Positions 1 through 64,000 of a stretch of 64,000 nt of DNA are shown piece by piece. Each line of letters starts with the position of its first letter. The stretch's first letter is position 1. Origin of the DNA: an uncultured cyanobacterium (GTDB lineage Bacteria; Cyanobacteriota; Cyanobacteriia; Cyanobacteriales; Cyanobacteriaceae); NCBI GenBank assembly GCA_963710605.1, contig CAVQBA010000006.1, forward strand, positions 576,001 to 640,000, written 5' to 3'. Below the pieces are notes generated by a model. It saw only the letters and a program-made list of their open reading frames with translations. It had not been told where the DNA came from and did no database searches. The position numbers and the translations under genes were made by a program.

Positions 1-1274
1 CCAATTCAATAAATTTCACCCACAAAAATATACGCCAAGGAGACATATTAACAGTTTTGAGAACTTGATGTTTATAATCCCAAAGACGTTGGTCTAATTG
101 AACTATTTGTCTTTGTGAAGCCTGGCGATAATAACCTGTCCATCTGTGAGGGGTAACATACAAACTCATCAGTTGATCTGGATCGTACCAGAGTAATTGT
201 TTTAAAGAACGAATAAAATCTCGATCTGTTACTTCTTCAAAATCAGCTACCCATGTTGCTAAAGAAAGAATACCATGTTTTCTTAACAAACGAATAGCTT
301 CTCGATCGGTTTGAGTTGCTCCTCCTTTTTTGATTTTTGCTAAAGTCTCTTCGTCAGTATTCTCTATTCCTAATAAAAATCTTTCTATACCAGCTTTGCG
401 ATATAAATGTAAAATATCCGCATCACGGACTATATCATCGGCACGAGTTGAACCGATAATTGTAATATCAATGTTTTCGGCAATAATCGCTTCGCAAAGT
501 TGGATCCACAAAGCTTTATTAACGGTCGGATTCTCATCAGCTAAATTAATTAACTCAACCCCGTGAGTACGATGTAACCAAGCAATCTCTTTAGCAAATT
601 TCTGCGGATTGCGATGTCGCCACATTGCCCAAAAGCCACGTTGACCGCAATAATTACATTTATGAGGACAACCTCTAGAAAACTGCATCACGACTGCTTG
701 TTTGCCACCATAATAACTATAGCGTTTAGGATCAATTAATTCCCAACCAACACGATAATCATCCAAATTTCTAATCATCGGTGCAGGAGGTGTTTCAACT
801 ATTTTGCCCTGATGACGAAAAGCAATACCTTCTATTTTACTCAAGTCATCATTAGCCTCGATCGCATTTACTAACTTAGTGACAGTTTCTTCTCCTTCTC
901 CTCTGACGGTTATATCTATTTGTGGTTCGTGTTTGAGTATATCGAGATAATAATAAGTAGGGAAAACACCGCCATAAATAATTTTTAATTCGGGTAATTG
1001 TTCACGGAAACTACGGGTTAATTCCACCACAATCGGATGAGCAGATGTTGAACCAGAATGACCAACAATTAAAATTTCTGGATTATGATCAACTACTTGT
1101 TCGATAATTTTGGTATGAGGAAGAGGACCAAATTCAGCATCAAGAAGTGTCACGTCATGTCCTGCATCGATTAATCGGTCCTCCCACACAAAGAAGCCCC
1201 AGTGGTGGTAATTGTTCTTGAGGAATACGACTACCGATAGCAGGATGCGGTGGATTGAGGATGAGAATACGCAT
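1..1274 (-). CDS. bchE: BchE/ChlE-like B12-binding radical SAM protein (anaerobic Mg-protoporphyrin IX monomethyl ester cyclase family); runs off window start; apparent +1 frameshift near 1176
   Basis: Manual translation: MRILILNPPHPAIGSRIPQEQLPPLGLLCVGGP, then in the shifted frame LIDAGHDVTLLDAEFGP...GGVFPT...VRGEGEET...SRGCPHKCNYCGQ (CxxxCxxC)...DIVRDADILHLYRKAG. Not in the ORF track. Confidence 0.75.
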
Positions 1275-1438
1275 AGCGATATTTTTCCTTTTGAAGTAGG
1301 GGAAAACTAATCAGGAAATTAATTTACTCTCAAATTAGCACATACCTCAAAATACGACAGCGATCGTCAAGTTTTATGTAATTTTTCTTAACAGAAGTAA
1401 TTTAATAAATTAAATAGTTATCATCTGTAAAAATAGCC

Positions 1439-1467
1439 GTAGGGACGTTGCAGTGCAACGTCCCTAC
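1439..1467. repeat. GTAG-type REP palindrome
   Basis: gtagggacgttgca-g-tgcaacgtccctac: perfect 14-bp arms, just downstream of sufB. Confidence 0.8.
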
Positions 1468-1526
1468 AAATGATTGCTTAAATTGAGTTCGATCTACATT
1501 AATTCTCAATTCTCAATTCTCAATTC

Positions 1527-2966
1527 TTATCCTACACTACCTTCTAATTTGAGACTTAAAAGTTTATCAGCTTCGGCGGCGAATTCCATTGGTAATTCAT
1601 TAAGAACATCTTTACAAAAACCACTTACTAACATTGAGATAGCATCTTCTTCAGCGATACCTCTTTGAGCAAAATAAAATAATTGATCTTCACCTATTTT
1701 AGAAGTAGAAGCTTCATGCTCTAATTTAGCATTGTTGTTATCTACTTGAATATAAGGAAAAGTATTCGCCTCGGCAGTATCACCTATCAACATCGAATCA
1801 CATTGAGAGTAATTTCTTGCACCTTTGGCTTTGTTACCCATTTTGACTAAACCACGGTAACTATTTTTCGATTTACCAGCAGAGATACCTTTAGAAATAA
1901 TTGTGCTACGGGTATTTTTACCAATATGCACCATTTTTGTTCCTGTATCTGCTTGTTGCATATTATTAGTTAAAGCGATCGAATAAAATTCACCGACGGA
2001 ATTATCACCAACTAAAACACAACTAGGATATTTCCAAGTAATTGCACTTCCAGTTTCTACTTGTGTCCAAGAAATTTTGGAGTTAACACCTTTACATAAA
2101 CCACGTTTAGTAACGAAGTTGTAAATACCACCTTTACCATTTTCATCTCCTGCATACCAGTTTTGGACAGTAGAATATTTGATATCAGCATTATCCAAAG
2201 CAACTAGTTCGACAACCGCCGCGTGTAATTGATTGCTATCGTACATAGGTGCGGTGCAACCTTCAAGATAACTAACAGATGCACCTTCCTCAGCGACAAT
2301 CAAAGTACGCTCAAATTGTCCTGTATCACCATTATTAATCCGGAAATAAGTCGATAATTCCATGGGGCATTTAACACCTTTAGGAATAAAGACAAATGAG
2401 CCATCACTAAACACAGCCGCATTCAAAGCCGCAAAAAAGTTATCAGCAGTAGATACAACAGTGCCTAAATATTTTTGAATTAAATCTGGATGTTCTTGTA
2501 ATGCTTCAGAGATAGAGCAGAAAATAACACCTTCTTCAGCTAATTGTTTTTTAAAGGTAGTAGCCACAGAAACACTATCAAAAATAGCATCTACGGCAAC
2601 GTTACTTAATCTTTTTTGTTCGGATAAAGGAATACCTAATTTTTCAAAAGTATCGAGTAAAGTAGGATCAACTTCATCCAAACTTTCTAATTTTTTCTTT
2701 TCTTGTTTGGGTGCAGAGTAGTAAATAATATCTTGATAATCAATTTGAGGATAACCAACATGAGCCCATTCAGGTTCGGTCATTTTTAACCATTGCTGAT
2801 AGGCTTTGAGGCGAAACTCAAGCATAAATTCGGGTTCTTTTTTCTTCGCTGATATTAATCTAATTACGTCTTCGCTTAAGCCTTTGGCAATTGTATCGGA
2901 TTCAATATCGGTGACAAATCCGTATTTATAAGGCTGATTAACGAGAGTCTTTACACTACTACTCAT
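1527..2966 (-). CDS. sufB: Fe-S cluster assembly protein SufB
   Basis: 479 aa; [51 protein letters not shown]. Confidence 0.97.
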
Positions 2967-3009
2967 ATTAAGTTAACTATAGTATTTATTTCATATCTAT
3001 TTAGTTTAA

Positions 3010-3023
3010 CAACATTTTTGTTG
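3010..3023. promoter_or_regulatory. Putative SufR operator (CAAC-N6-GTTG)
   Basis: CAAC-ATTTTT-GTTG about 45 bp upstream of the sufB start; matches the cyanobacterial SufR inverted repeat. Confidence 0.7.
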
Positions 3024-3213
3024 CTAAAGTCTATTGTAAGATATAACGATCTTTTTGTGGGGAAGAATAACTAGAGAATTGATATGAATCCCTTATCGAA
3101 GCACGTCTTCGGTGAGAATTAAGAATTGAGTCGGGATGAAGAGTGAAAGATAAAGAACAAGAAATCTTTTTCATTATACTTGTTCAGTATTATTATCTGT
3201 TCACTATTCACCG

Positions 3214-3426
3214 TTATTGTACATCCCACCAACCAAAAGCAGGACCGATAAAACGAATAGCAATCCAACCGAAAGCTAAGGCGGCGATACCTGCCCAAGC
3301 ACCACGGGTAGTTAATTCATAAGCCTTTTTGGCTTGAGTTTTACTTAACGGTAACCAAGAATAAAGACGCTCTTCTTTACCGTAGTCATCGCCTAATACT
3401 TCTTTTCTACGTTTTGCTTCTCCCAT
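3214..3426 (-). CDS. Small conserved cyanobacterial membrane protein (DUF2839-like)
   Basis: MGEAKRRKE start; C-terminal TM segment ending RFIGPAFGWW. Confidence 0.8.
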   Translation of the reverse strand: MGEAKRRKEVLGDDYGKEERLYSWLPLSKTQAKKAYELTTRGAWAGIAALAFGWIAIRFIGPAFGWWDVQ

Positions 3427-3628
3427 GTTCTTGTTATCTTCCTAAATCTTGATGATGTGTATGTATAATTTATTTTATTGTAGGTGAAATTTTGACCTAA
3501 TTATGACGATCGTTTGTCTGGATACATAATCTGTAATATCTGTTGTTTTATGTTTGAACAAATAGTTAGTAATTAGATTCCAATTAGAAATTATATATAA
3601 GGTGGGGAATACCCACCCTAAAACAAGA

Positions 3629-5104
3629 TTAACTATTCATTATCCAATTGACTAAAGTACGAACACCAAAACCTGTACCGCCTTCGTTGTTGATTGCACT
3701 AGGTTTATCTGCCCAAACAGCACCTGCTATATCTAAGTGAGCCCAAGGAGTTTTTTCGACAAATTGCTCTAAAAATAAAGCGGCAGTAATCGAACCACCT
3801 GCACGGCTACCTGTGTTTTTCATGTCCGCAATTTTAGATTTCATCACTTCAAAATAATTACTTTCCATCGGCATTTGCCAAAGTTTTTCCCCTGCACTTT
3901 CAGTTGAATTTAATAATTCGGTAGCCAAATTTTTGTCAGATGTCCATAAGCCAGCAATATTGTTACCTAAAGCTACAACACAAGCACCTGTCAAAGTAGC
4001 TAAATCAACCATCGCATCTACTTCTAATTTATCTGTATAAACTAAAGCATCAGCTAGAGTTAAACGCCCTTCTGCGTCGGTATTATTAACTTCGATCGTT
4101 TTACCATTAGAAGCAGTTAAAATATCACCAGGGTGCATTGCTTTACCGCTAATCATGTTTTCAGTTACCGCACTAATAAAGTGGACTTCAACATCGGGTT
4201 TTAGTTGAGCAATAGCTTTAGCAGTACCAAAGGTTGCCGCCGCACCACCCATATCCATTTTCATGGTTTCGATACCACTACCACCTGTTTTTAAATTCAA
4301 ACCACCTGAGTCGAAGGTTAAACCTTTACCAATAATTGCTAATTTACGTTTAGCTGTACCTTTTGGTTTATAGATTAAATGTAAAAATTGTGGCGGAATT
4401 TCGGAGGCTTGAGCAACACCTAAAAATGAACCCATTCCTAATTCTTCACATTCTGCTTGAGCTAATACTTTTAATTCTAAACCGTAATCATCAGCCATTT
4501 CCTTAACTAGTTTTGTCATGGCGATTGGATTGATATCATTAGCTGGTGAGTTGACTAATTCTCTGGCTAAGATTACTCCTGAAGCGATTTTTTCAGCTTT
4601 GCTAATTGCTTTATCATTAGCAGGTAATTCTAATAATTCAATCGTTTCTAGTTTGTTAGAATCATCGGCTTTAGATTTGAAACGATTATCTTTATGTAAA
4701 GCCAAAAGAATTCCTTCACAAATAACTTGAGCTAGAATATCACTTTCATAATTATCATTATTGAGCGCAATAGCTAAAGTTTTGACATTTGCAGTTGTTG
4801 CACTTCTGGCAATTTTACCTCCTGCTTGACGAAAACTATCTAAATTTAAGTCTTCTGCTTTTCCTAAACCGACTAAAATTATTTTACGAATAGGGTTTTT
4901 TCCGCCTATACGAGCAGTTGCGGTTGTACCTTGCTTTCCTTTAAATTCTGTTTCGCTAATTAATTCGGTAATGGTGCCGTCTAGTTGTTGATTTAACTTT
5001 TCTAATTCTCCTGTTAATTTAATCTCTTCATCAGCGGTAAAAGCGATCGCTAAAGCATCACCACTCCAATCTAATTTACTGCTATTACTGATTTTTATTT
5101 CCAT
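3629..5104 (-). CDS. pepA: Leucyl aminopeptidase (M17)
   Basis: [37 protein letters not shown]. Confidence 0.96.
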
Positions 5105-5345
5105 ATGCTCAAATATGCCTATCTATAATTACGATTTTCTGATGTTTACTCGTTATTTTATTATAGAATTTTTGCGTATGTTACAAAATATATCGATCGT
5201 ATTAATTAATATATTGCTCGTCAAAAATATTTTTGAGTATTTTAACTACTAACTTTGAAGGTGGGCATTGATTACCCACCCGACTATATCTCAATTTTCC
5301 TATTTTTTAAGTCGGAAAATGAGAAAAAAGTAAAGTAATAATTAA

Positions 5346-6332
5346 TTATCTACTTCGTCTTTTATATCTTGTATTTCCTTGGTTTGATAACAACCTTGAT
5401 ATTTTATTACGATAATAAATTTCGTTTGTGCCATCACCTTTGTAACCATTAGCTTGATTAACCTGTCTTTGTAAAGCTACAACTCTTTCCTCAGAATTAG
5501 GGTGAGTACTAAACAAACTAGGTTGATTTGAGCCTCCTTGCCCTAATTTACGCATAAAATCAACCATTGGTTGGGGTGCGTAACCTGCGGCTTTCAACAT
5601 CGCTAAACCTAAGTTGTCTGCTTCGTATTCATCACTTCTACTATGGGGTAAATCTGAAGCTAAGGTAACTCCTAGCTGTACTACTTGCGATCGTTCTAAT
5701 CCTGCTACGCTTAGTAATCCTTGAGTGACTGCTTGTTGACGCATTTGCTCTTGAGAATGTCTGCCGACTACATGACCAATTTCGTGGGCAACAACACTAG
5801 CTAATTCGGCTTCATTAGAGGCTGTTGTTAATAAACCTGTGTGGAGATAGATAAAACCCCCCATGGTAGCGAAGGCATTAACTTGAGGATTATCGACTAT
5901 TTCAAAACGATATGGTATATCTTGTCTGTCACTGACGGCTACTAATCTACGTCCAATATCATTAACATAACGATCAAGATTTTCGTCTCGATATAATTTT
6001 ACTTTACCTTGAGAAACTAATTGCTGACGAATTTGGCTACCTATTTGTACTTCTTGACAATCGCTCATCGTATTAATCTGTATCAACTGAATACCACGAA
6101 AAATTAATTCTTGCCAAGAAATTGCTTGACTCATGGAGATGTTGCCAAACAAAATACTAATTGAGACACCTAAAGCGAAAAATAAAGAGAGTAAAGGATG
6201 TTTAGATTTAAGCACTGTTCTTAAATTGTTATTTCTTTTAATAAAACTACTATTTAAATGATAAATTAGTTTTAGTGACGCTTGAAAATACCAGTTGTTC
6301 CAAAAACTACTCAATCTATCTTTTTTAATCAA
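5346..6332 (-). CDS. M48 family metallopeptidase (true start probably later, e.g. GTG at ~6215)
   Basis: NAFATMGG, AHEIGH, SRSDEYEAD, FSTHP; hydrophobic signal-like stretch. Confidence 0.88.
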   Translation of the reverse strand: MIKKDRLSSFWNNWYFQASLKLIYHLNSSFIKRNNNLRTVLKSKHPLLSLFFALGVSISILFGNISMSQAISWQELIFRGIQLIQINTMSDCQEVQIGSQIRQQLVSQGKVKLYRDENLDRYVNDIGRRLVAVSDRQDIPYRFEIVDNPQVNAFATMGGFIYLHTGLLTTASNEAELASVVAHEIGHVVGRHSQEQMRQQAVTQGLLSVAGLERSQVVQLGVTLASDLPHSRSDEYEADNLGLAMLKAAGYAPQPMVDFMRKLGQGGSNQPSLFSTHPNSEERVVALQRQVNQANGYKGDGTNEIYYRNKISRLLSNQGNTRYKRRSR

Positions 6333-6499
6333 TAGTGATAATCTACTTAATAATTATAATCTACTAAATAATTTATTCTGTTTAAAATATGTTTTACTTT
6401 TAATTAATTCTCAATATTTATTGAAGTCCAAAAAAAGATAAATTAACTATTAATAATATTATTATCTAATTAAATTTAGTTTCAACCCCCAAAAAAATT

Positions 6500-6955
6500 A
6501 TGACAACTTTTTTCGCATTTGAGCAAGATTTTGTGGATTCTTTACGTTGTATCCCTATGATAGTTAGATATAAGCTAGATACTTGTGGAGTTAAATTAAA
6601 ACTTAATCATTGGTTTGCTTTTGATCAAACACAAAAAGAATTATTAGTTAATAATCCTTGTCAAACACCAACTCAAATAGAAGAATATAGAAATAATTTA
6701 CAACAGTTAATTCATAATCAAACGGGCGAATATGCTAAAAGATTAACGATCGATTCTCACCCTTCATGGTTAAATAAACAACACATACCTGAGAGCGTAC
6801 AACAAAAAAGTCAAGAATTAAATCGACAATTAACATCAACGCAATGGCAAAACCTCGATGATTTACAAAGATTTGCACTAATTAAATTAAGCCGCTCTAA
6901 TCACGAAAATAAAAACTTTTTACCCGCATTAAAAGAGTTTAATTTAACCGATTAA
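6500..6955 (+). CDS. narM: Nitrate reductase-associated protein NarM
   Basis: FEQDFVDSLRCIPMIVRYKLD...LQRFALIKLSR..HENKNFLPALKEF. Confidence 0.85.
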   Translation: MTTFFAFEQDFVDSLRCIPMIVRYKLDTCGVKLKLNHWFAFDQTQKELLVNNPCQTPTQIEEYRNNLQQLIHNQTGEYAKRLTIDSHPSWLNKQHIPESVQQKSQELNRQLTSTQWQNLDDLQRFALIKLSRSNHENKNFLPALKEFNLTD

Positions 6956-7080
6956 AAAATAGTAACTATGATTAATAGAATGAATTAGAAATTCTGAATT
7001 CGTTCGGTAGGAAAATAAAGACGAATTAGAAATAAAGAATAGTTGACACTCCTCTACCTGAAGGTAAGAGGATTCTTGGT

Positions 7081-8343
7081 TCATTGAGTCGTCTTACCTT
7101 GACAGGTGTTTCCACCAACCAAAATAGAGGACAATTCTCCCCAAGCGTTTAAATCTAAATTTTCAGATTTACTTCCCCAATGCCCTTGGGTAGCTTTTTT
7201 TAAAATATTCAATGATGCGTTGGTGTCCCGATCAGCTATATAACCACAACTACACAGGTGAGTTCTAGTAGATAGACTTTTCTTGACTCGTTGACCACAG
7301 TTGAAACAATCCTGTGAGGTATAAGCTGGATTAACAGCTATGGTTAGCTTTCGATATTTCAGACCAAAATACTCCAACCATTTGCGAAACTGACTCCAAC
7401 TGGCATCATTAATACTTTTAGATAACTTTTTATTTCTAACTAGATTTTTGACTCTTAAATCTTCGTAGGCTATCAAGTCGTTTGACTGAACTAAACGCAG
7501 TGCGGTTTTCTTCCCGAACTCCTCACGTTGCCTACTTACTTTTAAATGTGCTTTACTATAACGTTTTCTAGCTTTTAAATAGTTGTTACTAACTGGTTTC
7601 CCTTTTTTTAATTTTCTTGACTTCCATCGGTTAAGTTTATTTAATCTTGGTTCGGTTTTGCGATAAAATTTAGGGTTTTGAACAAAATTACCATTGCTAT
7701 CTGCATAAAAATATCGTATCCCCATATCTAACCCAATCATTTTCTTTGTTTGAGGTAGTTCTGGGGTTATATCTCTTACGTCTAGCTTCAAGCAAAACTG
7801 AGAATAATAGCCGTCGCTTCTCCTAACAATACGGACTCTTTGTATTTGGAATTCTTGGAAATAAAATAAATCTCTCGAACCAATTAACTTTAGAGTACCG
7901 ATATTGTTACCGTCTGTGAAGGTTATTCTTTTGTTGTCTCTATCTAACTTCCATCCTGACTTTTTCAACTCGATACTTCGTGTTCGCTTAGAAAACTGAG
8001 GATAACCCGCTTGGTGCGCGTTCCCTTGCGCCTGTCGGCGGCGCGGGATCGCATCCGCTTTCTTCCCTTTTATGTCTTTTTTACAATTATCATAAAATTT
8101 GGCAATTGCCGACCATGCTCTTTCTCCAGCTTGTTGACACGCTGTTGAATTTAATTGTTTGACAAAAGAAAACTCTTTTCTCAAATCTGTAGTATGACGA
8201 TAAATATCTTTTTTGCCTACTCCTCTTAAGTCCATCCATAAACGAATACATTTATTACGCACGAACTTTACGGTACGAATACCTTCGTCGATTGCTTTAA
8301 ATTGTTCTGGCTTTCCTTTTAATTTGTATTCTAATAAAAACAT
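7081..8343 (-). CDS. tnpB: RNA-guided endonuclease TnpB
   Basis: RuvC motifs GLDMG, AYEDL, DRDTNAS; Zn finger CFNC...CSC; carries a 16-aa in-frame insert. Confidence 0.93.
   Translation of the reverse strand: MFLLEYKLKGKPEQFKAIDEGIRTVKFVRNKCIRLWMDLRGVGKKDIYRHTTDLRKEFSFVKQLNSTACQQAGERAWSAIAKFYDNCKKDIKGKKADAIPRRRQAQGNAHQAGYPQFSKRTRSIELKKSGWKLDRDNKRITFTDGNNIGTLKLIGSRDLFYFQEFQIQRVRIVRRSDGYYSQFCLKLDVRDITPELPQTKKMIGLDMGIRYFYADSNGNFVQNPKFYRKTEPRLNKLNRWKSRKLKKGKPVSNNYLKARKRYSKAHLKVSRQREEFGKKTALRLVQSNDLIAYEDLRVKNLVRNKKLSKSINDASWSQFRKWLEYFGLKYRKLTIAVNPAYTSQDCFNCGQRVKKSLSTRTHLCSCGYIADRDTNASLNILKKATQGHWGSKSENLDLNAWGELSSILVGGNTCQGKTTQ
8007..8060. repeat. 48-bp GC-rich hairpin insertion with CCGCTT direct repeats inside tnpB
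   Basis: CCGCTT at 8007-8012 and 8055-8060; nested inverted repeats between them. Confidence 0.75.
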
Positions 8344-8463
8344 TTTACGCTTTTAACTACCGCATAAAACATTTTACCATACAATTAGAAAAGTCGTCTT
8401 GAAAGACGAGGCTTTATACCCAAAAGTTTTGGTAATAAATTAGGATTAATTATTAATTACTTT

Positions 8464-8547
8464 TTACTCTTTACTCCTTACTCCTTACTCCTTACTCCTT
8501 ACTCCTTACTCCTTACTCCTTACTCCTTACTCCTTACTCTTTACTCA
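8464..8547 (+). repeat. Heptamer tandem repeat (STRR-type) TTACTCC, 9 perfect + 3 variant units
   Basis: Read directly from sequence. Confidence 0.95.
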
Positions 8548-8548
8548 T

Positions 8549-8803
8549 CTAAAGTTTTGCCCTCAGCATAAATTGATAATCTCCTCCTGCTTCTAATTCG
8601 TAATCGTATTTTTCTAAAAAACGACTCAAAGGCTCTTGGATTAAACTACGTCCAAGAGTAGGCTTGACTTGTAACTTACCCTGAGGAAAATACCAGTGAA
8701 AAAACCATTGATATTTACCTGCATTTACTTCACCGATTATTTCTCTTTTATACCAACATTGATTGGTTATTTTAACTTCGACAACAGTTCCTGAAAATGA
8801 CAT
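8549..8803 (-). CDS. Conserved cyanobacterial protein (DUF3146-like)
   Basis: GEVNAG..W.F.W.F..GKL.VKPTLGRSLIQEPLSRFLE..DYELEAGGDYQF. Confidence 0.75.
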   Translation of the reverse strand: MSFSGTVVEVKITNQCWYKREIIGEVNAGKYQWFFHWYFPQGKLQVKPTLGRSLIQEPLSRFLEKYDYELEAGGDYQFMLRAKL

Positions 8804-9026
8804 TGTTCAGATAAAATTTTAGTTATGGTTATTAATTATAAGTTATTTATTAATCAAGGAAAAAACAATTATACCAATTAATTAGTCTTTCGTATTGAGA
8901 CGATCGTTATACAAGATTAGATCGTGGCACTAATGATAACTTTAACATTAATTCCTACTATCGGTAACTCCTAATCTCAACAAAAATATTTTATTGTCAC
9001 TTTCAATACTAAAAATAAAATTTAAG

Positions 9027-9818
9027 TTAAAAAGGAGAGAACAACTGGAAAATAAACGGTACAATAGAACTAACCGCTTGCACAAAACCCGGACTACCTT
9101 GATTGCCTTTACTATCTTTGTTGTTTTCGTAGTCTTCACGGGCTTCTACCATTTGAATAAAACGGGTAGATAATAGATAACCATCGGAGTTGTTTTGTGT
9201 TTCAAAAAGGTTTTGTGCTGTTTGAGCGTCGCTAACAGCATTTTCAACTTGTCCGTAACGAGATTTGATGATACCTCTGGCTAAATATGCCGGTGCAAGT
9301 TTTGGCTCTAATTCGATCGCTTGATTATAATATGTAAGAGCTTGTGTATAGTTACCTTCTTTGTCTTCTTGCATCGCCCAAAGATAAAATTGTTCCGCTG
9401 AAGCGATATTATTTGGCATACCGATAGCCCCCTCAACATAAGCTTTACTCAAATCAGTATTAGTAATGATGACATTAGAAAGATAACTATTTCTTAAATC
9501 AGTATTGTTAAAAATTGCACCAGTCAAGTTTGCACCGGTTAAGTTTGCCCCGAAAAGCGATGTATTAGTTAAATTTGCCCCTGATAAATCTGCCCCTGTC
9601 AAATCCGCTCGACTCAAATTCGCACCTACAAGATTAGCACCTCGTAAATTCGCACTTTTTAAATTTATCATCACCAAACCTGCGTGACTTAAATCACAAT
9701 TTTCACAGTCTTTGGTTTGTAATACTTGATTCAAATGCTCAATATTTTCAGCTTTAGTGTAGCTAGGAAAGACTAAACTTAAAGACAATGACAAGCCGAT
9801 AAATGCTAATTTTTTCAT
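9027..9818 (-). CDS. Secreted pentapeptide-repeat / TPR protein
   Basis: Signal peptide, CENCDL, A(N/D)LxG repeats, TPR YNQAIELEPKLAPAYLARG. Confidence 0.9.
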   Translation of the reverse strand: MKKLAFIGLSLSLSLVFPSYTKAENIEHLNQVLQTKDCENCDLSHAGLVMINLKSANLRGANLVGANLSRADLTGADLSGANLTNTSLFGANLTGANLTGAIFNNTDLRNSYLSNVIITNTDLSKAYVEGAIGMPNNIASAEQFYLWAMQEDKEGNYTQALTYYNQAIELEPKLAPAYLARGIIKSRYGQVENAVSDAQTAQNLFETQNNSDGYLLSTRFIQMVEAREDYENNKDSKGNQGSPGFVQAVSSIVPFIFQLFSPF

Positions 9819-10184
9819 AATATTAAATTTAAATTTAAAAATGAACGATCGAATTAGAAATCTTCAACAATTATGAATCAGACTTACTTTTTGTATAATA
9901 CTTTAATTTATAAAATAATGATCCTGAATCAATAAATCAACAGTACTACGTACGATCGTTATATCTGAAGAATAAAGAAAAAAATAAATCGTTCAATTTC
10001 AATTCTCAAGTTTCAATTCACGACTAAAAGCAATAACCTACCTGAATTTACTGGCAAAGTAAGTCGTATTCACTATCAGCACAAATGACATTATTATAAG
10101 TAAAGGTAATGTCTTTGACAAAAATAACTGTCCAAAAAGTGTAGTAATAATATGCTAAAGTAATCCTAAATTACAAAACAACAT

Positions 10185-10493
10185 ATGTCAATCGCAGTAG
10201 GAATGATCGAAACTCTGGGTTTCCCCGCAGTTGTGGAAGCCGCAGATGCAATGGTAAAAGCTGCACGAGTAACTTTAGTCGGTTACGAAAAAATAGGTAG
10301 TGGTCGTGTTACTGTTATCGTCAGAGGTAATGTCTCTGAGGTACAGGCTTCTGTCGCCGCTGGAATTGAAAATGCTCAACGAGTTAGTGGTGGACAAGTT
10401 TTATCTACTCATATTATTGCTCGTCCTCACGAAAACCTCGAATATGTTTTACCTATTCGTTATACCGAAGAAGTAGAACAATTCTTGAACTAA
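10185..10493 (+). CDS. ccmK: Carboxysome shell BMC-H protein, CcmK1/K2 type
   Basis: [42 protein letters not shown]...[25 protein letters not shown]. Confidence 0.96.
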
Positions 10494-10530
10494 AGCACGA
10501 GTATATAGAATCGTTTTAGTCATCTAAATA

Positions 10531-10561
10531 TAGGTTGAGCTATCAAAACTTTGCTTAACCT
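10531..10561 (+). terminator. Hairpin downstream of ccmK
   Basis: aggttgagc...gcttaacct imperfect stem. Confidence 0.45.
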
Positions 10562-10662
10562 TATATAAGTATTTAACACAAAACTCTTGCTCTACACAAA
10601 AGTATATTCACTCTTCAATTTACAGCGAAAGACAAATAAAAAGAATTGAGAATTAATCTTTA

Positions 10663-11229
10663 TTGCCACTCATGGTTAATTACAATCAAAAGAAGATTAG
10701 TAAAATAAAGACATCACCTGATCAGATTAAGTTAATTATATTAGGATTAATTAGTCTAATTTTAGTGTTCACTTTAAATAGTTGTAGCCAAATTGTCATC
10801 AATGAATATAATGTATTCGCTGTCACTACTCATACTTGGCGAGTTGAATATTTTATTAGTCGTAACGAAAAACAACCGAGAATCGAAGAATTTACTTCTA
10901 TCTCTTTAACAAATGTTAATGGCGAAAAACCAGAAGAAGCTTTTGGCGAAATAGATGACAAAGGATTGTGGTGGCCAAAAATTCCTCCTAAACCTAGTTT
11001 GGATGAAATTGAAGAATTAGAAGAAATAGGAGAACAACATTCTCGCCCTGAAATTTTACGAACAGTTAAGTATAGTATTATTTATGGACAAGGAGATAAC
11101 AAAACTACTTTACCAACTAACTATTCAGTTTACCGACAAGGAGTTAAAGCGATATCACAAGGGCAATCTTTAAAACTGACTTTAGGAATTAATGATCAAT
11201 CTGTAGAAAAAGCTGAGCCAACACCATAG
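10663..11229 (+). CDS. Hypothetical lipoprotein
   Basis: Hydrophobic stretch followed by LNSC lipobox; start uncertain. Confidence 0.6.
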   Translation: MPLMVNYNQKKISKIKTSPDQIKLIILGLISLILVFTLNSCSQIVINEYNVFAVTTHTWRVEYFISRNEKQPRIEEFTSISLTNVNGEKPEEAFGEIDDKGLWWPKIPPKPSLDEIEELEEIGEQHSRPEILRTVKYSIIYGQGDNKTTLPTNYSVYRQGVKAISQGQSLKLTLGINDQSVEKAEPTP

Positions 11230-11336
11230 CACTCATGTAAAGGTAACACTCTTAGATGATAGAGCTTTCTTTCTTATATCATGTTTTAATCAACTCGTTC
11301 TGTGGTATTAAAAAAATCAAACAAGCTAATGAAGAC

Positions 11337-11364
11337 TCTCCGACTCAGGAATAAAAGTCGGAGT
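11337..11364. terminator. Stem-loop between convergent genes
   Basis: ctccgact...agtcggag. Confidence 0.5.
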
Positions 11365-11380
11365 TGATTGAGTTATTTGA

Positions 11381-11950
11381 TCAAAGTCTTGATAATAACT
11401 CTTTTTTCTTAGCCTCAAATTCTTCTTGTGATAAGATACCTTGAGCTTTTAATTTACCTAACTTCTCTAAAGCTTGATAAACGTCTGCCGCATCATCTTC
11501 TTGTTCGTCTAAATCAGAGACGTAACTTTTACCTCTTTCATAAGCCTCTTGATAAGCTTGTTTAACACTCTCCATATTCATATCTAAATCTAATAATGCA
11601 CCGCCATTAGTGGAAAATAGATTAATAGCTACTTGCCCTACTGCATAAGTAGAAGCACCTGACATGACAGACATAGAAGCACCACCTAAAGCTGTACCTA
11701 TACCAGGGATTGCTTTGAGCATACTGGCACCGATACGGGCAATAGTTGTACCTGTAAGGGCAGAAACAAAGGTTTTTCCTATATTTTGAGTGTAGGTAAC
11801 TTGATAAAGAGTGGCTAATTGTTGTAACATTTCTAATTGAATTGCGGTAACCGCAGCAAAGTCAACCAGAGGAATGGGGATTAATCCTCCTCCCATTGCC
11901 CAAAGCACGTGTGAACGAATAATTTTTTCAGCTTCTAATTTTTTACTCAT
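11381..11950 (-). CDS. DUF697/YcjF-like protein with C-terminal SHOCT domain
   Basis: IPIPLVDFAAVTAIQLEML, KAIPGIGT; LEKLGKLKAQGILSQEEFEAKKKELL. Confidence 0.75.
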   Translation of the reverse strand: MSKKLEAEKIIRSHVLWAMGGGLIPIPLVDFAAVTAIQLEMLQQLATLYQVTYTQNIGKTFVSALTGTTIARIGASMLKAIPGIGTALGGASMSVMSGASTYAVGQVAINLFSTNGGALLDLDMNMESVKQAYQEAYERGKSYVSDLDEQEDDAADVYQALEKLGKLKAQGILSQEEFEAKKKELLSRL

Positions 11951-12069
11951 TATTTTATCTTTTTCACTTGTACAGAATACTTTTTTTAATTATATGTATC
12001 AAAAATAAACTTCATACTATATATTTGTTAAAAATCGTAAACGTTATTTTGGTGATAGTGAAGATTAGA

Positions 12070-12270
12070 TATAGCAATTATTAGTATTATGAATTACATA
12101 TCGATCCCCCTAAATCCCCATCCCACTTGCCACGGGGCTTACAAGCACCTGAAATCAATTCAGGTGACAGCCCCTCCCCTTCGTAAGGGGGAAATTTAAA
12201 GATGCTTCGCTTTTGTTTCTGGGGGACTTACAAATACAAACTGTACCTCATAAAGATGGGAAACGCTATA
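12070..12270 (+). mobile_element. MITE-like element family A (TATAGC...GCTATA) with nested inserts
   Basis: Same ends and core as 14913-15021 and 52943-53049 but ~94 bp longer. Confidence 0.7.
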
Positions 12271-12618
12271 TAAATAATCAAGAAATTTTAATAGTGATTA
12301 GTTATCCTCTTAAAAATATGTATTGATAAATTCATTCGCTTTTCATCACTGATAGTTGATAACGGATAAGTAGCTTAAACTAATAAAAAAAAATTTGTAG
12401 TTACCCCCAATAAAGGTTCAAAACGTTTTTAAGATAATGGCACTTGCCATCACTACAAACAAATACTATTTATCGTTTGATTAAGTGAAGTTGCTTAGCT
12501 AATAGCTTATAACTAAATTTAAAAATAACGAATTATCAACAACAACTTAAATAGTCATTAAAAGCTGACTATAATAAATAATTAGAATCATTTGCTCATT
12601 AGTGAAGTTTAATCTTTA

Positions 12619-14294
12619 ATGTCCAACGCTACCATCTACGGAAATTTAAAAGGTCTTAAGCCCAGTCAACTTAAACAATTACGTAAATTATACGAGCAAA
12701 ATGTCCAAAACGATCGTTTAACGACGGCAGATTTAGCCCAAAGAATAGCCATAATCAGTACCGAACTTAAAAAGCCTGTCAGCATCTATTTAAATCGTCG
12801 TGGTCAAGTGATTAGAGTCGGTGTCGGTACTCCTAGCCAAACACAGATTCCTCCTTTAGAATTACCTCGTTATGGTGCAAAACGCTTATCAGGGATTCGT
12901 TGTTTAGCAACTAATTTAAAAGGTAATCCACCTAGTGAAGCTAGTTTGACAGCGATGGTAAAACAAAGATTAGACGCTTTAATCATGTTTACCTTAACAG
13001 GTCAAGGTGTGATGCGTAAAGGCGGTGGTGCAAGCGGTTTTGTGCAGTCTGGATATTTAGCTAATTTATCACCGATACAAGATAGTCAAGAATATTGGCA
13101 AGTATCTCCAGCCCAAGAATTAGATGATATTGCAGAACAAGACTTTTTAGATTTAGTTAATAGTTTAGAAGCCGAATTTAGCCGAGAATATATCGCCCAA
13201 GAAGTCGGTGATGATCAAGAAAGAGTATTGTTAGTTGGTTTGATTGTTGATGGCATCGATGAAAAACAATTTGCTCAAACTTTACAGGAGTTAAATTTAT
13301 TGGTTGATAGTGCAGGAGGAAAAGTATTGGGTACATTAGAACAAAAACGCCCTCGCCCTCATCCACAAACTTTAGTTGGTGCTGGTAAAGTAGAAGAAAT
13401 TGCTCTACAGGTACAAACTTTAGGGGTTTCTCTTGTTGTTTTCGATCGAGAGTTGTCTCCTGCTCAAGTACGTAATTTAGAAACACAATTGGGGGTAAAA
13501 GTAGTCGATCGAACTGAGGTAATATTAGATATATTCGCTCAAAGGGCTCAATCTAGAGCTGGTAAATTACAAGTTGAATTAGCTCAACTAGAGTATCTGT
13601 TACCTCGCTTAACAGGTAGAGGGGCGGCAATGTCTCGTTTAGGTGGTGGTATCGGTACAAGGGGCCGGGGGAAACTAAGCTAGAAACCGAAAGAAGGGCG
13701 ATTCAGAAAAGAATTACTCGCTTACAACAAGAAGTAAATCAGTTACAATCTCATCGCTCTCGACTAAGACATCAACGTCAAAAACAAGAAATACCAACAG
13801 TAGCGATCGTCGGTTATACTAATGCTGGTAAATCAACATTGATCAATACTTTAACTAACGCTGAAGTTTATACAGCGAATCAACTTTTTGCTACTTTAGA
13901 TCCTACCACTCGCCGACTCTCGATTACAAATCAGGAAACAGGGGAATTTCGTACCCTTTTATTAACTGATACTGTGGGTTTTATTCATGAATTACCACCT
14001 CAGTTAGTCGATGCTTTTCGGGCAACTTTAGAAGAAGTAAGCGAAGCTGATGCTTTGTTACACGTGGTTGATTTATCTAATTCTTCATGGGAAAACCAAA
14101 TCAAATCGGTAAAAACTATTTTGGCAGATATGCCATTAGCACCAAATCAAGAATTAATTGTCTTTAATAAAATTGATGTTGCTGAAAGTGAAAATTTAGA
14201 AACTGCTAAAAATGAATATTCTCAAGCTATTTTTATTTCTGCTAGCGAACGTTTGGGTTTAGAGAATCTTCGTAGTCGTTTGATTAGTTGTTAA
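12619..14294 (+). CDS. hflX: GTPase HflX, split by a 1-nt deletion in a G/C run at ~13661-13671 (likely sequencing error)
   Basis: VVDRTEVILDIFAQRA, SRLGGGIGTRG|PGETKLE..., VGYTNAGKST, LFATLDPTTR, DTVGFI, NKID across two frames. Confidence 0.92.
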
Positions 14295-14379
14295 ATCGAT
14301 CGTTTTTGTAGTTAAAACTTTCAACAATTTAAAATCTATATAGAGGCATTTAGGTTAAATTTTTCGCCAAAAAACATTA

Positions 14380-14548
14380 GTAGGTTGGGTAGAAGAATGA
14401 AACCCAACACCAAAAAATTCTAATCAGCCTAAAGTTGTTTCAATAAATTTATCATCACGGTAGTTACGGTTTAAAAATTTTCATTTTAGTTAAAACTCGA
14501 TCGAAATGATGATAATTGTTGGGTTGCACTCTGTTTAACCCAACCTAC
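14380..14548. repeat. Inverted pair of GTAG-type REPs (REPIN-like)
   Basis: gtaggttgggt...aacccaaca (14380-14409) and tgttgggtt...aacccaacctac (14517-14548). Confidence 0.75.
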
Positions 14549-14592
14549 ATTTTTTATCAACCACTTTAATTAAGCTTTTATTATTTTTGAAG

Positions 14593-14880
14593 TTAAAAAT
14601 ATCCTAAGTCAACTGGAAATTTTATAGATTTGCCTTGATAAAAATCACTAAGTAATCGATTAAAAACTTTCATCTGCCTCAAATTTTCCATTAATAATTG
14701 TACTAATTTATTGGGAGTAAAGTCTTGAGGCTCTCTATGGAATGGAAAAGCGATTATACCATCTTGATTATAGACATCAATTTGGTAATTTTCTATAATG
14801 TCATTCACAGATACAAATAAATAAAGTTTAGTATTTGTTTTGTCACGTTCAATATTAGTGATGACTATTCGTTTTTTCAC
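14593..14880 (-). CDS. Hypothetical protein
   Basis: 95-aa ORF between two repeat elements; no recognised motif. Confidence 0.5.
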   Translation of the reverse strand: MKKRIVITNIERDKTNTKLYLFVSVNDIIENYQIDVYNQDGIIAFPFHREPQDFTPNKLVQLLMENLRQMKVFNRLLSDFYQGKSIKFPVDLGYF

Positions 14881-14912
14881 GATCGTATTTTGATTGATTA
14901 TTGTTTAAATAC

Positions 14913-15021
14913 TATAGCCTTTCCCATGTTTACGAGGTAGAATAAAAAATGGTAAGTCCCCCTTACTAAGGGGGATTTAGGGGGATCGAGAATGTACTTG
15001 ATAATGGTTAAAATTGCTATA
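14913..15021 (-). mobile_element. MITE-like element family A
   Basis: TATAGC/GCTATA ends; internal cccccttactaaggggg hairpin. Confidence 0.7.
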
Positions 15022-15063
15022 TCGTTTCCATTCTATATCCTAACTATCAACTATCAACTATTA

Positions 15064-16665
15064 TTAATACGCTTGAAGCTCATCAAATAAAGGCACTTCG
15101 GTTAAATTATCTCCTTGATAAATGATAAAAGTTTCTACAGTTTCTCCAGAGCGAACGATCGGTATCGTAGTAACATATTGCCAATCGGTAAAATAAGGGC
15201 TATAGTCATGATCAGAATATTGATCTTGAGCAAAAGTTGCTGAGGTAATATAAATCCCTCGTTTACCAATTAATTTATCCATCGGATACCAATACAAAAA
15301 ACCACGACTATCATAACCAAAACAAGTAATCGGTATTTGAGAAATCGGGGCAAGTGCCATCCCTATATATCCACCCAAAAAATATTGATTAGTAAAAATA
15401 AAATCTGCATCCTTTAACGCCTCAATAAATTCAGGTGAAGATTCTAATCGATTTCTCAACTGCCTCACATCAATCAATTCTGTAGAAGGATCATTTTTAG
15501 GATTAATTATGCCTGAAAAGAACAAATTTTGATTCGGTTTTTGCAGTATAGCTAAATTCAAATGTAAAAGAACTATCAGTATAGTTGTATTGATAATTAA
15601 ACCAGATAACAAAAACCAACGTTGAATAAATTTTGGCGATAAATGAGCTTTGTCAATATAATTACCTAAGATTAAACTCAAACCCCAAAACCCCGGCATT
15701 GCCCAAGTTGGTAAAATTTGAGCCACTGCACCTAAAAGAGTAAAACCAACAGTTAAAGGTAAAGATAGCCAGAGAATTAGACGATAACGATAATTGGGTT
15801 TATTAACTATTTCTCGCCAAAGACTTTTACCACTTATCCACCACAAAGGAAAACCAAAACTAGGAAACAAATAACTACTGCCGACTAAGGCGACGATGAT
15901 AATTTGTAAAGGATTAATAGACAAACTTTTTTCTTCAGGAGACTGAAAACGCCCTGATAACTGAAAAGTAAATGAAATCCATTCATGTTGCGAATTCCAA
16001 TACAAAAGCGGGAAAAGAGTAATGATAAAAGCAATTACACTCCAAAATAACCAATGAGAAGTAAAGACACGACGATAAGGCTGATTAAATAAACAAAAGC
16101 CAATTAATCCTAACCCCAAAATAAAACCGTGATATTTACTCAAACAAGCTAAACCAACACCAATACAGATAAAAATAAGGCGATAACTAGGTTCGTATTT
16201 TTGCTCAGGTAAATCAATAAAAAACTCATCAACGGCAAACCATAAAGTTAATGTCCAAAAAAAAATTAACGGTACATCTGGTAAGGTAAGCACTCCAAAA
16301 GCAACTGAAAAGATAGGGATTAGAGAGCAAATAATTAAGGTAAATAAGGCACTTCGATGATTAAATAATTTTTTGCCTGTAAGGTAAAGTAAATAAAGAC
16401 TTAAAGTGAATAATATTAAAGTACCTATCCTGATGGTAAATTGATTAACGATACCTGTTATCCAAACACCAAAACCCGTAGTAAGAGAAACCATTAAAGG
16501 ATGATCGAAATAACTCCAATCTAAATTTTGGCTATAAAGATAATAATAAGCTTCGTCATATCCTGGATATAAATTGAGAGCGATTAAAATTCGGATAATT
16601 AGTCCAACTAAAAGAGTTATAATTACCGAGTGTGGTGAATCCAGCCAGTTTTGTTTGAAAATCAT
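15064..16665 (-). CDS. GT39/ArnT-like (PMT_2) membrane glycosyltransferase
   Basis: DEAYYYLYS..LDWSYFDHP, PDVPL, LSKY; many TM helices. Confidence 0.85.
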   Translation of the reverse strand: MIFKQNWLDSPHSVIITLLVGLIIRILIALNLYPGYDEAYYYLYSQNLDWSYFDHPLMVSLTTGFGVWITGIVNQFTIRIGTLILFTLSLYLLYLTGKKLFNHRSALFTLIICSLIPIFSVAFGVLTLPDVPLIFFWTLTLWFAVDEFFIDLPEQKYEPSYRLIFICIGVGLACLSKYHGFILGLGLIGFCLFNQPYRRVFTSHWLFWSVIAFIITLFPLLYWNSQHEWISFTFQLSGRFQSPEEKSLSINPLQIIIVALVGSSYLFPSFGFPLWWISGKSLWREIVNKPNYRYRLILWLSLPLTVGFTLLGAVAQILPTWAMPGFWGLSLILGNYIDKAHLSPKFIQRWFLLSGLIINTTILIVLLHLNLAILQKPNQNLFFSGIINPKNDPSTELIDVRQLRNRLESSPEFIEALKDADFIFTNQYFLGGYIGMALAPISQIPITCFGYDSRGFLYWYPMDKLIGKRGIYITSATFAQDQYSDHDYSPYFTDWQYVTTIPIVRSGETVETFIIYQGDNLTEVPLFDELQAY

Positions 16666-16900
16666 TAATTATTAACTAAATCAGGCTAATATATAGCAAT
16701 TGGCAATTGACGATCGACGGTTGACAATAAATTCGATGGTAATTTAGTCTTCTGTGAGTAAAAGCCAAAAATAATTATAGCAACTAATTATGGTTTTTTT
16801 AAGTCTATCTAAATTGATAAATGCTTTATTTTTTGCGACAATTATTGTATTAGTTAGGTAGTTTTTATTATTGGTAAGTTAATCTATTATTTTAAATCGA

Positions 16901-18034
16901 ATGCGTTTTTTTAAACTATCTATCTTCGATATTTATTTAATCAAAGAGTTAGTCCCAATCTTTATTTTTAGTGTTGCTATTTTTTCGAGTTTGGGAGTTT
17001 CGATTGCTACTTTATCAGATTTAAGTTACAAAATAACCAATTCTAACTTACCTTTTATTTATGCTCTTGAAATATTTCTGTTGAAAATTCCCGAATACAT
17101 TGCTTATGCTTTACCTATTTCGGTTTTATTAACTACTTTAATCACTTATAGTCGTTTGAGTAAAGATAGCGAATTAATTGCTTTTCGTAGTTGTGGTTTA
17201 AGTCTTAAAAGAATAATTATTCCTGCCTTGTTTTTAAGCATCTTAGTGATGATAATCACTTTTCTTTTTAATGAGCAAATCGTACCTCGGACTAATTATC
17301 AGGCGACTAAAATATTAGTAGCACAGATCAAAGAAGAAAGAACTTTCATGCTCAAAAGTGATATTTTTTATCCTGAATATGTCGAAATAAAAGAGGACAA
17401 TGGGCAAAATGTCAAGCAATTGAAAAGATTATTTTATGCTCAAGAATTTGATGGCTCAAATATGCAGTCTCTGACAATTTTAGATACTAAAAAATCAGGA
17501 TTAAACAAAGTAATTATCTCTGAAAAAGGTTCGTGGAATAACAAAAATAAAGTTTGGGATTTATTTAATGGTTTTGTTTATAATATCAGTGACGATCGAC
17601 TTGAGGCTGAGGGTTCGGCTTTTACCAAAATTCAAGTCGCTTTTCCTAAAACACCTTTAGATTTAGCTGTTAATAGTCGTGATCCTTATGAGATGAATAT
17701 AGCACAATCACAAGAGTATATTAAGCTTTTAAAATTACTTGGTGATGAAAAAACTATCTTAATGTTTGAAGTACGCACCGCTCAAAAAATATCTTTTCCT
17801 TTTGTCTGTATCATTTTTGGTTTAATTGGCTCATCTTTTGGTTGTCAACCTAATAATGCGAGTAAAGCAACTAGTTTTGGTTTGTGTGTAGCGATCGTTT
17901 TTGCTTATTATTTAAGTAGCTTTATTGTTGGTGGCTTTGGTTTAATCGGTGTAATCTCTCCTTGGATGGCGGCATGGATTCCTAATTTAGCTGGTTTGGT
18001 TATCAGTGGATATTTACTTAGTAAACCCGAATAA
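16901..18034 (+). CDS. LptF/LptG family LPS export permease
   Basis: LPISVLLTTLITYSRLSKDSELIAFRSCGLS; AAWIPNL. Confidence 0.9.
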   Translation: MRFFKLSIFDIYLIKELVPIFIFSVAIFSSLGVSIATLSDLSYKITNSNLPFIYALEIFLLKIPEYIAYALPISVLLTTLITYSRLSKDSELIAFRSCGLSLKRIIIPALFLSILVMIITFLFNEQIVPRTNYQATKILVAQIKEERTFMLKSDIFYPEYVEIKEDNGQNVKQLKRLFYAQEFDGSNMQSLTILDTKKSGLNKVIISEKGSWNNKNKVWDLFNGFVYNISDDRLEAEGSAFTKIQVAFPKTPLDLAVNSRDPYEMNIAQSQEYIKLLKLLGDEKTILMFEVRTAQKISFPFVCIIFGLIGSSFGCQPNNASKATSFGLCVAIVFAYYLSSFIVGGFGLIGVISPWMAAWIPNLAGLVISGYLLSKPE

Positions 18035-18128
18035 GGCTGTGAGTGAAGACACCTCGATATCGAAAATGACCAGTTAATTTTGTCGTTATAACCTATACTT
18101 TTTTTATTAATTAAATTCGATTACTAAC

Positions 18129-19040
18129 ATGATTAAAAAAACTTTACAGTTAAATGTTTTAGAAAACCCAGTTAGCTTAATTTTTGCTAGACATGAAACT
18201 TTTCATCCTCGTTGGGGATGGTTAAAAAAAGGTTTTGAAATGAGTAGTGTAGATTCTCATATATTTTTAGCTGACAACGCTCCAGTAAAATTGGGTGTAG
18301 GCAAAAATATGGTACGATTGCTCCGTTATTGGTGTCAGGCGTTTAAAATTACTAATAATGATGATACTCCCACTGAGTTTTCTAATAATTTACTAGGTGA
18401 TAATGGTTGGGATACTTATTTAGAAAATCCTGCTTCTTTATGGTTGTTACATTGGAATTTGCTTAAGCCTACTTGTACGGCTACTTCGTGGTATTACACA
18501 TTTAATCTTTTCAATGAAAATGAATTTAAAAAAGAGGATTTACATCGAGGTTTAGACAACTATCAACAAAAATTAGGTAAAGATGTGGCTCAATCTTCCT
18601 TAGATAAAGATGTAAGTTGCATTTTACGAATGTATGTAGAATCAAATAGTGATAGTCGTAATTTTATTGAGGATTCGATTGATTGTCCTTTTGTTGAGTT
18701 AGGATTAATTTATCAACCGAGTAATTCTAATTATTATTATTTTCAGGTAGGTAAAAAAACCAGTTTACCCGCAGAAATTATTGTCGCAACTTGTTTAGAA
18801 TATGCTAGTTGGGTAAGTGAGAGAGAAACAACTATTAGTGTTGCTAGATTGCTTTATGATAATAATAGCCCTGGTGTAGTTTTTAAATTATCACAAGAGG
18901 CTTTATATGAAGCTATAGAAATTGTTTGTCGCCGCTATCAAAATCTTGATTTAGCTGATACGGCTGGTTTGATTCAGTTGTCTTTTCCCGAAAAACCCGA
19001 ACATTTAGCTCAAAAAATTATTACCGATTACTATCAATAA
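18129..19040 (+). CDS. sspB: DUF4007 protein, SspB-like nickase
   Basis: FARHETFHPRWGWLKKG, LGVGKNMV..LRYW, D.YLENPASLWLLHW, DCPFVELGLI; operon context. Confidence 0.85.
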   Translation: MIKKTLQLNVLENPVSLIFARHETFHPRWGWLKKGFEMSSVDSHIFLADNAPVKLGVGKNMVRLLRYWCQAFKITNNDDTPTEFSNNLLGDNGWDTYLENPASLWLLHWNLLKPTCTATSWYYTFNLFNENEFKKEDLHRGLDNYQQKLGKDVAQSSLDKDVSCILRMYVESNSDSRNFIEDSIDCPFVELGLIYQPSNSNYYYFQVGKKTSLPAEIIVATCLEYASWVSERETTISVARLLYDNNSPGVVFKLSQEALYEAIEIVCRRYQNLDLADTAGLIQLSFPEKPEHLAQKIITDYYQ

Positions 19041-19148
19041 CTAGGAATGAGTAATGATAATTGATAATTGATAATTGATAACTAAGAATTTAACTCTTGC
19101 ATTTTGCCTCTTGCCCCTTTGCCCTTTTAACTTTCAGTTTATTTGTTT

Positions 19149-22100
19149 ATGACTAATTTTCAATTATCTCATTATTTTAGTTTAGATAGACGTTACAATA
19201 GATCGATTAATTTAGAAAGAGATATAGATGATTTATCAGCTTTAGATGGTTATATTTTAACTGATAAAGCGATCGATGTTTTAGGTAGAATTAGTAAAGG
19301 ATTGACAGAAGAAAATCAAAATAACTGTTGGACTTTAACAGGAGTATATGGTACGGGAAAATCAGCTTTTACACATTACTTGGTTTCTTTATTAGCACCA
19401 CAACAAAGCGATTTGAAGCAAGAAGCTGTTGCTATTACTAACAAGACTTTTTCTGCCGATATTTCTGAGGATAATTCATATAATAAACTGATTCATACAC
19501 TATCACAAAGAAATCTATTTAGAGCAGTTGTAGTCGGACAAAGAGAGCCGATTACTTATACAATTATTAGAGCTTTAATTAACGGTTATAATTATTTTTG
19601 GCAAGAAGATAAAAATCATAAAAAAAATAAATTATTTAAGCAAATTAAACAGTTAGAAAAAAAGATAGATAGTCGAGAAAGAATAGAGAATATTCAAGTA
19701 ATTTCTTTAGTTGAAGATATTATAAAACAGACTCAATTAGATCTTATTTTAGTCTTTGATGAATTAGGTAAAAATTTTGAATATGCAGTTTACGATCGAG
19801 GAGCAGAAGATTTATATTTACTACAACAATTAGCTGAATTAAAACTAGTTGATAATCATCGAGTTTATATTTTAGGTATTCTTCACCAAGCTTTTTCTGA
19901 ATATGGGCAAAGATTAGCGAAAGTACAACGTAATGAATGGGAAAAAATTCGGGGAAGATTTGAAGACATTGCTTTTACTCAATCTGCCGAACAAATGATG
20001 CGTTTGATGGGAGAAGCGATTAATAGTCAAAATACCGATGCCATCGCTGTTAGTGTTAATAATCATACTGAAGAATGGTTCGATCGTTTACAAAAGATTT
20101 TATCGATCGAAAGTATTGATAAATCTGTCTTAAAAAGCATTTATCCACTTCATCCAATAACCGCTTTAATTTTACCCACTTTATGTACTCGTTACGCTCA
20201 AAACGATCGTTCTTTATTTACCTTTTTAACATCAAGTGAGCCTTTTTCGTTACGTAATTTTTTAGAAGAAACAGAAATTGTAGGAGATACTTTACCTACT
20301 TTAAAACTCGATCGAGTTTATGATTATTTTATTGAAGCTACAGGGCTGAATTTAGCTTCTCGCCCTAACTTACAAAGATGGATTGAAATTCATGATTTGA
20401 TTGCTGATGCTAAAAGGTTAGATGAAGACAGCATAAAAATATTAAAAACGATCGGTATTCTTAATTTAGTCACGATTACAGGAGAAGCAAAAGCAACTCG
20501 TGATTTAGTCACCTCTAGTTTATGCGACTCTCCCGATGAAAATACAATTAATTATTGGCAAGACAAAATTAATACTTTAATTAAACAAGGTTTAATCACT
20601 GAAATCAAAGCCTTAAATGAATTAAGAATCTGGCAAGGATCGGATTTTAATGTCGATCTTCAATTAGAATATTATCTAGATCGAGAACAATCTAGTTTAG
20701 TTACGCTACTAACTCAACTACGTCCTTTAAAACCGATCGTTGCTCAACGTCATAGTTATAAAACAGGTACATTACGTTACTTTGAAAGACATTATCTTGA
20801 TTCATCAGATGATTTGAATCAGCTTCAATGCGACAGTGAAAGTGCCGACGGTTATTTAGCCTATTGGTTAGATGATGAAATACCCTCTTGTTTTCCCACC
20901 CAAACTCGATCGGGATTACCTGTAATAATAATTGCGGTTAGTAATTTATCAACTATACTTTTATGGGCAAGAGAATTTTCTGCCTTAACTCGCTTGAATA
21001 AAGAAGCTAAAGAATTGCAGTCTGATGGAGTTGCCAGAAGAGAAGTTCGTTATCGCCTAGTAGAAACAGAAAAACATTTAAACGAAACCTTAGATAATGC
21101 TTTTGATTTGAATGGTGGTAATAAATCTTGGATTCAGGGAGAATTAGTTAATCTTACTTCGGCTAGTAAATTAAATCTACAATTATCTCGTCTGTGCGAA
21201 CAAGTTTTTTACCAAAGTCCGATTCTTTGGAATGAACTAATCAACCGTCGTAACCTAACATCTCAAGGTACAAAAGCAAGAAGAGAGTTAATCTCTGCCA
21301 TGATTAATAATCAAGAACAAGCTAAACTAGGTTTAACGGGATACGGTCCTGAAGTGACTATGTATTATTCTCTTTTACAAGAAACTCAAATTCATCGTCA
21401 TCAAACCGCTGATTTACAAACAGAAGAAGAAAGTGGATGGAGTTTTTATCCACCAAAAACTGAGAATAAAACTAACCCTAGTATAGAAGGATTATGGAAA
21501 GCGATCGAGGATTTTTGTCTATCTGCTACAGAAAAACCACAAACCTTAGATAAACTGTATCAGCAATTATCCGCACCACCTTTAGGGGTTAAAGAAGGAA
21601 TAATACCCGTACTTTTATGTGCCGTGCTACTCTATCATCGTGATGATGTTGGTATTTATCAAGATGGTACGTTTGTTCCTGTATTAGGGGATCATCATTT
21701 TGAATTATTGGTAAAAAATCCTGAGCGTTACGCAGTTAAGTATTTTGCGATTGAAGGATTGAGAGCAGAAGTTTTTCAAGAATTAGAAGCGATTTTGCGT
21801 AACCCGAAAGTAAAAACAAAGGAAAATATTCGCAATGCTACTTTATTAACTGTAGTGACACCTCTATATCAATTTGTCAAACAGCTACCTCGTTATACTT
21901 TACAAACCGATCGATTGAGTAAGGAAGCAACAAAAGTATTAAAGGCTTTACAAAAAACAATTGAGCCTGATGAATTATTATTTGAAGATTTACCCTCTGC
22001 GTTTAATCTACCATCGATCGGTACAGGAGAAGGTGATGATGGTGTTACGGCAAAAACTTTAAAAACTCAGTTAATCAATGCCTTAAGAGAAATTAACCGT

Positions 22101-22628
22101 GCTTATGAGACTCTTTTAAATGAGTGTCAATCCTTACTGAAAGATGCTTTTGCGGTGAGTATTGAAGAGAAAAAACTCAGAGAAGATTTACAAACAAGGG
22201 CTAATTATTTAACAGATAAATGTGTCGAACCGATTTTAAAGCGTTTTACTCAAGCTGTAGTTGATGAATCTAAAAACGATCGGCAATGGTTAGAATCTTT
22301 AGTGATGATTATAGCTGATAAACCATCCGAATCTTGGACAGATGAAGATTTTAGTATCTTTGAACTCAATTTAGCTGATGTTGCCCGTCGCTTTGAGAAT
22401 TTAGAAGTATTACAAAAAGAAGTTAAAGTCGATAATAACAGTATCTCTGCCCGACGTATTACCGTAACCCGCCCCGATGGTCAAGAAACAAATAGGATGG
22501 TGTGGATAGACAAAGAAAGAGATTCGCAAGCAGAAGAATTAGTTAATGAAATATTACAAAAATTACCAAAAGACCAACAGTTAAGAGAAACAATCCTCGC
22601 TAAACTCACAGAGCGACTTTTCCTGTAG
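19149..22628 (+). CDS. sspC: Large P-loop ATPase, SspC-like
   Basis: RSINLERD, Walker A GVYGTGKS, Walker B LVFDELGK, EWEKIRGRF, YPLHP, AQNDRSLFTFL. Confidence 0.82.
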   Translation: MTNFQLSHYFSLDRRYNRSINLERDIDDLSALDGYILTDKAIDVLGRISKGLTEENQNNCWTLTGVYGTGKSAFTHYLVSLLAPQQSDLKQEAVAITNKTFSADISEDNSYNKLIHTLSQRNLFRAVVVGQREPITYTIIRALINGYNYFWQEDKNHKKNKLFKQIKQLEKKIDSRERIENIQVISLVEDIIKQTQLDLILVFDELGKNFEYAVYDRGAEDLYLLQQLAELKLVDNHRVYILGILHQAFSEYGQRLAKVQRNEWEKIRGRFEDIAFTQSAEQMMRLMGEAINSQNTDAIAVSVNNHTEEWFDRLQKILSIESIDKSVLKSIYPLHPITALILPTLCTRYAQNDRSLFTFLTSSEPFSLRNFLEETEIVGDTLPTLKLDRVYDYFIEATGLNLASRPNLQRWIEIHDLIADAKRLDEDSIKILKTIGILNLVTITGEAKATRDLVTSSLCDSPDENTINYWQDKINTLIKQGLITEIKALNELRIWQGSDFNVDLQLEYYLDREQSSLVTLLTQLRPLKPIVAQRHSYKTGTLRYFERHYLDSSDDLNQLQCDSESADGYLAYWLDDEIPSCFPTQTRSGLPVIIIAVSNLSTILLWAREFSALTRLNKEAKELQSDGVARREVRYRLVETEKHLNETLDNAFDLNGGNKSWIQGELVNLTSASKLNLQLSRLCEQVFYQSPILWNELINRRNLTSQGTKARRELISAMINNQEQAKLGLTGYGPEVTMYYSLLQETQIHRHQTADLQTEEESGWSFYPPKTENKTNPSIEGLWKAIEDFCLSATEKPQTLDKLYQQLSAPPLGVKEGIIPVLLCAVLLYHRDDVGIYQDGTFVPVLGDHHFELLVKNPERYAVKYFAIEGLRAEVFQELEAILRNPKVKTKENIRNATLLTVVTPLYQFVKQLPRYTLQTDRLSKEATKVLKALQKTIEPDELLFEDLPSAFNLPSIGTGEGDDGVTAKTLKTQLINALREINRAYETLLNECQSLLKDAFAVSIEEKKLREDLQTRANYLTDKCVEPILKRFTQAVVDESKNDRQWLESLVMIIADKPSESWTDEDFSIFELNLADVARRFENLEVLQKEVKVDNNSISARRITVTRPDGQETNRMVWIDKERDSQAEELVNEILQKLPKDQQLRETILAKLTERLFL

Positions 22629-22642
22629 GGCGATGCACTGCC
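22625..22642 (+). repeat. 18-bp repeat, left arm of an inverted pair with 28524-28541
   Basis: gtagggcgatgcactgcc. Confidence 0.85.
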
Positions 22643-22792
22643 GAGCAAATAAACTGAGCAAGAAATTCTGTTAGTAAATTAAACAGTCAATACTCACTCT
22701 ACCAAGATTCAAATTATTCTCATAATTAATTTTGCTATGATTAAATTTAGATAAAAACTAATGAATAAAGACTAGATTTTAATCATTATGAT

Positions 22793-23101
22793 ATGCACTT
22801 AATTTCTGCTGGTAAACTTAAACAAATAGCATCGAAATACCCTGATGTAACGAAAAATATTCAGGCTTTTTGTAAAACTATCAAAAAAGCTCAGTGGAAG
22901 AATTTACTCGATACACAAAAAATATATCGAGATGCCGAAGCAGTGGAAAATTTTACTGTGTTTAATATAAAAGGTAATAAATACCGTTTAATTATCGATA
23001 TTGATTATGAAGAACAAATCGCATATTTTAAATATTTTTTAACTCATTCAGAATACGATCGGGAGAAATGGAAAAATGACCCTTATTTTAAATCAAAGTA
23101 A
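22793..23101 (+). CDS. higB: HigB-family toxin
   Basis: TVFNIKGNKYRLI..IDY...YFLTHSEYDR..W. Confidence 0.88.
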   Translation: MHLISAGKLKQIASKYPDVTKNIQAFCKTIKKAQWKNLLDTQKIYRDAEAVENFTVFNIKGNKYRLIIDIDYEEQIAYFKYFLTHSEYDREKWKNDPYFKSK

Positions 23102-23495
23102 TTATTTTAAGCTATTAGAAGAAACACAAATCATTCCTAAAATAATTGAAAATGAAGAAGAATATGAAAAATATTTGAGAGTAGCAGAAAAATTAATTGC
23201 TAAAAAAAATAATAGAACTTTAGAAGAGACTATTTTGTTAAGATTAGTCGTTAAACTAATTGAGGATTACGAAGAGAGTATCTATTCTATTTCAGATTGG
23301 TGTAATCTTTCAGCCCACGATATTTTAGAACATTTAATAGAATCTAGTGGAATTAAGGAACAAGATTTAGTAGGTATTATCGGCTCACAAAAAACAGTTG
23401 ACGAATTTATTAATAACCGAAAAAAACTCAGCCAAATTGAAGCACAAGCATTAGGAAACTATTTTCAAGTTTGTCCTAGCTTATTTCAAGATTAA
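23076..23495 (+). CDS. higA: HigA-family HTH antitoxin
   Basis: PKIIENEEEYE, LVVKLIEDYEE, C-terminal HTH; overlaps higB. Confidence 0.85.
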   Translation: MTLILNQSNYFKLLEETQIIPKIIENEEEYEKYLRVAEKLIAKKNNRTLEETILLRLVVKLIEDYEESIYSISDWCNLSAHDILEHLIESSGIKEQDLVGIIGSQKTVDEFINNRKKLSQIEAQALGNYFQVCPSLFQD

Positions 23496-23670
23496 GAGCA
23501 ATTATTTTCAACTAAAGTATAATCATTGATTTTCTACGATCGTTAAGATAATTATCGACAATATTTTACTTTGTATTGAAAGTCAATTAACATTTTTTCT
23601 TCCAACTCCTCTGCTCAGAATCTTGGTATCATACAAAAAGTAATAAAAAATTATCAAGTAAAACTCTTTC

Positions 23671-24471
23671 ATGAAAAGAAAGAAAACAAGACACGTTTTA
23701 GGCTTGAGTGGCGGAAAAGACAGTACAGCTTTAGCAATTTTATTACACAAAGAAATTCCTGAGATGGAATATTTTTTTTGTGATACCCATAAAGAATTGC
23801 AAGAAACTTATGACTATCTCGATCGTATTAAAGCTCGTTTGGGTATTAAAATTCATTATCTGTCTCCAGAAAGAGGATTCGATCATTGGTTAGCAATACA
23901 TGATGGTTTGTTACCTTCTTCTCAAATGCGATGGTGTACTGTCAAAATGAAAATTAAACCATTTGAAAAATTTGTGGGTGATGACAAGGCTATTAGTTAT
24001 ATCGGTATTCGTGCCGATGAAAATCGTGAGGGTTATATTTCGACTAAACCAAATATTAAGCCTGTATTCCCTTTTAAAGAAAGAGGTTTAGTTAAAGCAG
24101 ATATTCTACGACTATTAGAAGATAGTGGTATTGGTTTACCTGATTATTATCGTTGGCGAAGTCGCTCAGGTTGTTTTTTCTGTTTCTTTCAACGTAAGTA
24201 TGAATGGGTGATGTTAGCACAAGAGCATCCTGATTTGTTTGCTCAAGCCGTTGAATATGAGTCTAATCATAGAGATGGTAGAACTTATACTTGGACAGAA
24301 GGAGAGACATTATTGGAGCTTTTAGAGCGGAAAGATGAAATCATAACACATCATGAAAAAGCAATGTCTCGTAATCAAAAAGTATTACCGAATCGTCCTT
24401 TATCTGAATCATTGGAAGATGTTTTAAGTGAAGAAGATTCAGATTTACCTTGTTTAGTTTGCAATATATAG
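23671..24471 (+). CDS. sspD: PAPS reductase-family protein, SspD-like
   Basis: PP-loop SGGKDS, RWCT, GIRADE, RSGCFFCFFQ, C-terminal CxxC. Confidence 0.85.
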   Translation: MKRKKTRHVLGLSGGKDSTALAILLHKEIPEMEYFFCDTHKELQETYDYLDRIKARLGIKIHYLSPERGFDHWLAIHDGLLPSSQMRWCTVKMKIKPFEKFVGDDKAISYIGIRADENREGYISTKPNIKPVFPFKERGLVKADILRLLEDSGIGLPDYYRWRSRSGCFFCFFQRKYEWVMLAQEHPDLFAQAVEYESNHRDGRTYTWTEGETLLELLERKDEIITHHEKAMSRNQKVLPNRPLSESLEDVLSEEDSDLPCLVCNI

Positions 24472-24503
24472 AAGTTTAATAATTCAACAAAAACTACAAA
24501 GAT

Positions 24504-26813
24504 ATGGTAGATATTTCAACTGCTTTTAATACATCTAGCGAAAAAGTTTCAGATTTTTTTAGAAGACCAGGAATCAGCTTTTATATTCCTTTGTATCAAA
24601 GAGAGTACAGCTGGGATAAAGAAAATATAGATCAATTGATAGAAGATATTTGTTCTGGTGTAGAATCTGTTTTAGATAATGACGGAACGATTCATTTTTT
24701 AGGTGCAATTATACTTGTTACAGAAAAAAATGCCAAAGTAAATATTAATCCAAGAGATAATCGTGCGTTACCTCCAAGAATCGATAATGTTATTGATGGA
24801 CAACAACGTATTTCAACAATTGCTTTACTTTCTTGTTTACTTTATCAAAAACTTTACGAAAACAGACAAAAATTAATTAAAGATGATAGATATAGTGGTT
24901 TTATTGAAGCTATTGACGAATATCTAAGAACTATTATCGAAGTTTTTTCTGTTGATTTGAATCGTGGTACACCAACGAGAAAACCAATTATCATAAGAGC
25001 CTCAATCGATGGTTGGACTTTTGATGGTGATGATAGTAACTATCAATCGGATATTTCTTCATTTATTGCTAGTTTTATAAGAGCTATTGAAGAAAAATTA
25101 AAATTTCCTAAGCCTCCAAATAATTCTTTGGTCGGAACAAATTTAAAAAAAATTAATTCTTTACTCAAAGAAGTTGAAAAAGCCTACGAAATAGAGCGAG
25201 ATAGTTTTCCACCTGCTTGGAAAATTTTGGAAAGCATATCTCAAGATGACTTGTGGAATTATGAAAGACCAGAATTAAAATCATTAATTAAAGAATGTCA
25301 ACACAAAATTGAATCTAAACAAAATATTTCCAATAAAGATAAAATAGCCTGTTCGCTAGTTCAAATTTTTGCGTTTTGTCATTATCTTTTAGAACGTTGT
25401 TGTTTAACGTTAATTGAACCTTCTTCCGAAGAGTGGGCATTTGATATGTTTCAGTCACTTAATGCAACAGGAACTCCTCTCACAGCATTAGAAACATTTA
25501 GACCATTGATTGTTAATTTTGTAGATTCCACTGGTGATAGTCAAAAGTTTAAAGGTTCAAAATCCAAAGAATATTTTTCTAACGTAGAAAAACTTTTTAG
25601 TCCTTTACTTAGTGCATCCAAGAAAAACAAATTGACAAATGATTACCTAACTTTATTTGGTACAACTTATGATGGGGGGAAAAAACCATCCAAACAATTT
25701 ACAGCACAGAGAAAATGGTTAATAGATAAATATAAAAACTGTAATACTTATGAAGAAAAAGAAGAATTTATAAGAAGAATGAGCGACTTAACTTTATATT
25801 GGGAAAATGTTATTAACTTTACCCCCCAAACATCTAATTGTATAAAAGGTACAGAATATATAGATGAACAAAATAAAAAAATAGCCGCTTTGTGTGTACT
25901 TTATCTTCAGGATGCAAATCATAAAATGGCTCATACGATATTAAGTCGATTCTATAGCTTAATACTAAGATGCTCATCCGAACATGAAGATAAGAATTTA
26001 GCTCAAAAATTTGTATCTGCCACAAAAAAAGTTACAGCCTTTTTTACTCTCTGGCGTTCTGCATTGCCAAATACAGGTTTAGATGAAATGTACAGAAGGT
26101 TACTACGTGAAAGTATGTCGTGGGAAAAAGGAAATTCTCAATTGAATGAAGAAGAACTGAAAAAATACTTCCAAAAGGTACTCGAAGAGAAAGGAATAGG
26201 AACAAAAGATGAGTGGAAAAACAAGGCAATTAACTATTTGAGGTACGACAATGCTAAAGCGATATGTAAATTTACACTATTAGTTACGGCACAGGACACT
26301 ATATGCGATCCTGATGAGCTTGGCTTGATTAAAAAAGGTATTGACGGTTCTTCTCCATTGTATTTAGAATCCAACAAATGGACTTCACAAGATCTTAATA
26401 GCATTGAACATATAGCTCCAAGAGAAAAAAAAGATGGAAAAGACTGGGATAATGCTCTCTATACTGCTAAAGAAGATTACCATCAAATTGGAAATTTAAC
26501 TTTGTTACCTACCGAAATTAATAGTTCTGCAAGTAATAAGGGATGGATTGAAAAACTTATTTATTATCAACACTTGGCAGAAAATGATCCAGATAAATTA
26601 TCTGCATTAAAGCAAAAAGCAGTTGAAAATGGAATTGAGTTAAGGGATTCTACAATCAATCTACTCACTAACGCATCATATCAACACCATATTAAACCTA
26701 TAGTTAAATTAGGAGAGCAAGGAAAATGGGATAAAATATTTGTAGAAAAAAGAACAGAAAGAATTTGCGACATTTTGTGGGAAAAAATGTATCAATGGTT
26801 CAATCAAAAATAG
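24504..26813 (+). CDS. sspE: DUF262 NTPase + DUF1524 HNH nickase, SspE-like effector
   Basis: 769 aa; IPLYQREYSW, VIDGQQR, FQSLNATG.PL, SIEHIAP, IGNLTLLP..INSS. Confidence 0.85.
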   Translation: MVDISTAFNTSSEKVSDFFRRPGISFYIPLYQREYSWDKENIDQLIEDICSGVESVLDNDGTIHFLGAIILVTEKNAKVNINPRDNRALPPRIDNVIDGQQRISTIALLSCLLYQKLYENRQKLIKDDRYSGFIEAIDEYLRTIIEVFSVDLNRGTPTRKPIIIRASIDGWTFDGDDSNYQSDISSFIASFIRAIEEKLKFPKPPNNSLVGTNLKKINSLLKEVEKAYEIERDSFPPAWKILESISQDDLWNYERPELKSLIKECQHKIESKQNISNKDKIACSLVQIFAFCHYLLERCCLTLIEPSSEEWAFDMFQSLNATGTPLTALETFRPLIVNFVDSTGDSQKFKGSKSKEYFSNVEKLFSPLLSASKKNKLTNDYLTLFGTTYDGGKKPSKQFTAQRKWLIDKYKNCNTYEEKEEFIRRMSDLTLYWENVINFTPQTSNCIKGTEYIDEQNKKIAALCVLYLQDANHKMAHTILSRFYSLILRCSSEHEDKNLAQKFVSATKKVTAFFTLWRSALPNTGLDEMYRRLLRESMSWEKGNSQLNEEELKKYFQKVLEEKGIGTKDEWKNKAINYLRYDNAKAICKFTLLVTAQDTICDPDELGLIKKGIDGSSPLYLESNKWTSQDLNSIEHIAPREKKDGKDWDNALYTAKEDYHQIGNLTLLPTEINSSASNKGWIEKLIYYQHLAENDPDKLSALKQKAVENGIELRDSTINLLTNASYQHHIKPIVKLGEQGKWDKIFVEKRTERICDILWEKMYQWFNQK

Positions 26814-26830
26814 TGAGCAACACAAAAACT

Positions 26831-27217
26831 ATGGATGTAATTACTTATACTCAAGCGAGAAAAAACTTTACTAATGTAATGAATCGAGTGTGTGAAGATC
26901 GTGTACCAATTATTATTACTCGTCAATCTCAAAAGCCAGTAGTCATGATGTCCTTAGAAGATTATAATGCGATCACGCAGTGCCAGCCTGAGCTGATCGA
27001 AGAAACATTATATTTATTACGTAGCCCTAAGAATGCCCAACGTCTTTACAAAGCCTTAGATGAATTAAAACAAGGAAAATATGAACAATATGAATTAATT
27101 GAATCTCAATCTAGTCAGCCTATTTCAGGACGTTTACGAGGACAATTCACTGTTAGTGATGATTTTTATCAGCCTGATGAGGAGTTAATCAAATTGTTTG
27201 AAGGAAAAGAAAGTTAA
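26831..27217 (+). CDS. Phd/YefM-family antitoxin with an 8-aa insert and a VapB-like C-terminal tail (chimera)
   Basis: MDVITYTQARKNF...PIIITRQ...VVMMSLEDYNAI[TQCQPELI]EETLYLLRSPKNAQRL; tail GRLRGQFTVSDDFYQP. Confidence 0.75.
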   Translation: MDVITYTQARKNFTNVMNRVCEDRVPIIITRQSQKPVVMMSLEDYNAITQCQPELIEETLYLLRSPKNAQRLYKALDELKQGKYEQYELIESQSSQPISGRLRGQFTVSDDFYQPDEELIKLFEGKES

Positions 27218-27219
27218 AA

Positions 27220-27357
27220 TTGTTTCATGCACTTCAAGCATCAAACCTAACTTTACATCATAAAGATCCTTTCGATCGTATGTTAATCGCACAAAGTCAA
27301 TTAGAAACAATGACTATCTTAACTAACGATAATGCTTTTAACTCTTATCAAGTATAA
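27220..27357 (+). pseudogene. C-terminal remnant of a PIN/VapC toxin
   Basis: Manual translation ...LTLHHKDPFDRMLIAQSQLETMTILTNDNAFNSYQV*; N-terminal two thirds missing. Confidence 0.8.
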
Positions 27358-27362
27358 ATATT

Positions 27363-28511
27363 ATGGTAGCGAATACACATCCTATTTATCTGGACTATCA
27401 TTCAACAACCCCCGTCGATCGTCGTGTAGCCGAAAAAGTATATGATTGTATGGTGAATCATTTCGGTAATGCTAGTAGTATCGACCATATTTTTGGCGAT
27501 AAAGCAAGACTTGCAGTCAAAAAAGCAGAGCAACAAATTGCCGATCTAATTCACTGTCATTCCTCAGAAATTATCTTCACCTCTGGGGCAACAGAAAGCA
27601 TTAACTTAGTAATTCAAGGATTATTACCCGATCGTATTATCGTCTCACCCGTCGAACATAAAGCTGTTATCGATACCTGTCAGATGTTAGAAAAAAAGGG
27701 TTTAAGTGAAATAGTCTGGTTAAAAGTAGATGAAAAAGCCAGAATCGACTTGAATCATTTAGAAGAGGTGTGCTGTGAAGGTGCAGATTTGTTATGTCTC
27801 ATGGCGGCTAATAACGAAGTAGGTAATATTTATCCGCTAGAAAAAATTGGTCAAATAGCTCAAAAATATCAAATTCCTTGGTTATGCGATGCTTCTCAAG
27901 CCGTCGGTAAAATACCGATCGATTTTCACGATTTAGGAATAACTTTTTTAACCTTTTCAGGACACAAACTATATGCACCCCTAGGAATCGGTACTTTAAT
28001 CCTCAATAAAAAAGTAGCTTTAAATTCTTTAATCTATGGTGGAGGTCATCAAAGAGGTTTACGATCGGGAACTCTTAATTTACCGAGTATTGTTGGTTTA
28101 GGAGAGGCTTGTTATTTACGTCAATTAGAAATGGAAGAAGATGAAAAAACGATCGCTTTATTGCGAGATCGATTACGATCGTTATTGCAAGCTCAAATTC
28201 CTAATTTAGTTGTTAACGGTGATTTAGATCATAAATTAGCAGGAAATTTACATATCTCTATCCCTAACATTCCTAATACTGCGGTTATTGCTCGAATTAG
28301 AGATAAATTAGCTATTTCTACAGGTTCGGCTTGTTCGTCACAGACGTTTTCTCCAAGTCATGTTTTAAGAGCAATGAATTTAGAAGATGAGTTAATCGAA
28401 AGTGCTTTAAGAATTGGAATTGGTAAATTTACAACTCAACCAGAAATTATCCAAACAGCAAATATTTTAGTTAATACATTTAGTGATATCTTGAAATTGA
28501 TTGAAGATTAA
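27363..28511 (+). CDS. sspA: Cysteine desulfurase (IscS/DndA-like), SspA role
   Basis: IYLDYHSTTP, FTSGATES, SGHK (PLP lysine), RSGTLN, STGSACSS. Confidence 0.85.
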   Translation: MVANTHPIYLDYHSTTPVDRRVAEKVYDCMVNHFGNASSIDHIFGDKARLAVKKAEQQIADLIHCHSSEIIFTSGATESINLVIQGLLPDRIIVSPVEHKAVIDTCQMLEKKGLSEIVWLKVDEKARIDLNHLEEVCCEGADLLCLMAANNEVGNIYPLEKIGQIAQKYQIPWLCDASQAVGKIPIDFHDLGITFLTFSGHKLYAPLGIGTLILNKKVALNSLIYGGGHQRGLRSGTLNLPSIVGLGEACYLRQLEMEEDEKTIALLRDRLRSLLQAQIPNLVVNGDLDHKLAGNLHISIPNIPNTAVIARIRDKLAISTGSACSSQTFSPSHVLRAMNLEDELIESALRIGIGKFTTQPEIIQTANILVNTFSDILKLIED

Positions 28512-28523
28512 ATTTTGATGGTG

Positions 28524-28541
28524 GGCAGTGCATCGCCCTAC
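28524..28541 (-). repeat. 18-bp repeat, right arm of the inverted pair
   Basis: ggcagtgcatcgccctac is the reverse complement of 22625-22642. Confidence 0.85.
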
Positions 28542-28545
28542 TATG

Positions 28546-28684
28546 ATAGTTAATTACAATCAGAATGAGACAATTTGGAGATTTTGTCTTTGAGTTTAAT
28601 TTATTAAACGGTATCTATTAGCGTAATGGAGATTTATTGCAAAGCGAGTTTTATACTGTCTCAAACTTAATTTAAACAACTATT
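28546..28684 (-). repeat. Dispersed MITE-like repeat family B
   Basis: 45-bp core 28598-28642 is a near-identical reverse complement of 36644-36688; ATAGTT...AACTAT ends. Confidence 0.6.
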
Positions 28685-31308
28685 AATTATTAATTACCAA
28701 CAAATCTTTTCCTAACTGAAATATTTCTTCAATCGCTAACATCTGTCCATCTGTGGTCATCATTTTATGATCGCTTGTTGCCCGTATTGTTTTACCGTCT
28801 TCTAACTCGTATTCAAAAACTTCTTGTTGACCTCGATCGTGCCATTGAGCTACTTTTTGAGTATAAACAAAACCATGACGATCGACACTATAAACTTCAC
28901 AATCTAATTTTTCGGTAACTATTTTACCGATCGCAATTGCTCCATATTCCACCGTCAACACTTGCGTATCGTAACTCAGACAATATTCTGCAAACTTAAT
29001 CATCTGCTCGAACAAATCTTCTGCTGTAAGTTGAGGCACACCATTTTTCATCGAACCATCAATAAAAATTTCTTGGTGTTTTTGCATCTCTGAGATTTTT
29101 TTCTTACCCATTGCTCGTCTGAGTAAATCGGCTTCTCCTAAAGAATAACCAGCCAAATCCTGAGCCATTTTCATAATTTGCTCTTGATAAACCAAAACGC
29201 CATAAGTCTCGTTTAAGATCGGTTTGAGTAGCTCATGTTGATACTCTATTTCTTCTCTACCGTGTTTACGATCGATAAAAATAGGAATTAAACCAGCATC
29301 TAATGCGACCAGGGCGATATAAAGCTAAAATAGAAGATATATCCTCAATTCCTGAAGGTTTCAAATCTTTAACAATCTGTTTCATCCCGTCAGATTCTAA
29401 CTGAAAAATACCTTCTAAATTACCGCTTTCAAGCAACTTGTGAGTTTCAGCCACATCAGGGGGTAACTTTTTACTCGTGCCTTTAGCCAAAATTTCTAAT
29501 GCTCTTCTTTCTCCTAAGGGTAATCGATCGACATCGATCGTAATATTCTGATTCATCTGAATTAAATCGGCTGTTTTTTGGATTGTGGTTAAATTTCTCA
29601 AACCTAAAAAGTCCATTTTTAGCAAACCTAAAGAATCAAGATCTTCCATATAATATTGCGTAATGATAGAACCATCATTATTTTTTTGTAAAGGTACAAT
29701 TTCGTCTAAAGGTTGACTAGAAATTACCACCCCTGCGGCGTGAACACCAAAAGTTTTATTCATTCCTTCAATCCGCATCGCCATATCTAACCATCGCTTG
29801 ACATGAGGCTCATTGTCGTATCTTTCTTTAAATTCAGGCGAGGGGCTATCATCAGAAATCATTACCTTGAGTTTGGCGGGTTTACCACGGGCTACAGGAA
29901 TCATTTTCGCCATCATATCCGACTCAGAATAAGGCACACCGATAACTCTGGCTACATCTTTAAGTACGGCTTTAGAAGTCATACGGTTAAAGGTGATAAT
30001 TTGAGCAACTTTTTCTTTGCCATATGTGTCGGTGACATATTGGATCATTTGATCTCTTTTGTCGATACAAAAATCAGTATCAACGTCAGGCATTGATTTA
30101 CGTTCGGGGTTCAAAAATCTCTCGAAGAGTAAACCATGATAAACTGGATCGATATTAGTAATTCCTAAAGCATAAGCTACTAATGAACCTGCGGCTGAAC
30201 CTCTACCGGGCCCTACTGGTATATTATTATCACGAGCATATTTAATATAATCCCAGACAACTAAAAAATAAGTACAAAAACCCATTTGTTCAATCATCTT
30301 CAATTCGTATTCTAATCGTTCTCGGTATTCGGAGGTGATTTCGTTTTTTTGTTGACAATTAAATCGATCGAGTAAACCTAACCACGTCACTTCCTCTACA
30401 TAACTTTCAGCAGTATGCCCTGCGGGTATATCAAAATCAGGTATTCTTGGTTCACCTAAAACATTGTAAGGTTTAATTTTATCGGCAACTTCTAAGGTAT
30501 TTGCTAAGGCTTGTTCGATCGTTTCTGGTTCTAAATGATCTTGAAATAACGATCGCATCTCTTCTGCTGATTTGAGATATTCTGTCCCTGAGTATCTTAA
30601 TCTTTTGATTTCGGAGATGTCTTTTTTGGTTTGAATACAAATCAAAGCATCATGGGCTTCTACGTCGTTACAAGATATAAAATGAGAATCGTTAGTCGCA
30701 ATTATTTTGATTCCTAGTTTTTGACTGATATTGACTATTTCGAGGTTGACAATTCGGTCTTCTTGTGAGCCATGATCTTGTATTTCTAAATAAAAATCAT
30801 CACCAAATAATTTTTTATACCATTTAGCGGTGTCTCTGGCTTCTTTAAAATCTCCTTTAAGTATGTACTGCGGAATTTCTCCACCCAAACAACCACTAGT
30901 AACGATTAAACCTTCGTGATATTCGGTTAGTAATTCTTTGTTGATGCAAGGACGAGAAAAGATACCTGCACCTTGTACACCTTCTAATTGAGAGATGGTA
31001 GTGAGTTTGACTAAATTTTGATAACCTTTTTTGTCTTTAGCTAAAACAACTTGATGGTATTTACGAATTTTTTTGTGTTTAACGCCAATGTCTCCATTAA
31101 TGACATACATCTCGTTACCGATGATCGGTTTGATACCTTTATTCATACAGTTTTTGATCAGTTGAATCGCCCCATACATGACTCCGTGGTCAGTAATGGC
31201 GATCGCTGGCATTTCTAGTTCGATCGCTCTATTGACTAGATCAGGAATTTGAGATGCTCCATCTAGAAGGCTGTAATCGGTATGAACGTGTAAACCTACA
31301 AAAGACAT
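28683..31308 (-). CDS. dnaE: DNA polymerase III alpha, N-terminal half (DnaE-N) with split intein; apparent +1 frameshift at ~29306
   Basis: PHP domain [61 protein letters not shown] across frames; ends KFAEY-CLSY. Confidence 0.95.
28686..28982 (-). other. DnaE N-intein (99 aa) of the trans-splicing split intein
   Basis: [14 protein letters not shown]...[28 protein letters not shown]. Confidence 0.95.
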
Positions 31309-31400
31309 TCGTACTTTTTGATAATAATAATGTACTCTTATTTTATCAAATCGATCGAGAAAAAACTCAATAATTAATAATTGTTGTTAATTGTTAATTG

Positions 31401-34400
31401 TTAGCCTTGTTTAACTTCTTGACGATTCATTAATGCCGAATAATTAAATTGAGGTACTTTTTGCTGTAAGACAGTAAGTAAATCAGAGAATTTAATGGGT
31501 TTGCGTACAAAACCTGTAACTATATCTAAATCTTCTATATATGTTTCGACATCTGATTTTACTGAAGCAGTAACAACAATAATGGCAATCTCATTTGGCT
31601 TATAGTTAGATCTAATTAAGGAAATCAGCTCTTCTCCTGACATAACGGGCATTTTCAAATCCAGAAAGATCAAATCTGGTTTTTCTTCCTCAATCAATTC
31701 CCATCCTTGTTGACCATTTTCGGCAGTAACAATTTCACAATCAACTTTGGCAAAAAACTTAATCAGTAATTCTTGATTATCCAGAACATCATCAATAATT
31801 AAAATTCTTTCTAGGGGTGATTTATCCTTTTGAGCGATATTATTTGGTACAAGATAATTTTTTTGGACGGCTGAGTCTTGTTCGGGAGAGTTTAGTTTGA
31901 TCTGGGAAAAAATTAAACCAAACTCTGAGCCTTGATTTAATTGGCTTTTTAATTCTACTTTTCCACCTAACATACTCGTCAAACGTTTTGTGATTGTTAA
32001 TCCTAAACCCGTACCCATAAAGACACGAGTTGTACTACCGTTACCTTGAATGAAAGGTTCAAAAATTTGTTGTTGTTGTTCGTCACTAATACCGATACCC
32101 GTATCTTCAATCACTATCTTAAGGTTGATCGAAGATTTTTCTGATGATATTTTTGGCTCTTGTGCGATCACTTCTCCTCGATCGTCAAGGATAAACACTT
32201 TTATTTTGACATAACCGTGAAAAGTAAATTTAATCGCATTACCTACTAAATTAAACAATATTTGACGCAAACGAATCGGGTCGAAATAAATTTGCTCGGG
32301 GACATTGTCTGCTATTTCGAGTTTCAAATCTAAATCATTATCCAATAATTTGGGAATAAAGAAGTCCTTGATTTCTTGAAGATAAGTTAGCAAATCAATA
32401 GTTTCGTATTCAATTTTTAATTGACCTGCTTCTATTTTAGATAAATCGAGTATATCGTTAATTATTTGTAATAATGTGTTACCACTTCTGATAATAATAT
32501 CTAAATAATGTAACTGATTGGGTTCGTTAATTTTGTATTTGAGTAAGTCAGAAAAGCCAATGATTCCATTAAGAGGAGTACGAATCTCATGACTCATATT
32601 CGCTAAAAATTCTGATTTTAGACGAGAGCTTTCTAAGGCGGCTTCTTTGGATTTGATTAGATTTTCGATTCTTTTAGTGACAAAAATAATTCCGCCAACT
32701 TCGTTATTGGAGGTGTACCAAGGTTTGATTGCCCAAGTAAGATTAATAAATTCACCTTCTCTTAATTCAAATTTATCTTCATCTTTATATTGCTCTTCTC
32801 CTGCAAGTGCTTTTGCGAGAATTTGTTTCTGTTCGTCTGAGAGTGTCGGAAAAACTTCGTAATGATTTTTGCCTAGAATATTTTCTTCTAGATGATAGTC
32901 TTCAATCCATTGTTGACTATAAGCAATATAATTCATCTGATTGTTTAAAACAGCGATCGCACCTGGGGCATTTTGAATAATTTTTTCTAATCTAGTTCTT
33001 TCGTCGGCTAATTTTTCGTTTGTCTGTCCTAAATCAACATTTTTGATATTTAATTCATTTTGAACTTTTTTAAGTTTATCAATATTAACGAAAGTTAAAA
33101 CAATACCATTTCTAACTTGATCTTGTTTATAGTAATGATTAACACGCATCAGTAAGTTTTCGCCACTTTTCTTAATCTGAACTTCTTCTTCGTGAGTTTC
33201 ACCTGTTTCGATCACTGATTTGAGAGTATCAACTAATTGAGGATAATCGATATTATAGGTAAAATGTTCTAAAGGACGGTTAATATCCGTCGAGCAAATA
33301 TTAATTATTTTAGTGGCGGCAGGAGTAAATTTACGTATTTTAAGATTTTTATCAAGGAAAATTACGCCAATATCAGTACTACGTAATAGGTTATCAATAT
33401 CACTAGTTAATTCGGTTAGTTCTTCTAGTTTAGATTGATATTCTGTATTAACGGTGTATAATTAATTCTTCGTTAACTGATTGTAATTCTTCATTGGTGC
33501 TTTGTAATTCTTCGTTAGAAGCTAGTAATTCTTCATTCGTCGCTTGTTGCTCTTCGTTAGTGGTTTCTAACTCTTCGATCGTAATTTGCAGATTTTGACG
33601 AGTCTGTTGTAATTCGTATTCTAACTCTCCTAATTGCTCTTGAGTATTTGAATCAATATTAACTAAATTGTCTGAATGAGAACTAGATTGATTATCAAAT
33701 TCAAAAGTAATAATAAAATGTTCTGACATCCAAGGTACGGTAGGATCGTAACCAACACGTAAATTAACAATTTCTTCTCTCTCGTTGCGATCGAGTTTAA
33801 TATTAGTATAAATAACTGAGGTTTGTTCTCGTTTAGCTCGATTCAATGCCGTGGAAAGAGGTAACTTAAGTTGTGGAGTAACTATATCCATTACATTTAA
33901 GTTAGCATTACCGACTGAAAATTTAAGTAAGTCAGCTTGATTATAAAATATATGAGCTAGTTGATAGTTTTTATTTACTAACAAACAAGTCAGATGTTGT
34001 TTTTGAAAACAAAATTTGAAAACTTCACCAATCATTCGATCGAAACGTAAATGACCAAGATTAGTATTTTTATTATGTTGTTCAAAAGTAGGTACAATTG
34101 GTTGACGACTAATGGGAATTAAAGAAAGCTCTATATCCCGACGTTTACTATAAAACTTGTAACGACTATGAATCGGATCGAATTCAGGTTCTAAATCAGC
34201 TAAAGTTTCCGAGTTTCCTAAAAATAAAACTCCCTTTACCGCTAAAGAAAAATGAAGTAAACGTAATACTTGTTGCTGTAATTTAGGTTGCATATAAATA
34301 AGCACATTACGACAAGTTATCATCGTCATTTTAGAAAAACCCGCATTCTTGGTTAAGTCATGAGGTGCAATAATCAGCATTTCTCGTAAACTACGTCTAA

Positions 34401-35547
34401 CTTGATATTCTTCTTTACCGTTAGAAGTAAAATATTTTTGTAATCTTTCAGTTGAAATATCTTTTCTAATCGTAGCGGGATAAGTACCTTTAGATGCTGT
34501 TTCTAAAGCTCTGGTGTCTAAATCAGTAGCAAAGATTTTTACTGAAATATTTTTTTTCATTGCTGTTAGTACTTCATCAATCACGATCGCCATAGAGTAG
34601 GCTTCTTCTCCTGTTGAGCAAGCACAAACCCAAACTCTTAATTGTTGCCCTGTGGGAATAGAATTAATCAGTGATGGCAATACCTCTGTTTTTAAATATT
34701 CCCATGCTTTAGGATCTCGAAAAAATCTAGTTGCACCGATTAATAAATCTTGACGAAGAAATTTTTGTTCTTCAGTCGAGTCAGTAACTAAATTAATATA
34801 ACTATTTAAAGAAGGTTGACGAGTTAAGGCACAGCGATGAGCGATACGACGACTGATGGTATTAATTTTGTAATGCGAAAAATCAATGTGTTCTTTTTCG
34901 GCTAAAAGATTGAGAATAGTTTGTATTTTTTCAGGATCGATTAAATTACTATCTCCTGAAGTATATTGAGGATAGTTATCACTAAAATGAACTAAATTAG
35001 TAACTGTTTTGGCTAAATCGCTAGGAGAAAGTATTTCATCTACAATGCCGAAGGGAATGGCACTACTAGGCATACTACTAAATTCAGCTGTCTCCGCAGA
35101 TTGAACTAATGATATTCCTCCTAAGGCACTAATTTTTTTCATCCCTTCTGTACCATCATTACCTGTACCTGAAAGTAGAATAGCGATCGCTTTTTCTTTA
35201 TAATTTTTAGCTAACGAATGAAAAAATGTATTGATAGGATAACTTAATGATTCGGATTGTTTGGTTAATTTAAACTTACCTTCTTTAATTTTCAAGGTTT
35301 TACCCGGAGGCAAAACATAAATACGATTAACTTCTATCGGGTCATTATCAATAATTTGAGATACTTGTATTCTAGTTTGTTTTTGCAATAACTCGCTCAT
35401 CATACTACGAAAATCACGAGATAGGTGTTGCACGACAATAAAAGCCGCATGACAATCGGCATCTAAATTAGCAAAAAAATCTTGTAACGCTTGTAATCCT
35501 CCTGCTGAAGCCCCAATCCCAACTACGAAAAAGTTATCTTCTGCCAT
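31401..35547 (-). CDS. CheB-CheR-coiled coil-PAS-histidine kinase-receiver fusion (~1380 aa), split by a 4-bp duplication at ~33460
   Basis: [20 protein letters not shown] (CheB); [22 protein letters not shown] (CheR); NEELQS heptads; [27 protein letters not shown]. The gap between the two ORFs reads [46 protein letters not shown] in the downstream frame. Confidence 0.85.
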
Positions 35548-36029
35548 GATGTTTTTTTAACTACTTCTTTTATTAACTAACAAATACAAGTTATACTCAT
35601 TTTAAATCTAGCTATTTTTTTTGTTAATAATATCTATCTAAAGATTGATTTAAGTTAATTTAATTTTTGATCAACTACTGATAACAAATCTGTTTATTCT
35701 ATTTTTATTCTCTAGTAAATCAGTTAAAACTTTTCATAATCAATCTGTCTAATAATTTATTTTATTTTTGAGATGATATTTAGTTTTACTTATCTTTTAA
35801 AAAAATATCTTTTGAAATACAAAGTATAACAAAGATGTTTACTTAGTTAAGCTGTTATTATTTCTCTAAAAGGATTTTAAAATTGTTACTAATAGTTATT
35901 TCAACATAGATAATAATTTAGATTTAATTTTAGTTGAGATTAAGTTAGTTGATTAAGATTATTCATATAATATGTAAATTAAAGTTAACCAAATATTTTA
36001 AATAGTTTTAAATAGATAGATAGAGTTTA

Positions 36030-36509
36030 ATGAATTTTTATCGGATTACCTCGCTTATTATCGCCTCATTTATATGTTTAGAAACGATCGCTGTTAACGC
36101 TCAAATTACTCCAGAAAATAAGTTTGATAATTTAAGAAAACAATTGGAAGATTATGGTTTTACGGTAAAAATAGAACCACCACCTCGAAGAAGCACTTAT
36201 GGTTTGTTACAAACTACTACAAAAACTATTTGGATAAACCCGATCGTTTTTGATTTAAAAATTGCTTTACCGACTCTGATACATGAAGCTACCCATGCCG
36301 CTCAAGTGTGTGTAGGTAATGGTGAAATTTCACCTCTTGAGTTATCACTTACAGCACCAAATATTTCTCGCAGGTTTTTTATGCGTTATAATCACGGACT
36401 TCGCCGACACTTAGAAGCACAAGCATATACAATTCAAACTCATCCTGATGGTTATGAGTTAGTTACGCAGTTGTTACAACAACATTGTACATTGTCAGTA
36501 AATCGTTAA
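36030..36509 (+). CDS. Secreted hypothetical protein with HExxH motif
   Basis: Signal peptide ending AVNA; LIHEATHAAQ. Confidence 0.6.
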   Translation: MNFYRITSLIIASFICLETIAVNAQITPENKFDNLRKQLEDYGFTVKIEPPPRRSTYGLLQTTTKTIWINPIVFDLKIALPTLIHEATHAAQVCVGNGEISPLELSLTAPNISRRFFMRYNHGLRRHLEAQAYTIQTHPDGYELVTQLLQQHCTLSVNR

Positions 36510-36576
36510 AAGTTAGTTCTCTATTCTCATCTATTTTTTTTCTAGTTATTCGATTGATTTGACTAGATTTAACTTG

Positions 36577-36762
36577 TATAGTTATTTGGCATTTAGACTA
36601 AGACATTCACATTCATCGAAAAAATTTGAGTATTAAGCCCACCTTGCAATAAATCTCCATTGAGCTAATAGATATCGTTTAATAAATTTCAAACTGAGCG
36701 AAGTCGAAGTTTAAACTAAAATTATAGACCACAAATTATTTCCTTTTTATTTGAAACTATTA
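36577..36762 (+). repeat. Dispersed MITE-like repeat family B with nested actgagcgaagtcgaagt motif
   Basis: Shares core with 28598-28642 and ends with 47615-47691. Confidence 0.6.
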
Positions 36763-36813
36763 TAAATAACAATACCAAGCCTTGTAATCATTACTTTAGT
36801 AATTAATTAACCA

Positions 36814-36845
36814 TAAAAAAAATACCCGAACAGGATTTCAGGTAT
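36814..36845 (-). terminator. Rho-independent terminator of the prx-oxidoreductase unit
   Basis: aatacc.gaa...ttc.ggtatt stem with A-run (U-tract on minus strand). Confidence 0.55.
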
Positions 36846-36870
36846 TAAACGTAATAGCAATAACTAATGA

Positions 36871-37875
36871 TTAATTTTTAATTAATTGAGGAATATTTTC
36901 TGTCCATTTACGAGGCTCAGCTTGACGACGGATATAACGCCAAATTTGGGTGGCGGCTAAAGTGCCATCAGCTACGGCTACAGATACTTGATTTAATCCT
37001 TGTTTCAAGTCACCTAAAGCAAAAATACGATCGTGAGTAGTTTGACACATATTATTAGTAATCAAATTTTCACCTTCATACTCTAAGCCTTCGATTCCTT
37101 TAAGATAATGATTATGGTAAATTGAACCCATATTAATCAATCCTGTGGTTGCTTCCACAAATTGCCCATCAGCTAATTGAATACCTCGCAGTTGATGTTT
37201 TTCGCCAACTAACTTTTCAACTTTACTTTCATAAAGAGGATAACCATATTCTGCTAATTTCTGTTTCATTTCGTCGCTCACCTCAAAGTCACCATTAGTC
37301 AAGACAGAGATATAAGGAGTGAACCAATTTAAAACAAAGGCGGCGTTAATTTGTGGCTCTCTAGCTACCATCAAAACAGCTTTTTGATCCCACATATCAA
37401 AACCATCACAAATCATACAAACATGAAGGGTATAACCTGCATAATCATAGACATTTTGCATATCTTCTAATTGAGGCAAAACATCCATTACTCCTGAAGC
37501 GGCAATCAGATATTTACTACGGAAAACAGGATAAATACTTTCTTTTTTACCTACTTTAACTTTCACAGCAAAGTTATCACCTTCATCGGTTACTTCTTCT
37601 ACATATCCTCTAAGATGATCTGCTCCCCATTCGATCGCTTGTCTTGTACCGTGATTGAGTACTTTGCTACCTCCAACATCAGGATCAACTCCTAAATAAT
37701 TACGGACATCTTGCATCCAAACCGATCGTCCTTTACCTTTCTCGATTATTAATGCTTTTAGCCCATAACGAGCTAAATAAATAGCGGCTGATAAACCACC
37801 CATTCCGCCACCGACAATAATAGCATCATAGACAGTATCTAGACGAGCGTGAATATTTTTTGATGATAATTTCAT
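36871..37875 (-). CDS. Thioredoxin-reductase-like flavoprotein, probably diflavin-linked disulfide oxidoreductase (DDOR) type
   Basis: GGGMGG FAD motif, CMIC redox pair, no recognisable NADPH GxGxxA motif, Trp in C-terminal tail; downstream of a type II peroxiredoxin. Confidence 0.7.
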   Translation of the reverse strand: MKLSSKNIHARLDTVYDAIIVGGGMGGLSAAIYLARYGLKALIIEKGKGRSVWMQDVRNYLGVDPDVGGSKVLNHGTRQAIEWGADHLRGYVEEVTDEGDNFAVKVKVGKKESIYPVFRSKYLIAASGVMDVLPQLEDMQNVYDYAGYTLHVCMICDGFDMWDQKAVLMVAREPQINAAFVLNWFTPYISVLTNGDFEVSDEMKQKLAEYGYPLYESKVEKLVGEKHQLRGIQLADGQFVEATTGLINMGSIYHNHYLKGIEGLEYEGENLITNNMCQTTHDRIFALGDLKQGLNQVSVAVADGTLAATQIWRYIRRQAEPRKWTENIPQLIKN

Positions 37876-38017
37876 AATTATTTATTCCTCCTTCAATGTT
37901 TGTCACGATTAATAACAAAACTATTTAAACTTTTTAAATCCTCCTCAAATAATAAGAGGAAGATTTATTTACTTATTGATTCAATATTTGAACTTTATCT
38001 TCTACTTCAATTATAAA

Positions 38018-38590
38018 TTAACCAACAAATTCTTTAACTGCCTCGCTTACACCTTTAGGTGATTCACCTTTAAGATAAGAAAGCATGGTATCAGCATCGC
38101 TAACTTCAAAAGGGTCTGTGGGACAGTTGTCACCAAAGTCAGGCTCAATAAACATTTTCTCGATTTGCTTATCGTTAACAAGCATAGAGTAACGCCATGA
38201 GCGAGAACCAAAACCGAGGTTATCTTTTTTAACTAACATACCCATTCCAGCGGTAAATTCAGCACTACCATCAGGTAAAAGTAATACTTTTTTCGCTCCG
38301 ATTTCCCTGCCCCATTTGAACATGACAAAGGCATCATTAACCGAAACACAAATTATTTGATCTACTCCTAAAGCCTTAAATTCGTCATATAACTCTTCGT
38401 AACGAGGAAGATGGTTAGAAGAGCAAGTAGGAGTGAATGCACCAGGTAGTGAAAAGACGATAACTTTCTTACCGCCAAAGATATCATCTGTGGTTACATC
38501 TTGCCAACGATAAGGATTTGGTCCTTCTACAGAATCATCTCTTACACGTGTCTTGAATACGATATCGGGTACTTGGGTTACTGTTGCCAT
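38018..38590 (-). CDS. Type II peroxiredoxin
   Basis: [36 protein letters not shown]. Confidence 0.93.
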
Positions 38591-38667
38591 ACTTTTTTCT
38601 CCTATTTATTTTCAAAAATTTTTGACTTAATTGATATTTGAAGGCATAATTAAAAATGTCTTCTACT

Positions 38668-38682
38668 TAAGAATAACTCTTA
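38668..38682. promoter_or_regulatory. Putative PerR/Fur-type 7-1-7 box
   Basis: TAAGAAT-A-ACTCTTA (one mismatch from a palindrome) between divergent prx and perR. Confidence 0.5.
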
Positions 38683-38899
38683 TTTAAGAAAACGTCAATG
38701 GTAAGAATCATTTGATTTTTGTTATCTTAGAAGAGATCACAAAATTAAGATCAGTGAATTGAATAATTGTTAATAGTCAAATTACTTGACTTTCTGTTTT
38801 TAGGTTCACGTATCACGTATTTAATAATCTTTCAGTTATGTGATTTATAAGTTAAATCGATCGAAACTCTTATCAAAGTAAATTATTAAAATCAGTACT

Positions 38900-39325
38900 A
38901 TGAAAACATCAACAGATACAATTATTCAAACTTTAAAGGCAAAAGGATTAAGAGTTACTCCCCAACGCTTTTCGGTGTATGCTAATTTGTTAGCTAGAGA
39001 AGATCATCCCACCGCTGAAATCCTTTTACAAGATTTGAATGAAGATACTCCAACATTGTCTCAAGCAACTGTTTATCTTTCTTTGAAGACTTTACGAGAT
39101 GTCGGTTTAATCCGAGAAGTTTTATTAGAAGAAGGTGTTTGTCGTTACGATGCGAATGTGAATCACCATCACCATTTTTGTTGTACCAAATGTGGTGAAA
39201 TTGAAGATATTCCTTGGGATGATTTGGAAGGGGTAAAGGTAAATAATCTTCGTTCGGGATTAAAAATCGATCGTTATGAGGTTACTGTTTATGGAAATTG
39301 TGGTTGCGAATCAGTTGATAGTTGA
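38900..39325 (+). CDS. perR: Fur-family regulator, PerR type
   Basis: GLRVTPQR, HPTAE, SQATVY, HHHFCCTKCG; divergent from peroxiredoxin. Confidence 0.82.
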   Translation: MKTSTDTIIQTLKAKGLRVTPQRFSVYANLLAREDHPTAEILLQDLNEDTPTLSQATVYLSLKTLRDVGLIREVLLEEGVCRYDANVNHHHHFCCTKCGEIEDIPWDDLEGVKVNNLRSGLKIDRYEVTVYGNCGCESVDS

Positions 39326-39352
39326 TAGTTAAGGTGGGTATTTAAATTTAAT

Positions 39353-39440
39353 TCCCCTCCTTAATCCCCCTCTTATCCCCCTTCGCAAGGGGGAGGATAA
39401 CGGATGCTTCGCTTTTACTTCAGGAGGGGCTAGGGGTGGT
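39353..39440. repeat. GC-rich nested palindromic repeat between convergent genes
   Basis: cccctcc...ggagggg shell around cccccttcgcaaggggg...gatgcttcgctttt, which also occurs at ~12175-12214. Confidence 0.65.
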
Positions 39441-39443
39441 TTA

Positions 39444-41114
39444 TTATTTACCGAAGTTGAAAAAGACGGTACTTCTTTCGATGCCGTTTTCCACTCCTTG
39501 ACTAGTTAGGGTTAGAGAATTGAGATTATCAAATAAGGGTTTAAATCCTAACTCCACGACTCGCAATAAAGGAAATCTTTTGGTTAAATAAGGTTTGAGC
39601 GGTTGCCATTTTAAATATAAGTAACCATAATTTTCCTGAGGTAAAGCAGAAACACTTGTTTGAAAAGCGTTATTATCTAGAAGACTATAAGGCGATTCGC
39701 TGAGGCTATTACTGAGTAAATCGACTGAGCTAGTTATGATTTCGTAGGATTCTTTCTGGGCATGAACTCCTTTTACTTGTGCTTCTAGACTAGAATAGTT
39801 ACGATCGCTGGTAGTAATTAGTTTTGTCCATGTAGTCATGGTACGATCGTCTAAGGGTAAGCTACCGATACTCAAACCACGATTTTGAGCAATACTATCA
39901 AATTCGGTTGTTAAAGGCTCATCAGTTACCTCATCAATAAAAAACCAATCCAAAGACTTACGCTCTTTATTTTGACTAAAAGAAAAGGCATATTCTCCTG
40001 TTACTTTATCAAAAATTTGGCTTTGAAAATCTAAATCTAAAGAAGATTCGATCGGTTTAATAATTTGAGCCAGAATTTGACTAAAAGGATTATTATCATT
40101 CAACCCTTGATTTAAATCTTCTGCTAAAGCTTGTAAATTTACCCCAGCAACCGCTAAAGCACTATTTTCGGGAACGAAAGCCAATGTTGATGGTACTTCG
40201 TTTAAAGTGTTTTTTTCTTCGTTTGCTTCTGCTTCTAATTGTGCTTCATCTTTAGGGCCGAAAAAAGCAGTATTAGCAATCAACCCTTGACCGTCTAATT
40301 GTAAACTAAGGGTTAAACTTTTAGTTTCTGAAGTATCTGCGATTTGAGCTTTGTTAGTAATCCATGCTGATGTAGTAGGCAAATTTAAATAGACAACCCC
40401 AACTTTCTTAGTCGGTAAAACTTCTAGTGACTCTTGATAAGCGATATCATTTTCTAAATTAAGCTCAACTGCTTGAACATTATTAATAGCATCAATTAAG
40501 ACGGGTAAATCATTAGCGAATAAAACATAATCACCTACAACACCCGCGGCTACTTGTTTGATAGGACTATTTTTACCAAACGGATGCTGATAAACTATAT
40601 TAACTCCTTCATATTCATCAAAAATTAATTCTGAAGTATCTGAAAGTACGTCTTGTACGTAATAAGTCTGAAGAAATTCATTCGCCGCCTGACTGTCATT
40701 GTGTTTAACAGCTAACAAATAACCAGGTTGTGTACCGTTGCTGTTATTATGGTCATAATCAAGGGATGTTACCGCAAAAGTCACTTCATCATCTATCCAT
40801 CCTTTCAAATCATCGATCGAATTAACTTGAGCTTGAGTCAATAAAGTCGATCGTAATTTGTCCATTGCTTTAGCCACTTGTTTAAATTCGCCATTGGTGG
40901 GCAAAAATTTAACGAAAGAATCTAACTGCTGAGGATTGATTAAGACAGATACCATCAAAGGAGACTGTTTGGGGACAAAAACGACACCTTTAGGATTATC
41001 TTCAACTCCTACACCCACCAATAAATTAACAGAGCGATTTGCAAAAAAAGAAAAACCCAAAACGGCAACCAAAATTACCCCGATTAAGGCAATTAAAACT
41101 TTACGAAATTTCAT
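39444..41114 (-). CDS. DUF3352-like exported protein
   Basis: N-terminal TM; FVPKQSPLMVS, WIDDEVTFAVTSLD, PGYLLA, NYGYLYL.W. Confidence 0.75.
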   Translation of the reverse strand: MKFRKVLIALIGVILVAVLGFSFFANRSVNLLVGVGVEDNPKGVVFVPKQSPLMVSVLINPQQLDSFVKFLPTNGEFKQVAKAMDKLRSTLLTQAQVNSIDDLKGWIDDEVTFAVTSLDYDHNNSNGTQPGYLLAVKHNDSQAANEFLQTYYVQDVLSDTSELIFDEYEGVNIVYQHPFGKNSPIKQVAAGVVGDYVLFANDLPVLIDAINNVQAVELNLENDIAYQESLEVLPTKKVGVVYLNLPTTSAWITNKAQIADTSETKSLTLSLQLDGQGLIANTAFFGPKDEAQLEAEANEEKNTLNEVPSTLAFVPENSALAVAGVNLQALAEDLNQGLNDNNPFSQILAQIIKPIESSLDLDFQSQIFDKVTGEYAFSFSQNKERKSLDWFFIDEVTDEPLTTEFDSIAQNRGLSIGSLPLDDRTMTTWTKLITTSDRNYSSLEAQVKGVHAQKESYEIITSSVDLLSNSLSESPYSLLDNNAFQTSVSALPQENYGYLYLKWQPLKPYLTKRFPLLRVVELGFKPLFDNLNSLTLTSQGVENGIERSTVFFNFGK

Positions 41115-41189
41115 GAGTTAAGACTTATACCTATTACTCTACATAATATATCACTTCTAGAATTGAGAATTGAGAATGAACTAAAAAGT

Positions 41190-41294
41190 AAGGAGTAAGG
41201 AGTAAGGAGTAAGGAGTAAGGAGTAAGGAGTAAGGAGTAAGGAGTAAGGAGTAAGGAGTAAGGAGTAAGGAGTAAGGAGTAAGGAGTAAGGAGT
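41190..41294 (+). repeat. Heptamer tandem repeat (AAGGAGT)15
   Basis: 15 perfect units; reverse complement of the 8464-8547 unit. Confidence 0.95.
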
Positions 41295-41436
41295 ATTGAT
41301 TACTAATTGTTTATTAGACTTCTTTTGAAAGAAAATTTTTTAATTTGTTTGTAGTGAGGGTTTTAACCCTCTTTTCAATAATTGTTTCCAAATTATTAAT
41401 TATTTAGTGCATAAATTAGCAAAGTCAACTGGATAA

Positions 41437-44007
41437 ATGAATAGAAATATAAATACTAATCCAATTAAGATTATGGCTAATCAAAGCAATACTAAAAACC
41501 AAGCTTTTTCTCAAACCAAATTTGCTCTTTATGATTATACAGGAAAAGTCAAAAATTACTATTTAGTTGACCAAAAACCACTTACTAATCCTGCTCCAAA
41601 TAAAAATCAAAAACAGATTGCTCATAGTATTATTGTTATCGATCGATCTGGCTCTATGTATTACGATCTTAAAATGCTCAAAGAATATTTATTAAAACTA
41701 CTTACTCTTGATGAATATCTTAACTCTGATTTAGTTATTACGCTTATTTCTTACTCTAGTTTAGGTAATGTTAAATGTCATTTCCAAAGAATTCCTATTA
41801 GTCAAATAATGGCACACAACTCACCTTATCAAGAAGAAATTAAAAATATTCAAGTTAGCGGTTGTACTTGTATCTCTCAATCTTTAGAGATTGCTAAAAG
41901 TTTAGTCACCGAATTTAGTGACCAAGAAAATCAGGCTGATGAGTTAACAGCTATTACATTACATACTGATGGTTTTGCTAATGATCCTAATTACATTTCA
42001 GAATGTCATAAAATAGATAAAATTGTTAAAGAATTAAATAAGTATAATGTCATTATCAATAGTATTTCTTATTCTAAAAATGGTGATTATAAACTTTTAT
42101 CTAAAATAGCTAATTCTGCTTCAGGTAAATGTATTCAAGCAGATAATGTTAAACAAATTTATGATTCTTTATATCAAACTAATAAATTACTCAATAGTCT
42201 TGTTCTTCCTCCTTTTAATGAGGAGTTAGAAACTGAGTATGATTATCAAGTTTTAGTATCGCAAACAGCCAGAAAAATTATCGGCTCAAATCAAACTTTA
42301 AACATCAGAGGTTTGAAACCGACAGACAAATCGATCGTTTATAAGTATCGTCAAATTAGTAAGCAAGAATATCAACAATTATCAAAAATTCCCGTCAAAC
42401 AAACCGACGAATCTGTCTTTGCTTTTATTAAAGCTAATTTAGCTCAAGGAAATCTTAATTTAGCCAAATACGCCCTTGTCAGTACCTTCGATGACACTTT
42501 AATCCAAAATCATCAAAAAGCTTTAACTAACAGTCAAATAATGGAGTTTACACAGGATATCGAAAAAACCATATTCAATCCCGATTTACTTAAAAATCAC
42601 CGTATTTTAGATAAAATAAAAGTTAGTAAAAAGATTAATATTTTAGAATTATTAAATATCTTAGAAGAGCATAAAAATTATCTAATTATTAACTTTAAAC
42701 ATCTACGTAAAAACTATCAACGAACAGGATTGAAAAAAGTAGAAGGAAAAAGAGACGATGAGCAAAACTTAATTCAACCTTGGTTAAAAACTGTGGAAAT
42801 CGATCGAGGTGATTATGTACCGATGGGTAAATTCAAAATTAATCATAACACTGCCACAATTAATATGCTAATTAATCGCCAAGTAAAATTAGTTAGTAGA
42901 GATAACAATAAACAGGTATCAGAAGTTGCAGGTGTTTTACTTAATGGATTAACTCGTTATAACAACTACACTTTAATCAGTGATGGCGAAGTTAATTTAC
43001 ATAGTTTGAGAATCAAAATTAGTAATCAAAAAACTTTTGAATTATTAAAAGCGAAAAAGGTATTAACTAGAGAGAATAAAATACCTCAAGAGTTTGATTT
43101 TACTTGTGAATATGATTTAAAACTAAGTGATTTACCCTTAATTAGTCAACAAAAAAATTATGGTAATCTAGACCAAACTTTTGATAAATTACTTAAGTTA
43201 CAAGTATTAAATAGTATCATCGGTGCGCATATCAAGCAAGAATCTGAGCTTTATTCTACCAAGCAATTACAAGAATTGAGAAAACATTATCTCTCTAAAG
43301 ATTTATACCTCAATTTCCCGACAACTAATGAATATCAAAACTTAGAAGAAGCGTTGAATAAAGGTACGGTAGATACCCGAGTTCGTTATAAAATTGAGTT
43401 GGGTAATACTGAGATTTTGAATTTAAGTAAATTACATTCAGCGAATAAATTTCTCGATCGTTTATATGAAGGTTATGATGTCGAAAATAAAGAATATCTG
43501 GAAAAACCAACTTTCGATTTAACTTTAGATAAACCAATTACTTTTAGTCATAAAACTCTTTCTAAACGAATTCAAATCACAGCAGTTGATGAATTGATGA
43601 AAACTATTTTTGATGATTTTTTAGGACTTACTGATAATCAAAGTGTTAGCAATATTTTACGATCGATCGATGCCTATAGTTTAATTCATTTATTAGAAGC
43701 TCGTAAAGCAGGAAAAACGATTAATAAAGAAGAATTTGTGGTGACATTAACTCAAACAAAAGAATTAATTAATAACCACATCAAACAGATTTATCACCAA
43801 GAAATTTCGCCCTTAGTTTTCTATATCGGCACAACAGGATTAATTCCCGATGAATTAGATTCTCAAGGTTTTACAGCCGAAGAAATTAGTCAGAAATTTC
43901 CGCAACTAAAAATATCTAAATCAGAAAAAGAAGGTACGTTTTTCTTAATTGGGAATACGATAATTACTATCTATCCGCAAATGGTTTATTACACAACCCA
44001 AAGTTAA
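41437..44007 (+). CDS. vWA (MIDAS) domain protein with long uncharacterised C-terminal region
   Basis: IIVIDRSGSM, GCTCIS, LHTDGFAND. Confidence 0.8.
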   Translation: MNRNINTNPIKIMANQSNTKNQAFSQTKFALYDYTGKVKNYYLVDQKPLTNPAPNKNQKQIAHSIIVIDRSGSMYYDLKMLKEYLLKLLTLDEYLNSDLVITLISYSSLGNVKCHFQRIPISQIMAHNSPYQEEIKNIQVSGCTCISQSLEIAKSLVTEFSDQENQADELTAITLHTDGFANDPNYISECHKIDKIVKELNKYNVIINSISYSKNGDYKLLSKIANSASGKCIQADNVKQIYDSLYQTNKLLNSLVLPPFNEELETEYDYQVLVSQTARKIIGSNQTLNIRGLKPTDKSIVYKYRQISKQEYQQLSKIPVKQTDESVFAFIKANLAQGNLNLAKYALVSTFDDTLIQNHQKALTNSQIMEFTQDIEKTIFNPDLLKNHRILDKIKVSKKINILELLNILEEHKNYLIINFKHLRKNYQRTGLKKVEGKRDDEQNLIQPWLKTVEIDRGDYVPMGKFKINHNTATINMLINRQVKLVSRDNNKQVSEVAGVLLNGLTRYNNYTLISDGEVNLHSLRIKISNQKTFELLKAKKVLTRENKIPQEFDFTCEYDLKLSDLPLISQQKNYGNLDQTFDKLLKLQVLNSIIGAHIKQESELYSTKQLQELRKHYLSKDLYLNFPTTNEYQNLEEALNKGTVDTRVRYKIELGNTEILNLSKLHSANKFLDRLYEGYDVENKEYLEKPTFDLTLDKPITFSHKTLSKRIQITAVDELMKTIFDDFLGLTDNQSVSNILRSIDAYSLIHLLEARKAGKTINKEEFVVTLTQTKELINNHIKQIYHQEISPLVFYIGTTGLIPDELDSQGFTAEEISQKFPQLKISKSEKEGTFFLIGNTIITIYPQMVYYTTQS

Positions 44008-44111
44008 ATTTATTTAACGCCATTATCAATAGCCTCGTAATTTATTGCGAGGCGGTTTAACGTCATATCATGAATCAATAGACTGAATTTTTTGATTACT
44101 ATTACTCATCT

Positions 44112-44423
44112 GCAAATTAATCCAATTTTGTCCATTGGTGACATTCACCCGCAAATTAATTAAATTTTGTTCATTGATGACATTCACCCGCAAATTAATC
44201 CAATTTTGTCCATTAATGACATTCACCCGCAAATTAATCCAATTTTGTTCATTAATGACATTCAGCCGCAAATTAATCCAATTTTGTTCATTAATGACAT
44301 TCAGCCGCAAATTAATTAAATTTTGTCCGTTGGTGACATTTACCCGCAAATTAATTAAATTTTGTCCATTGATGACATTCACCCGCAAATTAATCCAATT
44401 TTGTTCATTAATGACATTCAGCC
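44112..44423. repeat. Tandem array of 8 x 39-bp units
   Basis: Consensus gcaaattaat(cc/ta)aattttgt(c/t)catt(gg/ga/aa)tgacattca(c/g)cc; units start at 44112 and every 39 bp. Confidence 0.95.
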
Positions 44424-44729
44424 GCCGTGAAATGAATTACACGGCTAACACAATAATCGTTCAATGAATTGAACTTTAAATTTGCTTTTGTGTTTACTTG
44501 AGTAAATTAGTTAAATTATCTTTAAAATTATTAAATTCTTTTCTTAAAGGTTTAACTTTACGAAAGGCTAAATTCAAAGACGATCGAATATCCTTTTTTA
44601 TCAATACTTGTGTACCTTATCTTAATTATTTAGGTAAAATTATTTATATATTTTATAGCAAAAAACGAGTAACTTCGGATAATATCGATCCCCCTCAATC
44701 ACCTTTAATGAAGGGGAAAAGTTGAAATA

Positions 44730-45911
44730 TTATTTAATAGTTTCAAAATACTGATAAGCACTATACGCCATAGTCACGACACCAGTAACGATCGAAGATT
44801 CGTCTAATTCAAAACGAGGATGATGAAGAGGATAGTTATGTTTGTTATTGCTACCTACACCCAAACGAAACATCGTACCGGGTGCATGATCTAAATATAC
44901 CGCAAAATCTTCTGCACCCAAAGATGGTTCAAGTAAAGAAACAACTTTCTCTTCTCCTAACGCCTCTTGAGCTGATTTTTCGATAATTCGAGTCAATTCA
45001 AAATCATTTTGCACACTTGGTAAACGATGATTATATTTAATCTCACAAGTTGCCCCATAAGTATGACAAATACCTTCGACAATTTGTGTAATCCATTTAG
45101 GTAAGTTTTCTCGACATTCACGATTAAGAGAGCGTACACTACCGACCATTTTAACTCGATCGGCAATAATATTTGCCGCTGTACCGCCACTAATTTGACC
45201 AATAGTTAAAACTAAAGGATGTAATGGGTTTTGCATCCGACTAATACCTTGTTGTAAAGCTGTTACTACTTGTGCCGCAATCCAAATTGCATCAATAGCT
45301 TGGTGAGGGCGAGCGCCATGCCCTGCTTCTCCTTGAACAACAATCTCAAGCTCATCCATAGCCGAGGTTAAAGCACCATAACGAATCCCCACACTACGAG
45401 CAGGAATACTAGGAAATACATGAATACCAAACACCGCAGACACATTTTTCATCGCTCCACCATCAACCATCCATGCCGCACCTTTAGCTATTTCTTCGGC
45501 TGGCTGAAATAAAAAACGCACATTACCAGCGATCGAGTTTTTTAACTGCGATAAAACCATCGCTGTACCTAATCCTACGGTTGTATGAACATCATGACCA
45601 CAAGCGTGCATAACTCCGGGTACACGAGAAGCAAATTCTAATTGCGTGGCTTCATGAATCGGTAGTGCATCCATATCTGTTCGGATGGCTAAATTCGTAT
45701 TTGTTATACCATTTCCTTTTAACTCGCCAATCACTCCAGTAGGGCCAATTCCTTCTTCTACTGCCAAACCACATGAAGACAAGACACCTGCTACATAAGC
45801 CGCTGTTTGATGCTCTTCGCCACTTAATTCTGGATGGGCGTGGAAGTGACGACGAATTTCAATTAATCTAGGGGCTAATTCGGTGGCTAGTTCTTTAATT
45901 TGTTCGAGCAT
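44730..45911 (-). CDS. M20 amidohydrolase
   Basis: HAHPELS, RTDMDALPI, MHACGHD, FQPAEE, GAEDF, LHHPRF. Confidence 0.93.
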   Translation of the reverse strand: MLEQIKELATELAPRLIEIRRHFHAHPELSGEEHQTAAYVAGVLSSCGLAVEEGIGPTGVIGELKGNGITNTNLAIRTDMDALPIHEATQLEFASRVPGVMHACGHDVHTTVGLGTAMVLSQLKNSIAGNVRFLFQPAEEIAKGAAWMVDGGAMKNVSAVFGIHVFPSIPARSVGIRYGALTSAMDELEIVVQGEAGHGARPHQAIDAIWIAAQVVTALQQGISRMQNPLHPLVLTIGQISGGTAANIIADRVKMVGSVRSLNRECRENLPKWITQIVEGICHTYGATCEIKYNHRLPSVQNDFELTRIIEKSAQEALGEEKVVSLLEPSLGAEDFAVYLDHAPGTMFRLGVGSNNKHNYPLHHPRFELDESSIVTGVVTMAYSAYQYFETIK

Positions 45912-46438
45912 TATAATATTTTCTGATTTTTTTGAATGAATGATTAATCAATAATTAATGATTGCTATATCTAAAAACGATCGGACTTTTATGATAATTT
46001 GTTTTTTAACTTAGTGGTTACATTTTTTACGATTAGTTAAGCCCACATTTAGCTAAAAAGAAGCACTATTCAATTAATAATGTAAATAGTTGACAGTAAA
46101 CAGAAAATACAGAACAGTTGATTTTTTATCTCATAACACTGATTAATCTCATAACACCTAATCCCTAATCCCTAATTTATTATTTGTTGACTGTTTAATT
46201 GTTCTTTTTCCCTTTATATTGATAATTTATTGCAATAAGCACGTATACTAATCACCATAGAGAAAAATTAATGTTTACAATAATAAGGAATAGATCATTA
46301 AGATCTGTCACGAAAATTTAATTTAAGAGTAGGATGTGTTGTCTTTTAAGATCATTTTGTTCATTTTGTTCATAAATTGGTAATCATATATTGTTAAACT
46401 TAATAAAGAAAAAATAATTATAAATATATATTAAGATT

Positions 46439-47605
46439 ATGGGTCGTACAGGAGTTTTATTATTAAATTTAGGGGGACCAGAGAAAATAGAGGATGTACG
46501 TCCTTTTTTGTATAACCTCTTTTCTGATCCCGAAATTATTCGTCTTCCTTTTCCTTGGTTACAGAAGCCATTGGCTTGGTTTATTTCGACGATGAGAAGT
46601 AAAAAATCGGAAGATAATTACTCAGAAATTGGCGGTGGTTCACCTTTATTACAGATTACCGAAGCACAAGCACAAGCTTTACAAGACACGCTTTCAGCCG
46701 ATGAAACTGAAATTAAAGTATATGTAGGTATGCGTTATTGGCATCCTTTTACTGAAGAAGCGATCGAAGAAATTAAAAAAGATAACATTGACAAATTAGT
46801 TATTTTACCTTTATATCCGCAATTTTCGATTAGTACTAGTGGTTCTAGTTTTCGGGTAATCGAAGAAATGTGGCGAAAAGATTCACAACTCAAAAATATT
46901 GAATATACGATTATTCCTTCTTGGTATGATCATCCTCAATATCTCAAAGCGATGGCTAATTTGATTAAACAAGAATTAGAACAATTCGAGCATCCTGAAA
47001 AAGTACAAATCTTTTTTAGCGCTCACGGAGTACCTAAAACTTATGTTACTGATTCAGGAGATCCTTATCAAGAGGAAATAGAATCTTGTACTGAAGCGAT
47101 TATGAAAACTTTGGCTACAGATAATCCTTATGTTTTGGCTTATCAAAGTAAAGTAGGTCCTGTAGAATGGTTAAAACCTTATACTGAAGATGCTTTAGTT
47201 GAGTTAGGAAATAATAATGTCAAAGACTTGTTAGTAGTACCTATTAGCTTTGTTTCTGAGCATATTGAAACTCTACAAGAAATTGATTTAGAGTACAGAG
47301 AATTAGCTGAAGAATCTGGGATTACTAACTTTAAACGTGTTCCAGCTTTGAATACTGATCCAACTTTTATTGAGGCTTTATCTGATTTGACTACCTCAGC
47401 TTTAGAAAAAGAGCCTTTACGTTTTGATGAGGTGATTCATCCCAATAAAAACATGAAAATGTATCCTCCTGAAAAATGGGAATGGGGTTTAACTACTGCG
47501 GCTGAAGTTTGGAATGGACGTTTAGCGATGGTTGGTTTCTTTGGTTTATTGGCTGAATTAGTCAGCGGACATGGCAGACCTTTACATTTGGTTGGTTTAC
47601 TTTAA
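46439..47605 (+). CDS. hemH: Ferrochelatase with C-terminal CAB domain
   Basis: [53 protein letters not shown]. Confidence 0.97.
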
Positions 47606-47614
47606 TATATATAA

Positions 47615-47691
47615 TATAGTCGTTTTAATTTAGACTGTGACATTAATATTCTCAAGAAAAAATTGTCTCATTTTTATTTGAAATAACTATA
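47615..47691 (+). repeat. Short member of repeat family B
   Basis: tatagt...tttagactgtgacatt...ttgtctcatttttatttgaaataactata. Confidence 0.5.
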
Positions 47692-47773
47692 TCTGCGAAT
47701 AATGAACGATCGGTGATTGCTCATTATTCTTTTTTTTAGCTCATTTTGATCGTAACGATCGCTTTTGACTACC

Positions 47774-48112
47774 TCAATCTTTTTCAACTTTTTCATAAAC
47801 TAAATTTTGAACAGGTGAGAAATCAACTTTCCAAATATCTAGTTCAAAAAATTCGCCTTGGGTGTCTAGATCAAGATAAATCATTACAGGAATTTGATCT
47901 TGATCTGAAAATTCTTTTTCAACCGCAGTTTCACCCCAAATACGTTCTTGTTTATTGTCTTTAAGAAAACGAATACTTCCCATTCCACCATCATTCATAT
48001 CTTCAACTGATAAACCGTTTTTAATCTCGAGCATAAATTTGGCTAAAAGATTTTGATTTGACTTTAATAGTGTTTGGATTAATTTTATTTCTGAAGTTTT
48101 CAGTTTTCTCAT
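47774..48112 (-). CDS. Hypothetical protein (DUF6984-like)
   Basis: MNDGGMGSIRF...FFELDIWKVDFSP. Confidence 0.6.
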   Translation of the reverse strand: MRKLKTSEIKLIQTLLKSNQNLLAKFMLEIKNGLSVEDMNDGGMGSIRFLKDNKQERIWGETAVEKEFSDQDQIPVMIYLDLDTQGEFFELDIWKVDFSPVQNLVYEKVEKD

Positions 48113-48194
48113 TTATTTAAAACTATTTGGGGTGAAATGTTTTGGCTAACTAAACTAACCAAAACAGTTGATTAGATAAATCAAATCGTTTGAA

Positions 48195-51100
48195 CTAAGC
48201 AAACCCTCTAAAATCTAGTTGGAATACTGCATCATTAAAATCATTATCAGATACGCCTAAATTACTAGGTAAATCTTCAAAACCAAAGATATTGTTACCT
48301 CGTGATTGTAAATGATTTGCTCCATCAGGATTAGCACCAATAAAGCTGAAATAGGCTACTTGATCTTCAAAGAATTCAGCGGCTTCGTTACCAGGATTTG
48401 CTCCTAAGAAATCTTCTACTGTATTATTACCTAAATTAGCGATAATAAAAGGTGCGTAGAATTTACCTCCAGACACGAGAACAGGCGAGAAATTTTCATT
48501 GGTGGTATTATCACTCATGTCGCCTCCTGTACGAATGGCAAAATTATCAACACGTCTAGAAATAGCTGATGAAGCATAACCTGGATCAGTAGGAAGTAAA
48601 TCAGCCCTACCATCACCATTAAGATCAATTCCACCACTACTATCGGTTACTTCATATAAACCAACAAAATTGTCAAATGAAGCATCAGATTCGGTGGCAG
48701 GATTATTGTTAAGATTGACATTAACCTGATTAGTGCCGGTAATATCGTAAACTAAGAAATCGGTTAAACCTGTCTCATCAGCATTAAATGATATAGTGGT
48801 GGTATTAATTACGCTATTGGAAACAGTTGCTAATCCTTGATAATTATTCGCATTTCCTGAACCAATTGCTCCAAGACTAGATGCCATTCCTGTGAGTAGA
48901 TCGATCGAATATAAGGTGGAATTAGATATCGCAAAAGCCGAATTAGAACCTTCACCAGAGGAAATAATATCGAAACCTCCCAATAGATCAAAATCGATTC
49001 CTAATTCTCCGATCGTCATCAATGTACCGTCATTAGGTGGATTTTGTAAAACTAAGATATCAAGTTCAGCATCGATGTCATATAGTTCAGTTGAAGTAGG
49101 GTTAGCGATCGCATTAGTATAAGCGGCGGCGGTAACGGTTGGGTCAGCACCAGAGTTAATATCTCCTTGGGCGTACGCCAGATCGCCATCAACGGTAACT
49201 TCACCTGTATCAACATTAATACGGAAGTCTTGCTCATTATCACCAACTAAACGTAAACGATCGGCGACAGGATTAAAGTCAAAACCAGATACTGTGGTAG
49301 CATTAAACGACTCATTTAGAGTACTGATTAAAGTTGCCATCCCAGTATTAGGATCAATAGTGTAAATTTTATCGGCATCTGTAATTCCGTAAACCAAACC
49401 ATTAGCAGGGCGAGTATCAATCCCTATCAATATTTCTGAATCACCTAAATTTTGAATATTAATTTGGCGAACGGCTTGAGGATTACGAGGATCAAAAGAA
49501 TCTAGAGTATTGTTACTAGAAAGAGCTAGAAAACGAGAATTTGTGGCAATGGAGTTAACCAAACTTGAACGATCGACAGTGGCTAATCCTTGTATATTAA
49601 AGTTATCTGTATCTGAACCAATTGAACCGATGTTTGTTGCTCTTCCCGTGTTTAAATCAACGCTATAAAGAATCGAGTTAGCAACAGCAAAAGCGGCATT
49701 TTGCTCTTCATCGTCAGAGGAAATAATGTCAAAACCTGCGAGGGTATCTACATCAATACCAAGAGAGCCGATCGTCATTAATGTGCCATCATTAGGTGGG
49801 TTTTGTAAAACTAAAACATCAAGATCAGCATCAATATCGTAGAGTTGAGTCGAAGTCGGGTTAGCGATCGCATTTGTATAAGCCGCCGCTGTAACTGTGG
49901 GATCAACTCCTTCATTTACATCTCCTACAGCAAAAGCCAAATCTCCATCGACAGTTACTTCACCTGTCTCCACATTAATACGGAAATCTTGGTTATTACC
50001 ACCAACTAGACGTAAACGATCGGCAACGGGGTTAAAGTCAAAACCTGAAATCGAAGCATCTGTAAACGGGATGTTCAGTGTACTAACTTTTCTGGCGATT
50101 CCTGTATTCGCATTGATGGTATAAATAGTATTATTCGTGGTGATACCGTAAATTAAACCATTAGATGGACGAGTATCAATACCAAGAAGCGAACCATCAA
50201 GACCGACAATATCCATAGTGGTGGATTGAGCTGAGTTACTCGCAGAGAAAGAAACAAGTTGATTACCGTTACTTAATCCGATAAATTGAGAATTTACAGC
50301 TACAGGAGGGACAGTTGGAGGACTATCGAGAGCGGCTAATCCTTGTAACGTAAAATCATCTGTATCTGAACCGATTTGACCTAAACTTGTTGCTGTACCT
50401 GTACTCAAATCAATATTGTATAAAGTAGAGTTAGCCACAGCAAAGGCTGTATTGATTTGTTGATCTTCAGAGGAGACAATATCAAAACCGGCGAGGGTAT
50501 CTACATCAATACCTAAAGCACCGATCGTCATTAATGTACCATCATTAGGAGGATTTTGTAACACTAAAATATCAAGATCAGCATCGATGTCATATAGTTC
50601 AGTCGAAGTAGGGTTAGCGATCGCATTAGTATAAGCGGCGGCAGTAACATTAGGATTAGCACCAAAGTTAATATCTCCTTGGGCGTACGCTAAATCTCCA
50701 TCAACCGTCACTTCACCTGTATCTACATTGATACGGAAATCTTGATCATTACCACCAACTAGACGTAAACGATCGGCGACAGGATTAAAGTCAAAACCAG
50801 AGATATTTGTAGCTAAAAAGGGTGTATTAAGTGTACTCACAAAAGTTGCTACATCATCAGAGGTTGTCAAATTACGAATAATTGGACCATTTGCTCCTGC
50901 TACCCCATTATGAATATGAATTGGACTTTGAGGATTACCTTCACTATCAGTGTCACCGACAAATAAAAGCGGGCTAGTCAGCTCACTAAAACCACCTGTA
51001 ACTGTTAAATTGTTATTGCTGGTATCATAAACTAGATTAAAAGAGCCATTAGCAGGTGTATCTGGTGGTGTAGTTTCACCTACTTCTTGGGATTCTTCGA

Positions 51101-51882
51101 TCGCTAAGCCATAAACAACGACATCGTTTTCTACTTCAACATTAACTTGCCCTCGTAATTCTCCGCCGTTAAAATTTTGTGTATGTAAATTAACGTAAAG
51201 TGCATCATCTAAAAGTAAAGTTTCTTCTTCATCTGTCAGAACAAAATCACCGGCAAAACTACTAGAGTCTTCAAAAACGGTTAAGTTACGAACAATCGGA
51301 CCATTTGCTCCTGCTACCCCATTATGAATATGAATTGGACTTTGAGGATTACCTTCCGCATCTAAGTCTGGACCTACGGAAAAAAGCGAACTGGTTAGTT
51401 GGCTATAGCTTCCATTAATAATTAAGCGATTAGTTGTATCGTCATAAACTACATCAAAAGAAGCTGTTGCGGCAGTATCTGGAGGAATAACATCTCCTAC
51501 TTGTTGAGATTCTTCCATGACAAGGTCAGAAACTACTAAATCGTTTTCAACCTCAACATTAACTTGCCCTCGTAATTCTCCACCATTAAAATTTTGTGTA
51601 TGTAAATTGACGTAAAGTGCATTACTAAGTAATTCAGATTCTTCATCATCTGTGAGGGTAAAATTACCATTAAAATCACCTGAACTAAATCCATCTAGAT
51701 CGAGGGTGTAAATTTCGTTGTTGGTGGTGATACTATAAACCAAATCATTAGCAGGACGAGTATCAATACCTAATAACGTACCGTTAATACCTGTAACAGG
51801 AATTGAATTGATTCTGAGTTGAATCACTTGAATCAAATGAAATAAGACGATTGTCATCTGTAAGTGCAATAAAAAGTGTCAT
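48195..51882 (-). CDS. Large acidic protein: 3 x DUF4394-like repeats, CHRD insertion, C-terminal DUF4114-like domain; apparent +1 frameshift at ~51812
   Basis: Repeats GIDTRP...GFDFNPVADRLRLV...TAAAYTN...LQNPPNDGTL; CHRD motifs HIHNG..GANGP and LYVNLHTQNFNGGELRGQ; GFEDL..SDNDFND. ATG at 51882 gives MTLFIALTDDNRLISFD, matching the other repeat starts. Confidence 0.8.
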
Positions 51883-52942
51883 ATGTAGTTATTTTTATGT
51901 TTTATTTGATGATTATTGTTTCTAATGATCAGCGAAAGTATCGATACTTAAGTAGCACAATAGTACATAATATCGTTTAGTTTAGATTAAGGTTTGGTTA
52001 ATATTTAACTTCTGTCTAATTTACAACTAATCATCTAACTTTGCTTTATCAAGACCAAAGATGTGTGAAACAATTGAGTTTAGAAAAAAATTTAATTAAG
52101 ATTATTGAAATTTTTAAGTTTCATCTAAATTTTATCTCTCATAATTATATCACCAACATTAAATTTTTTTTAAATAATCAAGATGTTCTTTTTCATTTAT
52201 TAAAGAGAAAATAAATATCAAATCATCAATAAAAAACCTTGAGTTGAACGATAATAGCAATTATTAATTGTCTAAACATTTTTGATAAATAGTCTTTACA
52301 CTGGCGATAAAAATTAAAGGTCAAATCATTATAAGCTAGTTATAACAATCAACTATGACCGTATAAACATAATTAATACCAATTGTATAAAGTATTAATC
52401 TTGAAACATGATCGAAACTAAGATAAATATATTTTTTCTAAATAAAATTATTAAATATAATTAAAAAGGTAAGAATAAAAGTACTATAAATAAAAATTTA
52501 GTTAGTATATAATATTTTACATATTTAAATTTTTCTAAGAATATAGACTAATTATAATTTTTTTTAGTTTACATAATGTAAGTTTGATTTTGAATGATGA
52601 TAATTTTAAAACTATTTTCATTACTTACTTAATCTATAAAATTTAATATTTTTTTTGCTGAATAAAAGTAAGCTAAATATTTGTTTTAACGATCGTGTTA
52701 TGAATCAATTTTGATAATGTAGTCATAAAATAAACATTCTTTTAAACAAATTCTTTTTGATCTTAAAAACTTTAATTGAAAACTAGTAGATTTTTTTATA
52801 CTCTCTCTGTTTTCAGTTGTTCTGGTACGTTAATGACATAGACTATAAAGATAAAATAGCAAATATATTATATTTTGTTTTGATTTCGGTTTCTTTTTGT
52901 CGGTGTTGATTTTAGGCAATTAACTAAGTATTTTCACTAATT

Positions 52943-53049
52943 TATAGCAATTGTTAGTATTATGAAGCACATATCGATCCCCACGGGCCCCCTTATTAAG
53001 GGGGACTTACTATTTTTTGTTGTACCTCGTAAATATGGGAAAAGCTATA
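52943..53049 (+). mobile_element. MITE-like element family A (minimal, 107 bp)
   Basis: TATAGC...cccccttattaaggggg...GCTATA. Confidence 0.7.
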
Positions 53050-53280
53050 TACTTAATTAGATATTTTATTTGTTTCATTACTTATTCGTTAGTCGATCAA
53101 CATCTAAATGAGACAATCTGAATCAGATTTTCAGAGGCACTATTTCAACTTTTTGGTAATTTGTCTCGACATCACAGTAAAATTTCTATACAGCACGAAA
53201 AAAAAGAAAATATTCCATTAATAGCTTGTAATCAACTTAGTTTTTCTTGCTCTACTGTATTTTTTATTAAAAAATTAACT

Positions 53281-54453
53281 ATGCGTACCATCGAAGAAAT
53301 TAATCAAAAAATAGTCGATCGACAAGCCCGTGTCTGGACAGTAGAAGAATTAAAAACTAAAGTAAAAAAGCTGGGAATCAAAAAAACTTACGAACAAGTT
53401 GATGTAATTTGTACAGGTACTTTTGAACCAATGGAATCTTCAGGAGCGATACTGAATTTAGGACATACTGACCCCCCTATCAAAATTCGTCATTGTACGA
53501 TCGATAACGTTCCCGCTTATGCTGGTTTTGGAGCAGTAGATCTTTATTTGGGAGCAACTGCTTTAATGGATAAAGATGAGTCAGAGCAAGTAATTAATAA
53601 TACGATTATCGAAAAAGGTGGCGGACATATAATTGAAAAACTAGTTGCAGGAGAATCAGTTAAAGTAAAAGCCCTCGGTCATGTTACTGATTGTTATCCT
53701 CGTGCCTCATGGGAAGCTACGATTAATAAGGATAATATCAATCAGTTTTACCTTTATAATCCTCGTAATTTATATCAAAATTTTATTGTTGGAGTTAATA
53801 GTGGCGATCGAACCCTTTATACTTATTTAGGTCCTTTATTACCCCGTTTAGCGAATGCTGTGTATTCTAGTTTAGGTGCTATTTCACCCTTACTTAATGA
53901 TCCCGATTTAGAAACGATCGGTATTGGTACAAAAATATTTTTAGGTGGTGCTCAAGGATTCATCGTTGGTGAAGGCACTCAACATTTTCCCTTGCAAAAA
54001 AGACTAGCTAATCGTACCCCAATTGGTCCTTCTTCTACTTTAGCTTTAACTGCCGATGCGAAGCGAATGGATCGACAATGGGTAAGAGGTTGTTATTTCA
54101 AAAATTATGGCCCGTCTTTGATGTTAGGGGTGGGTGTGCCTTTACCTGTCCTGAATGAAAAGGTAATCGAATATTGTGCCGTCGAAGACAAAGATATTGT
54201 TGCCCCTGTAGTTGATTTTTCTATACCTCGTCGGGTACGTCCAAGTTTTGGTTTAGTTAATTATGCCCAACTCAAACACGGTAAAATTAAAATTGAAGGA
54301 CAAAAAGTAAGAGTTGCTCCCGTTGCCAGCATCTATCTTTCTCGTCAAGTTGCCAATACACTCAAACAATGGATTTTAGATGGTGAATTTACCCTCTCTC
54401 AACCAGTAGCCTCTATTGCCAACGATCGTTATTTCGTCTCTCAAGAATTATAG
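53281..54453 (+). CDS. Homocysteine biosynthesis protein (DUF39/HcyBio family)
   Basis: MRTIEEINQKI, VDVICTGTFEPMESSGA, GGGHIIEKL, NPRNLYQN, NDPDLETIGIGTKIFLGG; ATG at 53281 preferred over the TTG. Confidence 0.85.
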   Translation: MRTIEEINQKIVDRQARVWTVEELKTKVKKLGIKKTYEQVDVICTGTFEPMESSGAILNLGHTDPPIKIRHCTIDNVPAYAGFGAVDLYLGATALMDKDESEQVINNTIIEKGGGHIIEKLVAGESVKVKALGHVTDCYPRASWEATINKDNINQFYLYNPRNLYQNFIVGVNSGDRTLYTYLGPLLPRLANAVYSSLGAISPLLNDPDLETIGIGTKIFLGGAQGFIVGEGTQHFPLQKRLANRTPIGPSSTLALTADAKRMDRQWVRGCYFKNYGPSLMLGVGVPLPVLNEKVIEYCAVEDKDIVAPVVDFSIPRRVRPSFGLVNYAQLKHGKIKIEGQKVRVAPVASIYLSRQVANTLKQWILDGEFTLSQPVASIANDRYFVSQEL

Positions 54454-54552
54454 CACTCGTGCACTTACAAAGTAAAAAACAAAAAGGCTTAACAGTTAAG
54501 AGTTAAGAGTTAGTTATTCTTTGATTGTCAATTGTCAATTGTCAATTGTCAA

Positions 54553-55068
54553 TTATTTACCGAATCCTTTATCCTCACTTTTACCAGAGTGATATAGAGC
54601 CAATTGATGGTATTTACGAGCATGAGTAATTAATTCTTCTGCTTCTTTATCACCAACATCTCTTATTTTACGAGCAGGAATACCCACCATTAACGATCGA
54701 CGTGCAACATCTTTGGTAACAACACAACCTGCACCAATAATTGAACCTTCACCGACTGTAACCCCATTAAGCACGATCGCTCCAATCCCAATTAAGCATC
54801 CTTTTTTTATATGAGCCGAATGAATAACCGCACGATGCCCGACGGTAACATAATCTTCAAGAATAGTAACCTCATCAGGGTCTCCATGCAAAATAGCACC
54901 ATCTTGAATATTGGTATAGTTACCAATTTTGATCGCTTCGACATCAGCTCTTAATACTGCTGTATGCCAAATACTCACTCCTTGCCCTAAAGCTATATCT
55001 CCCATCAATGAAGCATTTTCCGCAATAAAAGCAGAATTGGGAAAATCTTTTTGCGTCAATAAATCCAT
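54553..55068 (-). CDS. Gamma-carbonic anhydrase family hexapeptide-repeat protein
   Basis: VLRADV, NIQDGAILH, TVGHRAVIHSA. Confidence 0.9.
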   Translation of the reverse strand: MDLLTQKDFPNSAFIAENASLMGDIALGQGVSIWHTAVLRADVEAIKIGNYTNIQDGAILHGDPDEVTILEDYVTVGHRAVIHSAHIKKGCLIGIGAIVLNGVTVGEGSIIGAGCVVTKDVARRSLMVGIPARKIRDVGDKEAEELITHARKYHQLALYHSGKSEDKGFGK

Positions 55069-55128
55069 TATTTAAACCCTAAAATAAACTGATCAGTACC
55101 TATGCAAAATTATTTGTAGAATAACTTT

Positions 55129-55190
55129 GTAGGGGTGTAAGGCTTCTTACACCCGAACGCTTGCGTCTTACGCTTCTGTCAGCGGGCTTC
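55129..55190. repeat. GTAG-type REP-like hairpin
   Basis: gtaggggtgtaag-gctt-cttacaccc plus a degenerate second copy. Confidence 0.55.
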
Positions 55191-55192
55191 CA

Positions 55193-55588
55193 TCAATTTT
55201 TTCTACTACTTAACTGAATCAACTCAATTTTATAACCATTAGGATCTTCTACAAAAGCAATTACTGTCGAACCATGTTTCATCGGACCTGGCTCTCTAGT
55301 TACCTTACCATCAAGAGATTTGATTTGCTCACAAGTTTTGTAAATATCATCAACACCTAAAGCAATGTGACCGTAAGCATCACCTAAATTATAATCATCT
55401 TTACCCCAGTTGTAAGTTAATTCGATTACTGCATTGGAAGACTCATCACCATAACCAACAAATGCAAGGGTAAATTCACCGCTAGGGTAATCTTTTTTGC
55501 GTAACAACTTCATTCCTAGTACATCACAGTAGAAATCGATCGATTTATCTAAATCTCCTACCCTGAGCATTGTATGTAATACACGCAT
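55193..55588 (-). CDS. gloA: Lactoylglutathione lyase (glyoxalase I)
   Basis: [41 protein letters not shown]. Confidence 0.96.
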
Positions 55589-55763
55589 AAATTTTTTTGA
55601 TAATTACTTATTTTACTTTTAATCTTTATTGTACTGCGGACAGACGATCGATTGATACGGTATTAATTGTTAATTGTTTACTGTTATCTGTTCACTGTTC
55701 ACTATATCAACAAAAGATTGTATTCAATTTTGAATTACAGAAGTTATTAATTAATCATTATTT

Positions 55764-56102
55764 TCAGTTGTTCAAATATTGCTCTAAATCCTCTACTAAA
55801 CGGGTTAATTCAGCTTCGGAGGTTAAGCGAATTTGTTCATCTCTAAGAGTAACCAATAATTTAGCGGCAAAAGGATTAGGATAAATATTAGGGTTACAAA
55901 AAATCTCTAAAAAAACCTTACCTGTATATTGGTATTCCATGGTTTTTTTTGGTGTTGGTTTGCCTCCCGATTTATTTTGAATCGTAATTTCTTTAAGACT
56001 CGTCATTAGATTATTGATTTCGGTACGTAAATTTTGAGCTGATTGTTCATCAAAACTAAAAGATACCGCACCCTGAATTAGGTTAATCGTGAATTGATTC
56101 AT
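55764..56102 (-). CDS. Conserved cyanobacterial hypothetical protein
   Basis: FLEIFCNPNIYPNPFAAKLLVTLRDE. Confidence 0.7.
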   Translation of the reverse strand: MNQFTINLIQGAVSFSFDEQSAQNLRTEINNLMTSLKEITIQNKSGGKPTPKKTMEYQYTGKVFLEIFCNPNIYPNPFAAKLLVTLRDEQIRLTSEAELTRLVEDLEQYLNN

Positions 56103-56215
56103 ATTGAACTGGTTAATTACAGTTTCTTATTTTATCGATCGATTAGAACATAATTGACTTTCACTTACTATTATTTAACAATTAATTTATTCAAGGTAAA
56201 AGATGAGATAATACA

Positions 56216-57055
56216 TTGACAATATCGACAGGCAGACTATACTTAGTCGCAACTCCTATAGGTAATTTAGAAGATATAACTTTTCGTGCCATCAAAACAT
56301 TACAAACAGTTGATTTGATTGCGGCTGAGGATACTAGACATACAGGGAAACTATTACATCATTACCAAATTAAAACACCGACAATTAGTTACCATCAACA
56401 TAATTATCAAAAAAGAATACCAGAGTTATTAAATAAATTAGTAGAGGGAGTTAATTTAGCTCTAGTCAGTGATGCAGGAACACCCGCAGTGTGTGATCCT
56501 GGTTACAATCTTGTTTTGGCTTGTATAGAATCCGCCATTACAGTTATACCCATACCGGGTGCGGTAGCCGCTATTAATGGTTTAATCGCTTCAGGTTTAA
56601 ATACCGATCGATTTTGCTTTGAAGGTTTTTTACCCCAAAAGAAGAAACTTAGAGATAGTTTACTTACTAGTATTCAAAAAGAAAAGCGGACTCTGATTTT
56701 TTATGAAGCACCTCATCGTTTAATTAAAACATTGACAGATTTTATGACTGTTTTCGGTGAAAATCGTCAAATCACTTTAGCTAGAGAACTAACTAAACTA
56801 TACGAACAATTCTGGTATGGTACTATAACAGAAGCGATCGTTTTTTGCCAAAATCATCAACCTAAAGGTGAATATACCATCATCGTGGCGGGTAACGATG
56901 AAAGCGAATTATTAGAATTAAACCCGACACAGATTAAAGCCGAAGTTAATAAATTAGTCGAGCAAGGAATGAGTAAAAGCGAAGCTAGCAAATACCTCGC
57001 CACACAAACTAATTTATCTCGTCGAGAAATATACCAATTAATAATTGATAATTAA
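56216..57055 (+). CDS. rsmI: 16S rRNA C1402 2'-O-methyltransferase
   Basis: LYLVATPIGNLEDIT.RA, AEDTRHT, SDAGTP..DPG, FYEAPHR, ARELTK. Confidence 0.95.
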   Translation: MTISTGRLYLVATPIGNLEDITFRAIKTLQTVDLIAAEDTRHTGKLLHHYQIKTPTISYHQHNYQKRIPELLNKLVEGVNLALVSDAGTPAVCDPGYNLVLACIESAITVIPIPGAVAAINGLIASGLNTDRFCFEGFLPQKKKLRDSLLTSIQKEKRTLIFYEAPHRLIKTLTDFMTVFGENRQITLARELTKLYEQFWYGTITEAIVFCQNHQPKGEYTIIVAGNDESELLELNPTQIKAEVNKLVEQGMSKSEASKYLATQTNLSRREIYQLIIDN

Positions 57056-57221
57056 TAATTAAATCTATTAGTTTATGATTGATTGTTAGGGAATAGGCAT
57101 TTAAAAATCATTTAAAAATCATTGATTGTCAATTTTCAATTGTCAATTGTCAATTATTCTAATAGTTTTGTTATAATTTCAGCTTGAATAGTAAAGTAAC
57201 TAAATTGGATTTGTAATTATC

Positions 57222-58529
57222 TTGGCACGGGTTATTATTGAACGTTTATACAAAACCTATGGCTTGGGAGTCAAAGCTAAATCTGCATCTGGATTAAGCT
57301 CAATGTCCACTTCTAAAGAGAAAAATAACGCTAAAGAGGAGTTGAATATCTCTTCGACTTCTCAAGCAAACAAAAATACTATTTCCACTTCAGTCTTAAA
57401 AGGAATCGACTTAAAAATTGAAGATGGAGAATTTATGGTTTTAGTTGGTCCTTCTGGATGTGGTAAAAGTACATTATTAAGATTAATAGCAGGATTAGAA
57501 GATATTACAGCAGGAAATGTAACAATTGGCGATCGTGTAGTTAACGATTTACCTCCTAAAGCCAGAGATATAGCCATGGTATTTCAAAACTACGCACTTT
57601 ATCCCCATCTAAGCGTTTATGATAATATTGCTTTTGGATTAAGAAGAATGAATCAAGATCAAGGTTTTTCGCCTCAAAAATCTTTAGATGCTATTCTTAC
57701 CACAACTACTTCATGGCTTCCTACTTCATTACGTTATTTTTCAACTCAGGAAAAAAAGATTCAAACCCAAGTAGCAGAAGTTGCCCAAATGTTACAAATT
57801 GATGCTTTATTATCTCGCTTACCTAAAGAATTATCAGGAGGGCAAAAACAAAGAGTCGCTTTAGGGCGTGCTATTGCCCGAAATCCACAGGCTTTTTTAA
57901 TGGATGAACCTCTTTCTAATTTAGATGCTAAACTACGTACAGAGACTCGTATGCAGATTGTTAAACTACAAAAACAATTGAAAACGACTACTATCTATGT
58001 CACTCATGATCAAACTGAAGCGATGACAATGGGCGATCGAATTGCGGTAATGTATGGAGGAGAAATACAACAACTAGCAACGCCTTTAGAAGTCTATCAT
58101 CAACCAACTAATAAGTTTGTCGCCCAATTTATTGGTAGCCCACCGATGAATATTTTAGAAGTAGATTATTATAAACCAAATATAATCAAACACAATTATT
58201 TTAAGTTACAGTTACCACAGAAATGGCAAAAGATTTTAGAAAATTATAACTATGAAAAAATTTGGTTAGGAATACGCCCTGAGCATTTTGCCATAGCATC
58301 GGTAGATTCAGATTCGAGTTTTTCTTTTCCTGTCGTGGTTAATTTAGTAGAAGCATTAGGAAACGAAACTATTTTGACTGTTAATTTAGAAGCATATCCT
58401 GATGAGAATTTGCAAGTGAAAATATTTGGTACTCAAGTTATTAGAATAGGAGACAAACTTGATTTAACTATTAAATTAGATTTAGTTAGTTTCTTTGATT
58501 ACTACCAAGAAAAAAATGTTTTAGTTTGA
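57222..58529 (+). CDS. Sugar ABC transporter ATP-binding protein (MalK/UgpC type)
   Basis: GPSGCGKST, LSGGQKQR, LMDEPLSNLDAKLR, TOBE-like C-terminus. Confidence 0.92.
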   Translation: MARVIIERLYKTYGLGVKAKSASGLSSMSTSKEKNNAKEELNISSTSQANKNTISTSVLKGIDLKIEDGEFMVLVGPSGCGKSTLLRLIAGLEDITAGNVTIGDRVVNDLPPKARDIAMVFQNYALYPHLSVYDNIAFGLRRMNQDQGFSPQKSLDAILTTTTSWLPTSLRYFSTQEKKIQTQVAEVAQMLQIDALLSRLPKELSGGQKQRVALGRAIARNPQAFLMDEPLSNLDAKLRTETRMQIVKLQKQLKTTTIYVTHDQTEAMTMGDRIAVMYGGEIQQLATPLEVYHQPTNKFVAQFIGSPPMNILEVDYYKPNIIKHNYFKLQLPQKWQKILENYNYEKIWLGIRPEHFAIASVDSDSSFSFPVVVNLVEALGNETILTVNLEAYPDENLQVKIFGTQVIRIGDKLDLTIKLDLVSFFDYYQEKNVLV

Positions 58530-58621
58530 TTTTTTTTAAGCTTATACATCTATATTAAAATTTAAAATTTGTTACTATCCAATTAATAATAATTAACTTT
58601 GAAATTAATCAATAATTAATA

Positions 58622-60166
58622 ATGAATAAAGATAACTTTTTAAAACAACCGATCAATCGAATTTGCTTTATTTTAATTGCTATTTTTAGTTGTCTAATTT
58701 TTATTTTAATTGGTAGTAGTAAAGTTTGTTATCAAGGTAAATGTCTTTTTGATACTCGACCTGAGGTGAAAGAATTTAGTTGGGAAAATCAAAAAGTAGG
58801 AGCAACAGACAAAGCTTTTTATCTGGTTTTCGATCGTCCAATGTCTCATGATACTGTGGAACAAAATTTAGTCATCGAACCAAATATTGATGGTCGAATT
58901 AGCTGGGCAGGAAAACGCTTAGTTTATACCCTTAATGATGTAATTACCTACGGTAGAGATTATCGTTTATCTCTTAGTAATGCCCAAGAAAAATTTCGAG
59001 GACAAAAAAAATTAGGTGCTAAAATAGAGCCATTTGTCGCTGAATTTCAAAGCCGTGAAAGAGCATTTGCTTATATTGGTAGTAAAGGCGAAGAAAGTGG
59101 TCGTTTAATTCTCAACAATTCAACTAAATTAAACAAAACAATTTTAACTCCGGCAAATTTAATTGTTATTGATTTTAAATTTACTCCTAATAATGAAAAA
59201 ATTGTCTTTTCTGCTCTTAATAATAAAGAAAATAATTCTCAAATCAAAAAGATAAATTTGTATCAAGTAGAGACAGGATTATCTAATGATTCGACAACTA
59301 GAGTGCCGGGAAAAGTTCAACTGATTTTAGATGCTGAAAAATATCAAAATAATAAGTTCGACTTAGCAGGAGATGACGGCGAAATTGTTGTGGTGCAACG
59401 TGTTAATCATCAAAATGCTCAAGATTATGATTTATGGAAACTAGAAGCAGGAAAAATACCTCAAAGATTAAATACTAAAGGTGGTGATTTTGTGGTTACT
59501 CCTGATGGTAAAAGTGTCGCCATTGCTCAAGGTGAAGGTATTTCTATTTTGCCTTTAAGTAGTCAAGAAAATCAAAATAAATCTTCTACTGTTAATTTTT
59601 TACCTAAATACGGACAAGTGTTGACTTTCTCTAATGATGGTGGTAGTGCGGCGATGATTAATTTTAATAAGGACGATTCTCAGTTACAATTTACTCGATC
59701 GTTGTTTTACGTCAACAACCAAGGTGTTGAAAAAGAATTACTCAACATTAAAGGTAATATTATTGATTGCAAATTTGGCTATAAAGATGAACAATTATTT
59801 TGTCTATTAACCGAAATACAAGAGAATGAATTAGAAGAAACATTACAAGAAAGACCTTATTTTGCCTCTATCAATTTAGAATCGGGTAAGGTTGTTCCTT
59901 TAATTGCCTTACCTAAATATCAGGATATCAAAATTAGTATGGCACCTGATGGTTTGAGATTATTATTTGATCAACTAGTTACGGAAAATGATATTAGTGA
60001 GAAAACACTAAAAGACATTGCACCTGCTGAAGAATTACTAACTGATTCGGCTGAGTTAATTGTATCTAGTCGTTTGTGGTTATTGTCTTTACCAACAACT
60101 GAATCACCTCAAGCTAAACTTGAAGAATTACCCATAGTTGGGTTTAAACCTCAATGGAGTCGATAA
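58622..60166 (+). CDS. Membrane-anchored Ig-like / beta-propeller protein
   Basis: N-terminal TM; FDRPM..G.ISWAGKRLVYTL; TPDGKS and APDG motifs. Confidence 0.6.
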   Translation: MNKDNFLKQPINRICFILIAIFSCLIFILIGSSKVCYQGKCLFDTRPEVKEFSWENQKVGATDKAFYLVFDRPMSHDTVEQNLVIEPNIDGRISWAGKRLVYTLNDVITYGRDYRLSLSNAQEKFRGQKKLGAKIEPFVAEFQSRERAFAYIGSKGEESGRLILNNSTKLNKTILTPANLIVIDFKFTPNNEKIVFSALNNKENNSQIKKINLYQVETGLSNDSTTRVPGKVQLILDAEKYQNNKFDLAGDDGEIVVVQRVNHQNAQDYDLWKLEAGKIPQRLNTKGGDFVVTPDGKSVAIAQGEGISILPLSSQENQNKSSTVNFLPKYGQVLTFSNDGGSAAMINFNKDDSQLQFTRSLFYVNNQGVEKELLNIKGNIIDCKFGYKDEQLFCLLTEIQENELEETLQERPYFASINLESGKVVPLIALPKYQDIKISMAPDGLRLLFDQLVTENDISEKTLKDIAPAEELLTDSAELIVSSRLWLLSLPTTESPQAKLEELPIVGFKPQWSR

Positions 60167-60287
60167 TAATTGATAATTACTTTTTCTGGAAAATACCATC
60201 GATAGTTAATAATTAATAAATTATTGATGATTAGTTAAAACGATCGAGTAAATTATGGATAAAGTCAAAAAAATATAAACAATTATT

Positions 60288-61202
60288 GTGCGACTAAAAC
60301 AAGTAATCATCGCCTATAAAGCTGGGGATAAAGATAGTAAGAAATGGGCGGAAAGATGTGCTAAAGAATTAGAACAAAGAGAATGTAAAGTATTATTAGG
60401 ACCTAGTGGAATCAAAGATAATCCTTATCCTGTTTTTCTGGCTTCTGCTACCCAAAAAATTGATTTAGCGATCGTTTTAGGTGGTGATGGAACAATTTTA
60501 GCCGCCTCTCGCCATCTTGCCCCTGAAGAGATACCTTTATTAGCAGTTAATGTTGGTGGACATTTAGGATTTTTGACCGAACCTTTTAGTTTGTTTCAAG
60601 AAACAGAGGCACTTTGGCACAGATTAGAAAATGATCTTTATGCAGTAGAGCGACGTATGATGCTTACTGCTCAAGTTTGGGAAAATAACCGAGACGAAAT
60701 TGAAGCTGTTAGCGATCGTTTTTTTTGTTTAAATGAAATGTGTGTTAAACCCGCTTGTTTAGATAGAATGCCCACTGCAATACTCGAAATGGAAGTTGAT
60801 GGTGAGATAGTAGATCAGTATCATGGAGATGGTTTAATTGTGGCTACGCCTACTGGCTCGACTTGTTACACAGCCTCCGCTAATGGCCGGATCGTTCATC
60901 CGGGAATGAGTGCGATCGCAGTTACGCCAATTTGTCCTTTAAGTTTATCTAGTCGTCCTTTATTGTTACCTGCTAGATCAATTATTAATATTTGGACAAT
61001 CGGAGATTACGAATTGAATAATAAATTATGGACTGATGGAGCGTTAGGAACTTCAATTTGGCCTAAACAATGGGTAAGCATACAAATGGCAGAATGTCAA
61101 GCAAAGTTTATCATTTTGCGTGAATCATATTCTTTTTACAAAACTCTCAAAAATAAATTGCAGTGGAAAGGCTCTAGAATTCATTACGAGCATAATGAAT
61201 AA
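60288..61202 (+). CDS. nadK: NAD(+) kinase
   Basis: LGGDGTIL, GHLGFL, LNE, GDGLIVATPTGSTCY. Confidence 0.94.
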   Translation: MRLKQVIIAYKAGDKDSKKWAERCAKELEQRECKVLLGPSGIKDNPYPVFLASATQKIDLAIVLGGDGTILAASRHLAPEEIPLLAVNVGGHLGFLTEPFSLFQETEALWHRLENDLYAVERRMMLTAQVWENNRDEIEAVSDRFFCLNEMCVKPACLDRMPTAILEMEVDGEIVDQYHGDGLIVATPTGSTCYTASANGRIVHPGMSAIAVTPICPLSLSSRPLLLPARSIINIWTIGDYELNNKLWTDGALGTSIWPKQWVSIQMAECQAKFIILRESYSFYKTLKNKLQWKGSRIHYEHNE

Positions 61203-61326
61203 TCAAATTCAGTTTCTAACTATTAATTAATAAATTTACGCAGAGTGAAAACCATTGGAAATAACACGAATATCAAATTTCTATTACAATAATGAAGATA
61301 ATAATCTAAAAACTTGACATTAAGTT

Positions 61327-62103
61327 ATGACTAAAACCTTCAAATTCTTATTACTATTAATTGTCAGTTTATCTTTAACCACCACAACTAAATTTAATCC
61401 TGTTTTGGCTCAATCTAAAGATATTCCGCAACAGATTATTGATGTTGTACCTCAACTTGATTTTGCTTTTAATAATCGTGACGAAGATTTAATTAAAAAA
61501 TATATTTCAGCTAATTTCACCAACGAAGATGGCTTAAATTATCAAACCTTAAATGAGTCATTAAGACAGATGTGGTCAAGATATCAAGATTTAGAATATA
61601 CAACCACGATCGAATCTTGGCGTAGAGAAAGTAACCAATTAGTAGCGACTACAACTACTAGTATTACAGGTAGCTACCAAATCAATCAACAAAAATTCAC
61701 TTTAAATTCAATTATTAAATCTGAGCAATTTTTTGCTGATAACCAATTAGTTAAGCAAAATATACTTCAAGAAAAAAACGAAATTACTAGTGGTGAAAAA
61801 CCCCCTGTAGTGAGAGTTAACATTCCTCAAACAGTTCGCCCCGGTCAGGAGTTTGATTTGGATGTTATCTTAGAAGAACCAGTTGGTTCAGATTTAGTTT
61901 TAGGTGCCGCATTAGAAGAAAAAATAGATTCTTCTTTATATATGAAACCCTCTAGTATAGAATTAGAAGCCCTCAGTGCAGGTGGTATTTTTAAACGAGT
62001 GAAGTTATCTGAAGCTAATCAAGATCATTGGTATTCTTTCATTGTTATTCGTAATGGTGGAATTCGGATGATTACTCAAAGAGTTAATGTTAATAACAAC
62101 TAA
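61327..62103 (+). CDS. Secreted NTF2-like domain protein
   Basis: Signal peptide; F.NEDGL, W.RY..L.Y.T; L.AGGIFK, TQRV. Confidence 0.65.
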   Translation: MTKTFKFLLLLIVSLSLTTTTKFNPVLAQSKDIPQQIIDVVPQLDFAFNNRDEDLIKKYISANFTNEDGLNYQTLNESLRQMWSRYQDLEYTTTIESWRRESNQLVATTTTSITGSYQINQQKFTLNSIIKSEQFFADNQLVKQNILQEKNEITSGEKPPVVRVNIPQTVRPGQEFDLDVILEEPVGSDLVLGAALEEKIDSSLYMKPSSIELEALSAGGIFKRVKLSEANQDHWYSFIVIRNGGIRMITQRVNVNNN

Positions 62104-62226
62104 CAGTATCTGGTGTGAACAGTTGACAATGAACAGATAAATAATTGTTAGTTCATACTTTTTACTTAACTTTTTCTTGTCTATATCCCTGCTCTTCATT
62201 ATTGCTCATCTTCATTATTTATCGTT

Positions 62227-64000
62227 ATGGCTAATCATTTACTTGATACTCAAAGTTTATATCTTCGTAAACACGCTGAAAATCCGATCGATTGGTGGTA
62301 TTGGGGTGAAGAGGCTTTAACACTTGCCAAGTTACAAAACAAACCTATTTTTCTATCGATCGGTTATTCTAGTTGTCATTGGTGTACGGTGATGGAAGGT
62401 GAAGCTTTTTCTGATGAATCAATAGCCGAATATTTAAATGAACATTTTATTGCAATCAAAGTCGATCGAGAAGAACGACCAGATGTTGATAATATTTACA
62501 TGACAGCTTTACAAATGATGACAGGGCAAGGAGGATGGCCATTAAATATATTTCTTTCTCCTGATGACTTAATACCCTTTTATGGCGGTACTTATTTTCC
62601 TGTCGAACCACGTTATAACAAACCCGGATTTTTACAAATTCTTGAATCCCTTAACGATTTTTATCATAATCAACCAGAAAAACTTGACAACTTAAAATCA
62701 GAAATCAAATCCGCTTTAGAAGCTAACGCTCAACTAAATACTTCTACGACAATACAACTCAACCAAGATATTTTTGAGCAAGGTATTAGCAAAAATGCTC
62801 CTGTTATTAGTCAATCTCAATCTGGCAGACCAAGTTTCCCGATGATGCCTTATGCTAATTTAACATTACAAAATTCAATTGAAAACACAGAATATCGCCA
62901 ATTAGCGATTAATCGAGCAGTAGATTTAGTTAATGGTGGAATTTATGATCATGTTGGTGGTGGTTTTCATCGTTATACAGTAGATTCTAATTGGACTGTA
63001 CCGCATTTTGAAAAGATGCTTTATGATAATGGTTTAATCATGGAGTTTTTAGCTAATTTATGGTCAACTGGTGTTGAAATAGAAGAAATAAAAGAAGCAG
63101 TTGAAGGTACTTATAATTGGTTAAAACGAGAAATGACGATCGAAGAAGGTTATTTTTCTGCTTCTCAAGATGCCGATAATTTTGCTTCAGTTAATCAAGA
63201 TGAGCCAGAAGAGGGTGATTTTTATGTATGGAGTTATCGAGATTTACAACAGATTTTGTCACCTTCAGAATTTATCGCTTTTGATCATACCTTTGAACTA
63301 AGCAAACAAGGAAACTTTGAAGGTAAAAACGTTTTACAAAAAAAAGTAGATAAGCCGATAAATACTACTATTAAAAACTGTTATCAAAAATTATTTAAAG
63401 CTCGTTATGGAGATTATCCCACAAACTTAATTAGTTTTCCTCCTGCTAGAAATAATGAAGAAGCTAAAAGTATTCCTTGGCATGGCAGAATACCTCCTGT
63501 AACTGACACAAAAATGATTTTGTCTTGGAATTGTTTAATGATTTCAGGTTTAGCCCGTGCTTATGGTGTTTTCAAACAAGAAAAGTATTTACTAGTTGCT
63601 CAAAAAGCAATGGATTTTATTTTAGCTAACCAATGGCAAAACGATCGATTATATCGACTTAATTATGATGGTGAGGTAAGTATTTTAGCTCAAGCAGAAG
63701 ATTATGCTCTATTAATTAAAGCATTACTAGATTTAACTCATAATCATTCTGACAATAGTCTTCACTATTTAGAACAAGCAATCAAAGTACAAACCGAATT
63801 TGATTTTTATTGTGGTGACCAACAAAATGGTGGTTATTATAATAATGCCAATGATAACAACGATCTTCTCCTTATTCGTGAAAAAAGCTATATTGATCAT
63901 GCTACTCCTTCAGCTAACGGAATTGCGATCGCTAATTTAGTTCGTTTAGGATTACTTACCGATAACTTAAAGTATCTAGACAAAGCTGAAAAAACACTAA
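62227..64000 (+). CDS. YyaL/SSP411-like thioredoxin-domain protein (runs off window end)
   Basis: Manual translation MANHLLDTQSLYLRKHAENPIDWWYW...IGYSSCHWCTVMEGEAF...KVDREERPDVD...GGWPL...GGGFHRY.VD..W.VPHFEKMLYDN. Confidence 0.9.
   Translation, partial: MANHLLDTQSLYLRKHAENPIDWWYWGEEALTLAKLQNKPIFLSIGYSSCHWCTVMEGEAFSDESIAEYLNEHFIAIKVDREERPDVDNIYMTALQMMTGQGGWPLNIFLSPDDLIPFYGGTYFPVEPRYNKPGFLQILESLNDFYHNQPEKLDNLKSEIKSALEANAQLNTSTTIQLNQDIFEQGISKNAPVISQSQSGRPSFPMMPYANLTLQNSIENTEYRQLAINRAVDLVNGGIYDHVGGGFHRYTVDSNWTVPHFEKMLYDNGLIMEFLANLWSTGVEIEEIKEAVEGTYNWLKREMTIEEGYFSASQDADNFASVNQDEPEEGDFYVWSYRDLQQILSPSEFIAFDHTFELSKQGNFEGKNVLQKKVDKPINTTIKNCYQKLFKARYGDYPTNLISFPPARNNEEAKSIPWHGRIPPVTDTKMILSWNCLMISGLARAYGVFKQEKYLLVAQKAMDFILANQWQNDRLYRLNYDGEVSILAQAEDYALLIKALLDLTHNHSDNSLHYLEQAIKVQTEFDFYCGDQQNGGYYNNANDNNDLLLIREKSYIDHATPSANGIAIANLVRLGLLTDNLKYLDKAEKTL

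Follow-up and report, generated by a model that had tools for sequence, protein, structure and literature searches.

Characterised SspABCD-SspE systems place a single-strand phosphorothioate (PT) mark in DNA, at CpsCA. They are represented by the systems of Vibrio cyclitrophicus FF75, E. coli 3234/A (sspBCDE) and Streptomyces yokosukanensis (PMC9646914, PMC13251355, PMC7188994), and the order of the FF75 genes is written as the "canonical sspABCDE". SspABCD-SspFGH (PMC8092258) has the same writer module, and in cyanobacterial homologs sspFGH occupy the slot between sspD and sspA. BREX type 4 has homologous DUF4007, ATPase, PAPS-reductase and cysteine desulfurase proteins; in the accessible parts of the papers on it, embedded RNases are proposed as "backup effectors" (PMC12914056, PMC12839542) and PglZ is described as kept in all type-4 loci (PMC12839542). 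The window that we analysed, a 64,000-nt stretch of DNA from an uncultured cyanobacterium, holds all five SspABCD-SspE genes; unlike in the characterised systems, sspA comes last, sspC and sspD are separated by a higBA pair, and sspE and sspA by a toxin-antitoxin (TA) remnant. Judged from its sequence, this is an intact SspABCD-SspE locus, of a known anti-phage type predicted to sulfur-mark the DNA of its host cell. We give a probability of about 80% to the reading that it is an intact Ssp locus in the typical cyanobacterial order, in which the TA genes travel as passengers, exert no more than a generic addiction effect and have no mechanistic coupling to PT.

The Ssp genes and their relation to BREX and Dnd

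The genes follow one another on the forward strand in the series sspB, sspC, higB-higA, sspD, sspE, TA remnant, sspA, between an LptF/LptG permease gene (16,901 to 18,034) and dnaE-n (28,683 to 31,308, reverse strand); an ORF and profile check bore out the coordinates, common orientation and boundaries that the earlier note had given. The writer genes sspB, sspC and sspD are clustered and co-oriented, as is demanded of SspABCD-SspE. The first of them, sspB (18,129 to 19,040; 303 aa), encodes a DUF4007 protein (PADLOC SspB, 5.6e-121; PF13182, 1.8e-101), the predicted DNA-binding or nicking specificity subunit. It is followed by sspC (19,143 to 22,628), which encodes an ATPase of 1161 aa with a Walker A motif (GVYGTGKS, at 67) and a Walker-B-like motif (VFDE, at 204), and which has an ortholog of 60% identity across the full length in genome G014. 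The product of sspD (23,671 to 24,471; 266 aa) is PP-loop/PAPS-reductase-like (PADLOC SspD, 1.6e-113; PF01507), with SGGKDS at 13 and the cysteine motifs RWCT, GCFFCF and CLVC.

The profile search that had been suggested for this locus was run with PADLOC, and the Ssp models outscore the BREX models. The alternative reading as BREX type 4, complete or as a remnant, instead of Ssp has in its favour that the BrxC-PglY model also matches SspC and the BrxP model SspD, and that brxL fills the effector slot in several relatives of the same family; the Ssp models, however, score three to seven times higher (1459 against 470 bits for SspC; 377 for SspD against 50 for BrxP, and 36.5 for DndC), SspD is a stand-alone protein without DUF4007 fusion, and SspE is present. 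Neither PglZ (PF08665) nor BrxL (PF13337) has a match in this genome (G000), the assembly of which is 84.9% complete and bounds these two negatives; the lack of both, together with the higher Ssp scores, argues for SspABCD-SspE and makes BREX type 4 extremely improbable.

SspE (24,504 to 26,813; 769 aa) joins a DUF262 GTPase to an HNH nickase and scores 1095 bits with the PADLOC SspE model. The DGQQR (98-102) and EHxxP (EHIAP, 635-639) motifs are intact, as had been claimed. Over its full length the protein can be aligned with SspE structures from E. coli (20yv, 1e-105) and from Streptomyces (6jiv/7drs, 4e-79). In the alignment to 20yv its Y31, R102 and N673 line up with Y63, R133 and N724, the key residues of E. 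coli SspE (PMC13251355). The features that mark an SspE, namely the DUF262 GTPase with DGQQR, the PT-sensing Tyr and the HNH Asn, are thus all present, and the GTPase Arg of the characterised proteins is kept as well. In a tree it falls in a starred group, away from the sole other SspE of its own family.

The cysteine desulfurase gene sspA (27,363 to 28,511; 382 aa) completes the set. All five genes match PADLOC Ssp profiles, in agreement with the complete SspABCD-SspE set reported before, with the qualification that sspA ties with DndA (437.1 and 437.7 bits, respectively), two models that PADLOC cannot tell apart here. SspA is 60-73% identical to most cluster-linked desulfurases and at most 41% identical to the paralogs in its own genome, and in a tree of the quick kind it clusters with four members of the host's family (support 99). 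Matched by motif and spacing, N150, the PLP-binding Lys202, C324 and R350 are present, so that equivalents of N150, C314 and R340 of the characterised SspA are kept.

From these conserved residues we infer that the locus would work through the steps shown in the Vibrio, E. coli and Streptomyces systems. SspA would draw sulfur from cysteine for transfer to SspD; SspB, together with the SspC ATPase, would choose and nick one strand, after which sulfur would enter the backbone; and SspE would sense the PT mark, hydrolyse GTP and nick phage DNA. The genome gives no match to sspF or sspH. It also encodes scattered dnd genes (dndC, a dndD-like ATPase and dndE), because of which an assay of total PT, including a result of no PT in genomic DNA, would be confounded. 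By gene content the strain is a natural Dnd and Ssp host, in which the two marks could usefully be mapped side by side in a cyanobacterial background.

Gene order and the two variable slots

The order had been called rearranged, and the terminal position of sspA and the TA genes inside the cluster had been called unusual; comparison with relatives contradicts this. Of 80 homolog loci, 40 have sspA downstream of sspD and none has it upstream, which makes sspA-last the sole clustered order observed, and TA genes occur within six of the seven clusters of family relatives. The typical cyanobacterial order is B-C-[variable slot]-D-[variable effector slot]-A. In 25 of 66 loci more than 500 bp separate sspC from sspD, and one locus (L047) shows the plain order B-C-D-E-A with no inserted gene of at least 60 aa. 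The effector slot in the 80 loci contains SspE (14), SspH (10), a helicase with GHKL (18-19) or HNH (13), apart from the brxL mentioned above. The TA families inside the relatives' clusters vary likewise, and comprise vapBC, MNT-HEPN/HepT, yefM-yoeB, brnT and mazF. We found no paper on this layout or on TA genes in ssp clusters, although supplements (PMC8092258 Table S2, PMC12914056, PMC12839542) may list such orders; the accessible parts of PMC10853773 and PMC8569181 give no ssp gene order.

These comparisons can be pictured as conserved ssp genes that serve as anchors flanking two exchangeable slots. Here the effector slot holds SspE, and type II TA cargo would have been gained in both slots: the intact higBA, and two older TA pairs that have since lost their toxins. 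The sspD gene probably has its own promoter. An extended -10-like motif, TGGTATCAT (23,624 to 23,632, forward strand), lies 47 nt before it as a putative internal promoter, and such a motif precedes sspD in 33 of 78 homologs against a shuffled mean of 8.0; the same comparison for sspC gives 6 of 59 against 6.4. With a promoter of its own for sspD, the C-D junction could tolerate insertions. A scan for sigma-70 promoters plus terminators remained at chance level, with no excess (50 against 46.6).

The locus thus adds one more intact SspABCD-SspE locus from cyanobacteria. It shows that cyanobacteria normally follow the layout B-C-D-[effector]-A and carry small cargo in the gaps, which is derivable from public genomes.

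Toxin-antitoxin genes inside the cluster

The higBA pair between sspC and sspD is intact, as the earlier note had it: both frames are open, the toxin comes first and the genes overlap by 26 nt. HigB (22,793 to 23,101, forward strand; 102 aa) is an intact RelE-like mRNA interferase (PF09907, 9.8e-27; HigB structures 5ycl/5ifg, E 3e-9). HigA (23,076 to 23,495, forward strand; 139 aa) has no Pfam match at E<0.001, and its closest solved relative is the HigA of 5ifg (E=0.001); a HigA relative is present in 66 of 80 HigB-relative loci. The arrangement resembles E. coli-type HigBA (5ifg/5ycl), with its toxin-first RelE-like HigB and HigA of about 138 aa. An extended -10-like motif, TGCTATGAT (22,733 to 22,741, forward strand), stands 60 nt before higB as a putative promoter, and the pair is probably self-promoted. 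The genome holds in total four full HigB matches, 13 Phd/YefM and six PIN. HigB also matches the PADLOC toxin model PD-Lambda-2_A (1e-23), but the long antitoxin PD-Lambda-2_B (ca. 400 aa) has no counterpart, HigA covering only positions 5-99 of its 402, and we rejected a PD-Lambda-2 identity.

A dedicated partnership of HigBA with Ssp is unsupported from either side: HigB occurs in none of 80 ssp loci, and sspB to sspE occur in none of 80 HigB-relative loci, of which only 29 span at least 8 kb and the rest are often too short for neighbours. A lone "sspA" match near one HigB relative (L194) is a desulfurase of just 39% identity.

Between sspE and sspA a decayed TA pair had been described. The decay is confirmed, but the remains are those of two pairs, both toxins being lost. 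A chimeric orphan antitoxin ORF (26,831 to 27,217, forward strand; 128 aa) carries a complete YefM (PF02604) in frame with a VapB/DUF2281-like tail, the matches of which are weak (E 0.072 in Pfam, 0.048 in NCBIfam). It is followed by a vapC (PIN) pseudogene fragment (27,202 to 27,357, forward strand), the C-terminal third with the last ca. 45 codons (PF01850 positions 76-117 of 120, E 3.7e-4), 48% identical to the intact VapC of the same genome (C6:114 kb). No YoeB-like ORF of at least 20 aa was found in the interval. By its sequence, the site is what is left of two pairs after collapse, with yefM and vapB fused, a fragment of vapC and no remaining toxin; such fine detail comes from one assembly, with frameshifts close by in dnaE-n and hflX. 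The YefM part also has an in-frame 24-bp repeat insertion (TQCQPELI, ca. 26,976 to 26,999), which we discarded as a sign of decay, the same 8-aa insertion being present in a YefM of normal length (93 aa; P0002).

TA matches are more frequent inside ssp clusters than in the flanks (13 against 1, in 9 against 1 of 36 loci), in a count with seeds from this genome and families picked in a first count (16 against 1), which was circular in that some of its seeds were drawn from the loci being counted. With Pfam PIN/Phd/MazF at E<=1e-4 the figures are 8 of 89 inside and 2 of 108 outside. This enrichment might mean selection, beyond tolerance. Higher TA frequency inside the clusters, and its recurrence in the family clusters, weakly support the reading that higBA and the relatives' TA cargo are a selected backup suicide layer, in which, once a phage had blocked or evaded SspE, host shut-off would free HigB, translation would stop and infection abort, and any RNase toxin would serve. 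The PD-Lambda-2_A match points the same way, as do the PIN/HEPN RNases within BREX-related loci for which the accessible part of PMC12839542 proposes a role as backup suicidal effectors. We nonetheless judge it unlikely: a TA gene was detected in just 9-10 of 36 complete clusters, HigBA occurs elsewhere without ssp linkage, HigA lacks the C-terminal part (ca. 300 aa) of PD-Lambda-2_B, and neither toxin survives at the second site. An equally unlikely generalisation is that cyanobacterial Ssp clusters at large recruit interchangeable type II TA RNases (HigBA, VapBC, MNT-HEPN, YefM-YoeB, MazF), always at the two slots, to back up the PT-dependent nuclease by abortive infection, with the family turning over while the function stays. 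If the enrichment did reflect a selected fail-safe, it would offer a testable layered defence within a PT system, as proposed for BREX. The TA density inside the clusters fits a cargo hotspot, with a backup layer less likely.

TA modules can stabilise chromosomal segments. The pairs here might accordingly be kept as addiction modules that help to retain a defence locus which is costly and often lost: SspC has a patchy distribution in the family (present in 8 of 19 other genomes, in one of them as a broken copy) and lies on contigs of ca. 50 kb in near-complete assemblies of two relatives (G002 C3 and G006 C5). Yet decay at the second site went through toxin loss, mobility genes or att sites were not seen at the locus, and most ssp clusters last without a TA gene; we hold this possibility to be rather unlikely, and prefer to see the TA genes as passengers.

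Genomic setting

The label "island" is doubtful for this locus, since neither a tRNA nor an integrase nor a terminal direct repeat turned up there, its GC resembles that of the genome, and SspA groups within the host's family. In the 18 relatives having both lptF/G and dnaE-n the two are non-adjacent, which leaves no empty site for comparison. In a MAG of the same genus (G001) the contig breaks 381 bp past lptF/G, and a thioesterase follows dnaE-n. An 18-bp GTAG-type dispersed repeat (22,625 to 22,642, forward strand) overlies the sspC stop, with an inverted copy after the sspA stop; genome-wide it has three exact copies and six at no more than 2 mismatches.

Gene content and predicted chemistry

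Between an LptF/LptG permease and dnaE-n, ORF calling in the window gave eight co-oriented ORFs, and profile searches bore out the SspABCD-SspE gene set proposed in an earlier note: PADLOC models matched SspB (5.6e-121), SspC (1459 bits), SspD (377 bits), and SspE (1095 bits), while Pfam returned DUF4007, HigB_toxin, PAPS_reduct, GmrSD_N+GmrSD_C, PhdYeFM, and Aminotran_5. The cysteine desulfurase scored equally as SspA and DndA (437). The closest named relatives of SspD are cyanobacterial without exception. A better match to BREX or another system, which the same note had suggested looking for, was not seen: the best BrxC model gave SspC 470 bits, and SspD scored 50 with BrxP and 36.5 with DndC. 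BREX type 4, defined by brxPCZL (PMC12914056; PMC12839542), was rejected because profile searches of the cyanobacterial host genome (7 contigs totalling 3.93 Mb; completeness 84.9%) found neither PglZ nor BrxL.

The core proteins keep their key residues. Residues 3-767 of SspE align with the 818-aa structure 20yv (E 1e-105), and Streptomyces SspE aligns too; Y31, R102, and N673 are the alignment counterparts of Y63, R133, and N724, reported as essential in E. coli SspE (PMC13251355). SspA retains N150, C324, and R350, which by motif and spacing correspond to N150, C314, and R340, residues essential in Vibrio SspA (PMC7188994). The PP-loop of SspD reads SGGKDS, and the protein has Cys motifs as well. 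A Walker A motif is present in SspC, which is colinear with a family ortholog (60%). Among the family loci L104-L110, two ORFs replace a single sspC in G002, G006, G009, and G011, the break falling around residue 755-770, and the gene is longer in G010 and G018.

The SspA-SspD complex and its sulfur transfer were demonstrated (PMC7188994), single-strand phosphorothioate (PT) modification is reported to require SspB nicking (PMC8092258), and the SspE HNH domain to be licensed by PT-stimulated GTPase activity (PMC13251355). Judging from sequence, the host locus would follow the same chemistry, with sulfur passed from SspA to SspD, a nick by SspB, and a PT-stimulated GTPase controlling the SspE HNH. 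Scattered on contig C4 of the host genome is a second PT-type gene set: dndC (270419-271756, over the cut-off), a dndD-like gene for a 688-aa ATPase (239626-241500, below the cut-off), and dndE (1158381-1158710). They point to a Dnd-type second PT system, a combination already reported in cyanobacteria (PMC12914056), and because of them PT detection by itself would be no test of Ssp.

Gene order, repeats, and inheritance

For comparison we took 80 loci, the best among 523 confirmed for SspD relatives, each with flanks of up to 10 kb. In 40 of the 80 an SspA-matching desulfurase gene follows sspD, in 39 of them on sspD's own strand, and in none does one precede it; many loci without a located sspA are short contigs, and coverage upstream of sspB is usually about 5.5 kb or less. 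Locus L047 reads B-C-D-E-A without an inserted gene of at least 60 aa, the non-cyanobacterial L085 reads B-C-D-A, and the four genomes of the host's family that cover both genes (G009, G010, G011, and G014) all have sspA after sspD. Published work places sspA "adjacent to sspBCD or elsewhere" (PMC8092258). The locus, earlier called rearranged with an unusual terminal sspA, thus appears to be a further copy of the known Ssp system in normal cyanobacterial layout. Among the papers listed for ssp in cyanobacteria or alongside toxin-antitoxin (TA) genes or HigBA, we found none describing the sspA-last layout or TA genes inside ssp clusters.

The term "island" is doubtful as well, since the locus shows no sign of being a recent one: we found no tRNA or flanking terminal direct repeats at the locus, comparison of flanking genes with relatives demonstrated no empty site, and the GC content (29-35%) is that of the genome (33%). 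In a quick tree of 40 rows SspA groups with the four family members (SH-aLRT 99), the five highest SspB identities are to family members, and 8 of the family's 19 other genomes have SspC; in the SspE tree (15 rows) the host SspE falls in a starred set with Oscillatoriales and Nostocales proteins, apart from the sole family SspE. From this the writer genes seem to have been inherited with the family and to have been lost often, and the effector gene was probably swapped.

An 18-bp perfect inverted pair of a GTAG-type, probably REP-like repeat directly follows the stops of sspC (22625-22642) and sspA (28524-28541), its arms 5.9 kb apart and bracketing higBA-sspD-sspE-sspA; the genome holds only 3 exact copies. 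Genome-wide dispersed repeats with dozens of blastn matches occupy 19050-19110 (sspB-sspC) and 28545-28690 (after sspA). Compared with the same-genus genome G001, dnaE-n has one extra base, which splits it near 29266, and hflX is split as well, at 13683-13839; dnaE being essential, both splits are probably assembly errors.

Cargo around sspD

The sspD-sspA interval is an effector slot of varying content, holding SspE in 14, SspH in 10, a helicase in 18, a GHKL ATPase in 19, an HNH protein in 13, and a DndB-like protein in 6 of the 80 loci. A module of DEAH/ResIII helicase and GHKL/MORC-like ATPase (plus PLD) fills it in 18-19/80 cyanobacterial loci (L022-L024, L026, L030, L033, L052, L075, L090, and others), sometimes alongside SspE; it has no match in the host genome. 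Family relatives L101, L103, L104, and L109, whose slots contain a ~786-aa DndB-like protein and BrxL, or a second DUF4007 protein with 1566-aa and 739-aa proteins and BrxL, are Ssp/BREX hybrids.

The sspC-sspD gap exceeds 500 bp in 25 of 66 loci; its fillers, from a scan covering all 79 ORFs there, 58 of 169 sspD-sspA ORFs, and the window's vapC fragment, are vapBC, phd, xisHI, Uma2, DUF4351, Fic, and a Tn7-like element (TnsA/B fusion, TnsC, TniQ, and Fic; Kamptonema L054:3197-9809). Extended -10-like motifs stand upstream of higBA and of sspD, and precede 33 of 78 sspD homologs (8.0 expected) versus 6 of 59 sspC homologs (6.4 expected), related genomes not being independent. A putative promoter of sspD within the cluster would account for the gap's tolerance of cargo. 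All seven family relatives carry there a 374-383-aa HNH protein (L101:15777-16901, L103:12669-13793, L104:5694-6818, L106:10931-12058, L107:99-1244, L108:6622-7764, and L109:9876-11027), directly 5' of sspD where sspD is covered, and 13/80 other loci have one of the same type near sspD; the host genome has no match, and higBA occupies that position.

Toxin-antitoxin genes

Profile and structure-database matches confirm an intact, E. coli-type higBA between sspC and sspD. HigB would cleave mRNA once HigA decays; no link between HigB and the PT mark was found. HigB-like genes were found neither in the best 80 of 523 SspD-relative loci nor in the clusters of seven family relatives, and sspB-E is missing from all 80 best HigB-relative metagenome loci (only 29 of at least 8 kb). 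TA cargo is plentiful in the host genome, profile searches giving 4 full HigB, 13 Phd/YefM, and 6 PIN matches. Nor are TA genes inside the cluster unusual, as had been supposed: six of seven family relatives have them, namely G002 (MNT-HepT), G006 (yefM-yoeB), G009 (PIN and vapBC), G010 (MNT-HEPN, MNT-HepT, and vapBC), G014 (vapBC), and G018 (MNT and brnT). The split cluster of G011 showed no TA gene; G004, with a broken sspC, was excluded.

Across 36 loci spanning sspB to sspA, with 223 kb of non-core DNA inside the clusters and 233 kb outside, TA profiles seeded only from the host genome matched 13 times inside and once outside (9 vs 1 loci), and Pfam PIN/Phd/MazF (E<=1e-4) hit 8 of 89 small ORFs inside (about 12 not scanned) versus 2 of 108 outside; the nominal Fisher p values are 0.014 and 0.045, their significance being overstated by kinship. 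Such concentration counts against mere passengers and is what a selected backup layer would produce, as proposed for the PIN and HEPN RNases of BREX-related loci (PMC12839542), yet a cargo hotspot between conserved anchors predicts it too. Since about three quarters of the 36 clusters lack a detected TA gene, families turn over between loci, and toxins went first at the host locus, we favour passengers and consider a backup layer improbable.

The decay reported between sspE and sspA is real, although not of a single pair: the site is the residue of two TA pairs. A complete YefM continues in frame into a VapB-like tail, followed by the C-terminal third of VapC; yoeB has gone, as have the head of vapB and the larger part of vapC. 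The VapB tail matches its profile weakly, and the call rests on its position and its resemblance to the vapB gene of the same genome. Within yefM (26970-26999) lies an in-frame 24-bp (8-codon) insertion of a HIP1-associated stem-loop repeat with 13 copies in the genome, which we take to be akin to SDR5 elements. The same insertion occurs in P0002, a normal-length YefM from an unrelated record. SDR5 elements are reported to insert into HIP1 (PMC4390886).
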